50,526 bases of DNA from an uncultured Rhizobium sp. (GTDB lineage Bacteria > Bacteroidota > Bacteroidia > NS11-12g > UBA955), in assembly GCA_964492925.1 (NCBI GenBank), contig CAZBMF010000002.1, positions 1-50,526 on the forward strand, in the 5' to 3' direction. The position numbers were made by a program, and so were the translations under genes. How positions within the stretch are numbered: position 1 is the stretch's first letter; each line of letters begins with the position of its first letter. Below are positions 1 to 50,526 of this stretch, in pieces. A model generated the notes under the pieces. That model was given only the letters and a program-made list of their open reading frames with translations. It was not told the DNA's origin and ran no database searches.

Positions 1-7
1 TGGGCTG

Positions 8-15
8 CAAATATA
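8..15 (-). promoter_or_regulatory. Bacteroidota -7 promoter box (TATATTTG on minus strand) for a gene beyond the left window edge
   Basis: plus-strand caaatata is the reverse complement of the TAnnTTTG consensus; it lies downstream (minus orientation) of the 86-118 terminator. Confidence 0.35.
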
Positions 16-85
16 ATCATTATTTACAGAATGTGGAAATGTTTGTGAAAAATATTTGAAGTTTTTTTGAAAGATCCATATCCTT

Positions 86-118
86 AAAAAAAACAAAGCC
101 GAAACTTTCGCCTCGGCT
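86..118 (-). terminator. Rho-independent terminator, minus-strand specific
   Basis: minus strand reads AGCCGAGGC-GAAA-GTTTCGGCT (9-bp stem incl. 2 G:U, GAAA tetraloop) followed by TTGTTTTTTTT; on the plus strand the G:U pairs become A:C mismatches and no T-run follows. Confidence 0.75.
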
Positions 119-125
119 CTGTAAG

Positions 126-191
126 TTATGAAAACTTAAATCTACCCCATCCAAGAAACAATGATGTTCTCACTTTGTTTTTTAAAATCAT
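126..191 (-). CDS. Candidate 21-aa small ORF (MILKNKVRTSLFLGWGRFKFS) or sRNA body ending just before the 86-118 terminator
   Basis: ATG(191)..TAA(126) read by hand on the minus strand; it is the only thing upstream of an otherwise orphan strand-specific terminator; no homology evidence. Confidence 0.15.
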   Translation of the reverse strand: MILKNKVRTSLFLGWGRFKFS

Positions 192-218
192 AATTTTAAT
201 GTACACCAACAAAATCTC

Positions 219-226
219 TACCTTTG
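219..226 (+). promoter_or_regulatory. -7 promoter box TACCTTTG for the ABC exporter gene
   Basis: perfect TAnnTTTG 17 nt upstream of the GTG start at 244. Confidence 0.4.
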
Positions 227-243
227 CTGTTGTAATCTAAGCA

Positions 244-2001
244 GTGAAAGAGCTATTATCCCTCAATAAATACCTAATAAAATACAAATTCCTCATGATA
301 ACTGGAATTGTGTGTGTGGTATTGTCGAATTTTTTTGCCATTTATGTTCCCGTTTTTGTCCGACAAGGACTTGATGACGCTTATTTTACCTCTCAACTTT
401 TTGGATTTAACGAAAGCAACCTACTGTTTAAAATTATTTTGTTCAATGCAATTGGTTTTGGTTCGGCCATTGTAATCGCTTCTGTTTTAAAAGGTGTTTT
501 TATGTTTTTTATGCGACAAACATTGGTAGTTGCCTCAAGAAGAATTGAATATGATCAAAAAAATGAACTGTTCCTGAAATATCAACGCCTCGGTGAAAGT
601 TTCTTTCGTCAAAATTACACCGGCGATTTGATGTCGCGAATTACCGAAGATATCTCCAATGTGAGAATGTACATAGGTCCATCTATCATGTATTTTGCCA
701 ATGTATTGTTTTCTTTTATCATGATAATAGCCCAAATGATAATGGTTAATAAAACATTGGCCTTTTGGGTTATGTTACCATTACCAATACTCTCATTATC
801 AATTTATTATGTGAGTGTTAAAATTAATTTGGGCAACAAAAGAATTCAAGAGCAACTTTCAAAAATTACCACATTGGCTCAAGAGACTTTTTCTGGTATC
901 CGAATTTTAAAATCATTTGGGGCAGAGAAACATTTTTCAAAAGATTTTCTGAATCAGGGATTGGAATTTCAAAAGAGAAACATGAAACTGGCCTTTGTGA
1001 ATTCTTTGTTCTTTCCATTGATGATGCTGTTAGTAGGCTTTTCTACCATCATCATTTTGTACGTTGGTGGAAGGGAAGTAGAAAAAGGATTATTTACGCC
1101 TGGAAATCTTGCTGAATTTGTGATTTATTTGAACATGCTGGTTTGGCCCGTTGCTAGTTTAGGTTGGACAACGGCTTTGGTGCAAAAAGCAGCTGCTAGC
1201 CAAAAAAGAATCAATGAGTTTTTATCTCAACCTGAAGTACAATCAAACCCTCAACCAATTGATTTAGTGTTCAAAAATGAGATAGAAATTGAAGGGCTTT
1301 CATTTCAATTTGCGGATAAATCCACCCGCGCGTTGAATGATCTTCGTTTTAAAGTAGAGAAGGGTTCATTCATTGGTATAACGGGTAAAACTGGGTCGGG
1401 AAAATCAACTTTATTGCAGTTGTTAACCAAACAATTGGAAATGCAACAAGGAAAAATATTGTTAGACCAAACACCAATTGAAGAAATTGATATTAGAGCT
1501 TATCGTAATTTAATTGCCTATGTGCCTCAAGATGTTTTCTTGTTTAGCGATACCATTGAAGCAAATATTGCTTTTGGCGTAAAAGATTACAGCAAAGAAC
1601 ATTTGCTTAAAGTGATAGAAATTACTTGTTTAGATAAAGATATTGCCCAATTTGACAAAGGCTTAAATACCATGTTAGGAGAACGTGGTGTATCATTATC
1701 GGGCGGACAAAAACAACGTGTGTCTTTGGCCCGTGCGTTGATGAAAACTTCTGAAATATTGATATTAGATGATTGCCTGAGTGCAGTTGACGCAGAAACT
1801 GAACATCGGATTATTGAAAATTTAAAAACGGTTTTTATAAATAAAACTGTCATAATGTCGAGTCATAGAATTGCACCTTTTGTGTCGACCAACAATATTT
1901 TGGTACTTGAAAATGGTGAAATGATAGAATTTGATAGCTATGAAAATCTCATTCAACGGGATGGATATTTTAAATGGTTACATGGAAATCAATCGCTTTA
2001 A
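244..2001 (+). CDS. ABC transporter, fused permease/ATP-binding protein (MsbA-like exporter)
   Basis: 585-aa ORF; N-terminal 6-TM region; Walker A GKTGSGKST, signature LSGGQKQR, Walker B ILILDD. Confidence 0.9.
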   Translation: MKELLSLNKYLIKYKFLMITGIVCVVLSNFFAIYVPVFVRQGLDDAYFTSQLFGFNESNLLFKIILFNAIGFGSAIVIASVLKGVFMFFMRQTLVVASRRIEYDQKNELFLKYQRLGESFFRQNYTGDLMSRITEDISNVRMYIGPSIMYFANVLFSFIMIIAQMIMVNKTLAFWVMLPLPILSLSIYYVSVKINLGNKRIQEQLSKITTLAQETFSGIRILKSFGAEKHFSKDFLNQGLEFQKRNMKLAFVNSLFFPLMMLLVGFSTIIILYVGGREVEKGLFTPGNLAEFVIYLNMLVWPVASLGWTTALVQKAAASQKRINEFLSQPEVQSNPQPIDLVFKNEIEIEGLSFQFADKSTRALNDLRFKVEKGSFIGITGKTGSGKSTLLQLLTKQLEMQQGKILLDQTPIEEIDIRAYRNLIAYVPQDVFLFSDTIEANIAFGVKDYSKEHLLKVIEITCLDKDIAQFDKGLNTMLGERGVSLSGGQKQRVSLARALMKTSEILILDDCLSAVDAETEHRIIENLKTVFINKTVIMSSHRIAPFVSTNNILVLENGEMIEFDSYENLIQRDGYFKWLHGNQSL

Positions 2002-2182
2002 TAGAAGTATATCAATGTTTTACATGTGGTTTTTCATTAAACGTAAAATACAAGTGTCAAATTAACAACACATAAAAAATATTCAGTGAACAACTAATTT
2101 CAAAAATTATGATGATTAATGTTGTTTCCCTCAATAAATTTCGCATATTTGCCTTAACTAATATTTTTCTAACCAAATTTAA

Positions 2183-2500
2183 ATGCCTATGCAGGAAGAC
2201 AATTACAGAGACCAATCGCAGGAAGAGATTTTTTCTAAACGCATTCGGGCCGGCAAAAGAACCTATTTTTTTGATGTAAAAGCAACAAGAAATAGTGATT
2301 ATTACATCACCATAACTGAAAGCAAACGTAGTCGTTATGATGATGGTTCATTCGTGAAAACCAAAATCCATCTGTACAAAGAAGATTTTAACAAATTTGC
2401 TGATGCTTTAAACGAAACAATTGGACATGTTAAATCTAACTTACTCCCCGAATATAATTTCGATGAGTATCAAAGAGAAGACAACCAAGCGGAAGATTAA
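2183..2500 (+). CDS. PUR-alpha-like nucleic-acid-binding protein (DUF3276 family)
   Basis: 105-aa ORF with IRAGKRTYFFDVKATRNSDYYITITESKR, typical of Bacteroidota DUF3276; followed by a strong terminator. Confidence 0.85.
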   Translation: MPMQEDNYRDQSQEEIFSKRIRAGKRTYFFDVKATRNSDYYITITESKRSRYDDGSFVKTKIHLYKEDFNKFADALNETIGHVKSNLLPEYNFDEYQREDNQAED

Positions 2501-2520
2501 TCAAACTTTTTGTGATGGAA

Positions 2521-2549
2521 AGGCGGTTTACTACCGCCTTTTTTATTTT
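2521..2549 (+). terminator. Rho-independent terminator after the DUF3276 gene
   Basis: AGGCGGT-ttact-ACCGCCT hairpin (2521-2539) followed by TTTTTTATTTT. Confidence 0.85.
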
Positions 2550-2580
2550 ATTTTTTCCCCAATTATTCATTCAACACAAC

Positions 2581-2588
2581 TATTTTTG
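2581..2588 (+). promoter_or_regulatory. -7 promoter box TATTTTTG for the DUF4199-plsC-gatC-ABC operon
   Basis: perfect TAnnTTTG 4 nt upstream of ATG 2593; supports the shorter start. Confidence 0.45.
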
Positions 2589-2592
2589 TGAA

Positions 2593-3123
2593 ATGTTAAA
2601 AAAGGTTTTGATATATGGTTTGGCTTTCGGCTCTTTGAGCGCCTCAATGGTTTTAATCATGTATTTGAATAAATTGTACTTGAAGCATAATATGTTGAGT
2701 GCAATTCCAGTTTTGGGAAATTTGCTAATTTTTGGTTTTGGAGTGTATCTTTTAGTTAAAAGCCTGATGTCTCTTCAACTTGAAAAACCTTTGACCCTAG
2801 GAAAAGCTTTGTTTATGAGTTTGTTGATGGGGGTTATTGCCGCTGGTTGTAACATTGCCGCCTATCAGCATATTCAGAAAAATGAAAAAATTGTTTTTAA
2901 TGAATACAAAGACAACCAATTAAAAGCAATTGAAACCCGTGTAAAAGCAGATTTTGCCGATTTATCTGCCGCAGAACAAAATAAAAAGATTACCGAGTAC
3001 AAAAATAATTTCGAAGAAAACCTCAATTGGTCGTCTTATGCAATGGTAGAGATGCAAATGTTTTTATCTATTGCATTGGTTGTCACCTTATTGGTTTATA
3101 TTGCAAATCAAAAAAAGCAATGA
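2593..3123 (+). CDS. DUF4199-family small membrane protein
   Basis: ORF track starts at 2512, but 2512-2549 is terminator sequence; ATG 2593 (MLKKVLIYGLAFG) gives a 176-aa multi-TM protein typical of the family. Confidence 0.7.
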   Translation: MLKKVLIYGLAFGSLSASMVLIMYLNKLYLKHNMLSAIPVLGNLLIFGFGVYLLVKSLMSLQLEKPLTLGKALFMSLLMGVIAAGCNIAAYQHIQKNEKIVFNEYKDNQLKAIETRVKADFADLSAAEQNKKITEYKNNFEENLNWSSYAMVEMQMFLSIALVVTLLVYIANQKKQ

Positions 3124-3851
3124 AAAAAATCTTTGGTAAAATTTGGCTAGTTTGGTTTGGCATTTGGTTTATCTCCATTTTCCTGCTTATTTATCCATTT
3201 TTGTTCTTGTTACTACTTACCCCAAAAACGTATAGATACGCCGATAAGCTGAGGAAATTATGGGGTAAATCTTCAAGTTATTTGGGATTAATGATTCCTG
3301 CAATAACCTATGAAGTCCCTCTAAATAAAAAATCTCAATATGTGATTTGTCCTAACCACATGTCTTATATTGATATCGTTAGCGCAGGTGGATTTTTTCC
3401 AACTTTTAACTTTTTTATGGCAAAAATGGAATTGAAAAAATTACCATTGTTTAGCATTTGGTTTAAAACCATCGACGTTCCCGTAAAAAGAGAAAGTTTG
3501 CGCAGTGCACATGGCGCTTTTGTTGATGCTGGTAACAAATTAGATGAAGGTGGTACCTTGATTATTTTTCCAGAGGGTCGTATACCCGATGATGCTCCGA
3601 AATTGCATAAATTTAAACCCGGTGCGTTTAAATTGGCCATTGAAAAGAAATTGCCTGTGGTGCCAGTTACATTTTTAGACAATATGGATAGATTGAATAT
3701 CTTTGATTGGACATGTACTCCGGGCAAAATGAGAATTCACGTGCATGCACCGATTGAAACTGCTCATTTATCGATTGACGATGTGCAATCACTCCAAGAC
3801 CAAGTATATTCGATTATTCATTCCAAATTAGTGGAATCAAAAATTTTATGA
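3120..3851 (+). CDS. plsC: 1-acyl-sn-glycerol-3-phosphate acyltransferase (lysophospholipid acyltransferase)
   Basis: HX4D motif NHMSYIDI and FPEGR motif; ATG 3120 overlaps the upstream stop (ATGA); the N-terminal extension from 3027 overlaps the previous gene. Confidence 0.85.
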   Translation: MKKIFGKIWLVWFGIWFISIFLLIYPFLFLLLLTPKTYRYADKLRKLWGKSSSYLGLMIPAITYEVPLNKKSQYVICPNHMSYIDIVSAGGFFPTFNFFMAKMELKKLPLFSIWFKTIDVPVKRESLRSAHGAFVDAGNKLDEGGTLIIFPEGRIPDDAPKLHKFKPGAFKLAIEKKLPVVPVTFLDNMDRLNIFDWTCTPGKMRIHVHAPIETAHLSIDDVQSLQDQVYSIIHSKLVESKIL

Positions 3852-4144
3852 AAATAACAGATCAAACAGTTGACAATTTAGCCAAGCTTTCAAAACTCTC
3901 TTTTGAAGGAGAATCCAAAGAAGCGATGAGAAAAGATTTGGAAAATATTTTGGAAATGTGTGAAAAATTAAAGGAAGTCAATACCGATGGTGTTGAACCA
4001 TTAATCTACATGACCAATAGCCATACTATTTTAAGAGAAGATTTAGTTATTCAAGAAATTACCCATGAAGAAGCATTAAAGAATGCGCCTAAAAAAGATA
4101 GTGACTTTTTTAGGGTTCCAAAGGTGATTGGTGGCAATGAATAA
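3848..4144 (+). CDS. gatC: Asp-tRNA(Asn)/Glu-tRNA(Gln) amidotransferase subunit C
   Basis: 98-aa ORF, typical GatC size and sequence (LAKLSKLSF..., DGVEPL); ATGA overlap with plsC. Confidence 0.9.
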
Positions 4145-4814
4145 TCCACTTATTTCCCTTGAACAAATTACAAAAACCTACACGCTTGGTGAACAAGTTG
4201 TGAATGCATTGAAAGGTGTAAATCTTCAAATCTTTCGAGGTGATTATCTTGCGCTTATGGGTCCTTCTGGTTCAGGAAAAAGTACACTCATGAACATTAT
4301 TGGCTGCCTAGATTCACCAACTTCAGGAAACTACTGGCTTAATAATAAAGAAGTTAGCAAAATGTCGGATTCCGATTTAAGTGAAGTTAGAAATACAGAA
4401 ATTGGTTTTGTATTTCAAACGTTCAATCTGCTTAATCGAATGACGGCCATTGATAACGTAGCATTGCCGCTGGTTTATGCCGGAGTACCCTTGAATGAAA
4501 GGATAGAAAGGGCTAAAGTTGTTCTTGAAAAGGTTGGTCTCAAAGATCGTATGAACCATAAACCAAATGAACTCTCTGGTGGTCAACGTCAAAGAGTGGC
4601 TGTTGCTCGAGCCCTTGTTAACAATCCGTCATTGTTATTGGCGGATGAACCTACAGGTAATCTTGATACAAAAACTAGTCATGAAATAATGGCTCTTTTT
4701 CAAGAGATTCATGATTCAGGAAATACCATTGTTTTGGTTACACATGAAGAAGATATTGCCAATCATGCAAAGAATATTGTGAGAATGCGTGATGGTATTA
4801 TTGAAAAAAGTTAA
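4137..4814 (+). CDS. ABC transporter ATP-binding protein (MacB/LolD-like), no permease partner adjacent
   Basis: Walker [18 protein letters not shown], Walker [10 protein letters not shown]; the ATG at 4137 is preferred over the TTG at 4128. Confidence 0.9.
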
Positions 4815-4862
4815 AATAAACTTGTTATAATTGATTGTTTTTGACAACTTGCAGTCACAATC

Positions 4863-6362
4863 ATGATTACTTCGGCAATTTCTTGGTACTTCCGTCAGCG
4901 ACATGATGAACTGTGGCATTTTATTTCTGAAGCCGAAAAACATCAATGGGAAATGTTTCAGGTTTTTATGGATAAACTCTCAAGAACCGAATATGGTAAG
5001 TCCTTCAATGTAAAAAGCAATTTCACTTACAATGAATTCGCAAAAACCATTCCTGTTATTTCTTATGAAGAGTTGAAACCACTGATTCTTCGTACAATGA
5101 ATGGTGAACAACAGTTGATTTGGCCTGCCGATATCACTTGGTTTGCCAAAAGCAGTGGAACTACAAGTAATGAAGCCAAATTTATCCCAATTTCTTATGA
5201 AAGTCTCGAATATACCCATTACATGGGAAGCCGAGAATCGCTCACACAATACTTTGCCTTTAATCCGTCTGCCAATATTTTTGAGGGAAAAGGACTTTTG
5301 ATTGGGGGTAGTCATCGTGTCAATCAACACAATCAAAAAGCCTTTTTTGGAGATTTAAGCGCAGTATTAATGAATCACATGCCCCTATGGGCAAATTGGA
5401 AAAGTACTCCCGACATACAAATTGCAATGCTCGAGAATTGGGAAGAAAAACTCGAGAAAATGGCCCTAGCAACCATGAATGAAAACGTTACAAGTATGAG
5501 CGGTGTGCCTACATGGACCTTGGTTTTATTAAAGAGAATTTTAGAAATTAGTGGTAAATCAAACATTCTCGAAATTTGGCCTAATTTGGAATTATTTATT
5601 CATGGTGGAATGAATTTTTCACCCTATCGACAACAATTTCACCAACTTATACCTTCCAATCAAATGAACTATATTGAAACCTACAATGCGAGTGAGGGTT
5701 TCTTTGGTGTTCAAGCATTTGCAGACAAATCTGAACTTTTACTCATGACACATCATGGAACCTTCTATGAGTTTTATCCCGTAAATAAAGGACCTGAGTA
5801 TATTGTTCCGCTCTCGGATGTTGAGCTTGATGTGAATTATGCCATGGTTATTACGAACAATAGCGGACTTTGGAGGTATGTGATTGGTGATACCATTAAA
5901 TTTTCAGGAAAACATCCTTTTACCTTTAAAATAACGGGCAGAACCAAGCTGTTTATCAATGCTTTTGGTGAAGAACTTGTTATAGAAAATGCTGAAACTG
6001 CTGTTTCATTTGCTGCCAAAACCTGTAACGTGGAAATCTTAGATTATACCGCTGCTCCTGTTTTTCAACCAGGTTTTGAGGGACATGAATGGCTCATTGA
6101 ATTCAATCATCCCCCAGAAAATTTAAAACTTTTTTCGGAAATATTGGATCAACAACTCAAGGTTGTGAACAGTGATTATGACGGTAAAAGAAAAGGTGAT
6201 TTGGTGATGAAAATGCCTGTTATTCATGTTGCTAAGCCAGCTACGTTTAATAAATGGTTAGAAGCAAAAGGAAAATTAGGTGGTCAAAATAAGGTTCCTA
6301 GGTTATCGAACAATAGAACCATTTTGGAGGAAATTTTAAATCTTAATGCCGAATCTCGGTAA
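4863..6362 (+). CDS. GH3-family (auxin-responsive-promoter-type) acyl acid-amido synthetase homologue
   Basis: 499-aa ORF with the adenylate-forming motif [16 protein letters not shown] and a Bacteroidota GH3-like size. Confidence 0.8.
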
Positions 6363-6377
6363 TTCAAATTCAGTTTG

Positions 6378-6385
6378 TATTTTTG
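6378..6385 (+). promoter_or_regulatory. -7 promoter box TATTTTTG for kbl
   Basis: perfect TAnnTTTG 26 nt upstream of ATG 6412; it lies inside the spurious N-terminal extension of the ORF-track entry. Confidence 0.45.
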
Positions 6386-6411
6386 TCGATAGATACTTTT
6401 ATCAGAAAATT

Positions 6412-7608
6412 ATGTACGGAGCTATAAAACAACATTTAACAAATGAGCTTAAAACCATTGAAGAATCTGGTTTGTTCAAAAGAGAAAGAATCATTACATC
6501 TCCTCAAGATGCTGTGATTAAATTGAATACGGGTAAAGAAGTAATCAACTTCTGTGCGAATAATTACCTAGGTCTAAGTAGTCATCCAAGAGTTGTTCAA
6601 GCCGCTAAAAATGCCATCGATACACATGGTTATGGCATGAGTAGTGTACGCTTTATCTGTGGTACACAGGATATTCATAAAGAATTAGAAGCAAAAATTG
6701 CAGAATTTTATGGTACTGAAGATACGATTTTATACGCTGCTGCTTTTGATGCAAATGGTGGTGTTTTTGAACCGTTATTGAGTGAGGAAGATTGTATTAT
6801 CAGTGATTCTTTGAATCATGCTTCTATCATTGATGGTGTTAGATTGTGTAAAGCTAAGAGATATCGCTACAATAACAACGATATGGATGATCTTGAAAAA
6901 CAATTAATTGACGCTACCAATGCCGGTGTTAGATTTAAGTTGATAGTAACAGACGGTGTTTTTTCTATGGATGGATACGTGGCACAATTAGATAAAATTT
7001 GTGACCTTGCCGACAAATATGATGCAATGGTAATGACCGACGAATGTCATGCTGCCGGATTTATTGGAGCCACCGGAAAAGGTACACCGGAATATTGTAA
7101 TGTGATGGGTCGTGTTGACATTATCACGGGTACCCTTGGAAAAGCCTTAGGTGGTGCTATGGGTGGTTATACAACCGGTAGAAAAGAAATTATTGAATTG
7201 TTGCGTCAAAGAAGCAGACCATATTTGTTCAGTAACTCATTGGCTCCAAGTATTGTAGGTGCTAGTATTGAGGTGTTGAAAATGTTGGGTGAATCTACGC
7301 ATTTGCGCGATAAATTAGAATCGAATGTGAAGCGTTTTAAAGAAGGTATGAAAGCCGCTGGTTTCGATTTTAAGGATGGCGACAGTGCAATTGTGCCTGT
7401 TATGCTTTATGATGCCAAATTGAGTCAAGTAATGGCTGATAGACTTCTTGAAGAAGGTATTTATGTGATTGGGTTCTTTTACCCTGTGGTGCCTAAAGAT
7501 CAAGCTCGAATCCGTGTTCAATTAAGTGCCGGACATGATTTTGATCACATTGATAAAGCTATTGCAGCGTTTACCAAAGTTGGTAAAGAATTGGGTGTAA
7601 TAGCATAA
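6412..7608 (+). CDS. kbl: Glycine C-acetyltransferase (2-amino-3-ketobutyrate CoA ligase)
   Basis: 398 aa from MYGAIKQHL; class-II aminotransferase/AONS-family PLP region (TLGKALGG) and typical Kbl length. Confidence 0.9.
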
Positions 7609-7613
7609 TCCCC

Positions 7614-7621
7614 TATATTTG
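7614..7621 (+). promoter_or_regulatory. -7 promoter box TATATTTG for the first APC permease
   Basis: perfect TAnnTTTG 22 nt upstream of ATG 7644. Confidence 0.45.
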
Positions 7622-7643
7622 CCCTTTAACCATATTTTTATAT

Positions 7644-9218
7644 ATGTCACTTTGGAGAAAAAAATCACTTGATGATTTGCTTTTGCAAGCTCAAGGAAGT
7701 AATCTTAAACGCACATTAGGTGCTGGTAGCCTTATAGCTTTAGGTATTGGTGCCATAATTGGTGCTGGTTTGTTCGTGAGAACCGCTGCTGCGGCCACTG
7801 AAGCTGCCGGTTCTGGTGTTACGCTTTCATTTATAGTTGCCGCTATCGGTTGCGCTTTTGCAGGACTTTGTTACGCAGAGTTTGCCGCAATGATTCCAAT
7901 TTCTGGAAGTGCTTATGCCTATTCTTTTGTTACAATGGGTGAATTGGTTGCCTGGATCATCGGATGGTCTTTGGTGATGGAATACGCCCTTGGTGCTGCT
8001 ACCGTTTCAATTGCTTGGAGTGAATATCTGAATAATTTGTTGGGTGGAGCCATTCCTTACGAATGGTGTCATTCTCCTTTTGAAAAATTATACCAAGTTT
8101 CAGCCAATGTTGTAACCCAGCTACAAGCGTTACCTGGTGATTGGAAAGGTATTGAAAAAGGTATTTTAAGTGCCGATCAATTTGCTTACCTATCTAAAAA
8201 TTATCAGCACATGGTAAGCAATGTTACCATTACCAATGGTATCATCAATTCCCCCGCTTTGGTAATTTTGTTGGCTCTTACACTTCTCCTTATTAAAGGT
8301 ACAAAAGAATCTGCCTTGGTGAATGCAATTATTGTATTCATTAAAGTTGCAATTGTATTGTTATTTATTACAATTGGTTGGAAATTTATCAATCCTGTAA
8401 ACCATACACCTTACTTGATTCCTGAAGGCACCGTAGGGCACGAAGGTTTCTTTAAATGGGGATGGGGCGGCGTTCTTGGTGGTGCGGGAATTGTTTTCTT
8501 TGCCTTTATTGGTTTTGATGCTGTAAGTACCACTGCTCAAGAAGCAAAGAACCCTAAAAGAGATATGCCTATTGGTATTCTAGGCTCTTTGGCCGTTTGT
8601 ACCGTACTTTATATCCTTTTTGGACACGTTTTAACCGGTGTGGCTCATCATAGTGAATTTGCTACTGCAGGTAAAGAAGCTTCTGTCTCTTATGTAATTC
8701 AAAATTATATGAAGGGTTTTGAATGGTTGGGTACTTCTGTAACCCTTGCCATTTTGGCTGGTTTCTCTTCTGTTATTTTGGTGATGTTGATGGGACAAAG
8801 TCGCGTATTTTATTCTATGAGCCAAGATGGTTTAATTCCAAAAGCATTTGGTGAATTGCATCCAAAATATCAAACTCCTTTTAAAGCAAATTGGATTCTA
8901 TTCTTGTTTGTAGGTGCGTTTTCTGCTTTTGTTCCAGGAAGTATTGCTGGCGATTTAACCTCTTTCGGTACACTTTTTGCTTTCGTTTTGGTGAGTTTAG
9001 GTATTCTAATCATGCGTAAAAGCAATCCTGATTTACCGCGTCCATTTAAAACCCCGTTAGTTCCTTTAGTGCCTATTCTCGGAGTAATTGTATGTTCAGC
9101 AATGATCATTGCACTCGATGCTTTTACCCTCAAGGCTGCTGTTTTATGGATGATTTTAGGATTGATTATCTATTTTACCTACAGTCGTAAGAATTCTCAC
9201 CTACACAAAAAAGATTAA
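7644..9218 (+). CDS. Amino acid permease, APC superfamily (cationic amino acid transporter-like)
   Basis: 524-aa polytopic ORF with an APC-type N-terminus (LKRTLGAGSLIALGIGAIIGAGLF). Confidence 0.85.
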   Translation: MSLWRKKSLDDLLLQAQGSNLKRTLGAGSLIALGIGAIIGAGLFVRTAAAATEAAGSGVTLSFIVAAIGCAFAGLCYAEFAAMIPISGSAYAYSFVTMGELVAWIIGWSLVMEYALGAATVSIAWSEYLNNLLGGAIPYEWCHSPFEKLYQVSANVVTQLQALPGDWKGIEKGILSADQFAYLSKNYQHMVSNVTITNGIINSPALVILLALTLLLIKGTKESALVNAIIVFIKVAIVLLFITIGWKFINPVNHTPYLIPEGTVGHEGFFKWGWGGVLGGAGIVFFAFIGFDAVSTTAQEAKNPKRDMPIGILGSLAVCTVLYILFGHVLTGVAHHSEFATAGKEASVSYVIQNYMKGFEWLGTSVTLAILAGFSSVILVMLMGQSRVFYSMSQDGLIPKAFGELHPKYQTPFKANWILFLFVGAFSAFVPGSIAGDLTSFGTLFAFVLVSLGILIMRKSNPDLPRPFKTPLVPLVPILGVIVCSAMIIALDAFTLKAAVLWMILGLIIYFTYSRKNSHLHKKD

Positions 9219-9242
9219 TCAAATAAATTTTGTATACTTGAA

Positions 9243-9274
9243 AAACCCTTTTGTTTATCAAAAGGGTTTTTTTT
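9243..9274 (+). terminator. Rho-independent terminator after the first permease
   Basis: AAACCCTTTT-gtttatc-AAAAGGGTTT hairpin followed by a T-run. Confidence 0.8.
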
Positions 9275-9286
9275 ATTGATAAGCTC

Positions 9287-10813
9287 ATGAACATAAAGAA
9301 AATAGGATTGTTTGATGCCACTCTTTTGGTATCTGGTAGCATGATTGGCAGTGGTATCTTCATTGTAACCGCCGAAATGAGCCGACTTTTGGGCAATGCC
9401 TACCTAGTGATTTTCGCGTGGATTCTAACAGGTATTATTACCCTTATGGCTGCCCTGTCTTTTGGGGAACTCTCTAGTATGATGCCTACTGCTGGTGGTC
9501 AATACAATTTTATTTCTCGAATTTATGGCCGTACCATGGGCTTTGTATACGGTTGGTCGGTTTTTTCAGTGATTCAAACTGGAGTTATTGCCGCTGTTGC
9601 TATGGCTTTTGCAAAATATTTGGGTGTTTTTTTACCTGAGTGGGGACCTAAATCTTACCTTTTGGAATTATCTGTTACTTCTTCCTATACTTTTTATTTG
9701 AGTAAAGCTCAGTTAGTTGCCGTTAGTATGATTGTGGTATTAACCTTCATCAATACTTTGGGGGTTCAAGAAAGTAAATGGGTTCAAAGAATTTTTACAC
9801 TGGCCAAATTGCTGGCATTATTTACCCTTATTTTAGGGGGAATTTATTTGATTTTTGGCGGTTCAATTTCCAATGTAAACAACTATTTCAGTACAAATTT
9901 TAAGGGTGGTTTTAATACGGAAAATTTCGTTTTTGATACCAAAGATGGTCATTTTATTTCTGAGGGACATTGGACGTCTTTGCTGGGTTTGCCGTTATTG
10001 CTCGCTTTCAGTTCGGCAATGGTAGGCAGCTTGTTTAGTTCAGATGCCTGGCAGGGAATTACTTTTATGTCGCACGAAATTGATAATCCCTCAAAAAACA
10101 TCCCTAAAGCCTTGTTTTTAGGAACTACGCTTGTTACCATTGTTTATGTATTGGCAAATTTCGCTTATATGGCTCTTTTGCCCATGAAAGGTCTATATGG
10201 TAGTCCTGAAGCAAATCAGTTGAACCAGGTGTTTATAAATGGTATTTCTCACGCATCTGATGATAGGGTTGGTGCCTCTGCTGCGTCTGCATTGATGGGT
10301 GTGGCAAAAAATGAATCTGCTGGACATCTTGGTATGCTGTTTATGGCAGGATTAATCATGATCAGTACTTTTGGTTGTAACAATGGACTCATTTTGGCGG
10401 GAAGTAGATTGTATAAAGCAATGTCGGACCAAGGGTTGTTTTTCAAAAGTGCCTCCCAATTGAATAAAAAGAATGTCCCTCAAAATGCCCTTTGGATGCA
10501 GTGTTTTTGGGCTTGTTTGCTTTGTTTTAGTGGATCTTATGGTGATCTTTTAAATTATTGCACCTTCGCCTCTCTTTTGTTTTATATTATTACTGTGGTA
10601 GGACTTCTTATTTTAAGAAAAAGAGAGCCTTTGGCCGAGAGACCATATAAGGTGTGGGGATATCCTTTTGTGCCAATTGCTTATATTTTACTAGCAGGAC
10701 TAGTTGCTATTGGAATATTGTGGAGTCAATGGAATATTGCCCTTAATGGACTCATCATTGTTGGATTGGGTTATCCAATTTATTTCTTTTTTAATAAAAA
10801 TAAGACGAATTAA
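9287..10813 (+). CDS. Amino acid permease, APC superfamily (second, divergent paralogue)
   Basis: the ORF-track start 9251 lies inside the terminator; ATG 9287 (MNIKKIGLFDATLLVSGSMIGSGIF) gives 508 aa. Confidence 0.85.
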   Translation: MNIKKIGLFDATLLVSGSMIGSGIFIVTAEMSRLLGNAYLVIFAWILTGIITLMAALSFGELSSMMPTAGGQYNFISRIYGRTMGFVYGWSVFSVIQTGVIAAVAMAFAKYLGVFLPEWGPKSYLLELSVTSSYTFYLSKAQLVAVSMIVVLTFINTLGVQESKWVQRIFTLAKLLALFTLILGGIYLIFGGSISNVNNYFSTNFKGGFNTENFVFDTKDGHFISEGHWTSLLGLPLLLAFSSAMVGSLFSSDAWQGITFMSHEIDNPSKNIPKALFLGTTLVTIVYVLANFAYMALLPMKGLYGSPEANQLNQVFINGISHASDDRVGASAASALMGVAKNESAGHLGMLFMAGLIMISTFGCNNGLILAGSRLYKAMSDQGLFFKSASQLNKKNVPQNALWMQCFWACLLCFSGSYGDLLNYCTFASLLFYIITVVGLLILRKREPLAERPYKVWGYPFVPIAYILLAGLVAIGILWSQWNIALNGLIIVGLGYPIYFFFNKNKTN

Positions 10814-11670
10814 TTAAAGCTTTTTTCGAAACTTGTTTTCTCAAAGTCGAATGTTTTTCCCCTTAATTTACCCTGTCCTGACAGTGTAGGAAGTAAATTT
10901 TTGAATTGATCTAAGAACAAACTTTGATCTCCGTCGCTCAATGCTTCGTTTGGTTGGTTGTGTACTTCTATGATCAATCCGTCTGCGCCGGCTGCTATAC
11001 CAGCCGCCGACATTGGTGAAACCAATTCTCTGTGGCCAGTTCCCTGACTTGGGTCTAAAATGATGGGCAAATGGCTCAACATTTTAACCATTGGAATAGC
11101 TGAAATATCAATGGTATTTCTGGTAGAATTTTCGAAAGTGCGAATACCTCTCTCACACAAAATAACTTTTTCATTACCGCTAGATACAATGTATTCAGCC
11201 GCCAATAACCATTCTTCAATGGTACTGCTCATGCCTCTTTTAAGCAATATGGGTTTGTTTATTTTGCCTAAAGCCCTCAACAATGGATAATTTTGCATGT
11301 TGCGTGTTCCAACTTGCATAATGTCTACATATTCACAAAACTCGTCAATTTTATCAATCTCCATGATTTCTGAAACAACCGACATATTATATTTGTCGGC
11401 AGCATCTCTCAGTAAAACCAAACCTTCGGTTTTTAATCCTTGAAATGAATATGGACTGGTGCGTGGCTTGTACGCCCCACCTCTCAAAAATTTGATGTTA
11501 TTTTTGGCTAAAAATTCAGAAATTGTGCAGATTTGCTCTTTGTTCTCTACCGCACATGGACCGGCAATCATAAGCAAATCTTTTCCAATATTGGTTCCAT
11601 TTACTGTGAAAGTGGTGTCCTCAGATTTCCACTCTCTGCTCACGAGTTGGTAGGGTTTTCTGTTTGCCAT
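10810..11670 (-). CDS. aroF: 3-deoxy-7-phosphoheptulonate (DAHP) synthase, type I-beta
   Basis: 286 aa; LMIAGPCAVE, GAYKPRTSPYSFQGL, ILDPSQGTGHRE motifs; the stop overlaps the permease stop by 4 nt (convergent). Confidence 0.85.
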   Translation of the reverse strand: MANRKPYQLVSREWKSEDTTFTVNGTNIGKDLLMIAGPCAVENKEQICTISEFLAKNNIKFLRGGAYKPRTSPYSFQGLKTEGLVLLRDAADKYNMSVVSEIMEIDKIDEFCEYVDIMQVGTRNMQNYPLLRALGKINKPILLKRGMSSTIEEWLLAAEYIVSSGNEKVILCERGIRTFENSTRNTIDISAIPMVKMLSHLPIILDPSQGTGHRELVSPMSAAGIAAGADGLIIEVHNQPNEALSDGDQSLFLDQFKNLLPTLSGQGKLRGKTFDFEKTSFEKSFN

Positions 11671-11691
11671 ATCTATTTAAACCAATAAAGG

Positions 11692-13005
11692 CTAATTCGG
11701 TTTTGAATAAATCAGATTAATTTTTGTTTTGGTATGATCAAAAATACCCCTAGCCCCAATTACTGGTTGATCTGTAGGTACTGCCAAAAATAAACCATTG
11801 TTCAAGTTTTTCTTTTGGAAATACATCTCGTTGAGTAATTTTTGAAGATGTTGTGTGATGGTAAACTTATAAGATTTTGTTTTTGAGTTATACAATCCAC
11901 CATAAGTTGATGCATTCAAAGCATCTGGAATGAAATAATTTCTTACACTGTTTTTGGCAGATGGTTGAAACAAATTTAAGCGGGGAGGAGCAAAGAAATT
12001 TTCATCAAAATCTGTGATGAAAAACTCTATTTCAGCCTTGTTGATAGAAACATTTCCTTTTTCTATAAGATTGTAAAGATAGGGCAATTCAATTTTTGTT
12101 TTTACACCACTTAAAGCCTGAACATATGTTCTGTTATAATGTTTGTTGTTTGATAATTGTTCTCTAATTTCGTTTTTGTAAGGACCAGTTTTTCCAGTAG
12201 TTACCGCCGTAGAACTTCCACCAAAACCAAACACAAAGGTGTTTGTATCTTCGTAATACAACATGATTTTAGCTCTGTATGCCATCGAAATGATATTGTT
12301 GATGTCAAAAACGCACATCGAACCATTTCCTGGTGCCAAATCCTGATCTTGTGGAACAATAGAAATTCCTTTGAAATACTTGGCAAGATTTTCGTTTGTT
12401 TGATAGGCCTCTTTTGGCATACTCATAAGGTAATCTGCCAATTTCTTACTTAGCTTAATTCTTAATCCATCATAAGGTTGAAGCTTTGTTTTTCTGTATC
12501 TAACGCTATCCTTGATTTGATTTATGAGTGCACCATAATAAGTAGTGGTATAGTTTTCATCGGTTTCAAATTCACTATTTTGGTAGTAAACATTTGATCC
12601 AAGTATGGTTGACTCTAGCTTGTCGATTTTTAACAATTGTGGGGTGGTTCTCTCTCCATAAGTATTGAGACCATCCACAGAGGGTATAAACAAAATGGCC
12701 GAATCGGATGACTCACCTGTGGGGAAATTTGAATTTGGTTCAATTAATACAAGATTTGCATACAATGAAGAACTACTTTTTCCCAGTTCCGCATCATTCA
12801 TGCTGCCAAGAAGAGAATATCTGATGCCATTTCCAGGAAGAGAATCTTCGTCAACTGTTCTGGCAGTAAAACTTAAAGTGTCTGTAACAAACAACCCTAA
12901 TTGATTTCCGTTTCCTTGTCCATCTAGCACAATGTTTCCTTCTTCTTTCGTGCAAGAAGTCAAATACATAGCACCAAGTAAAAAAATCAGAATAGATTTG
13001 TTCAC
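11692..13005 (-). CDS. DUF4270-family lipoprotein
   Basis: 437 aa, GTG start, lipobox LTSC; its position between the glycogen-synthase-like gene and the downstream gene is typical of Bacteroidota. Confidence 0.7.
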   Translation of the reverse strand: MNKSILIFLLGAMYLTSCTKEEGNIVLDGQGNGNQLGLFVTDTLSFTARTVDEDSLPGNGIRYSLLGSMNDAELGKSSSSLYANLVLIEPNSNFPTGESSDSAILFIPSVDGLNTYGERTTPQLLKIDKLESTILGSNVYYQNSEFETDENYTTTYYGALINQIKDSVRYRKTKLQPYDGLRIKLSKKLADYLMSMPKEAYQTNENLAKYFKGISIVPQDQDLAPGNGSMCVFDINNIISMAYRAKIMLYYEDTNTFVFGFGGSSTAVTTGKTGPYKNEIREQLSNNKHYNRTYVQALSGVKTKIELPYLYNLIEKGNVSINKAEIEFFITDFDENFFAPPRLNLFQPSAKNSVRNYFIPDALNASTYGGLYNSKTKSYKFTITQHLQKLLNEMYFQKKNLNNGLFLAVPTDQPVIGARGIFDHTKTKINLIYSKPN

Positions 13006-13015
13006 TTGACTGGTT

Positions 13016-13819
13016 TTAAGATAAGAATTGTTTGTAAAAACTTACGTAGTTCTGTTCAACGTCTACGTCAGAATGCTTCATTACAAGTTTGCCTTCTAAA
13101 TGACTTTCAACAGATCTATGTGCGTCTTCACAGGCTGTTACAACGCCATCGGCATGTTTCACGGCACCAACATTTAATTCATTGAGTGATGAATTTTCAA
13201 AACATTCTGAACAAATATCATCAATTTCATTAAGACTTGCCTTTCTAACAAAATCTTCACCCAATGTGTTGTTGCAATTCTCGTGATAAACGCTGTAAAT
13301 TACTTTGGTGCCTCTGAAAACCGGTTCGTCTTTGTAAATTGTTTTCAAATACAATGGAATTAAACTGGTCATCCAGCCTTGGCAATGAATAATATCAGGC
13401 GACCATCCAAGTTTTTTTACAGTTTCCATAACCCCCTTGCAGAAGAAAATAGTTCTCTCGTCATTGTCTTCGAAGAATTTGCCGTTTTCATCGCTAAATA
13501 CCGCTTTTCTGTGGAAGAAGTCTTCGTTGTCTAGGAAGTAAACCTGCATTTTGGTATTCGGAATTGAAGCAACTTTGATAATCAAAGGATTGTCATTGTC
13601 GTCAATTGATATATTGATACCCGATAACCTTACAACTTCGTGAAGTCTATTTCTACGCTCATTGATTACTCCGAAACGGGGAACCAAAATTCGAATTTCA
13701 TTCTCTTGTTCTTGTAATGCCTGTGGCAACATTCTGGCAATGGTAGCTAAAGGTGATGTTTCAAGGAATGGAGACATCTCAGAACTAACAAATAGAACAC
13801 GTTTTTTTTCTTGGCTCAT
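13016..13819 (-). CDS. Glycogen/starch synthase-like protein (GT5 N-terminal domain only)
   Basis: 267 aa; KRVLFVSSEMSPFLETSPLATIA resembles the GlgA N-terminus; no C-terminal GT1 half. Confidence 0.75.
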   Translation of the reverse strand: MSQEKKRVLFVSSEMSPFLETSPLATIARMLPQALQEQENEIRILVPRFGVINERRNRLHEVVRLSGINISIDDNDNPLIIKVASIPNTKMQVYFLDNEDFFHRKAVFSDENGKFFEDNDERTIFFCKGVMETVKKLGWSPDIIHCQGWMTSLIPLYLKTIYKDEPVFRGTKVIYSVYHENCNNTLGEDFVRKASLNEIDDICSECFENSSLNELNVGAVKHADGVVTACEDAHRSVESHLEGKLVMKHSDVDVEQNYVSFYKQFLS

Positions 13820-13853
13820 AGCTTGGGTAGGTTCTTTTTTTGTAAACAGTTTA

Positions 13854-13861
13854 CAAAATTA
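13854..13861 (-). promoter_or_regulatory. -7 promoter box TAATTTTG for the glgA-like/DUF4270/aroF operon
   Basis: plus caaaatta; 34 nt upstream of ATG 13819; overlaps a 15-bp perfect palindrome at 13841-13855. Confidence 0.45.
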
Positions 13862-13928
13862 ACGAAAAAAAATTGAATTTTCAAAATAATACATCGGTTA
13901 ATTCCTTTATTTGTGGGCCATTTTATTC

Positions 13929-14744
13929 ATGTTCATTTTATTTTCAAATCAAGCATTACTCGAATTTCGTAAAAATCTAGCCAATCCGCTGGCTTTTGTT
14001 CCTACTATGGGCGCTCTTCACGATGGACACCTCTCTCTCGTGAGGGCCGCTAAAGAAAAGAATTTCACCGTATTAGTGAGCATTTTTGTGAATCCCTTGC
14101 AGTTCAATAACCCAGATGATTTACTTAAATATCCTCGAACCATCCAAAATGATTTGAATCTTCTTGAAAATGAAGGAGTTGATGCCGTTTATTTGCCCTC
14201 TGTTCACCATGTTTACCCCCCGAACAACCCCTCAAAGCAAATTTGTCTGCCTAATAACGCTATTGAAAGTGTTTTTGAGGGACATTTTAGGCCCGGACAT
14301 TTTAACGGGGTAGTGCAAGTTTTACATAGATTTTTCTCCCTTATTTCCCCGCAATCTGTTTTTTTTGGTCAAAAAGATCTTCAACAATGTATGATTGTTA
14401 AACTCATTATTGATGAGTTTTTTCCCAATATTCAATTCAATATTGTGCCAACCAGTAGAGAAAAGTCTGGACTTGCAATGAGTAGTCGAAACATGCGACT
14501 TTCAGAATCAGAATTGAAAAGGGCTGAGGAAATTTATGTATCACTTACGGCGTTATTGACATTTGATCCATCTCAGATTGAAGTTCAAATACAAAGGCTG
14601 AAACAATACGAAATTCATACAGAATACTTGAGCTATATTGATTTGCCAAATTTTGAGGTATCCACATCAAATACAGGAAACCAAGCGGTAATTTTTGCAG
14701 GTTATTTAGGAGAAATTAGGCTTATTGATAACCTATTCTTGTAA
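13929..14744 (+). CDS. panC: Pantoate--beta-alanine ligase
   Basis: VPTMGALHDGHLSL motif; ATG 13929 gives E. coli-like spacing to the PTMG motif (the ORF track uses TTG 13911). Confidence 0.9.
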   Translation: MFILFSNQALLEFRKNLANPLAFVPTMGALHDGHLSLVRAAKEKNFTVLVSIFVNPLQFNNPDDLLKYPRTIQNDLNLLENEGVDAVYLPSVHHVYPPNNPSKQICLPNNAIESVFEGHFRPGHFNGVVQVLHRFFSLISPQSVFFGQKDLQQCMIVKLIIDEFFPNIQFNIVPTSREKSGLAMSSRNMRLSESELKRAEEIYVSLTALLTFDPSQIEVQIQRLKQYEIHTEYLSYIDLPNFEVSTSNTGNQAVIFAGYLGEIRLIDNLFL

Positions 14745-17700
14745 GTATTTAGTTCCGTTTTCATCGATGTAAAATCGGCGACCCCCAAGTTCCACTAAGG
14801 CTAACCCATTTGAAAAATCATTGGCGTTTTCGAATGCCACTGGAATCACTATTTTTCCCTCTGTATTGATGTAGCCCCACAATCCATCTTGTTGTACTGT
14901 GGCCAATGACTCATGAAAATCTCCGCAATTTTCAAAACTAGCTGCAATTTCCATCACACCGGCCTCATTGATGTATCCAAACAAATTGTTTTTTAATATT
15001 TTACACCTTCCAAATTTGAATTTGGAGACTTCGTTTTCACCTATCTCAATTTTAATTCTACCCATTGGATCAATAAAATTAATTTTACCATTGGATTCAA
15101 CCTTTGATAACCCTTCACTAAAATGTTGAATCTGATCATATTGCGGAGGAATGATAAAATTAAAGGATTTGTCAATAAATCCCCATTTTTCAAGTTGTTT
15201 AATGGGTGCATAATTTTCTTCAAATGACAATGCTACATCGTAAATGGGTTTTCTGTAAACCACGGCATTCCCTTTTTTGTCAATATATCCCCAAAATTCT
15301 CCAATTTTAATGTTGGCAATACCATTCTCAAAACTGCCAACCTCATCAAAAGAGGTATTAATTACGAGTTTCCCTGTTTGGTCAATAAATCCCCATTTTT
15401 TACCAATTTCAACAGCCGCAAGTCCCTCAGAGAAAGACCCAATATTTTCATAATTTGCTGGAATTACAAGTGTACCAGTTTTGTTTATGAATCCCCATTT
15501 ACTCACCACGTTTACTCCACAATAACCTTCATGGAAATTTTGGACATCAGCATAATTAGGTTGAATGACTTTGTTGCCTTTTTTATCTATGAAACCAAAT
15601 TTTCCATTTTCTTTAAATGCCGCCAAACCTTCATTGAACGGAAAAACTTCATCAAACGAAATTGGAATGATTACATTATTCAAAGTATCAATGAATCCCC
15701 ATTTTTTTTCTCTTTTTACGGCTGCTAATCCCTCAGAAAATGAAAAAGCATTGTCGTAAATGTAAGGAACAATTGGAGTACCAAAGGCGTCAATGAAACC
15801 ATATTTCTTTTCAAATTCTACCGCTGCCAAACCATGATAAAAGTCTCTTGCATTTTCAAATTGCGGAGCAATAACCAATTTTCCATTTAAATCCATGAAT
15901 CCATGTAAATCACCTTCCACAAATCGAATTAATTGGGAAATAGGTTTGCCTATTGAAATATACTTTGCCGGTAAAACAACTTTACCTTCATTGTTTAAAA
16001 TTCCAAATAAGCCGTTATCTTCAAAAACAGCCAAATCCTTTTCAAAAGGAAAAATTTGATTGTAAATAGGTTTGACAATATAGTTTAGGTTTTTATCTAC
16101 AACACCGGTTTTGCCATTTTCTTTAACAATTCCTTTGTTTTCATGAAAATTAGAGGCCATTTCAAAAATTGGTTGTACATATTCGTTTAATTTACCATCA
16201 ATGCCTTTATATCCAATGGCCCCAACTAATTCAACCTCTTTGAGTTCGGCAGAAAATGTTCCTAATTCTTCGTAAATTAATTGAATAACAACTTGACCGT
16301 TTTTATTGATTACCCCATAATTTGAACCAATTTTAACTTTGGCTAAACCATCAACGAAGTCTGAGGGTTCCTCATAAATGGCATTTATTACAAACTCACC
16401 GCTTAAATTAATAAACCCATATTTCCCATCTTTTTTGGCGTTGGCAATGTCGTTTTCAAAGTAAGAAATTTCCTCAAAACTTGGAGCAATAATTTCAACT
16501 CCATCTGAATTTACCATTCCATACAATTGATCTTTTTCAACAAAAGAATAGCCATTTTTGAAATCACTGGCGAAATTGTATTTTGGTTCAACCACCATGG
16601 TGCCTTCTGTGTTGATGTAACCCCACTTATCATTGACTTTTACTGGAGCTAAGTTTCCATCGAAATTTCCAACAAGCGAATATTTAGGAATAAAGATTGT
16701 GTTCCCATATTTGTCAACATAACCCCATTTGTTATTCAATTTTACGTTTAACTGATTTTCAATATATGTGCCCGCATCATCATATTTCGGTGCAATAAGA
16801 TATTTTCCTTTTGTGTCAATCAAACCCCACTTACCATTGATTTTCACATTGGCAGTTCCTTGACTAAAATTACCAACTTGCTCATAAATTGCAGGACTAA
16901 CAAGTTTGTTTTTAACTGTTATAAATCCCCATTTGTTTTTATCTTTAAAAGGGACAATACTGTCTGAAATGATGCCGATTTCTTGGTAATTGGGCTTAAT
17001 AATTTCGGTTCCATTGATATGATAAACACCCCATTTGCCGTTTTGCATGGCTGCAAAATAGTTGTTATAAATGCTGCCAATATCGCCGTACTTCGGTTGA
17101 ACTACCATTTTTGCAGTTCCATCAACAATGCCATAAATGCCTTTATCGCGAACTATGGCAAATCCATTTTGATCAAATGCTGTTGCAAATTCATACACCG
17201 ATGTGTTGATTTTTTGTCCCTCCAAATTGATAAAATAAAAAGAATCAAATGATTTTACACAAGCAATTTCATTGTAAAAAGGGAAAGCTTGATCATACTT
17301 TTCTTTAATAACAGTTTTACCAGTATTGTTAATATAACCCCAATAGCCATTCACATAAACCGGTGCAACACCTGAGTTGAAGTTGCCAGCATCTTCATAA
17401 ATTGCCTCAACTATTTCTTTTCCTTGAAGGTCAATAAATCCAAAATACCCATTTTTTTCAATCCTCGCAAGTCCATCGTAAAAATCCCTAGCACTGCTGT
17501 ATGTAGGCTCAATTAAAATGTCACTTGCGTAGTTTATATAGCCCCATAAATCATTCTGTTTCACCCTAGCAATACCATCTTTAAATTCACTCGCATATTG
17601 GAATTCAAAAGTGGAAGCAACAATGTTGTTACCAGATTTGTTGATAAAGTCAGCTTTTCCACCTACTTCAATACGTGCAATGCCATTATGGAAATCACTG

Positions 17701-18833
17701 GCAGAAGAGAACTTAGGTTGAATCACAAATTCACCAGTTAAATCAATAAATCCCCAGAAACCTCTAGTTTTAACAGGGGCAATTCCCTCATTAAATTGAC
17801 CATGATCCTCAAATTTGTTTTGAAAAGCATAATCCCCAGTTTTATTGATAACGCCAAATTCGCCGTCGATGTCTGTCCAAGCCAATCCATTGATAAACCG
17901 ATTGACCCCATCATATTGTGCAGGAATAACCAATTCACCCTGTTTGTTTATGAATCCCCACAAACCGTTTATTTTAACGGCCGCATATCCTTCATGAAAA
18001 TCATCAGCATATTCATAAGATGCTTTGATAACAAATTTTCCGGTTTGATCAATGAATCCATACTTTCCTTGTAATTCTACCAATGCCAAATCTTCTGAAA
18101 ATCCATGTGCTGAAGTGTATGTTGGTTTGATAATTACACGCCCATCCTTATCCATGAATCCCCATTTGCCTCCTTTTTTGAAGTTGATATACGAACTATT
18201 ACCGCCTTCTTTCCACTTGAAATAAGAATTTCCGTCGGCAAACATGATTCCTTTTTTGTTGATGTAACCCCACAAGCCAGATTGTTTTACATTCGCTAAA
18301 CCTTCACGGAAATTCCCAGCATCGTCATAATTATAATCAATTACCAAATTGCCTTTAATGTCGATATATCCCCATTTTTTGCCTTGTTTAACACAGGCCA
18401 TCCCTTCTTGAAAATCCCCACAATTGTCGTAAATCTCTGATGTTAAATTTTCGCCTTTGCTGTTGATGTAACCAAATTTGTTTTTCGACGAAACCCTAGC
18501 AAATCCCTCATGAAATTGACCAACTTCATTATATTTTGCCTCTGTTATCACCTTTCCAGATTCGTGAATAAACCCGTATTTCCCATTTTTTTCATAAAAT
18601 GCAATCCCTTCATGGAACCTTCCAATGAATTCAAATGCCGTATTTGAAATAACTCTTTTAGAAGTTTTATTCACCAAAATATAACTTCCATCTTGTTGAA
18701 GAAATGGTACAGATGTGCTATCGTAACCATTCGAAAAATAAGAAGATGCAAAATTTATAAAAAGTAAATTGATGGCGAAAATGAACCCTCTTTTTTGAAT
18801 AGATGAAAAATTGAAATGGTTTGATAAAGACAT
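14733..18833 (-). CDS. Giant WG-repeat (KWG/WG_beta_rep) protein with N-terminal signal/anchor
   Basis: 1366 aa; I count about 38 tandem units of about 33 aa of the form F.EGLA.V...GKWGFID..GK.VI.P.YD; hydrophobic N-terminus; no T9SS tail. Confidence 0.85.
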   Translation of the reverse strand: MSLSNHFNFSSIQKRGFIFAINLLFINFASSYFSNGYDSTSVPFLQQDGSYILVNKTSKRVISNTAFEFIGRFHEGIAFYEKNGKYGFIHESGKVITEAKYNEVGQFHEGFARVSSKNKFGYINSKGENLTSEIYDNCGDFQEGMACVKQGKKWGYIDIKGNLVIDYNYDDAGNFREGLANVKQSGLWGYINKKGIMFADGNSYFKWKEGGNSSYINFKKGGKWGFMDKDGRVIIKPTYTSAHGFSEDLALVELQGKYGFIDQTGKFVIKASYEYADDFHEGYAAVKINGLWGFINKQGELVIPAQYDGVNRFINGLAWTDIDGEFGVINKTGDYAFQNKFEDHGQFNEGIAPVKTRGFWGFIDLTGEFVIQPKFSSASDFHNGIARIEVGGKADFINKSGNNIVASTFEFQYASEFKDGIARVKQNDLWGYINYASDILIEPTYSSARDFYDGLARIEKNGYFGFIDLQGKEIVEAIYEDAGNFNSGVAPVYVNGYWGYINNTGKTVIKEKYDQAFPFYNEIACVKSFDSFYFINLEGQKINTSVYEFATAFDQNGFAIVRDKGIYGIVDGTAKMVVQPKYGDIGSIYNNYFAAMQNGKWGVYHINGTEIIKPNYQEIGIISDSIVPFKDKNKWGFITVKNKLVSPAIYEQVGNFSQGTANVKINGKWGLIDTKGKYLIAPKYDDAGTYIENQLNVKLNNKWGYVDKYGNTIFIPKYSLVGNFDGNLAPVKVNDKWGYINTEGTMVVEPKYNFASDFKNGYSFVEKDQLYGMVNSDGVEIIAPSFEEISYFENDIANAKKDGKYGFINLSGEFVINAIYEEPSDFVDGLAKVKIGSNYGVINKNGQVVIQLIYEELGTFSAELKEVELVGAIGYKGIDGKLNEYVQPIFEMASNFHENKGIVKENGKTGVVDKNLNYIVKPIYNQIFPFEKDLAVFEDNGLFGILNNEGKVVLPAKYISIGKPISQLIRFVEGDLHGFMDLNGKLVIAPQFENARDFYHGLAAVEFEKKYGFIDAFGTPIVPYIYDNAFSFSEGLAAVKREKKWGFIDTLNNVIIPISFDEVFPFNEGLAAFKENGKFGFIDKKGNKVIQPNYADVQNFHEGYCGVNVVSKWGFINKTGTLVIPANYENIGSFSEGLAAVEIGKKWGFIDQTGKLVINTSFDEVGSFENGIANIKIGEFWGYIDKKGNAVVYRKPIYDVALSFEENYAPIKQLEKWGFIDKSFNFIIPPQYDQIQHFSEGLSKVESNGKINFIDPMGRIKIEIGENEVSKFKFGRCKILKNNLFGYINEAGVMEIAASFENCGDFHESLATVQQDGLWGYINTEGKIVIPVAFENANDFSNGLALVELGGRRFYIDENGTKYLQE

Positions 18834-18865
18834 TTGAGAAATTCTATTTTATGGTAGATTAACTT

Positions 18866-18873
18866 CAAAAATA
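18866..18873 (-). promoter_or_regulatory. -7 promoter box TATTTTTG for the WG-repeat gene
   Basis: plus caaaaata; 32 nt upstream of ATG 18833. Confidence 0.45.
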
Positions 18874-18905
18874 AAACCTATCTTTCAAATTACCACCATT
18901 TTACT

Positions 18906-19358
18906 TCACTCGCGATTTTTCGTATCTATGAAAATGGTTACCGGGCCATCATTGATTAAATTGATTTGCATGTCGGCCCCAAAAATTCCAGTTTGAATAT
19001 TCAATCCACTCAACTGCTTCAATGTTGCTACAAAATCATTGTAAATTGGAATCGAAATTTCTGGTTTCGCAGATCGAATAAATGAAGGTCTGTTTCCTTT
19101 GGCTGTAGATGCAAATAGGGTAAATTGACTAACTACCAATATGTTGCCGCCAATTTCTTTCACCGATAAATTCATTTTGCCCTCACTATCAGAGAAAATT
19201 CTTAAACCAATTAATTTGTTCGCCATCCAAACAATGTCTTCCTTTGAATCGCTGTTTTCAATGCCAATTAATACCATCAAACCCTTGTTGATAGAGCCAT
19301 GAATCTCATTGTTGATTGAAACTTCTGCCTTACTTACTCTTTGTATGATTGCCCTCAT
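18906..19358 (-). CDS. dtd: D-aminoacyl-tRNA deacylase
   Basis: 150 aa; MRAIIQRVSKAEV..., SQFTL and GPVTI motifs. Confidence 0.9.
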   Translation of the reverse strand: MRAIIQRVSKAEVSINNEIHGSINKGLMVLIGIENSDSKEDIVWMANKLIGLRIFSDSEGKMNLSVKEIGGNILVVSQFTLFASTAKGNRPSFIRSAKPEISIPIYNDFVATLKQLSGLNIQTGIFGADMQINLINDGPVTIFIDTKNRE

Positions 19359-19425
19359 TTCTATACAAAATTCATACTTTTCGGCTAAGTTTGTTTATTC
19401 TTTTCATTTTTGAAAATAATACATC

Positions 19426-19968
19426 ATGGAATTGCCTGTAGGAATAGTGCTCGCCGCTGGAAAAAGTAGTCGAATGAAAGCCGATAAAGCCTTTCTGAAT
19501 TACCATTCCACTCCGCAATACATGCACGTTGAAAACGAACTTAAACCCTATTGTTGCCATGTCCAAATCAACGGATTTGCCAATTATCCCAATGCTTTAC
19601 ACGTCTTCAAGGATCTTGAAATTTACCAAAATAATGGACCAATCAGTGGCATTCTTACAGCTGTCTCTTTGTTTCCCAATCAATCACTTTTTGTTCATGC
19701 TATCGATTATCCATATATTCAATCTGACACGTTAAATGCATTGTTTCAACAGTTTTTGGCCTTTGATAAAACCGTTTGTTTTCGCCACCCAGATTCTAAA
19801 TTTTTGGAACCTTTAATTGCCATTTATCATAAAAATGATTTAGAGAAATTATTGGATTTCTACAATAGTGGACAATCTTCCATGAGGCATTTTTTAACAC
19901 AGTTGAATCCGTTAATTTTGAATCAAGCATCCGCCATTGAATTAACCAGTGTTGATGAACCTTTATGA
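19426..19968 (+). CDS. mobA: Molybdenum cofactor guanylyltransferase (MobA-like)
   Basis: 180 aa; N-terminal GIVLAAGKSSRM nucleotide-binding motif; stop overlaps the fdhD start. Confidence 0.75.
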   Translation: MELPVGIVLAAGKSSRMKADKAFLNYHSTPQYMHVENELKPYCCHVQINGFANYPNALHVFKDLEIYQNNGPISGILTAVSLFPNQSLFVHAIDYPYIQSDTLNALFQQFLAFDKTVCFRHPDSKFLEPLIAIYHKNDLEKLLDFYNSGQSSMRHFLTQLNPLILNQASAIELTSVDEPL

Positions 19969-20822
19969 CCAAATTTGAACTCATTCCAACTGAAATTGTG
20001 CGCGTTAACAATGGAAAAATTACCTATGAGAACGACATGCTTTCAGTTGAAGAACCGTTGGAAATAGTTTTGTCTTATTTTTATGAGGGACATTGGCTTG
20101 AGAAGAAAATTTCTGTGGTGATGAGAACGCCAGGATTCGACCGGAATTTAGCCATTGGTTTTTTGTATACAGAGGGCATTATCCGTGATTTTTCCGATGT
20201 AGATGAAATCAATTTTATAGAAAACTCCGACCTTGAAAATGGTTTGAGCTCAAATCAAGTGGTTTGCAAATTGAAATCTCACGTGCAATTTGATTTGCAA
20301 TCGGTTGAGCGGCATTTTTACACTACTTCGAGTTGCGGGGTTTGCGGAAAATCATCGATTGATGCCGTTAAAATTGCTTGTCCGATAATTGTCCCTCAAA
20401 ATAAGTGGAAATTGCCAATTCAAACCGTCTATCAATTCAATGATAGCATGATTTCAAATCAAAAGAATTTTAATTTTTCGGGGGGAATTCATGCTTCTGC
20501 ACTTTTCAATTTAAGTGGTGAATTTCTGTATTTGCGTGAAGATGTTGGTAGGCATAATGCCCTAGATAAAGTCATTGGCGAAGCCCTTGAAAAAAACATT
20601 GTTCCATTGTTTGATGTTGTGCTTTTTTTAAGTGGACGTGTAAGTTTCGAGTTGATTCAAAAAGCCAGTATGGCTGGTATTCGAATGATTTGTGCCGTTG
20701 GAGCACCTTCCAGTTTGGCAGTAGATTTGGCCCAAGAATTGGACATTACCCTTGTTGGTTTTTTAAGAGGAAACCGATTTAATGTGTATTCAGCACCTGG
20801 AAGGATTGATTTTAACATCTAA
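19965..20822 (+). CDS. fdhD: Formate dehydrogenase accessory sulfurtransferase FdhD
   Basis: 285 aa; conserved SSCGVCGK cysteine loop and GRHNALDK motif. Confidence 0.9.
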   Translation: MTKFELIPTEIVRVNNGKITYENDMLSVEEPLEIVLSYFYEGHWLEKKISVVMRTPGFDRNLAIGFLYTEGIIRDFSDVDEINFIENSDLENGLSSNQVVCKLKSHVQFDLQSVERHFYTTSSCGVCGKSSIDAVKIACPIIVPQNKWKLPIQTVYQFNDSMISNQKNFNFSGGIHASALFNLSGEFLYLREDVGRHNALDKVIGEALEKNIVPLFDVVLFLSGRVSFELIQKASMAGIRMICAVGAPSSLAVDLAQELDITLVGFLRGNRFNVYSAPGRIDFNI

Positions 20823-20859
20823 AATATGACTTTTTTGCACATTCGTGCCTTGAATTTAT

Positions 20860-20867
20860 TAGTTTTG
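20860..20867 (+). promoter_or_regulatory. -7 promoter box TAGTTTTG for the YdeP-type oxidoreductase gene
   Basis: perfect TAnnTTTG 21 nt upstream of ATG 20889. Confidence 0.45.
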
Positions 20868-20888
20868 AAATAAAGTAAACCAAAATAT

Positions 20889-23198
20889 ATGTCGAAAAAT
20901 AAAAACATCCCTAATTCTGAAAACCCTGAAACCCTGTTGGATTTGAAATTGACAAGGCCAAGTGATGCAGCCGCAGGAATAACAGGAGTTACAGTTGCTG
21001 TTAAGCATGTTTTTGGTGAAATGAATCCAGTTAGAGGTGTAAAAGCCTTATTTAAATTAAACCAAAAAGGAGGATTTGATTGTCCGAGTTGTGCTTGGCC
21101 TGACCCTGATGATGAGCGTTCTCCAATTGGTGAATACTGCGAAAATGGAGCAAAAGCGGTTGCTGAAGAAGCCACAACAAAGCGACTTACTGCCGAGTTT
21201 TTTGCAAAGAATAGCATCGCTGAACTTTCTCAACTCAATGATTATGAAATTGGTAAAAAGGGTAGAATTGCTGAGCCACTGTATTTGCCAGCGGGTGGAA
21301 CGCATTATTTGCCAATTAGTTGGGATAATGCATTTTCAAAAATTGCAAGTCATTTAAACAAACTTAATTCTCCCAATGAAGCTGTTTTTTATACTTCTGG
21401 CAGAACCAGTAATGAAGCAGCTTTTTTGTATCAGTTGTTTGTTCGTGAATTTGGTACTAATAATTTACCAGATTGTAGCAATATGTGTCATGAATCTAGT
21501 GGAGTTGCTCTCAATGAATCTGTTGGAATTGGTAAAGGTTCGGTGAAATTAGAAGATTTTTATGAGGCCGATGTCATCATGATTATTGGTCAAAATCCGG
21601 GCACCAATCACCCGCGTATGTTATCAGCGCTACAAAAAGCCAAAGAAGCAGGATCAACCATTATTTCCATCAATCCATTGCCAGAAACTGGTTTAGTGGC
21701 GTTTAAAGACCCACAATCAATCAAAGGTGCTTTAGGAATAAAAGCCAAACTCACAGATATTTTCCTTCAAGTTAAAATCAATGGCGATTTGCCTTTGTTG
21801 CAAGCGTTAGAATATTTGATGCTGCAAGAAGAAATGAAGAATCCAGGCACTGTTTTGGATCCACAATTTATTGAAAATCATACACATGGATTTGATGCTT
21901 GGAAAGAAAATATTCTCAAGCAAAATTTTGAATGGTTGGTAGAAAATTCTGGAATTTCTCTTGAACAAATACTTCAAACCTTTGAAGCAATTAAGAATAA
22001 AAAGAAAATCATTGCTTGTTGGGCAATGGGATTAACCCAGCATAAAAATGCAGTTGATACCATTAAAGAAGTAGTGAACTTGCTAATTGCTAAAGGCAGC
22101 ATTGGTAAAAAAGGCGCTGGTACTTGTCCTGTTAGAGGACATTCAAACGTACAGGGCGATAGAACCATGGGAATCTATGAAAAACCTCCGAAGGCATTTT
22201 TAGACAACATTGAAAAGTCTTTTGGTTTTAAACCTCCACATGAGCATGGTTTCGACGTTGTAGATTGCATCAAAGCCATGCATGAAGGCAAAGCCAAAGT
22301 ATTTATTGCAATGGGTGGAAACTTCCTTTCTGCAACACCCGATACTTTATACACTGGTGAAGCATTGAACAAATGTGATTTAACTGTTCAGGTGTCAACA
22401 AAATTGAACCGAAGTCACCTGATTACAGGCCAAGAAGCATTGATCCTTCCTTGTTTTGGAAGATCAGACGAAGATAAATTGAACGGTGAATTGCAATTTG
22501 TTACTTGTGAAAACTCAATGGGTGTTATTCAAATGTCGAAAGGAATGCTTAAACCAATTTCTGAGCATCTTTTAAGTGAACCCGTGATTGTTTGTAAAAT
22601 GGCAAAAGCCGTTTTAGGTTCTAAATCTGTGGTGAAATGGGATTGGTATATGGAACATTATGACAACATCCGTTGGGATATTGAAAGAACCATTCCAGGG
22701 TTTGATCATTACAATGATAGATCACGTTTGCCAGGTGGTTTTTATTTGCCAAATTCTGCTAGGGAGGGTGAATTTAAAACTTTAACTGGAAAAGCAAATT
22801 TCAATGTAGCTCAATTTGAACCAACTCAAGTGAAATCAGATGAATTGATGATGATGACCATCAGAAGTCACGACCAATTTAACACCACCATCTACGGGTT
22901 AGATGATCGTTACAGAGGGGTTCACAACGAAAGACGTGTCATTTTTATGAACGCCAAAGACATTGAGAAATTTGGATTCAAAGCCGGAGATAAAGTGGAT
23001 TTATACAATCATTTTGGCGGAATTGAGAGAGTTGCTAGGAATTTTATCATCATAGAATTTAGCATTCCAGAGGGATGTTCGGCAACCTATTTTCCTGAAA
23101 CAAATGTTTTGGTACCAATTGATTCTGTTGCAGAAAAAAGCAATACTCCAACCTCAAAAATGGTATTGCTCAGCTTGAGACCCCATGTAGTGGCATAA
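20889..23198 (+). CDS. FdhF/YdeP-family molybdopterin (bis-MGD) oxidoreductase
   Basis: 769 aa; N-terminal Cys cluster (CPSCAWPD...C), molybdopterin oxidoreductase core, C-terminal MGD-binding domain; size typical of YdeP. Confidence 0.85.
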   Translation: MSKNKNIPNSENPETLLDLKLTRPSDAAAGITGVTVAVKHVFGEMNPVRGVKALFKLNQKGGFDCPSCAWPDPDDERSPIGEYCENGAKAVAEEATTKRLTAEFFAKNSIAELSQLNDYEIGKKGRIAEPLYLPAGGTHYLPISWDNAFSKIASHLNKLNSPNEAVFYTSGRTSNEAAFLYQLFVREFGTNNLPDCSNMCHESSGVALNESVGIGKGSVKLEDFYEADVIMIIGQNPGTNHPRMLSALQKAKEAGSTIISINPLPETGLVAFKDPQSIKGALGIKAKLTDIFLQVKINGDLPLLQALEYLMLQEEMKNPGTVLDPQFIENHTHGFDAWKENILKQNFEWLVENSGISLEQILQTFEAIKNKKKIIACWAMGLTQHKNAVDTIKEVVNLLIAKGSIGKKGAGTCPVRGHSNVQGDRTMGIYEKPPKAFLDNIEKSFGFKPPHEHGFDVVDCIKAMHEGKAKVFIAMGGNFLSATPDTLYTGEALNKCDLTVQVSTKLNRSHLITGQEALILPCFGRSDEDKLNGELQFVTCENSMGVIQMSKGMLKPISEHLLSEPVIVCKMAKAVLGSKSVVKWDWYMEHYDNIRWDIERTIPGFDHYNDRSRLPGGFYLPNSAREGEFKTLTGKANFNVAQFEPTQVKSDELMMMTIRSHDQFNTTIYGLDDRYRGVHNERRVIFMNAKDIEKFGFKAGDKVDLYNHFGGIERVARNFIIIEFSIPEGCSATYFPETNVLVPIDSVAEKSNTPTSKMVLLSLRPHVVA

Positions 23199-23271
23199 AT
23201 TTTTAAGGTTTTCCCTTAAAAATAATGTTGTGTTTTGTATTTTTTAATAATTGATTCTTTTAATCTAAAGC

Positions 23272-23279
23272 TAATTTTG
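23272..23279 (+). promoter_or_regulatory. -7 promoter box TAATTTTG for the T9SS cargo gene
   Basis: perfect TAnnTTTG 39 nt upstream of ATG 23319. Confidence 0.4.
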
Positions 23280-23318
23280 CAACCATCTAAAAATATTGCG
23301 TCTGTTAATTAATTGATT

Positions 23319-24656
23319 ATGAAAAATATTAAACTCCTTTGTGTAATCCTTTATAGTTTGGTAAATGGTGTAAATGCTCAAGTTAAATTTGAATTAATTG
23401 CAACTGCCAAAGAAGATACTGTGTTCTATGCACTCAAGTATCATGGACATGAAAAATTCAATGGCAATTCCATTACTTGCAATTGGTTTACCATGAGGGA
23501 GTCGGTTTATTTTTTCTCAGCTTATTGGAATGGCGGATTAAATTATCGTAGATATCCAGGTCCTTTTCCAGGTAATAAATATACCTTTAACCACAAGGTA
23601 AGTGCTGGTTATAATTTCGATGTATTTTTAGATTCTGGTCAGCAAGAAATTTTTGCATTTTGTGAAAATTTTGATAATATTCCAGATACGGTTCTGGTAG
23701 GGAATTTGGATGTTTATGGTTCATTTGGAGATAGCTCAGTTCGTTATTCTGTTTTCCCATCAAATCAGAGTGATTGTCCATTTGAGAGAGTTTATGTTCA
23801 AACAGGTTTGTCAATCAATGGAATTCAGTTAGGAAGCTTTGCAAATTCAACCTTACACCAATCTACCAGTTGTAATTTGGGTATTGTAGGAATAGTGTTC
23901 AATCAATATTCTTTAGAAAGAACTACTTTGGGAAGTTTGCTTCCAAATTGTTCTGATGGTCGTAAATGGAAGTCCTTCGGTTACCCCAAAGATGATCAAG
24001 TATTCTTTAATTTTGACTTAATGACAGACTCTGGCCAGCAATATTTTTCTGATTTTGTTGATGCAATTGATCCTGGTGATCATGTTTTTCTTGTTACTGC
24101 CAATAGAACAACCTTTGGTTATCCTACATTGAAATTAAAAAACACATTGAAGAACTTAGGATTAAGTGATGCGCAATTTTCTACAATTCAAAAATATAGT
24201 TCACCAGAAAAACCGGGATCTGACTTAATGGCTGCTTACGGAAGAAAGGGAATGTCTGCTGGAAAAATGAATTTTTTTGCTGGTTCGGCAAATGATTATA
24301 AACAGTACGAAATTTTTATCCTTCCAAATCAACCCATGGACACCGTTTTTTCATTTGCCCCATGTTATGAGGTGTTAACCAGGAAAATCATGGAACGTCA
24401 ACCTAAACCATCATCTGTTAAATCAATAGATAAATATATCTTTACCGCGTTTCCTAATCCTACCAAACAAAAATGGAATATTCTTTCTCCCAAAACACAA
24501 ACACTAACTTTGATGAATGCACAATTGCAAATTGTTAAAATGGTGAATGTTGTGGAAAATGAATTGTTTGAATTTGATGCTACCCATTTGTCTGATGGAG
24601 TGTACTTTTTAAAGGGCAATATGCTGACAATGAAGCTGCTGAAATCAACAAATTGA
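23319..24656 (+). CDS. Secreted protein of unknown function with a T9SS C-terminal sorting domain
   Basis: signal peptide MKNIKLLCVILYSLVNGVNAQ; C-terminal FPNPTKQKWNI...DGVYFLK pattern of type-A Por_Secre_tail. Confidence 0.75.
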   Translation: MKNIKLLCVILYSLVNGVNAQVKFELIATAKEDTVFYALKYHGHEKFNGNSITCNWFTMRESVYFFSAYWNGGLNYRRYPGPFPGNKYTFNHKVSAGYNFDVFLDSGQQEIFAFCENFDNIPDTVLVGNLDVYGSFGDSSVRYSVFPSNQSDCPFERVYVQTGLSINGIQLGSFANSTLHQSTSCNLGIVGIVFNQYSLERTTLGSLLPNCSDGRKWKSFGYPKDDQVFFNFDLMTDSGQQYFSDFVDAIDPGDHVFLVTANRTTFGYPTLKLKNTLKNLGLSDAQFSTIQKYSSPEKPGSDLMAAYGRKGMSAGKMNFFAGSANDYKQYEIFILPNQPMDTVFSFAPCYEVLTRKIMERQPKPSSVKSIDKYIFTAFPNPTKQKWNILSPKTQTLTLMNAQLQIVKMVNVVENELFEFDATHLSDGVYFLKGNMLTMKLLKSTN

Positions 24657-24757
24657 GGATTTCCCACTTTACAATTCTAATAATTTTTGCTTTTCTTTGA
24701 TGGAATTTGTTGCATTACAAATTTACCGTTTAACTAGAAAGCAGATAATTATATAGA

Positions 24758-25615
24758 ATGAATAATTCTTCGGAAAAGCCATCAAGATGGCTTATTGTGT
24801 GGGCCGGTTTAAGCATATTGTTGCCAATGATGGCAATCTATGTCTACAGTTGTAGCTCCGATACCATTAAAGTGGGTCAATTTGAGGTAAAGCAAATTAA
24901 TGGAAATCAAGACCTTGATTTGTTAATTGCAGAAATAGACCAATCGAAAAAAGTAAAGGAGTCTAAAGAAAAAACAATTAAAAGAATAACCCTTGATTCT
25001 AGCGGTAATTTAATAGATGCCAATCTTTTAAGCGATACAACCAAACACAGAATTCTGTTGATTGGTGACTCTGAAATTGGTGGTTTGAGATATTCTATAA
25101 ACGATTATTGCAGAGAAAACGGACATAAAATTGTACTCGCTGTAGAATGGTACTCCGCAACTACCTTTAACTTTGGTCGTTCCGATACCATTGACAAAAT
25201 TATTGACCGTTACAAACCAACGTATATATTCCTTGTTTTAGGATTAAATGAATTGTATGCCAAGGATTTGAAAGCGAGAAAAATTGCGGCAAATCAGTTG
25301 TCTGAAAAACTTAAAGGAATTCCTTATACTTGGATTGGTCCGGCAAACTGGGATGAAGATTTTGGAATCAACAAAGTTTATGAATCTGCCGCAGAACCCG
25401 GTACCTATTTTTGGTCTAAAAATCTAACACTAACCCGCTCAAAAGATGGTAGACACCCCGATAACAAAGGGTATAGAATGTGGATGGATAGCCTCGCGGC
25501 CTGGGTTCAAACTTCTGCCAAATATAAAATTAAAATGAGGGTGCCTAAAAAACGTGCCCGTCCGTATCTTTCTCCTGTAATCACCATTAATGCTGCTAAA
25601 TACCGTGGATACTAA
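24758..25615 (+). CDS. Membrane-anchored SGNH/GDSL-family hydrolase or acyltransferase
   Basis: N-terminal TM; block I LLIGDSEIGG, block III GLNE, block V DGRHP. Confidence 0.75.
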   Translation: MNNSSEKPSRWLIVWAGLSILLPMMAIYVYSCSSDTIKVGQFEVKQINGNQDLDLLIAEIDQSKKVKESKEKTIKRITLDSSGNLIDANLLSDTTKHRILLIGDSEIGGLRYSINDYCRENGHKIVLAVEWYSATTFNFGRSDTIDKIIDRYKPTYIFLVLGLNELYAKDLKARKIAANQLSEKLKGIPYTWIGPANWDEDFGINKVYESAAEPGTYFWSKNLTLTRSKDGRHPDNKGYRMWMDSLAAWVQTSAKYKIKMRVPKKRARPYLSPVITINAAKYRGY

Positions 25616-25670
25616 TAATTGGATCAGTCAAATTTTCGCTCCACTCAGAAATCCCAAACTGCTTGAAAAC

Positions 25671-27104
25671 ATGTTTGGCTACTCAACAAAAGAACCCTGG
25701 TTCTTTACAGAGTATACTTTTCTCGCTGTTTTTGGGGTGTTTCTGGTAATTTATGCCGCCTTGGTGCAAAAAAATACCTGGAGGAAGCTCTACATCATCT
25801 CATTTTCACTTTTCTTCTATTACAAATCAAGTGGTCCGTTTTTAGGACTTTTTGCTTTGATGATTGTTTCTGATTATCTGTTTGCCATTGCCATTCAGAA
25901 ACATGATGGTTTCAAAAAGAAATTGTTGTTGTTGCTATCGTTGTCTTACAGTTTGAGTTTCCTGCTGTATTTCAAATATGCAAACTTCTTCATACACAAC
26001 ATCAATTCGTTGTTTCATACCCAATTTACAGATCACAACTTGTTTCTTCCTATTGGAATTTCATTCTATACATTTCAGTCTATCAGTTATTTGATGGATG
26101 TTTATAGAAATGAAATTCCAGCTACAAAAAATGTGAGCGATTACGCATTTTACATGACGTTTTTTCCGCATTTGGTGGCTGGACCAATTGTTAGAGCAAA
26201 AGATTTCTTGCCTCAAATTTTTACCCCACAAATTATAAATGCAGCACTTTACAAAGAGAGTTTGTTTAGAATTCTCATTGGATTGCTTAAAAAGCTGTTC
26301 ATTGCCGATTATTTGGGTAAATATGTAGACATCGTGCATGAAGCTCCAGCCAATTTTTCTGGTGCCGAGAACCTTCTTGCTATGTACGGTTACAGCTTCC
26401 AAATTTATTTTGATTTCTCTGGGTACTCCGATATTGCCATTGGAATTGCTCTGATGTTGGGTTACAGATTGAAAGAGAATTTTGAAAATCCTTATTCATC
26501 TTCCAATATCACAGTTTTTTGGAGAAAATGGCATATCTCACTCAGTAGCTGGCTCAGAGATTATATTTATATTCCTCTTGGTGGAAATAGAAAAGGTGTT
26601 TTTAATACCTATCTGTTTCTCATGATTACCATGCTCATAGGTGGATTCTGGCATGGCGCTGATTGGAGGTTTATTTTTTGGGGATTTGCACACGGCTTAG
26701 CTTTGGCATTTCATAAAGCTTGGAGCCAATTGTTTCCAAGCAATAAAAATCCGAAATTCAATCAATTTTGGGGCGTTTTCATCACCTTCCATTTTGTTGC
26801 TTTTTGTTGGATTTTCTTTAGGGCTATTTCTTTCAATTCTGCATTTACCAGCATCACTCAAATTGTAAATCATTTTCATTTAAAGGATATCTCTGGATTT
26901 TTAATTTCTCGTTCAGAAACTGCCTACATGTTATTCTTTGCAGCATTAGTGGCATTTTTCCCTCCTGCTACCAAAGAAATTGTATTTAAATGGATTCAAA
27001 AATTACCTACTTTTACTTGGATTGTTTGGGTATTGTTGGTGTTACAAATCATCGTTCAATTCAAAGATGATGTGGTTCAACCATTTATCTATTTCCAATT
27101 TTAA
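25671..27104 (+). CDS. MBOAT-family membrane O-acyltransferase (AlgI/PatA/DltB-like)
   Basis: polytopic; FWRKWHISLSSWLRDYIYIPLGG with the conserved His; start uncertain: ATG 25671 (477 aa, typical length) versus ATG 25590 (overlaps the upstream gene by 26 nt). Confidence 0.85.
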   Translation: MFGYSTKEPWFFTEYTFLAVFGVFLVIYAALVQKNTWRKLYIISFSLFFYYKSSGPFLGLFALMIVSDYLFAIAIQKHDGFKKKLLLLLSLSYSLSFLLYFKYANFFIHNINSLFHTQFTDHNLFLPIGISFYTFQSISYLMDVYRNEIPATKNVSDYAFYMTFFPHLVAGPIVRAKDFLPQIFTPQIINAALYKESLFRILIGLLKKLFIADYLGKYVDIVHEAPANFSGAENLLAMYGYSFQIYFDFSGYSDIAIGIALMLGYRLKENFENPYSSSNITVFWRKWHISLSSWLRDYIYIPLGGNRKGVFNTYLFLMITMLIGGFWHGADWRFIFWGFAHGLALAFHKAWSQLFPSNKNPKFNQFWGVFITFHFVAFCWIFFRAISFNSAFTSITQIVNHFHLKDISGFLISRSETAYMLFFAALVAFFPPATKEIVFKWIQKLPTFTWIVWVLLVLQIIVQFKDDVVQPFIYFQF

Positions 27105-28750
27105 TGAAGCAGAACTTCCACATTTGCTGTCTGCTATTTCTATTCCTTTTGTCCAATTTGTCTTTGGCACAAATAGGGATTTATAATGACAATAATTCTT
27201 TTATTTGTTTTTCGTGCAATCAGCTGAAAATCAATTCTAAATTAGAAAAATCTCTCCGAAAAATGCACAATGTGAGAGCCAATAATTTAAAATCTATTCA
27301 ACAAGCATACTTCAATCAATCTGATAATTTAACCGTTTCCACTAAATCTTCTAAAAATAATTCTGATACCCTATTTACCATCATGCACATTGGCGATAGC
27401 CATGTGCAAGGTGACTATTTTTCAGGGGAAATCCGAATTCAACTTCAATCTCGTTTTGGTAATGCTGGACGAGGCGTTTTATTCCCTTATGCCTTGGCAA
27501 AAAGTTATGGTCCTAAAGGTGTTTCTGTGAAACAATCTGGTCATTGGAATGGACTTAAAACCATGACTGGTTCTCTAACAGAACTATTGGGTGTTACGGG
27601 TTATGCCGCATATACAAAATATTCAAATTCAACAATAAGGGTTGCTTTAACAGAAAAGTTTCGTGAAGAAAATACCTTGGGTGTCTTCAGCGAACCAGAA
27701 ATGCAACGTGTAAGAATTTGGCATTCAATTGGCAATCAATCTTTTAATTTAAAATTAAATCCAGAGTTTGAATTGATAGACACAGCTTTGAATTCTGAAA
27801 ATAGCAGTTGGGGAATTTCTGAATTTCAAGCCATTGTCCCTCAAAATGAATTTATTTTAAGTTTAAACAAAACCAATTCAGATCAAGATCAATTTGGTTT
27901 TTACGGATTCCAAATATTGCCGAGAAAACATAGCGGACTTGAATACCACCATTGCGGTGTTGTAGGTGCTCAGTTTCCTCATTTAATAAATAAAGCCCAA
28001 CAAACTATTGAACAAATTGCATATTTAAAACCCGATATTTTGGTCTTTTCATTTGGCACAAATGAGGCGTACAACGGCAAATTAGATACCTTGGTTTATA
28101 CACCAACCATCTTAGGTTTTATTGAAAAAATTGAAGAGGTTTCTCCCAATACCACCATTATTTTTACCACACCTCCCGATACAAGAAGTAGCAATAGAAT
28201 TCCTCCTCATCAAAAAAATGTAATCAACCAGTTTTACAAAATTGCCAAAGAAAAAGATGTGATTGTGTATGATTTAAATGCTGCAATGGGTGGCTGGGGA
28301 TCACTATTTGATTGGTATAAAAACAAGCTCACCATTTCCGATAAATTGCATTTTACTCCTGCTGGATATGCTTTGCAAGGTCAACTCTTTACCATGGCGT
28401 TGTTACAGGCCTATAATCGTGTAAACCATACCGATACATTGAATTACAGTACTTTGAAAAATCATGTTCAAAATACACTTCAAGGGCTTGCTCATTCTAC
28501 AACAATAAAAGTAGAAAATGATTCAATTCCCGTTGATTCAATGGTAAAAACAAATGTTGAAGACAGAATTGTTGAACACCATGTTACTTCGCACAGAAAT
28601 GGTCATATTCATGTGGTGAAACGCGGTGAAACAGTCTACGCCATTGCTAGAAAATACGGTGTTTCACCCAATAATATCATCAAGCTAAATCGCTTGAAAA
28701 GATCACGTGGTATCAAACCTGGTCAAAAATTAAAAATTCCTAGGAATTAA
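27104..28750 (+). CDS. Secreted SGNH/GDSL-family protein with a C-terminal LysM domain
   Basis: signal peptide; IMHIGDSHVQGD (block I), SFGTNEA (III), DKLHFT (V); C-terminal HVVKRGETVYAIARKYGVSPNNIIKLNRL...GQKLKIP is LysM; 1-nt stop/start overlap with the MBOAT gene. Confidence 0.8.
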   Translation: MKQNFHICCLLFLFLLSNLSLAQIGIYNDNNSFICFSCNQLKINSKLEKSLRKMHNVRANNLKSIQQAYFNQSDNLTVSTKSSKNNSDTLFTIMHIGDSHVQGDYFSGEIRIQLQSRFGNAGRGVLFPYALAKSYGPKGVSVKQSGHWNGLKTMTGSLTELLGVTGYAAYTKYSNSTIRVALTEKFREENTLGVFSEPEMQRVRIWHSIGNQSFNLKLNPEFELIDTALNSENSSWGISEFQAIVPQNEFILSLNKTNSDQDQFGFYGFQILPRKHSGLEYHHCGVVGAQFPHLINKAQQTIEQIAYLKPDILVFSFGTNEAYNGKLDTLVYTPTILGFIEKIEEVSPNTTIIFTTPPDTRSSNRIPPHQKNVINQFYKIAKEKDVIVYDLNAAMGGWGSLFDWYKNKLTISDKLHFTPAGYALQGQLFTMALLQAYNRVNHTDTLNYSTLKNHVQNTLQGLAHSTTIKVENDSIPVDSMVKTNVEDRIVEHHVTSHRNGHIHVVKRGETVYAIARKYGVSPNNIIKLNRLKRSRGIKPGQKLKIPRN

Positions 28751-28753
28751 AGT

Positions 28754-29371
28754 TTACTTTTCGTGAAATAGTATTTTTATGGTGGCAATTTCGTTCACCA
28801 AATCCACTTGCAAAATTTTAAAACTTATTACCTCTATACCCAATTTTTGTTTCAATTCTTGTTTCAATTCTAAATGATTTTGAGCATGTATATGCGCGAT
28901 GTTTTCGTATTGGATGTTCATGTATTTATACCTTCTTTTGAAAATTAAGAACTCCAAAACAAACAATATTAACAAAATAGAGAAAATATAGAAAAAGGTA
29001 TTCGACCAATGATTTTGACCAATTGCCGAAACAATGCCTATTGAAATGGATAAAAATAAATAGGTCATTTCAATCATACTGATATCTTCAGTGCGGTACC
29101 GAAGCATGCTAAAAACTGCAAACAATCCAAATGCTGCACCCATCGACATTTCTGTACTATGCAAAACATTGGATATCAAGAAAATAATGACATTGAACAT
29201 CATAAATGTGATTGCATTCTCACTGTTTTTATGTTTATATTTATGAATGCCTAAAATAAGTACGATAATTCCTATCAGATCAATCAAAAATTTTAGGCAA
29301 AATGTGCTGTCAATTTGATTGAAAAATGTTTCTAAAACATTTGAATTTGATTGTAATATGCTTGTAATCAT
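28754..29371 (-). CDS. DUF4956-family membrane protein
   Basis: 205 aa; about 4-5 N-terminal TM helices plus a roughly 60-aa soluble tail; 4 nt downstream of the VTC-domain gene. Confidence 0.7.
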   Translation of the reverse strand: MITSILQSNSNVLETFFNQIDSTFCLKFLIDLIGIIVLILGIHKYKHKNSENAITFMMFNVIIFLISNVLHSTEMSMGAAFGLFAVFSMLRYRTEDISMIEMTYLFLSISIGIVSAIGQNHWSNTFFYIFSILLILFVLEFLIFKRRYKYMNIQYENIAHIHAQNHLELKQELKQKLGIEVISFKILQVDLVNEIATIKILFHEK

Positions 29372-29375
29372 TGAT

Positions 29376-30116
29376 TTATGTATGAATAATTTTCTTTAAA
29401 GTAAATAGAAAGTTGTTGTGTTTGATTTCTGGGTGCAAAAGAGCAATACCTATACAATACTTACTAAAATTGTGTTCAAATTTATGAATTAAATGTGAAA
29501 ATGGGGTTTTCGACTGATGCCTTATACCCGAATATTTAATCTCTAAAATTGCAAGATTTTGCAGCGGTATTTTTTCATTTGAATTGTAAAAACAAATATC
29601 AGTGTCTATGGTAACTCTCTGATTGATTGTTCGATGAAATAATGTGATTCTCTTATATGAAATTCCAATGGATTGTTGAATTTCAATATTGTGATTTGTG
29701 TGTTCATGTATCAATTGATACAGTTCTTCCTCTCCATTTTTTTCAAATTCTATGGACTTCCGAAATTTATTGGTAATTTTATTTTTTCCTTTTAATTTGA
29801 TTTCTGCAAATTTTAAGCGTGAATCTATGTACTCCCTCAAGCGAACTTTATACCGTACTTTTCTGCCGTTATGATGCTTTAAATAAAGTTCATAATCCTT
29901 TGTATCATAATAAGTTGATACATATTCATGTTGTACTTTGTTGTCTATTTTTAAAACAAGATAATTATTGCTGGCAAGGGTCAGTAATTCAAGTATTTTT
30001 TCAGTGGGAATGATATATTTTCGATCAAACCTACTCAATAGTTTGTTGTTGGTTAAATTGGATAGTTCAATACAATCAAAACGGTTTTCTATAAAGGAAC
30101 TATCTAGGCTTATCAT
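29376..30116 (-). CDS. VTC-domain (triphosphate tunnel metalloenzyme, polyphosphate-polymerase-like) protein
   Basis: 246 aa; alternating charged beta-strand motifs RFDRKYIIP, KVRYKVRLREY, FAEIKLKG, ILEIKYSG typical of the CYTH/VTC tunnel fold. Confidence 0.75.
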   Translation of the reverse strand: MISLDSSFIENRFDCIELSNLTNNKLLSRFDRKYIIPTEKILELLTLASNNYLVLKIDNKVQHEYVSTYYDTKDYELYLKHHNGRKVRYKVRLREYIDSRLKFAEIKLKGKNKITNKFRKSIEFEKNGEEELYQLIHEHTNHNIEIQQSIGISYKRITLFHRTINQRVTIDTDICFYNSNEKIPLQNLAILEIKYSGIRHQSKTPFSHLIHKFEHNFSKYCIGIALLHPEIKHNNFLFTLKKIIHT

Positions 30117-30228
30117 TCTCGACTATTGAACGAATTAACATGAAAAAAGTTGCATTCTTATTATCTGATGGATTGAATTTAGTGGTTTTTTGAAATTTTT
30201 CCCTTCGTATCATTCGTTTACTTTTCCA

Positions 30229-30236
30229 TAACTTTG
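30229..30236 (+). promoter_or_regulatory. -7 promoter box TAACTTTG for the sulfatase gene
   Basis: perfect TAnnTTTG 21 nt upstream of ATG 30258. Confidence 0.45.
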
Positions 30237-30257
30237 GTCAAAATTTATTCTAACTTA

Positions 30258-31826
30258 ATGAAAAATATACTGTTAATCTTCTTCTTTCTAATTTTCAAAT
30301 TACAGGCGCAACACAATGTAATACTAATCATTGCCGATGATTTAGGATCAGATTATTGTGGTTTTTATGAAAATCATATCGACACCGCCAAAATGCCGAA
30401 TATTCGAAAATTATTGTCTCGAGGGATAAGATTCAGTCAAACTTGGTCAAATCCAGTTTGTTCTCCTACTCGGGCAGGAATATTGACCGGCCGTTATTCT
30501 TTTAGAACCGGATTGGGTGATGTGGTGGCAGGAACTGGCTCCAAAGAACTTGATACCAGTGAGAAAACCATACCCAAACTCCTCAAATCTTTGAGTAACA
30601 ATAAACTTAAAACGGCCAATTTTGGGAAATGGCACTTGTCGTTGGCTAAACCTATTCAATTAAATTATCCTAATTATTTCGGATTCGATGATTACGCGGG
30701 TAATTTCTCTGGTACTTTATCTTCTTATACCAGTTGGACAAAAATTACCAATGGTACATCTTCTACCTCTGTCAATTATGCAACCACTGAGCAAACTAAT
30801 GATGCCATAAATTGGCTTAAAGTCAATAAAAATAGCGATAAATTCCTTTGGCTGGCATACAATGCCCCTCATTCTCCTTTTCATTTGCCCCCATTGAATT
30901 TGCATTCAAGCAAAAGTCTACCCGGAACATCTGCTCATATCAATGCCAATCCTCAATTATATTTTAAAGCCATGGTGGAAGCCATGGATACTGAAATTGG
31001 TCGCTTAATGGATTCATTAAAATCTTGGAATATGTACGATCAAACCGATTTCATATTCATTGGTGATAATGGAGATGATGCTCAGGTGAATCAAGGTGTT
31101 AATAGTTCCAAAGGCACCTTATTGCAAGATGGTATTCATGTTCCCATGATTATTTCTGGACCATCGGTTTTGGCCCCCAACACTGTGAATCATTCAGTAG
31201 TAAATACCACCGATATTTTTGCAACAGTTTTAGAATTATTTGGTTTTTCTAATTGGCAAAAATCAATTCCCTCAAGCACTATAATTGATTCAAAATCATT
31301 GCTTCCCATCATTAAAAATCAATCTGTACAAGTGAGAGATTGGGCGTTTTCAGAAATATTCAAAACTACTACCGATGCCAATGATGGTAAAACTATGCGC
31401 AATGCTACGCACAAGTTAATTGACTTTGACAATGGTTCGCAGAAGTTCTTTAATCTAGCATCAGATTCAACTGAACAATTGAATTTGATTGGCAAACAAT
31501 TTTCTGATGAAGATGGATTGAATTACGCTTACTTATGTCAGGAAATGGCCAAATTAACAGGGTTGAATCGTTTTTGTGACGATAATGTTGGCGCGAAGTC
31601 AATGTCCCTCAAGAATCAAATTTACCCGAATCCATTTTCTACCGAAATTCATATTCCTGAAACGTTGATAGGGCAATTTTTTCAAGTTTACAATGCATTG
31701 GGACAAGTTGTTTTTGAGGGACATTCTTCCGAAACAATTCATTTAAAGCATTTGCAATCTGGTATTTACCACCTGGTATTTGCGAATTCCCTTATAAATA
31801 ATTCCGTTATTGTGAAAAAACCTTAA
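30258..31826 (+). CDS. Cys-type sulfatase with a T9SS C-terminal sorting domain
   Basis: ATG 30258 (MKNILLIFFFL signal peptide); formylglycine signature CSPTRAGILTGR; C-terminal YPNPFSTEIHI...GIYHLVF. Confidence 0.85.
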   Translation: MKNILLIFFFLIFKLQAQHNVILIIADDLGSDYCGFYENHIDTAKMPNIRKLLSRGIRFSQTWSNPVCSPTRAGILTGRYSFRTGLGDVVAGTGSKELDTSEKTIPKLLKSLSNNKLKTANFGKWHLSLAKPIQLNYPNYFGFDDYAGNFSGTLSSYTSWTKITNGTSSTSVNYATTEQTNDAINWLKVNKNSDKFLWLAYNAPHSPFHLPPLNLHSSKSLPGTSAHINANPQLYFKAMVEAMDTEIGRLMDSLKSWNMYDQTDFIFIGDNGDDAQVNQGVNSSKGTLLQDGIHVPMIISGPSVLAPNTVNHSVVNTTDIFATVLELFGFSNWQKSIPSSTIIDSKSLLPIIKNQSVQVRDWAFSEIFKTTTDANDGKTMRNATHKLIDFDNGSQKFFNLASDSTEQLNLIGKQFSDEDGLNYAYLCQEMAKLTGLNRFCDDNVGAKSMSLKNQIYPNPFSTEIHIPETLIGQFFQVYNALGQVVFEGHSSETIHLKHLQSGIYHLVFANSLINNSVIVKKP

Positions 31827-31910
31827 AATTTTTGAAACGTGACATAAATCACTGTATTCCAGTTTGGCTTACATGAAATTTGTATTCAATTAGAACTAAA
31901 TACATCTGCC

Positions 31911-33332
31911 ATGCAAGTAGAACAAATTTACACTGGATGTTTGGCTCACGGAGCTTATTACATCACTTCTAATGGCGAAGCTGCCATTGTTGATCCATTG
32001 AGAGAAATTCAACCTTACATTGACCGTGCAACCAAAGATGGAGTAAAAATCAAGTACATTTTTGAAACCCATTTTCATGCGGATTTTGTGAGTGGACACA
32101 TTGATTTGGCTAAAGCCACTGGTGCAACCATTGTTTATGGTCCAACCGCAAAACCCAATTTTGATGCCCTAACCGCGGATGACAATCAATTGTTTCAAAT
32201 TGGTGATATTCAAATAAAAGTACTTCATACTCCAGGACATACAATGGAAAGTTCTTGCTTTCTATTGATTGATGAGAGCGGAAAAGAACACTCTATGTTC
32301 TCAGGAGATACCTTGTTTATTGGGGATGTGGGCAGACCTGATTTGGCGCAAAAAGTAATTGCTGATTTAACCCAAGAAAAATTGGCTTCTCACTTATTCG
32401 ATTCTTTGAGAAATAAAATCATTCCGTTGAATGATGATATTATTGTGTATCCAGGTCATGGTGCTGGTTCTGCTTGTGGTAAAAACATGAGCAAAGAAAC
32501 CACTGATACACTTGGAAATCAGAAGAAAACAAATTACGCATTGAATTTAGATTTAACCCGTGAAGAGTTTATTTCACAAGTGCTTGATGGCTTGATGCCA
32601 CCTCCTGGATATTTCCCTAAAAATGTGATCATGAACATCATGGGTTATGATTCTATTGATGCTGTTTTAGATAGAGGAACTAGAGCACTTTCAGTTGATG
32701 CTTTCGAAGTGGCTGCCGAAGAAACGGATGCTTTGATTTTAGATACCAGAAAATCAGAAGTTTTCGCTAAAGGCTTTATTCCAGGCAGTATCAATATTGG
32801 CATTGATGGAAGTTTTGCCAATTGGGTTGGTGTTTTGGTAACCGATATCAAACAAAATATTTTAATTGTGGCAGATGAGGGACGCGAAGAAGAAGTTGTT
32901 ACAAGATTGGCACGTGTGGGTTATGATTTTGCAATTGGTTTCTTGAAAGGTGGTTTTGATGCTTGGAAATTGGCCAATAAACCTGTAGATACTATTAAAT
33001 CCATTACAGTGAATCAGTTTAAAGAAATTTGGGATAATGATCAATCTATCCAAATTTTAGATGTTAGAAAAGCCAGTGAATTTTATTCTCAGCATTTACC
33101 TACTGCAATCAATGGACCTTTGGATTATATCAATGACAGTATGACATTGATTGACCCGAATAAAACATACTATGTGCATTGCGCAGGTGGATATAGGTCG
33201 ATGGTGTTTATATCAATTTTAAAAGCCCGAGGTTACGAGAATTTAGTTGACGTGGCCGGTGGTTTCACCGCAATTATGGGTAGTGGGAAATTTGAAGTAA
33301 CGGAATATCTTTGTCCTTCAACCATGTTATAA
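31911..33332 (+). CDS. MBL-fold persulfide-dioxygenase-like domain fused to two rhodanese domains (CstB-like)
   Basis: THFHADFVSGH metal motif in the N-terminal half; two rhodanese modules, the last with the active-site loop CAGGYRS. Confidence 0.8.
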   Translation: MQVEQIYTGCLAHGAYYITSNGEAAIVDPLREIQPYIDRATKDGVKIKYIFETHFHADFVSGHIDLAKATGATIVYGPTAKPNFDALTADDNQLFQIGDIQIKVLHTPGHTMESSCFLLIDESGKEHSMFSGDTLFIGDVGRPDLAQKVIADLTQEKLASHLFDSLRNKIIPLNDDIIVYPGHGAGSACGKNMSKETTDTLGNQKKTNYALNLDLTREEFISQVLDGLMPPPGYFPKNVIMNIMGYDSIDAVLDRGTRALSVDAFEVAAEETDALILDTRKSEVFAKGFIPGSINIGIDGSFANWVGVLVTDIKQNILIVADEGREEEVVTRLARVGYDFAIGFLKGGFDAWKLANKPVDTIKSITVNQFKEIWDNDQSIQILDVRKASEFYSQHLPTAINGPLDYINDSMTLIDPNKTYYVHCAGGYRSMVFISILKARGYENLVDVAGGFTAIMGSGKFEVTEYLCPSTML

Positions 33333-33353
33333 CAAAATCATATTCAATAACTC

Positions 33354-33382
33354 AAAAAAGGCTGCATTTGCAGCCTTTTTTG
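33354..33382 (+). terminator. Rho-independent terminator after the MBL-rhodanese gene
   Basis: AAAAAAGGCTGC-attt-GCAGCCTTTTTT. Confidence 0.85.
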
Positions 33383-33401
33383 TTGGTCTACAAATTGTCA
33401 G

Positions 33402-33409
33402 TATCTTTG
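33402..33409 (+). promoter_or_regulatory. -7 promoter box TATCTTTG for the polytopic membrane protein gene
   Basis: perfect TAnnTTTG 10 nt upstream of ATG 33420. Confidence 0.45.
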
Positions 33410-33419
33410 GTTTTTCGTC

Positions 33420-34826
33420 ATGAAGCCAAACAAACAGTTTTATCAGCATTTTTTGATTCTTTTGGCCATTTTGCTTCCCATTTTTCTTTTGGCGAAATCG
33501 TATATTCTGTATACCACAGACTCCGGGGCTTATTTATTGAATTCTAGAGAATTGAAAGTGCCAGGTGATAGAAGTATTTTTTACAGCGTTCTAATTTTTT
33601 TGCTCAATGTAATTCCTGGTTTTTTTAATAACCCAAGCCTTATTTGGTTTGTATTCTTGCAGATATTTCTCACTTATTGGATTGTTTACCAATTTGTTAA
33701 AATATATTTTGATGGTTTTTTTCAGAAGAGATTTAAGCTGTTTTTATTGTTGTTCTTTTTGTTTTCACCAACCTTATGGCTGGCAATTCAAATAATGCCC
33801 GACATTTTTACGGTGATTTTGTTTTTCGCAGCAATGCTATTTTTAAAGTCCACCAATCATCGTGGAGCATGGTTGTTTGGGGTATTGGTATATGTATCAT
33901 TGTTGGTTCACAATTCAAATGTTTTATTGTTCCTTTTTTTCTCTGGGGGGATGTTTTTGCTTAGAGCCAAATTGGTGGCATTGAATTTATTTAAACCGCG
34001 ATTCCTGCAATTATTCTTGGTATCAATTTTTGCAATTTCCACCATTTTTAGTACCAATATCTACGCAAATGGGGAGGTTTCATTGGGTGTTTCTAGTGAA
34101 GCTTTTTTTATGGGAAAACTCTGTGAAAATGGAATTTTGAAGAAGTATTTGGACAAATATTGCGACAAAGAACCCAATGCGTTGTGTGCTTATAAAGACA
34201 AATTACCAGAGCATAGTTGGGATTTTATCTGGGAGGAAAATGGGGCTTTTGCCAATTCTGGTGGTTGGCACAACAGTGATTCCTTGTATAAACATATCAT
34301 TAGAAAAACCCTTATTGACCCAGAACTTTTTGTGGCCCATATACAAGCCGCTACTATTGCCACAGTTAAGCAGATTGGTTTAATTGGCGCTGGTGATGGT
34401 ATTGTGAAATTAAATGAACAATCTACCATTGTGAATGAACTAAAAACCGGTTTTCCTTACGATTTTAAGTTGTTAAATCATTATGGTGCGCAACAAAAAG
34501 AGAGCATTCCATTTAGCGATTTGAATAAAGTTTACTTGTGGGTTAGTTGGTTGGTAATTTGCTTAGCAGGTTTCCTTTTATTCAAAACGAAAAATATAAA
34601 ACTGTTAAGTTTGTTCTTCATTGGATTTTATTTCACACTTTGCAATGCATTTGTAACGGGTGCAATGGCCAATGTGTTGATGAGGCTCAACACAAAAGGA
34701 ATCATAGTTTTAATAGCCATTAGTTGGCTAATTTTAATCTATGGAATGCAGGAAATTTATGAGAAAAAGCGAACAGGTGTTTTAAAAGATGGTTCCAGTG
34801 CCATAAAGAATGCCAATGGCATTTAA
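33420..34826 (+). CDS. Polytopic membrane protein of unknown function (possibly GT-C-like glycosyltransferase)
   Basis: 468 aa, about 10 hydrophobic helices plus a Cys-containing soluble loop; no motif that I can name with confidence. Confidence 0.65.
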   Translation: MKPNKQFYQHFLILLAILLPIFLLAKSYILYTTDSGAYLLNSRELKVPGDRSIFYSVLIFLLNVIPGFFNNPSLIWFVFLQIFLTYWIVYQFVKIYFDGFFQKRFKLFLLLFFLFSPTLWLAIQIMPDIFTVILFFAAMLFLKSTNHRGAWLFGVLVYVSLLVHNSNVLLFLFFSGGMFLLRAKLVALNLFKPRFLQLFLVSIFAISTIFSTNIYANGEVSLGVSSEAFFMGKLCENGILKKYLDKYCDKEPNALCAYKDKLPEHSWDFIWEENGAFANSGGWHNSDSLYKHIIRKTLIDPELFVAHIQAATIATVKQIGLIGAGDGIVKLNEQSTIVNELKTGFPYDFKLLNHYGAQQKESIPFSDLNKVYLWVSWLVICLAGFLLFKTKNIKLLSLFFIGFYFTLCNAFVTGAMANVLMRLNTKGIIVLIAISWLILIYGMQEIYEKKRTGVLKDGSSAIKNANGI

Positions 34827-35390
34827 TCCGAAGGTATAACTTCCTCCAAAATACATCACGAAATCACTTCCTTTTTTCACCATGAGTCTGCCCGCTATCA
34901 AAGGCGCAACGAACAATTTTTTATCGTTATCAAACCCAGCACTCACCAATGGACCTGCTTCGAATTCCAGTTTTGTATCGCCGTAGAGGGTCCATTCTAT
35001 GGGTTTGTATTGAAATCCTGTTCCAAGGGTAATGGCTGCTTTTTCATTCACAAGTGATTGTTTGCCGGCTGAATCGGTTACAATAAATTGTTTAGATTCT
35101 GTAGGGATGTTTAAAAATACAGGTATTCTGATTTTTTTCTCAGGTCTAAATTCTGCAAAAAATAGCATGGTGCTCGTTGGAATAGTGAGTTTAGCCGCAT
35201 CTTTTATTTTGGCAATATCGGTGCTTGAGATAAACATCATGGTTGATCCGAAACTAAGTTCAAACAAGTGTTTTCTTGGCTTGGTAGTATCTTTTTGAGT
35301 GGTTTGTGCATGGGCATTCGCGTTAAAAAAAACAAATGCCAATAATGTAAAAATCTTGAAGTTGTTGAATTTTATGTTGATTGTTTTCAT
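34782..35390 (-). CDS. Secreted/outer-membrane protein of unknown function
   Basis: 202 aa; signal peptide ...FFNANAHAQ; C-terminal aromatic residue (..GTGTIF); its 3' end overlaps the convergent gene by 45 nt. Confidence 0.6.
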   Translation of the reverse strand: MKTINIKFNNFKIFTLLAFVFFNANAHAQTTQKDTTKPRKHLFELSFGSTMMFISSTDIAKIKDAAKLTIPTSTMLFFAEFRPEKKIRIPVFLNIPTESKQFIVTDSAGKQSLVNEKAAITLGTGFQYKPIEWTLYGDTKLEFEAGPLVSAGFDNDKKLFVAPLIAGRLMVKKGSDFVMYFGGSYTFGLNAIGILYGTGTIF

Positions 35391-35406
35391 ATGAAAGGGG
35401 TGCGGA

Positions 35407-35414
35407 CAAATCTA
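35407..35414 (-). promoter_or_regulatory. -7 promoter box TAGATTTG for the 34782-35390 gene
   Basis: plus caaatcta; 16 nt upstream of ATG 35390. Confidence 0.4.
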
Positions 35415-35535
35415 AAATTAAAAATTTGCAATTTCAAAATATTAGTTTCAAATTATTGAATATCAATAAAAATAGTTGGGAAATGGACTTTTCAATTCTT
35501 GGAAAATTTTGGTCGATAAATAGCGATAAAAGCCT

Positions 35536-35543
35536 TATTTTTG
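35536..35543 (+). promoter_or_regulatory. -7 promoter box TATTTTTG for tRNA-Arg
   Basis: perfect TAnnTTTG 9 nt upstream of tRNA position 1. Confidence 0.5.
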
Positions 35544-35552
35544 TGCCTCGTT

Positions 35553-35627
35553 GGTCCCGTAGTTCAATGGATAGAATAGATGTTTCCTAAACATTTGATA
35601 TGAGTTCGATTCTCGTCGGGACTACCA
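35553..35627 (+). tRNA. tRNA-Arg (anticodon CCT), CCA encoded
   Basis: hand-folded cloverleaf: acceptor GGTCCCG/CGGGACT, D arm GTTC..GAAT, anticodon stem GATGT/ACATT with loop TTCCTAA, T arm ATGAG-TTCGATT-CTCGT, discriminator A, then CCA. Confidence 0.9.
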
Positions 35628-35651
35628 AGAAAAAATCATTGTTTCTGATTT

Positions 35652-35680
35652 AAAAGTGAAGGATTTCCTTCACTTTTTTT
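35652..35680. terminator. Bidirectional intrinsic terminator shared by tRNA-Arg (+) and the lipoprotein gene (-)
   Basis: AAAAGTGAAGG-attt-CCTTCACTTTTTTT: a GC-containing 7-bp stem flanked by an A-run and a T-run. Confidence 0.8.
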
Positions 35681-36128
35681 ATTTTTCATATTCACAAACA
35701 ACATCCATGTAGTTGCCAGGGTTATTAGGGTCTTTTCCTTCTAAATTTCTTGTTATAAGCCTTTTCTTGTATGCTTTATGCCAAAAGTAGGTCGTTCCAT
35801 TGCTTGGTGAACCAACGTATAACAAAAGGGCGTTTCCCATTACCCGGCATTTCCCGCTATAACTAAATCCAGATGAAACGTATTTATAGGTGAAATTGCT
35901 ATCTGTTGTAATGGTAAATTCATTTCCCTTGCCACCAAATGCACTTAATGATACACTATCAGTTTTAATGTAATTTTTGTAGCTCACTTCTGCGTATCTA
36001 ATGAGTTTCCAATTCCCATCCAATGTGCCGGGTTCGTAAATTGTATTGTCTGTGGATGGTTCTTTTGCGCAACCTGCCATAATGGCCACTATGCAAAATG
36101 AAAAAATAAACTGTTTGATATTCTTCAT
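35679..36128 (-). CDS. Small lipoprotein of unknown function (lipocalin-like size)
   Basis: 149 aa; lipobox IMAGC. Confidence 0.65.
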   Translation of the reverse strand: MKNIKQFIFSFCIVAIMAGCAKEPSTDNTIYEPGTLDGNWKLIRYAEVSYKNYIKTDSVSLSAFGGKGNEFTITTDSNFTYKYVSSGFSYSGKCRVMGNALLLYVGSPSNGTTYFWHKAYKKRLITRNLEGKDPNNPGNYMDVVCEYEK

Positions 36129-36136
36129 ATATCCAT

Positions 36137-36144
36137 CAAAAGTA
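36137..36144 (-). promoter_or_regulatory. -7 promoter box TACTTTTG for the lipoprotein gene
   Basis: plus caaaagta; 8 nt upstream of ATG 36128. Confidence 0.4.
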
Positions 36145-36185
36145 ATAGATAGATATTGCGATATTGTTTGATTTGACTATAATTA

Positions 36186-36234
36186 TTACGGGAAATCCGT
36201 AAATTAAAATCAAACTTTTACGGATATGCCGTAA
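36186..36234. promoter_or_regulatory. Two copies of the dyad TTACGG-N5-CCGTAA (36186-36202 and 36218-36234), putative operator pair
   Basis: read directly: ttacgg gaaat ccgtaa and ttacgg atatg ccgtaa, centre-to-centre 32 bp. Confidence 0.4.
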
Positions 36235-36373
36235 TAAATTTTTCCAATATTGAGTCTATTGATTTTATTTGGAAATATAATTTCAATTTTGAACTGCTCG
36301 TTTACCAACAATTTGTTGACTTCCTCAAAAATGTATCGTCATTTTATTCAAGTTTGAATAACTTGGGCAAGTT

Positions 36374-36883
36374 ATGTTAAAGAATACTATTTTAATTATT
36401 TGCTTTTTGTTGAGTTTTAAATTGTATGCTCAACCTATTTCTTCTAAAGATACTCTTAAAATTAAAGGAAAATACGTTGGTTTTATAGATACAATTATTT
36501 CTGAAAAGTCTGATATTGAGATTACAAAAACATATCGTATTACCTTGACAAAACCTGTTTTTAAGGATGATATTAACCAATTTGAAGACTCTATTGTCAG
36601 AAAATATCCAACAAGTTATTTTAAATATAATATCAAATATGAAAATGTTGGGAATTTGGAATTAGCTGGTTATTATATGATAAAATCTGCTGATGCAAAA
36701 AATGCATCTTTGACATTTGCGCTATTAGGTTCTGCACTTGGTAGTGCCTTGATTTATACCGTTAATCCGGCTGTAGGCTTTGGCGTTACCGGATTAAGTG
36801 CTTTAATTTCTCTGATACAAAATTACAGAGGTAATAACTTTCTCAAAAAAAGTGGTCAATTGTTAATGACTGAGTTGAAATAA
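36374..36883 (+). CDS. Hypothetical secreted/membrane-anchored protein
   Basis: 169 aa; signal peptide ..FKLYAQ; Gly/Ala-rich hydrophobic C-terminal segment. Confidence 0.55.
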   Translation: MLKNTILIICFLLSFKLYAQPISSKDTLKIKGKYVGFIDTIISEKSDIEITKTYRITLTKPVFKDDINQFEDSIVRKYPTSYFKYNIKYENVGNLELAGYYMIKSADAKNASLTFALLGSALGSALIYTVNPAVGFGVTGLSALISLIQNYRGNNFLKKSGQLLMTELK

Positions 36884-36888
36884 CCCTT

Positions 36889-37149
36889 CTACAATCTCCT
36901 AATTCCTTCAAATATTTCATCCATCACTTTCGCTAATTGAAGGTCTTTTTCTGTAACCACATTCCCTTTGTCATGGGTGGTTAATTTTACCTCAACCTTG
37001 TTGTAAATGTTTGTCCAGGTGGGATGGTGGTCCAATTCTGTAATGAATACTGTGCACCGATTCATGAAGGCAATGGCATTTTCAAATGTTTGAAATTCAA
37101 ACGTTTTAGTTAAGCAATTGCTTTCTTCAATCCAGTTGTTAAGATTCAT
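36889..37149 (-). CDS. Pterin-4-alpha-carbinolamine dehydratase (PCD/DCoH family)
   Basis: 86 aa; ELDHHPTWTNIYNKVEVKLTTHD signature. Confidence 0.85.
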   Translation of the reverse strand: MNLNNWIEESNCLTKTFEFQTFENAIAFMNRCTVFITELDHHPTWTNIYNKVEVKLTTHDKGNVVTEKDLQLAKVMDEIFEGIRRL

Positions 37150-37151
37150 TG

Positions 37152-38276
37152 TTAAACCCGTTCTTCAATTTTACCGTCGGAGTATTTTGCAAATCTACCT
37201 TTGTTTCTATCGTGAACTTGGTCGTATCTAGGCCATGGCCATCCTCCATATTGGGTTTCATGATAATCTTGGAATGCCTGCTGAATTTCTTCCTTTGTGT
37301 TCATTACAAATGGTCCATATTGCATCACAGGTTCTCCAATGGGTTTTCCCTGAAGAATTAAAAATTTGCAGTTTTCTGAGGTGGCAACTACTTCTGTTTC
37401 TTGATTGGTTCTGAGCCTTACTGATTTATAGCTACTTACATTGGTGCCTGCAATTGTAATATCTTGTCCCTCATAAAAATAAAGCATTCTATTTACCCCT
37501 TCACTGGCTTTGGGTAGCACAATGCTTGCACCTTTTTCCATAATGACGTTCCAAATGGCAACTTCGTTTTCCGCTTTGGATGCCCATGAATTTGGCGGCG
37601 GATTTAAACTTTTTGTCTTTCCGAAATTACCCGCAATGATTTCAATGTAGCTCTTTTTATTTGCGCTATTTTCTTGGGTGATTTTCGGAATATTTTCCGA
37701 CCAAAACATCGAAAAATGAGGATCCGACATTTTTTTGTTGCTCGGTAAATTCAACCAAATTTGAAATAGTTCTAGGGGATTGTCTTTTTCTTTGCTCAAT
37801 AATGGAAACATTTCTGAATGTTGAACACCTTTTCCGGCCGTCATCCATTGAACATCGCCATTTCCATATCTTCCGGCAGCTCCCATAGAATCGGCATGAT
37901 CTACCAAGCCTTTTCTCACAACCGTTACAGTTTCAAAACCCCTGTGTGGATGACCAGGAAATCCTGGAACTTTCTTCCCGTGGTACATTCTATACCCGTC
38001 TTTGATGATAAAATCGTCGCCCAATGATCGGCCTGCCAATGATTCGGCAGGACCCATTTGATCATTCCCTTTTGGGAAATAGTCTTCATGATGCACACAA
38101 AATAAAAAAGGATCAAGGGTTTCCCACTGAAATCCCATAGGTTGAATATCGATAATTGGGTCAAAGGTTTCCATTTTTTTCTTAATTGTATTTCCTGCAC
38201 TCTCAAAAGAGGCAGTTACTATTGCTCCTAGTCCTAAACCAAGTCGCGTTAAAAAACTTCTTCTTTGTATTGCCAT
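37152..38276 (-). CDS. Pirin-family protein with a twin-arginine (Tat) signal peptide
   Basis: MAIQRRSFLTRLGLGLGA Tat motif; pirin metal site GFPGHPHRGFETVT; ATG 38276 preferred over TTG 38282. Confidence 0.85.
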   Translation of the reverse strand: MAIQRRSFLTRLGLGLGAIVTASFESAGNTIKKKMETFDPIIDIQPMGFQWETLDPFLFCVHHEDYFPKGNDQMGPAESLAGRSLGDDFIIKDGYRMYHGKKVPGFPGHPHRGFETVTVVRKGLVDHADSMGAAGRYGNGDVQWMTAGKGVQHSEMFPLLSKEKDNPLELFQIWLNLPSNKKMSDPHFSMFWSENIPKITQENSANKKSYIEIIAGNFGKTKSLNPPPNSWASKAENEVAIWNVIMEKGASIVLPKASEGVNRMLYFYEGQDITIAGTNVSSYKSVRLRTNQETEVVATSENCKFLILQGKPIGEPVMQYGPFVMNTKEEIQQAFQDYHETQYGGWPWPRYDQVHDRNKGRFAKYSDGKIEERV

Positions 38277-38279
38277 ACT

Positions 38280-38287
38280 CAAATATA
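38280..38287 (-). promoter_or_regulatory. -7 promoter box TATATTTG for pirin-PCD (would imply a leaderless mRNA)
   Basis: plus caaatata; only 3 nt upstream of ATG 38276. Confidence 0.3.
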
Positions 38288-38300
38288 CAAAACGATTTTA

Positions 38301-38318
38301 AATTTGTTTAAACAAATT
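38301..38318. repeat. 18-bp perfect palindrome AATTTGTTTAAACAAATT
   Basis: read directly; every position pairs; its left 13 nt recur at 40745-40757; overlaps a plus-strand TAAATTTG box at 38299-38306. Confidence 0.7.
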
Positions 38319-38429
38319 ATGTAAATAATCTCAAAATTCGTTCAAATATGATCTAAAATCTAGTGAATTGAAGCTATGTTAATATGGGGGTATCAGAATT
38401 TTATTTCAATTTCAGCGTTATGATTTAAT

Positions 38430-39566
38430 ATGAACAAGTTGAAAGTTATTGTATTAGGCATATCTCTAATAATCTCAAATTTTGTGTTTTCACAGAATCA
38501 AACAGAGAGAAACAATGATAAAAACACCATTCAATTGGCATTGCTTCTGGACGTGAGTAACAGCATGGATGGACTTATCAATCAAGCTAAATCCGAGCTT
38601 TGGTCAATTGTGAACCAGGCCGCAACTGCATCAAAACTTGGAGAACAAACGGTGCTTGAAATTGCATTGTATGAATATGGCAAAAGCAGTTTGCCGAAAG
38701 AAAAGGGTTACATTAGAAAAGTACTCGATTTTACAACCGATTTAGATACCGTATCAAAGGCCTTGTTTGGTTTGAACACCAACGGTGGAGATGAATATTG
38801 TGGTCAAGTGATTCAAGAAAGCGTAGAAAATTTAATTTGGAGGGACAACGATAGCGTTTATAAAGTTGTGTTTATTGCTGGAAATGAAGAGTTTACACAA
38901 GGTACTTTGCACTACAAAACTGCTTGTGAAAAAGCAGTAAATAAACACGTTGTGATCAATACCATACACTGTGGCGATAGCGCTACTGGGGTTCGACATT
39001 TTTGGAAACAGGGTGCTTATTCCGGGAAGGGAAAATACTTTTATATCAATCAAAATGCTTCATTCATTGATTTCGACACCCCTTATGATAGCTTGATTTC
39101 AGCATATAACGACAGCTTGAACGCTACTTATGTTTACTATGGATCGAATGGGTTGGGCTATAAAACAAATCAAATTGCTCAAGATAAAAACAATAAAACA
39201 TTAGGTAAAAAAGCACATTTGGAAAGAGCCAAATCCAAATCAATGTCCAAAGCATATAAAAATGTACATTGGGATGCGGTAGATGCGTATGTTCAAGATT
39301 CAACTGCGGTAACCAAAATTTTCAAATCTGGAATTGACGGTACTTTGAAGGTAAAAGACACTGCGGAGTTGAAAAAATTGATTCTCGAAAAATCTCAAAA
39401 AAGGGCATATTATCAGGGTGAAATAAACCGTTTGAGCAATCTTAGAACTCAATTCATTGTGGAATTGCAGAAAGTGAAAAAATCGAAAGAATTAACATTG
39501 GGTGATGCCTTAACCATTGCGCTTAAATCACAGGCTGAAACTCTTGGATTTAAATTTTCAAAATAG
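38430..39566 (+). CDS. Secreted von Willebrand factor A (vWA) domain protein
   Basis: signal peptide; MIDAS motif LLLDVSNSMDG; C-terminal predicted coiled-coil. Confidence 0.8.
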   Translation: MNKLKVIVLGISLIISNFVFSQNQTERNNDKNTIQLALLLDVSNSMDGLINQAKSELWSIVNQAATASKLGEQTVLEIALYEYGKSSLPKEKGYIRKVLDFTTDLDTVSKALFGLNTNGGDEYCGQVIQESVENLIWRDNDSVYKVVFIAGNEEFTQGTLHYKTACEKAVNKHVVINTIHCGDSATGVRHFWKQGAYSGKGKYFYINQNASFIDFDTPYDSLISAYNDSLNATYVYYGSNGLGYKTNQIAQDKNNKTLGKKAHLERAKSKSMSKAYKNVHWDAVDAYVQDSTAVTKIFKSGIDGTLKVKDTAELKKLILEKSQKRAYYQGEINRLSNLRTQFIVELQKVKKSKELTLGDALTIALKSQAETLGFKFSK

Positions 39567-39577
39567 TGTCGAACGCG

Positions 39578-39585
39578 TATCTTTG
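39578..39585 (+). promoter_or_regulatory. -7 promoter box TATCTTTG for the kinase/DUF3037 pair
   Basis: perfect TAnnTTTG 14 nt upstream of ATG 39600, within the 33-nt gap after the vWA gene. Confidence 0.45.
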
Positions 39586-39599
39586 AACTTTATAGGTTC

Positions 39600-40388
39600 A
39601 TGATTTTTGAGGGACAAAATTTGCGCACAGTTCAGGTTACACGCTATGTAACTCCATTGAGAGAAGGCGGATCAATGCCCGCTTTGGCTGAAGCCGACGA
39701 TGGTTTTTTATATGTTTTGAAATTTAGAGGTGCAGGACAAGGCCCTAAAGTGCTGATTTCTGAACTCATTGGTGGTGAAATAGCGAGATTGTTGAAGCTT
39801 AGGGTTCCAGAATTGGTGTTTGCAGAGTTGAATGAAGCTTTCGGCAGAACCGAACCCGATGAGGAAATTCAGGATCTTTTAAAAGCGAGTACTGGACTTA
39901 ATTTGGCTTTGCATTTTTTATCAGGTGCCTTTGGTTTTGATCCTGTAGCCAATAAAGTGGATGCGCTGTTGGCATCAAAAATTGTGTGGTTGGATGCATT
40001 TTTAATGAATATGGACAGAACTGTCCGAAATACCAACCTGCTCATTTGGAACCAAGAACTTTGGCTCATAGATCATGGTGCAGCTTTGTATTTTCACCAT
40101 TCAGGACAACCTTGGGATGATAAATTCAACCATCCGTTTGAATTGGTAAAAAAGCATGTTTTGTATTACTATGCCACCAAAATGAATGAAGCCGATCAAT
40201 GGGCGAAACAATGTCTTACCGATGATAAAATAAATCAGGTTGTTTCCATGATTCCCGATGAATGGATCTCTTCTGATTTAATTTACCCTTCAGTTGAAGA
40301 TCAGAGAGCGGCATATGCCAATTTTTTAAAAAATAGATTACAATCATCTCAATCATTTATTCAATCTATTCCTCATGGCACAAAATAA
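39600..40388 (+). CDS. HipA-like (PI3/4-kinase-fold) protein kinase
   Basis: 262 aa; catalytic-loop-like NMDRTVRNTN and Mg-binding-like WLIDHGAAL; N-terminal YVLKFRGAGQGPK. Confidence 0.75.
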   Translation: MIFEGQNLRTVQVTRYVTPLREGGSMPALAEADDGFLYVLKFRGAGQGPKVLISELIGGEIARLLKLRVPELVFAELNEAFGRTEPDEEIQDLLKASTGLNLALHFLSGAFGFDPVANKVDALLASKIVWLDAFLMNMDRTVRNTNLLIWNQELWLIDHGAALYFHHSGQPWDDKFNHPFELVKKHVLYYYATKMNEADQWAKQCLTDDKINQVVSMIPDEWISSDLIYPSVEDQRAAYANFLKNRLQSSQSFIQSIPHGTK

Positions 40389-40755
40389 GGTTTTTGAATA
40401 TGCGGTGATTCGATTGGTTCCAATAGTGGAACGAGAGGAGTTTTTAAATATTGGCGTAGTTTTATTTTGTAAAGAACTTGATTACATCAATGTAAAATTC
40501 CATTTGAACATACCAAAAATAGAGGTCTTTGCACCACAAGTTGAACTTAATTTGTTGCAAGATTATTTGAAATCATTCGAAAATATTGTTCTTGGAAATG
40601 ATTCCGGTGGTGAAATAGCTACCTATATTCCTGCTGAAAGATTTAGGTGGTTAACTGCTACTAGAAGCACAATTTTACAATGCTCCAAAGTCCATCCTGG
40701 ATTTTGTGATGATCCGGAAGTTAAGTTAAATCAATTGTTTACAGAATTTGTTTAA
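40375..40755 (+). CDS. DUF3037-family protein
   Basis: 126 aa; hallmark N-terminus FEYAVIRLVPIVEREEFLNIGVVLFC; the start overlaps the kinase gene by 14 nt. Confidence 0.75.
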   Translation: MAQNKVFEYAVIRLVPIVEREEFLNIGVVLFCKELDYINVKFHLNIPKIEVFAPQVELNLLQDYLKSFENIVLGNDSGGEIATYIPAERFRWLTATRSTILQCSKVHPGFCDDPEVKLNQLFTEFV

Positions 40756-40778
40756 ACCTATTGTTTAAACATCAAATT
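40745..40778. repeat. Imperfect inverted repeat containing two GTTTAAAC cores, spanning both convergent stop codons
   Basis: aatttGTTTAAAC ctatt GTTTAAAC atc aaatt; 40745-40757 is identical to 38301-38313. Confidence 0.6.
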
Positions 40779-41217
40779 GTCTTAAATGATGATCTAGGTG
40801 TTTATATAGCATGTTGTTCCACTCAACTGCAGTAAGTTTCCCCAAGGTGCTGTGAGATTTTCCTTCAAAATAATCAGCCCCCAATTCATGAGTTTTTTGG
40901 ATAAGGCTGATTAACTCATTTTTTGTTTCTTCAATGTCGGGCGAATTGGCAATGATGAAATTTGGTGCTGTTGGCAAATTTTCTTTGTACGGAGTTTCAT
41001 TGATCATTGACTGTTTGAAGAAAATTCTGACCATTGTTCTCATCAAAAATGGCGCTTTAGGGGCGTCTTCATTGAATATTTGAACGTATGGAATGGTGCA
41101 ATGCTTCAGCATTTGTGAAACATTCATTTTCCCCCAATGAGCTGTAGATTCTTTGGTTAATTTTTGAATTCTATTGATTAGAATATTGATTTCATTGCTA
41201 TCAAAGCATTTTAACAT
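40765..41217 (-). CDS. DinB-superfamily protein (DUF1569-like)
   Basis: 150 aa; HWGKMNVSQMLKH and C-terminal HLDHHLRQF His motifs. Confidence 0.75.
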   Translation of the reverse strand: MLKCFDSNEINILINRIQKLTKESTAHWGKMNVSQMLKHCTIPYVQIFNEDAPKAPFLMRTMVRIFFKQSMINETPYKENLPTAPNFIIANSPDIEETKNELISLIQKTHELGADYFEGKSHSTLGKLTAVEWNNMLYKHLDHHLRQFDV

Positions 41218-41221
41218 GTCT

Positions 41222-41229
41222 CAAATTTA
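41222..41229 (-). promoter_or_regulatory. -7 promoter box TAAATTTG for the DinB-like gene
   Basis: plus caaattta; 4 nt upstream of ATG 41217. Confidence 0.35.
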
Positions 41230-41238
41230 ATTAAAAAC

Positions 41239-41246
41239 TATATTTG
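41239..41246 (+). promoter_or_regulatory. -7 promoter box TATATTTG for the ChaN-like gene and probably the downstream moa genes
   Basis: perfect TAnnTTTG 4 nt upstream of ATG 41251; no box in the 22-nt gap before moaA. Confidence 0.4.
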
Positions 41247-41250
41247 TACT

Positions 41251-42345
41251 ATGATGAAGTTTAAAAATTGCCGATACATCGCTCTTTTATGTCTGAATTT
41301 TGCATTTTTAACAGCCAACGCTCAAGAAAAAAAGGTGCCCACCAAGGATGTAACAGCCTTTCAAATTTATACTTCTAATGGAAAGAAAATTACCTACGAA
41401 AAATTAGTGAATCAGTTGCTTAAAGCGCAGTCCAGCAAACCAATGGAATCCAATGTGATCTTGTTTGGCGAACTTCATGATAATCCAATTTCTCATTGGT
41501 TGGAATTACAATTAACACAAGATATTTACCAGTTTAATGCTAAAATGGTTTTGGGTGCTGAAATGTTTGAAACAGATCAACAATTTGCCGTAAATGAATA
41601 TTTGAATCCTACAAAAGACACTGTTGCAAAAAAGTCTGTAACCCCAATGGGAATGATGACAGGCCAAGATCCATCCTATACTAAATTGAAAAAATCTGTC
41701 AAACTTTGGAACAATTTTGCAACTGACTATCAACCTTTGGTTGATTTTTCGAGAGACAATCATCTGCCATTTGTGGCAACCAATATTCCACGCAGATATG
41801 CGTCTTTGGTTTATAGAAAAGGAATTGCAGCCTTATATGCCACGGCAGAGAATTATGCTTCTAATGCAGGAAATGCAAATTCTGTGATCAATTTCTCTCA
41901 AAAAGTTAATCCTTCTTGCGATACTGGTATTTTGAGCAATGCCTATTTGAACAACCATTATCCAAGCACTTTTCTCTATGATTCTACACTTAAATGTTAC
42001 CGAGATATTTTCAATATGGCAGGAGGTCACGGAGGACAAAATTTGCCAATGAGTCAGGCCATTAAAGATGCCACAATGGCCAAAAACATTTACGCAAATT
42101 TATTGAACCAAGGTGGTATTTACATTCACTACAACGGAAGTTATCACAGTGATAACCATCAAAGTATTGAGTGGTATTTGAAAATGTATTTGAATGCACG
42201 CGAGCGAAAAGACATTGAAAATTTTACCATCAAAACCATTTCTACTAGAACCCAAGCCAATGTAAGTCAACTGGATAAGGAAAATTATGAAATTGCGGAC
42301 TACATCATTGTTGTTCCTGAAAATATGACAAGAACGTATAAGTAA
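41251..42345 (+). CDS. ChaN-like (haem-binding uptake/Tiki superfamily, DUF399) secreted protein
   Basis: signal peptide; ILFGELHDNPISHW (GExH) motif typical of ChaN/Tiki/erythromycin-esterase-like proteins. Confidence 0.65.
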   Translation: MMKFKNCRYIALLCLNFAFLTANAQEKKVPTKDVTAFQIYTSNGKKITYEKLVNQLLKAQSSKPMESNVILFGELHDNPISHWLELQLTQDIYQFNAKMVLGAEMFETDQQFAVNEYLNPTKDTVAKKSVTPMGMMTGQDPSYTKLKKSVKLWNNFATDYQPLVDFSRDNHLPFVATNIPRRYASLVYRKGIAALYATAENYASNAGNANSVINFSQKVNPSCDTGILSNAYLNNHYPSTFLYDSTLKCYRDIFNMAGGHGGQNLPMSQAIKDATMAKNIYANLLNQGGIYIHYNGSYHSDNHQSIEWYLKMYLNARERKDIENFTIKTISTRTQANVSQLDKENYEIADYIIVVPENMTRTYK

Positions 42346-42367
42346 AAGCATCAAAATCACATAAAAC

Positions 42368-43348
42368 ATGCTTTACGATTCCTTTCATCGAATCCATAAT
42401 TATTTGAGAATTTCTCTCACCGATCAGTGTAATTTTCGTTGCACTTATTGTATGCCAGAGGAGAATTTTCCTTGCCATGCTGGTGAAGAATTGATGTCTC
42501 CCATTGAGATTGAGCAAATTACAGCTGAATTTGTAAAACTTGGCATTCAAAAAGTGAGACTCACAGGCGGGGAACCCCTTATGCGTAAAGATTTTGCTGA
42601 TATTTTGAATCGGTTGGCAAAATTTCCAATAGATTTAACCATTACAACCAATGCTGTTCTAGTTGATAAGTATATAAATGAGCTGAAAAAAGCCAATGTC
42701 AAAACGGTTAATGTGAGCATCGATTCTTTGAAAGAAGATGTCTTTTTTCAAATTACCAAAAGAAACCAATTTCAACGGGTTTGGAACAATATTTTGTTGT
42801 TGCTGGAAAACCAATTTGAGGTTAAGCTAAACGTGGTTGCACTAAAGGGTCATATTGAATCAGAGTTTTTTGACTTTATCAATTTAACCAAAGATTTAAG
42901 ATTGGAAGTTAGGTTCATTGAATTCATGCCGTTTAGTGGAAATGGTTGGGACAGTTCCAAAGTTGTAACTGCTAGCGACATGCTTTTTTGGGCTCAACAG
43001 TCGGTATCCCTCATGAAAATGGAAGATTTACCGCATGCTACAACTAAAAAGTATAGAATTGAGGGACATTTGGGCAGCATTGCATTTATCACCACAATGT
43101 CGAGCCACTTTTGTGGCGATTGCAACAGATTGAGACTTACAGCTGAAGGGAAAATGAAAAATTGTTTGTTTGGCCGTGAAGAAACAGATTTGCTTTCTGC
43201 ATTAAGAGCAAATGAGCCTCTTCAACCATTGATTGAAAAGTCGGTTTCGCGCAAATTTCAGACCTTGGGTGGTCAACTTGTGTCTGATTTTCACAAAATT
43301 GATGCAAATGCCATCGAAAATAGAAGTATGATTGAAATTGGAGGATAA
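42368..43348 (+). CDS. moaA: GTP 3',8-cyclase (radical SAM)
   Basis: CNFRCTYC radical-SAM cluster, C-terminal CGDCNRLRLT cluster, terminal GG. Confidence 0.95.
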   Translation: MLYDSFHRIHNYLRISLTDQCNFRCTYCMPEENFPCHAGEELMSPIEIEQITAEFVKLGIQKVRLTGGEPLMRKDFADILNRLAKFPIDLTITTNAVLVDKYINELKKANVKTVNVSIDSLKEDVFFQITKRNQFQRVWNNILLLLENQFEVKLNVVALKGHIESEFFDFINLTKDLRLEVRFIEFMPFSGNGWDSSKVVTASDMLFWAQQSVSLMKMEDLPHATTKKYRIEGHLGSIAFITTMSSHFCGDCNRLRLTAEGKMKNCLFGREETDLLSALRANEPLQPLIEKSVSRKFQTLGGQLVSDFHKIDANAIENRSMIEIGG

Positions 43349-44530
43349 ATGATATCGGTAAAGGAAGCAAGGGAAATTTTAATATCAAATTCTAAGCCCA
43401 TTCACACAGAAGAAGTTGATTTGTTGGATGGATTGGGGAGGATTTTGGCCATTGATATTTTTTCCAAAATGAATGTGCCCAGCTTTAACAATTCGGCTAT
43501 GGATGGATATTGTTTTCAGTGGAAAGAAGGGCAAAATCGTTATAAAATTCAGGGTCAGATTCAGGCTGGTGATACAGCTTCATATTCTGTAAATGAAGGA
43601 TGTTGTTATAGAATCTACACCGGCGCAATGATGCCTGAAGGCGCGAATACCGTTGTTCAACAAGAATGGGTGACCGTTGAAAACAATGAAATTGTTTTTG
43701 ATGCGTCTAAAATTGAAATGGGTGCGAATGTTCGTTTGGAGGCCACTCAATCTAAAATTGGCGATGTCATTGCCCAAAAAGGCATTAAAATAAATCCTTC
43801 TTTGATTGGGTTGTTGGCTTCAGTTGGGGTTTCTAAGGTTTCAGTTTTTGCGAAACCTAAGGTATCAATTGTAATAACCGGCGATGAATTGGTGGAATTG
43901 GGTGAGGAACTTCAAAAAGGACAAATTTACAACTCTAATGAATATTCATTGAAAGCGTTGTTGTTTGCGATGGGCATAACACAAATTAATGTTTTCAGAG
44001 CAGCTGACACCTTAGAAAGCGTAAAAAACGCCATTCAATTAGCTAAAAACAACGCAGATACTGTTATAGTAACAGGTGGAATTTCTGTGGGTGATTTTGA
44101 TTTTGTAAAGCAGGCCATGTTGGATTTGGAAATTGTTGAATTGTTTTATAAAATTAAACAAAAGCCGGGTAAACCTTTGTGGGTAGGAAGGCACTTGGAT
44201 CAATGGTTTTTTGCCCTTCCAGGTAATCCAGCTGCCGTTGTTACCTGCTTTAATCAGTATGTGAAGCCGGTTTTGGGCATGCTTACCGGAAATCAACATT
44301 CATTTGAGCCATTTGCCACATTGCCATGTGTCAATGAATTTAAGAAAAAACCGGGTTTAACGCATTTTTTAAAAGGATATTATACTCAAAAAGATGTTAC
44401 AATTTTAACCGCTCAAGAGTCATTCAACATGGAATCATTTAACAGAGCCAATTGTATTGTTGAGATTCCTGAAAATGTTGATCATGTTGTTGTAAATTCG
44501 TCATTACTTGTGTATCCATTGCCAGATTAA
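43349..44530 (+). CDS. moeA: Molybdopterin molybdenumtransferase
   Basis: 393 aa; NSAMDGY, YRIYTGAMMPEGA and VIVTGGISVGDFD motifs. Confidence 0.9.
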   Translation: MISVKEAREILISNSKPIHTEEVDLLDGLGRILAIDIFSKMNVPSFNNSAMDGYCFQWKEGQNRYKIQGQIQAGDTASYSVNEGCCYRIYTGAMMPEGANTVVQQEWVTVENNEIVFDASKIEMGANVRLEATQSKIGDVIAQKGIKINPSLIGLLASVGVSKVSVFAKPKVSIVITGDELVELGEELQKGQIYNSNEYSLKALLFAMGITQINVFRAADTLESVKNAIQLAKNNADTVIVTGGISVGDFDFVKQAMLDLEIVELFYKIKQKPGKPLWVGRHLDQWFFALPGNPAAVVTCFNQYVKPVLGMLTGNQHSFEPFATLPCVNEFKKKPGLTHFLKGYYTQKDVTILTAQESFNMESFNRANCIVEIPENVDHVVVNSSLLVYPLPD

Positions 44531-44534
44531 TTGT

Positions 44535-45281
44535 ATGGAAATTTCGATTTGGGTTGTTGTATTTATTCCGATTATTGCATTTTTATATGCAAGTGTAGGT
44601 CATGGTGGAGCAAGTAGTTATATTTCATTACTTACACTAATTGGTTATACAAATACAATTGTAAAACCAACAGCTTTAGTGATCAATATTCTCATTTCTA
44701 TGTTGGCGTTCATCATGTATTTTAGGCAGGTTGAATTTCCATGGAAATTATTTTTATGGTTGATTATTTTTTCAATTCCCGCTTCATACATCGGGGCAAA
44801 AATTGATGTCAATCCAATTTTATATAGAAGAATATTGGGGATTTTGTTGCTGTTTCCAGTTGCCAGATTTTTAAATATTTTTCCAGTTTCCGATGTAAAA
44901 CAAATCAATAAAAATGTTTTCATATTGGCTATTTTGGGCTTGATTATTGGATTTGTTTCTGGGTTAATTGGCATTGGCGGTGGAATCATTTTGTCACCAG
45001 TTTTGTTGATGTTGGGTTGGACAAATTTAAAGGAGACATCGGCGGTGAGCGCGTTGTTTATTTTCATGAATTCAATTTCCGGGTTGTATTCAATGTCTGA
45101 TAACAACCCTTTGTTTAATACGGTTGTACTCCTAAATTCTACAGTTTTAATTTTAGTTTCCTTGGCCATTGTGGGTGGCTTGCTAGGAGCTTACCTCGGT
45201 GCCAATAAGTTTCAGCCAAAAATTCTTAAGAGTATTTTAACAGTTGTGCTTCTCATTGCGGCAATTAAACTCATAATTTGA
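44535..45281 (+). CDS. TauE/SafE (TSUP) family anion transporter embedded in the moa operon
   Basis: about 248 aa from MEISIWVV; 7-8 TM helices with an internal repeat (GHGGASS / GIGGGIILSP); the ORF-track start 44508 overlaps moeA. Confidence 0.8.
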   Translation: MEISIWVVVFIPIIAFLYASVGHGGASSYISLLTLIGYTNTIVKPTALVINILISMLAFIMYFRQVEFPWKLFLWLIIFSIPASYIGAKIDVNPILYRRILGILLLFPVARFLNIFPVSDVKQINKNVFILAILGLIIGFVSGLIGIGGGIILSPVLLMLGWTNLKETSAVSALFIFMNSISGLYSMSDNNPLFNTVVLLNSTVLILVSLAIVGGLLGAYLGANKFQPKILKSILTVVLLIAAIKLII

Positions 45282-45292
45282 GTTTTCTTTCT

Positions 45293-45300
45293 TAATTTTG
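45293..45300 (+). promoter_or_regulatory. Internal -7 promoter box TAATTTTG ahead of moaD
   Basis: perfect TAnnTTTG 8 nt upstream of ATG 45309. Confidence 0.4.
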
Positions 45301-45308
45301 AGGGACAG

Positions 45309-45545
45309 ATGACGCAAATAACAATTAGATGTTTCGGAATGTTGTGCGAAGTGTTGGGCAATGATTCCATTGTGGTTCCTTTTGCACCAAACACTGATGG
45401 GTTGTTGACAGATCTGAAACAACGTTTTCCCAGGTTGAATAACCTTACTTTTAGTGTTGCGGTGAACAAAAAGATTGTTACTGAACCTGTCCTGCTGCAG
45501 GTTGGTGATGAAATTGCACTTCTGCCTCCGTTTTCAGGAGGATAA
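45309..45545 (+). CDS. moaD: Molybdopterin synthase sulfur-carrier subunit
   Basis: 78 aa, ubiquitin-like size, C-terminal ...PPFSGG di-glycine. Confidence 0.9.
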   Translation: MTQITIRCFGMLCEVLGNDSIVVPFAPNTDGLLTDLKQRFPRLNNLTFSVAVNKKIVTEPVLLQVGDEIALLPPFSGG

Positions 45546-45556
45546 TGTAGAAAAAC

Positions 45557-46273
45557 ATGAATCGTTTTGCCAATCAATGTAGTTTAAAAGGTTTTGGAAT
45601 TTTGGAGCAACAAAAACTTCAAAAGGCTTCTGTTTTGGTGATTGGTGTTGGCGGATTGGGTTGCCCGTTTCTGCAAACTTTATGTGCTTCCGGTGTTGGA
45701 AGAATCGGAATTGTTGATGGTGATGTAGTGAGTATTTCTAATTTAAATCGCCAAATTTTGTTTGGAATAAATGATGTAGGAAAGAAAAAAACCACGCTGG
45801 CAAAAAACAAACTCAGTGAAATGTATGATGATTTAAAAATTGACGAGTTTGACTTTTTTTTGAATGAGGAAAATAGTGAAGGTTTGTGCTTAAATTATGA
45901 TGTTATTGTAGATTGTACCGACAATTTTAAAACCCGGTATTTGATTAGTGATGTTTGTAAAAAATTACAAAAACCCTTAATTATGGGTGCGGTGTATGAA
46001 TATGAGGCGCAAATTTTTGTATTCACTTCGGAACAATTGTTTAAAGTGTCAAATTATTACAGGGACGTATTTCCTGATGCTCCAAAACCCAACGAAGTGC
46101 CAACATGTGTAGAATCAGGCGTTTTAGGTGCTTTAACAGGAATTGTTGGCAATATTATGTCGTTTGAATGTATTCAATACTTTGTTTCAGTAGTGTCAGA
46201 TAACAAATTGATAAATTATAACTTAAAAAAAGGAGAAATGTATAATTTATCTATAGTTCCTAGGGGGATTTAA
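45557..46273 (+). CDS. moeB: Molybdopterin-synthase adenylyltransferase (ThiF/MoeB/HesA family), no rhodanese domain
   Basis: 238 aa; VLVIGVGGLGCP nucleotide-binding loop, NLNRQ motif. Confidence 0.85.
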   Translation: MNRFANQCSLKGFGILEQQKLQKASVLVIGVGGLGCPFLQTLCASGVGRIGIVDGDVVSISNLNRQILFGINDVGKKKTTLAKNKLSEMYDDLKIDEFDFFLNEENSEGLCLNYDVIVDCTDNFKTRYLISDVCKKLQKPLIMGAVYEYEAQIFVFTSEQLFKVSNYYRDVFPDAPKPNEVPTCVESGVLGALTGIVGNIMSFECIQYFVSVVSDNKLINYNLKKGEMYNLSIVPRGI

Positions 46274-46284
46274 TGTAAACACAA

Positions 46285-46731
46285 ATGGAAAAGAAAATGA
46301 AAAATATATTTGTTGATGGACCAATTTCTGCTGAAAAAATTGCGCATTCAATACAAAGTCATGGAGTAAAGAAGGAAATTGGTGCCCATAGTATTTTTTT
46401 GGGGCAGGTAAGAGAAGATGAATTAGAAAATGGTAAGGTTGTAGCCATAGAATATACGGCTTATATGGACATGGCTTTGGAGAAATGCCATGAAATTAGG
46501 GAGTCTATTTTTGAAAAATATCCCCTCACTTGCATGCATATTTACCACAGCTTAGGAACAATAAAAGTGGGTGAAATTTGTCTGTTTGTATTTACATCGT
46601 CAAAACACCGCAAAGCGGCCATAGATGCTTGTAATGAGCTGGTTGAAAGAATTAAATCTGAGCTTCCTATTTGGGGTAAAGAACTTTTAGATAATGAAGG
46701 AAGCGTTTGGAAGGAGAATTTACCAAAATGA
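46285..46731 (+). CDS. moaE: Molybdopterin synthase catalytic subunit
   Basis: 148 aa; GAHSIFLGQVR..., SSKHRKAA, PIWGKE motifs. Confidence 0.9.
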   Translation: MEKKMKNIFVDGPISAEKIAHSIQSHGVKKEIGAHSIFLGQVREDELENGKVVAIEYTAYMDMALEKCHEIRESIFEKYPLTCMHIYHSLGTIKVGEICLFVFTSSKHRKAAIDACNELVERIKSELPIWGKELLDNEGSVWKENLPK

Positions 46732-47639
46732 TTAAAATTACACACAAAAGCAATACGCTGAGAACAGCAATTGCAAAGGCTACTCTAGCTGTTGGATCAG
46801 CAGAAACAATTGTAGCCATAAAAAACAATCAGGTACCCAAAGGCAATGTAATTGAAGCTGCTAGAGTAGCGGGTTTATTTGCCGCCAAAAGTACAAGTTC
46901 TGTAATACCCGATTGTCATCCATTGCCCATAGAATTCACAGAAGTAAGATTTGAAATTCATGATTTTTCGATAGATATTGAAGTTGAAATCCATACTATT
47001 TACAAAACTGGGGTTGAAGTAGAAGCCATGCATGCAGCTTCTATTGTTGCATTAACGATGTATGATATGTTGAAACCGATCGACAAGCAGATTTCCATTC
47101 AGAACATACATTTGGTGAAAAAAACGGGTGGAAAAAGTGCCAAGAAATATCCAGTAAAATCTGAAATCCAATGTGCCATTGTGGTTTGTTCAGACTCAAT
47201 TTCAGGGGGCAGTAAAACGGATAAAGCAGGACTCATCATTCAAGAGAAACTAGAAGGTTTTGGACTCGATGCATCGAATTACTCGATAATACCCGATGAA
47301 ATTTCTGTATTGCAAGAAAAGGTGATGAACTTAAAGGGAAATGGTGTGCAGCTTGTGATTATCACAGGTGGTACGGGTGTTTCTCCACGAGATACTTCTC
47401 CTGAAGCCATAGTGCCATTAATAGAGAGAAGAATGCCGGGAATTGAAGAAACTATACGAAACTATGGACAACAAAGAACCCCCTATGCCATGCTCTCACG
47501 CAGTGTTGTTGGTTTTATTGGAGAAACTTTGATTATGGTACTTCCAGGGTCAACAAATGGTGCTTCAGAATCTATAGATGCTGTTTTTCCAGCAGTACTC
47601 CATATTTTCGATGTATTAAAAGCGTTTAGACACGATTAA
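46728..47639 (+). CDS. moaC: Bifunctional cyclic pyranopterin monophosphate synthase MoaC / MoaB(Mog)-like protein
   Basis: ATGA overlap with moaE; N-terminal half has IPDCHPLPI and TGVEVEAMHAAS (MoaC); C-terminal half has VITGGTGVSPRD (MoaB/Mog). Confidence 0.9.
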   Translation: MIKITHKSNTLRTAIAKATLAVGSAETIVAIKNNQVPKGNVIEAARVAGLFAAKSTSSVIPDCHPLPIEFTEVRFEIHDFSIDIEVEIHTIYKTGVEVEAMHAASIVALTMYDMLKPIDKQISIQNIHLVKKTGGKSAKKYPVKSEIQCAIVVCSDSISGGSKTDKAGLIIQEKLEGFGLDASNYSIIPDEISVLQEKVMNLKGNGVQLVIITGGTGVSPRDTSPEAIVPLIERRMPGIEETIRNYGQQRTPYAMLSRSVVGFIGETLIMVLPGSTNGASESIDAVFPAVLHIFDVLKAFRHD

Positions 47640-49157
47640 TCAATCCAATTGTTGATCGAGAATATAGATCATTGCTGCTACTGATGCGGCTCCCAATTCA
47701 AGTTCTCGCTTGTTCACAGATTCAAAAACATCTGTTTCCGCGTGATGAACATCAAAATACCGCTGAGAGTCAGGGATAAAACTCACAAAAGCTGTTTTTG
47801 AATTATATTTTTTGATGGGTCCTATGTCGGCACCACCACCGCCGTTTTCCAATGTTCCAATGCCATAAGTTTCCAGTAATTTTTGAAACACTTTTACTTT
47901 TGGTAAAATAGCAGTATCAATGCCAAATCCTCGGGGAGTAAAGCCACCACGGTCACTTTCTAAGGCAGCAACATGAATCTCTCCCTTTTCATGGGTAAGT
48001 TTCGCGTATTCTTGTCCACCCCTTAATCCATTTTCCTCATTGATCCAAAAAACACATCTTAAGGTATGCTTGGGTTTATAACTGAGAGCCTTGAGAATTC
48101 TTAAAGCCTCGAAAGCATGCATACAACCAGCCCCATCGTCGTGAGCCCCTTCACCTTGATCCCAACTGTCAAAATGTCCCCCAAAAACAATCACTTTATT
48201 TGGATTTTTCAACCCTTTGGTTTCTGCAATTACGTTGGAACTGGGTCTATCTGCCAAAGTTTTACAATTTAATTGAATAGACAAGGTGAAGGTAGAATCG
48301 TAGAGGCTCAAAAAATGAATGATATCAGCAGCGGCAGTGGCCACAGCCACCATTGGAATTTTTTTAATGGAATCTTCATAATGGGTTACGCCAGTGTGAG
48401 GGTGCAGGTCGCATTTGTTGCTCACACTTCGAACCAGAACGGCAAGAGCGCCGTAAGGTGCGCACCAATTTGCCCCATTTACTCGCTGTGAAACACAACC
48501 ACCGTATGCGGAAAAGGTATTGAGTAGGGTTTCATCCATTGGGGCATTTAACAGCACAATTTTGTTTTTTAACAGTCCTTTTTTGCCCAATTCATTGAGC
48601 TGGGTTTTGTTTTGAATGGAAATTACTTTTGCTTTAATATATCCTTCAACTGAACCTCCTAATGCGCAAGCTGGTAATGAATACCATTTTTGAATTTTTG
48701 TATTTTGTTTTAAAAAATGATCACATTCGTACAGTGCATTAGGTGATAAAGGGTAGCTCAAAGAAGCAACCTTGCTTTGCAATTGAGAAAAAGAAGATTG
48801 ATTTTTAATGGCCGTATTTAGCAATGTAGATTGGAATTCAATTTTTTCAATGCTTCCTCTTTCCCACCTAGGAACCATAACCGGTTGGGTATAAACTGAA
48901 TCAAAATGGTAAGAATCAAGCATTTTTACTGACCATACAATGCCTTTTTCGGCGGCATCACTGCCGCTTAGTCTTGCACCAATTCCCTTACATAGTTCTC
49001 CTAATCGGCTATAAGAATGGCCCCTTAATAAGGCCTCATCGAATATATTTTTAAAGAAAATGCTGTCTTGTTGAATATTTCTATCCCCCACAAATTGAGC
49101 ATTTAAAGCATTTGTAGAAAGTAAAAGGATGAAAAAAATGCGTTGAATCAAACTCAT
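47640..49157 (-). CDS. M28-family metallopeptidase (secreted aminopeptidase-like)
   Basis: signal peptide; GGHFDSWDQGEGAHDDGAG and NEENGLRG metal-ligand motifs. Confidence 0.85.
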   Translation of the reverse strand: MSLIQRIFFILLLSTNALNAQFVGDRNIQQDSIFFKNIFDEALLRGHSYSRLGELCKGIGARLSGSDAAEKGIVWSVKMLDSYHFDSVYTQPVMVPRWERGSIEKIEFQSTLLNTAIKNQSSFSQLQSKVASLSYPLSPNALYECDHFLKQNTKIQKWYSLPACALGGSVEGYIKAKVISIQNKTQLNELGKKGLLKNKIVLLNAPMDETLLNTFSAYGGCVSQRVNGANWCAPYGALAVLVRSVSNKCDLHPHTGVTHYEDSIKKIPMVAVATAAADIIHFLSLYDSTFTLSIQLNCKTLADRPSSNVIAETKGLKNPNKVIVFGGHFDSWDQGEGAHDDGAGCMHAFEALRILKALSYKPKHTLRCVFWINEENGLRGGQEYAKLTHEKGEIHVAALESDRGGFTPRGFGIDTAILPKVKVFQKLLETYGIGTLENGGGGADIGPIKKYNSKTAFVSFIPDSQRYFDVHHAETDVFESVNKRELELGAASVAAMIYILDQQLD

Positions 49158-50296
49158 TATCTGCCTTTCATATCAACAACAGAATTTACTGTCATTTTAA
49201 CACCCATGGTATTGATTTCAGTATTGATATTTCCTTTTACTGATTTAAAAATACCGGCGTTGTTGTCGAAGGTAGTTTGGATTTTACCCGACATTGTTGG
49301 CATCATGCTTTTGCCTATGTTCATGGCTTGTTTATCTTCTTTCGACAAATTCATTTGGTTTTCATTTGGCATTCCCATGCCACCCATGTTTCCACCCATC
49401 ATGTTCGACATGTCTGGCATACCCATTCCCATTCCCATGTCGCCATTGCTGTTAGATTGGTTGTTTTGTTGTTTTGTATCTAAGTTAAATTCTGATGAAC
49501 CATCACCAGATTTTGCATTTACTTTGGTTTGAAACATGTCGTTTGATTTGTTGGTGGAAATGGTTTGATCAACAACGGCGATTCCGCTATTTACTGAATT
49601 TACCAAAATGTCGATGTTATACAAACCCGAAGTAACTTCATAATGATCACCTACTGCCACATCGCCATCGGGCATTGAAAGTGCCTGAAGAATATCATAA
49701 GGCATGGCGTAAAGTTTGTCGCTTTCTTGGTTTTCTTTGATATTAATTTTGCGTGTATTTTTCATTTTGAGTGGGGAGTAGCCAGCCTTTAATTTGCCCG
49801 TTTTGGGGTCAAATTCGGCATAAGCATTAACACTTCTACCGTTTATGTTTCCGCTCATTCCCGGAGATTGGGTGTTTTGGTTGGTTTCAATAGCCAATAC
49901 ATTAGAAGTAGGTGTGGTGATGAAACACAATTTATTGGCAAATGTAAATTTGCCTTTTTTGTCAACGGTTACATCGCTTTCAACAGCATCTTTAGGGAGA
50001 TTGGTTAAACTAGCAACAGCAATTCCTTTTGCATTTTTCACATTGAAATTCATCAGGTAAAGTCTACCATTAGCGGTACCATTTTCGTCTACTGAATTGA
50101 TTAACAATACAAAATCAACGGTGGTTGTAAATTTGTCTTTCATTTGCATGCCCATCATCGACATATTGATATTGTCGGTAATTGTTGCAGAATAGTTAAT
50201 GGCATCACCAGCTTTCCATTGGTAATTTAATTCATCAGCAAAAAGGTTGGTTAAGAGGAAAAAATATCCCCCAATAAGCAATAAGATTTTTTTCAT
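49157..50296 (-). CDS. Secreted protein of unknown function with a Met/Gly/Asn-rich low-complexity segment
   Basis: ATG 50296 (MKKILLLIGGYFFLL) follows a -7 box; contains NGDMGMGMGMPDMSNMMGGNMGGMGMPNENQMN; TAATG stop/start overlap with the M28 gene. Confidence 0.65.
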   Translation of the reverse strand: MKKILLLIGGYFFLLTNLFADELNYQWKAGDAINYSATITDNINMSMMGMQMKDKFTTTVDFVLLINSVDENGTANGRLYLMNFNVKNAKGIAVASLTNLPKDAVESDVTVDKKGKFTFANKLCFITTPTSNVLAIETNQNTQSPGMSGNINGRSVNAYAEFDPKTGKLKAGYSPLKMKNTRKINIKENQESDKLYAMPYDILQALSMPDGDVAVGDHYEVTSGLYNIDILVNSVNSGIAVVDQTISTNKSNDMFQTKVNAKSGDGSSEFNLDTKQQNNQSNSNGDMGMGMGMPDMSNMMGGNMGGMGMPNENQMNLSKEDKQAMNIGKSMMPTMSGKIQTTFDNNAGIFKSVKGNINTEINTMGVKMTVNSVVDMKGR

Positions 50297-50306
50297 AATA
50301 GTTGAC

Positions 50307-50314
50307 CAAAAATA
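50307..50314 (-). promoter_or_regulatory. -7 promoter box TATTTTTG for the Met-rich protein/M28 peptidase operon
   Basis: plus caaaaata; 10 nt upstream of ATG 50296 and inside the longer ORF-track extension, which argues for the shorter start. Confidence 0.45.
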
Positions 50315-50526
50315 CAAAGTTTTATTGAAAAAATTCCTACATGAGTGATGATTGGGGATTTGAAGGTAAAGTGTCTAACAAAAATTACACAACATAACTT
50401 GTGAAATCAGGGTTTGTTTCATTGTTTACATTTGCCAATAATTATGGAAGATTTTCGGTATCTCAAATATCAAAAAATATTGCTTGGTGTATTTTCAATC
50501 TTGTTAATTTGGCCATTTTTAAATTC

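Follow-up and report, generated by a model that had tools for sequence, protein, structure and literature searches.

Introduction

The pairing of a HipA-like kinase with a DUF3037 protein was shown in 2025-26 to constitute a toxin-antitoxin-type anti-phage system, which goes by the names HipAD, DS-6 and PDC-M66 and is hence already described. Brenes and Laub are said to have validated DS-6/HipAD in 2025. In Sphingobacterium daejeonense, the HipA/DUF3037 pair of the Retron-Sda1 locus is a stand-alone anti-phage system: deletion of HipA abolished defence, deletion of DUF3037 was toxic, and neither the retron RT nor the ncRNA was required (PMC12548924). These genetics directly identify HipA as the toxic component and DUF3037 as what neutralises it. 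Anti-phage defence has also been validated for DS-6 from an E. coli prophage, where a catalytic mutant of DS-6A loses defence and AF3 models the DS-6 A:B complex with an ipTM of 0.76-0.79 (PMC13092281). The pair is listed as the phage-defence candidate PDC-M66 in PADLOC-DB v2 (v2.0.0, 2023), with the models PDC-M66A/B, and GenBank entry PV340545.1 (phage PhiR5_1) already carries the annotation 'HipA toxin / HipD antitoxin'.

Here we analysed a pair of this kind in a 50,526-nucleotide stretch of DNA, referred to as the window. An earlier note on this DNA had presented it as an undescribed system and had known of no function assigned by experiment to DUF3037 or to the pairing. Neither statement holds, since the PADLOC models match both proteins, PV340545.1 had been annotated already and the two studies cited above (PMC12548924, PMC13092281) report an anti-phage function. 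The reading of the pair as a toxin-antitoxin or abortive-infection module, in turn, is backed by the published experiments on its relatives. Overall, the proposed families, two-gene unit, gene overlap and toxin-antitoxin interpretation stood, and the novelty and the expected defence or mobile neighbourhood did not.

Results

Gene organisation and family assignment

The locus is a genuine two-gene unit, consisting of a small HipA-like kinase gene and a tightly coupled DUF3037 gene on the same strand (Table 1). Both open reading frames and the position of the second ATG inside the kinase gene were confirmed as first described. As the start codon of the DUF3037 gene falls among the final codons of the kinase gene, coupled translation of both proteins from one mRNA is expected.

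Searches against Pfam placed the kinase in HipA_2 (PF20613; E 2.6e-20, 73.2 bits, with a Pfam cut-off of 27 bits) and its partner in DUF3037 (PF11236; E 5.4e-41, 139.9 bits, all 118 profile positions covered), in agreement with the assignments that had been made from the letters alone. The PADLOC model PDC-M66A matched the kinase over its full length (E 2.7e-25). PDC-M66B matched the DUF3037 protein with an E of 9.3e-12 and covered positions 2-128 of 281, i.e. 45%. NCBIfam held no model for the kinase or the DUF3037 protein.

Table 1. Positions in the window of the gene pair, its candidate promoter box and conserved sequence features.
Feature	Position (nt)	Strand	Remarks
Candidate Bacteroidota-type -7 promoter box, TATCTTTG	39578-39585	+	14 nt 5' of the kinase ATG
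Kinase gene, HipA_2 family, putative toxin	39600-40388	+	ATG start, 262 aa
Gly-rich loop R21-E22-G23-G24-S25	39660-39674	+	residues invariant in alignment A1
K41	39720-39722	+	invariant; fits, with E55, the Lys-Glu pair expected of an active kinase
E55	39762-39764	+	invariant; see K41
Catalytic loop NMDRTVRNTN (residues 137-146)	40008-40037	+	N137, D139, R140 and N146 invariant
LIDHGAAL (residues 156-163)	40065-40088	+	I157-D158-H159 invariant (alignments A4, A6); equivalent to the DFG metal-binding Asp
Overlap of kinase and DUF3037 genes	40375-40388	+	14 nt; translational coupling
DUF3037 gene, putative neutralising partner/antitoxin	40375-40755	+	ATG start, 126 aa, domain only
RFRWLTATRST motif of the DUF3037 protein	40639-40671	+	(near-)invariant in the short form, absent from long-form HipD

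Catalytic residues and predicted fold of the kinase

The motifs NMDRTVRNTN and LIDHGAAL, which had been picked out as kinase-like elements, are present, and the invariant residues of the former hold across kinases from Bacteroidota, Actinomycetota, Pseudomonadota and phage (alignments A4 and A6). In a hand alignment the pattern D-x3-[KR]-N fits TD309GHAKN of E. coli HipA, and the position of LIDHGAAL corresponds to HipA FYD332I. The invariance of K41, E55, D139, N146 and D158 from Bacteroidota to phage homologues suggests that the kinase is catalytically competent. All kinases aligned, of short and long form alike, have Ser or Thr at position 25 in the Gly-rich loop (six sequences in alignment A4). 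Autophosphorylation in the Gly-rich loop has been reported for HipA (Ser150) and HipT, and by analogy S25 may be an autophosphorylation site of the window kinase.

The AF2 model of the kinase (pLDDT 83.4, pTM 0.85) was compared with solved structures by Foldseek, which returned CtkA, Fam20A/C and PI4KII-alpha with a probability of 1.00, E values of 1e-4 to 1e-3 and a TM of about 0.5. The two closest folds were Fam20A (best E 1.2e-4) and CtkA (2.5e-4); HipA 4pu5 followed with an E of 5e-3. The kinase is thus predicted to adopt a bilobal protein-kinase-like fold of the HipA/CtkA/PI4K/Fam20 branch. Sequence and profile searches of the PDB with the kinase returned nothing, and a comparison with E. 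coli HipA by hhalign was insignificant (probability 0.9%). The kinase is therefore linked to HipA by its Pfam match, the Foldseek comparison and motifs aligned by hand.

Alignment of the window kinase with the HipA toxin of phage PhiR5_1 showed 27% identity (E 2e-16). Kinases of the short form, in which the partner is a DUF3037 domain only, have an invariant motif of their own, RGAGQGPK, which is not found in long-form HipA. Their mean column identity is 73%, and identities across the classes of Bacteroidota range from 63 to 70%.

The DUF3037 partner

In an alignment of the DUF3037 proteins, 24 columns are invariant, with many charged or polar residues among them. Residues R89, F90, R91, W92, L93, R97 and S98 are invariant among 52 sequences. 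The RFRWLTATRST motif to which they belong occurs in the short forms of Streptomyces and Parabacteroides and is missing from PhiR5_1 HipD and from loci L096 and L097. Short-form proteins also share an HPG motif (SKVHPG, after RFRWLTATRS). From its conservation, RFRWLTATRST may form the interface with the kinase or accept a phosphate from it.

The DUF3037 protein aligns with residues 7-125 of the 275-aa HipD at 21% identity (E 4e-8). In the window, the partner ends with the DUF3037 domain and has no C-terminal extension. Such proteins appear to be the dominant natural form, as only 5 of the 150 best DUF3037 cluster representatives are at least 180 aa long.

AF2 modelled the DUF3037 protein with a pLDDT of 89.8. 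Comparison with solved structures by sequence, profile and Foldseek gave no match (best fold E 0.6, TM <0.25) in the PDB copy searched, which may not include the HipB and HipS chains. We also considered DUF3037 as a split-off piece resembling HipS or the N-subdomain of HipA; this idea was rejected given the missing PDB fold match and the missing profile similarity to HipA.

Promoter region and upstream genes

The kinase gene is preceded by a gene for a vWA protein of 378 aa, which ends at 39566 and leaves a gap of 33 nt. The earlier note was therefore right that an upstream HTH antitoxin gene is absent, and the -7 box TATCTTTG that it had located in this gap is present. The bare pattern TAnnTTTG occurs 87 times in the window against 78 +/- 8 expected; as it is not enriched, the box by itself is weak evidence for a promoter. 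The box is also found just 5' of the start codons of other genes in the window. No -33 TTTG element was evident ahead of the kinase gene. Five related loci (L004-6, L016-17) keep a 13-nt block, TATCTTTGAACTT, 21-22 nt 5' of the kinase start codon, although the bases around it have diverged. No small open reading frame fits into the 33-nt gap. No terminator was predicted in it either, so read-through from the vWA gene is possible.

The short repeats mentioned in the earlier description were recovered as an AT-rich palindromic repeat of 25-29 nt at 38301-38329 and 40734-40771 (84-86% match), which brackets the vWA, kinase and DUF3037 genes. Two-copy repeats of that size can arise by chance in AT-rich DNA.

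The three genes could be read as one repeat-bounded operon whose products act jointly, with the vWA protein, for instance, as a sensor that feeds into the kinase. The vWA and kinase genes share a strand, no terminator is predicted in the 33 nt that separate them, a vWA gene is found 5' of the pair in six related loci, and the palindromic repeat flanks exactly this block. We nevertheless consider this arrangement highly improbable, and one related locus, L100, already largely refutes it: its Pirin is 83% identical and its synteny is the same, yet the pair adjoins Pirin and the vWA gene is absent. Nor does vWA stand beside the pair in Pedobacter, Paraflavitalea, Parabacteroides, Chondrinema, Streptomyces and more than 70 metagenome loci, and the conserved -7 box lies between the vWA and kinase genes. 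With the pair retained without vWA in L100, vWA was ruled out as a third component.

Pairing and gene overlap across the family

Of 84 loci collected with DUF3037 as the only query, 83 have the kinase gene directly 5' of DUF3037 and on the same strand, which bears out the co-occurrence that the genome-neighbourhood comparison had been meant to check. Across about 100 loci nothing but the pair is conserved, and the vWA gene does not belong to it; the earlier description as a self-contained two-gene unit was thus correct. A third conserved partner was not found within three genes on either side: the 418 neighbour proteins fell into 266 clusters, the commonest of which occurred in 13 loci. The overlap of the two genes is conserved as well. 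Of the 89 distinct junctions, 71 overlap by 23 nt, 7 by 14 nt, 5 by 11 nt and 3 by 4 nt (ATGTGA), 86 in all.

In four loci (L036, L072, L078 and L110) DUF3037 is kept and the kinase is lost or broken, as would be expected if the kinase were the costly partner; the broken kinase of L110 adjoins IS110. Intact-looking kinases without DUF3037 exist as well, one with TetR downstream and no DUF3037 on the replicon (L106) and one adjoining IS6 (L108); S. nigrescens tolerates such an intact orphan. The asymmetry of toxin-antitoxin systems, with orphan antitoxins and never orphan toxins, was looked for and not borne out, as orphans of both kinds occur.

Genomic setting and conservation

In the window, the pair is set among genes for Pirin, vWA, DUF1569, ChaN and MoaA/MoeA, i.e. 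in a housekeeping setting, and the 9 kb upstream have an ordinary gene content. The 137 immediate neighbours in relatives include no integrase, transposase or restriction-modification gene, and a search of 2.9 million viral contigs found no short form. The expected enrichment near defence or mobile genes was thus not found for the short form. A defence-island context was not found either, the only recurrent PADLOC-positive neighbours being ABC ATPases and one lineage-specific SF1 helicase. A tRNA-linked island was considered, with a tRNA-Arg 4 kb upstream, and dismissed for lack of an integrase and because the intervening genes are syntenic in relatives.

The pair keeps its chromosomal slot in every relative that retains synteny, while the vWA, DUF1569 and GT87 genes come and go. 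The kinase is conserved at 83% and DUF3037 at 75%, against 87% for MoaA, 64% for MoeA and 61% for ChaN; by this measure the pair is as conserved as its housekeeping neighbours. Identity drops with taxonomic distance, from 58% in Bacteroidia and 54% in Cytophagia to 40-44% in Actinomycetota. Between genera, the genes flanking the pair differ completely, which implies that the pair has moved as a unit.

Much of this could be explained by a housekeeping signalling module. The kinase and DUF3037, as its obligate regulatory subunit or dedicated substrate, would then be inherited vertically and serve normal physiology or stress signalling in Bacteroidota and Actinomycetota, with the mobile long-form HipAD as a weaponised offshoot or as the ancestor. 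We hold this for possible, in a tentative sense. It would account for the slow evolution of both proteins (63-70% identity across classes for the kinase, 24 invariant columns in DUF3037), for conservation on a par with the neighbouring genes and for identities that track taxonomic distance. The constant slot in syntenic relatives, the lack of enrichment for mobile or defence genes, the absence of the short form from viral contigs and the orphan kinase of S. nigrescens fit it as well, as does the absence of a DNA-binding domain for autoregulation in the manner of toxin-antitoxin systems. However, all experiments on the family point to a kinase whose toxicity DUF3037 relieves and to defence against phage, also in the Bacteroidota member Sphingobacterium. 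The wholly different flanks between genera speak for mobility of the unit, and the kinase is recurrently disrupted next to an intact partner (L072, L078, L110).

Discussion

With moderate confidence, and by analogy with the tested systems, we interpret the locus as a short-form chromosomal HipA_2/DUF3037 pair, in which a kinase toxin would be held inactive by its co-translated DUF3037 partner and cause abortive infection upon release. The DUF3037 protein would bind the kinase directly and keep it inactive. Phage infection or another insult would upset the complex, so that inhibition is lost, and the freed kinase would then halt growth by phosphorylating a target essential to the cell, which at the level of the population would amount to abortive infection. 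HipA has been reported to target glutamyl-tRNA synthetase, and by analogy with HipA and HipT an aminoacyl-tRNA synthetase would be the first candidate here. Since the short DUF3037 protein has no C-terminal extension of the DNA-binding type, it could neutralise the kinase and probably could not repress its own promoter.

The family matches, the invariant catalytic residues, the obligate adjacency, the conserved overlap, the experiments on relatives and the pattern of kinase loss all speak for this interpretation. On the other side, all functional data come from long-form partners with a C-terminal extension, and we infer that the short form behaves like them. Both proteins are only distantly similar to those of the tested E. 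coli system (27% and 21% identity), and the short form has invariant motifs of its own. Housekeeping flanks, a stable position, neighbour-level conservation and absence from viral contigs are unlike typical defence or toxin-antitoxin genes. The DUF3037 protein is predicted to be compact and well folded, unlike a typical labile antitoxin, and the intact kinases without DUF3037 (L106, L108) are awkward for a strictly lethal toxin.

The same biochemical evidence would also suit a chromosomal toxin-antitoxin pair that, like classical hipBA, has no anti-phage role and instead brings about stochastic or stress-induced dormancy (persistence) or stabilises its neighbourhood. A stable chromosomal site without defence neighbours fits such a pair better than a defence-island system. 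Both tested relatives protect against phage, however, and no sequence feature separates this possibility from the abortive-infection interpretation. As the high conservation also argues against a purely selfish addiction element, we regard a role restricted to dormancy or stabilisation as improbable.

A broader evolutionary scenario, which we think rather unlikely, would see in the short form an old module of kinase and regulator that Bacteroidota and Actinomycetota have inherited vertically, rather than a mobile immune system. In it, the invariant DUF3037 surface RFRWLTATRS...SKVHPG would mark a dedicated regulatory subunit or phospho-substrate, and the HipAD systems of prophages and retrons would be a derived branch with an added DNA-binding domain. 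If true, one could trace how a kinase module passed from housekeeping to immunity or in the opposite direction.

The distinction matters because the functional data all come from rare mobile long forms, and most natural DUF3037 proteins are short, chromosomal, slowly evolving and not associated with defence. Should the short form work like the long forms, the label 'HipAD-like toxin/antitoxin' could safely be transferred to thousands of Bacteroidota and Actinomycetota genes, and DUF3037 alone would suffice to neutralise the kinase. Should it work otherwise, housekeeping and immunity would have a kinase module in common.

Comparison with known systems

CtkA of Helicobacter pylori is a secreted pro-inflammatory kinase for which we know of no DUF3037 partner. 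Its structures (PDB 3akj, 3akk and 3akl) resemble the kinase model with a TM of 0.44-0.54 and, at 275-296 aa, are near it in size; sequence identity to the window kinase is 13-15%.

HipBA and HipBST share with the window pair a Ser/Thr kinase of the HipA/PI3-4K-like type, which in these systems is a growth-arresting toxin, and further the D-x3-[KR]-N pattern of the catalytic loop, the metal-binding Asp after it and a Ser/Thr in the Gly-rich loop. Classical HipA, however, has about 440 aa with an N-terminal subdomain (about 150 residues) and HipA_C, whereas the 262-aa window kinase has HipA_2 only. In HipBA, the upstream HTH antitoxin HipB represses the operon; in the window, the putative neutraliser is encoded downstream and is not an HTH protein. 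The antitoxin of HipBST is the small protein HipS, which is akin to the N-terminal subdomain of HipA.

The window pair is also like HipAD/DS-6, in which a HipA_2 kinase of about 250 aa is followed by an overlapping DUF3037 gene in the same order as in the window, and in which the invariant catalytic residues are those of the window kinase. The differences lie in the partner, the motifs and the setting. HipD has 275 aa, comprising DUF3037 and a C-terminal half of about 145 aa, compared with 126 aa in the window; in DS-6B this half has been reported as DUF1829 with predicted DNA contact, and the window DUF3037 protein is without it. HipA and HipD do not have the short-form motifs RGAGQGPK and RFRWLTATRS. 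The HipAD genes overlap by 4 nt, those of the short form by 14 or 23 nt. A lambdoid prophage carries HipAD, with the cI repressor gene on one side and kil on the other; the window pair lies among housekeeping genes.

The pair at the Retron-Sda1 locus has a Bacteroidota host and the same two domains in the same order. Unlike the window copy, it lies inside a retron operon, and its DUF3037 protein extends C-terminally into a part that resembles the DNA-binding proteins of type III-A1 retrons. PDC-M66 was predicted from its association with defence genes, an association which the short form does not have. Every experimentally tested partner of the family carries a C-terminal DUF1829 or DNA-binding-like extension. 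The window partner does not, and the pair is therefore classed as a variant of PDC-M66/DS-6/HipAD rather than as a plain member. The window copy is the stripped-down, chromosomally stable version of the system that is common in Bacteroidota.

Family assignment of the gene pair

The pair consists of a HipA_2 kinase gene and a DUF3037 gene whose ATG lies 14 nt within the kinase gene. An earlier note had described both reading frames, their overlap and two kinase-like motifs, and all of these are present in the window (NMDRTVRNTN, residues 137-146, and LIDHGAAL, residues 156-163, of the kinase). Profile searches bore out its family assignments: the kinase matched Pfam HipA_2 (PF20613) with E 2.6e-20 and 73.2 bits (Pfam cut-off 27 bits), and the partner matched the entire 118-position profile of DUF3037 (PF11236) with E 5.4e-41 and 139.9 bits. 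NCBIfam revealed no model for the kinase or for the DUF3037 protein. The feature described was real and its family guess correct; we regard membership of the window pair in the HipA_2 kinase/DUF3037 family as nearly certain.

Features of the HipA_2 kinase/DUF3037 region in the window
Feature	Position	Orientation	Length	Location
HipA_2 kinase gene	39600-40388	same strand as DUF3037 gene	262 aa	
DUF3037 gene	40375-40755	same strand as kinase gene	126 aa	
Candidate -7 box TATCTTTG	39578-39585			33-nt vWA-kinase gap
Palindromic repeat, first copy	38301-38329			
Perfect palindrome AATTTGTTTAAACAAATT	38301-38318		18 nt	
Palindromic repeat, second copy	40734-40771			DUF3037 stop
Exact repeat GGTGGTGAAATAGC, first copy	39771-39784		14 nt	kinase gene, residues 58-62
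Exact repeat GGTGGTGAAATAGC, second copy	40606-40619		14 nt	DUF3037 gene, residues 78-82
DUF1569 (DinB-like) gene	40765-41217	-, convergent		
tRNA-Arg(CCT)	35553-35627			4 kb upstream of pair

Fold and catalytic residues of the kinase

No PDB entry matched the kinase by sequence or profile, and E. coli K-12 HipA showed no significant similarity to it when profiles were compared. The AlphaFold2 model (pLDDT 83.4, pTM 0.85) matched the protein-kinase-like fold, with Fam20A/C, H. pylori CtkA and PI4KII-alpha at E 1e-4 to 1e-3 (probability 1.00, TM ~0.5), and structure search also matched Shewanella HipA (4pu5) at E 5e-3. An alignment of kinases associated with short-form partners, which consist of the DUF3037 domain alone (Bacteroidota, Streptomyces, Nonomuraea), and with long-form partners, which carry a C-terminal extension (PhiR5_1, Neisseria, two viral contigs), showed K41, E55, D132, N137, D139, R140, N146, I157, D158 and H159, among others, to be invariant. 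Alignment by hand with E. coli HipA placed HIIK181L opposite YVLK41F, TD309GHAKN314 opposite MD139RTVRN and FYD332I opposite LID158H of the window kinase, which lacks the N-terminal 150 residues of HipA. Judging from these aligned motifs, the protein appears to be an active kinase core from which that N-terminal part is missing. The Gly-rich loop REGGS has Ser or Thr at position 25 in all six kinases of a six-sequence alignment. Autophosphorylation sites have been reported for HipA and HipT, and by analogy position 25 may be reminiscent of these.

In several public records (P0143, P0158, P0177, P0213) and in Sulfurimonas phage SNW-1 (L109, 1048-1830) the kinase is named 'aminotransferase class I and II'. 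Because those proteins match both HipA_2 and the kinase fold, the name is apparently an annotation error that has spread.

The DUF3037 protein

The DUF3037 protein was modelled as a compact alpha/beta domain (pLDDT 89.8, pTM 0.81). No solved structure matched this model significantly (best E 0.6, TM < 0.25), no PDB entry matched the protein by sequence, and a viral predicted-structure library contained only four DUF3037 matches, all uncharacterised phage proteins of 125-287 aa (E 8e-5 to 1.4e-3). A HipB- or HipS-type relationship is unsupported because profile comparison with E. coli HipA shows nothing in common.

The family comprises 1266 clusters at E <= 1e-3. Lengths lie between 125 and 134 aa in 120/120 best homologues, and only 5 of the 150 best representatives in a search of 1.84 billion clusters reach at least 180 aa; the domain alone is the common state of the partner. 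The 52 short-form sequences share 24 invariant columns, including E8, Y9, R13, R20, E22, N25, R89-F-R-W-L93, R97, S98, Q102, S104 and H107-P-G. When short and long forms were aligned together, only E22, N25, G27, L65 and Q102 were invariant. The RFRWLTATRS and HPG motifs are short-form-specific, and Streptomyces has both.

Candidate promoter region and repeats

The vWA gene ends at 39566, 33 nt before the kinase gene. The -7 box that the earlier note assigned to the pair is found in this gap, but TAnnTTTG as a bare pattern shows no enrichment across the window (87 occurrences vs 78 +/- 8 expected). In five related loci a 13-nt block, TATCTTTGAACTT, lies 21-22 nt 5' of the kinase ATG, and its conservation despite diverged surrounding bases makes a promoter ahead of the kinase gene plausible, if unproven. 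Terminator prediction revealed none in the vWA-kinase gap and none 3' of the DUF3037 gene, whose stop is 9 nt from that of the convergent DUF1569 gene.

An AT-rich palindromic repeat flanks the vWA-kinase-DUF3037 block, the second copy matching the first by 84-86%; this could be due to chance, to a shared element with a regulatory or terminator function, or to the boundary of an old insertion. The exact repeat GGTGGTGAAATAGC, present once in each gene of the pair, encodes GGEIA in both, in columns conserved in each family; most DUF3037 relatives have GGPIA there. The repeat is probably a coincidence.

Pairing across loci

DUF3037 directly downstream of the kinase, the co-occurrence on which the earlier note had built its module, recurs in loci fetched by DUF3037 only (80 metagenome loci, 3 genome loci and others): a HipA_2 kinase lay directly upstream on the same strand in 83/84 loci with at least 800 nt upstream. 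Junctions are stereotyped: of 89 distinct ones, 71 overlap by 23 nt, 7 (the clade of the window) by 14 nt, 5 by 11 nt and 3 by 4 nt (ATGTGA). No further conserved gene was found near the pair, the 418 neighbour proteins falling into 266 clusters with the commonest in 13 loci.

At one locus (L036, 6001-6384) a short-form DUF3037 gene stands as an orphan, no kinase gene lying within 6 kb of it; its neighbours are dnaA, to which it is convergent, a cNMP-binding regulator and a DinB_2 protein. DUF3037 is also present where the kinase gene is frameshifted (L072) or has an in-frame stop (L078). On Leptolyngbya boryana plasmid p1 (L110, 2745-3417) DUF3037 is intact and the 23-nt overlap kept, the kinase being an 88-aa C-terminal remnant ~1 kb from an IS110 transposase gene; a caspase-family gene and more IS elements are close by. 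Conversely, intact-looking kinases with all catalytic residues occur on Streptomyces nigrescens plasmid SNP1 (L106, 2501-3358), with a TetR-like gene downstream and no DUF3037 anywhere on the replicon, and in Alisedimentitalea (L108, 2489-3925), abutted by an IS6 transposase and without DUF3037. Since orphans occur in both directions, the loci suggest but do not demonstrate the asymmetry that a lethal toxin should show.

Genomic context

The enrichment near defence or mobile genes about which the earlier note asked did not appear: integrases, transposases and R-M enzymes were absent among 137 immediate neighbours in relatives, whose top Pfam families were ABC transporters, the SF1 helicase of one lineage, outer-membrane proteins and MFS transporters. 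In the window, GC content is flat, the 9 kb farther upstream is ordinary chromosome (LysM-GDSL, DUF4956, VTC, T9SS-sorted sulfatase, MBL-rhodanese), and near the tRNA-Arg, the sole RNA gene found in the 50-kb window, and the pair there is no integrase, the intervening genes being ordinary. Among 2.9 million viral contigs only two weak relatives were detected, both long forms with an upstream kinase; the phage-borne copies (PhiR5_1, Sulfurimonas SNW-1) are likewise long forms. Nine 'plasmid' matches are very large replicons (0.13-12 Mb), 8/9 typed as non-mobilizable, with housekeeping flanks in those inspected.

Stability was checked with Pirin as anchor, against selection bias, and L101-103, which have lost synteny, lie outside the result. 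The pair occupies the same slot in every synteny-keeping relative (L004, L016, L099, L100), with variable neighbours: vWA is absent in L100, L004 has just a remnant of DUF1569, and the presence of a GT87 gene varies. Identity between the window and L004 is 83% for the kinase and 75% for DUF3037, compared with 92% for Pirin, 87% for MoaA, 74% for vWA, 64% for MoeA and 61% for ChaN. The kinase is 63-70% identical in Pedobacter and Chitinophagaceae, 58% in Parabacteroides, 54% in Chondrinema and 40-44% in actinomycetes.

The window, L017 and L099 have an intact DUF1569 gene; in L004 (9181-9276) only a 32-aa fragment matches (81% identity), and a GT87 glycosyltransferase gene is inserted beside the DUF1569 gene in L016 and L099. 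The upstream genes for a sulfatase bearing a C-terminal T9SS sorting domain, a hallmark of Bacteroidota, a VTC-domain protein and an MBL-rhodanese (30234-31826) have family counterparts beyond Pirin in L100 (11269-14343), which suggests longer-range chromosomal synteny. Directly 3' of the pair and on its strand, L007 (9208-11121) and 6-8 other Pedobacter-like loci encode a 637-aa SF1 helicase (AAA_11/AAA_12) that matches PADLOC MkoA (Mokosh) models up to E 6e-97; a topoisomerase gene comes next.

In the main rival reading the short form would be a signalling module passed on vertically. In its favour are the housekeeping-like conservation and context, a partner that is well-folded and not labile, and tolerance of an orphan kinase; we consider it less likely than the model below.

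Proposed mechanism

The best-supported model follows the genetics of relatives and is put forward with moderate confidence: a toxin and its neutraliser. The kinase would be a growth-arresting toxin, and DUF3037, produced stoichiometrically via coupled translation, would bind and silence it until the kinase, released by phage infection or some other insult, phosphorylates an essential target. An anti-phage role in the organism of the window is a more tentative proposition. Because the short partner is without a predicted DNA-binding half, its domain is probably a kinase-binding module and the window form probably without TA-style autorepression. More speculatively, the invariant Trp-containing RFRW loop may be a candidate for active-site occlusion, by analogy with HipS acting on HipT.

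Comparison with known systems

The earlier note took the system as undescribed and the pairing as having no experimentally assigned function. Neither view holds any longer, because PADLOC-DB v2 has models for both proteins and two experimental studies describe the pairing (PMC12548924, PMC13092281). The kinase matches PDC-M66A over its full length (E 2.7e-25), and the DUF3037 protein matches PDC-M66B (E 9.3e-12), covering only positions 2-128 of the 281-position profile. [quoted passage not shown] DS-6, validated in the DefensePredictor study, pairs a HipA-related kinase (DS-6A) with a DUF3037 + DUF1829 protein (DS-6B); a catalytic mutant loses defence, and AlphaFold3 predicted an A:B contact (ipTM 0.76-0.79) and a weaker B:DNA contact (PMC13092281). 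As cited there, the system was independently found and named HipAD by Brenes & Laub 2025. A phage collection annotates a 'HipA toxin' (249 aa) and 'HipD antitoxin' (275 aa) in Escherichia phage PhiR5_1, to which the window proteins are distantly related (kinase, 27% identity, E 2e-16; DUF3037 against HipD residues 7-125, 21% identity, E 4e-8).

The pair is thus not a new system. In DS-6B and Retron-Sda1 the partner joins DUF3037 to a C-terminal part, whereas in the window it is the DUF3037 domain alone; HipAD of PhiR5_1 lies in a phage between cI and kil, whereas the window pair sits between Pirin/vWA and DUF1569/ChaN/MoaA/MoeA. It is a variant of the known HipA_2 kinase/DUF3037 (PDC-M66/DS-6/HipAD) system that is minimal in its domains and stable in its chromosomal position.
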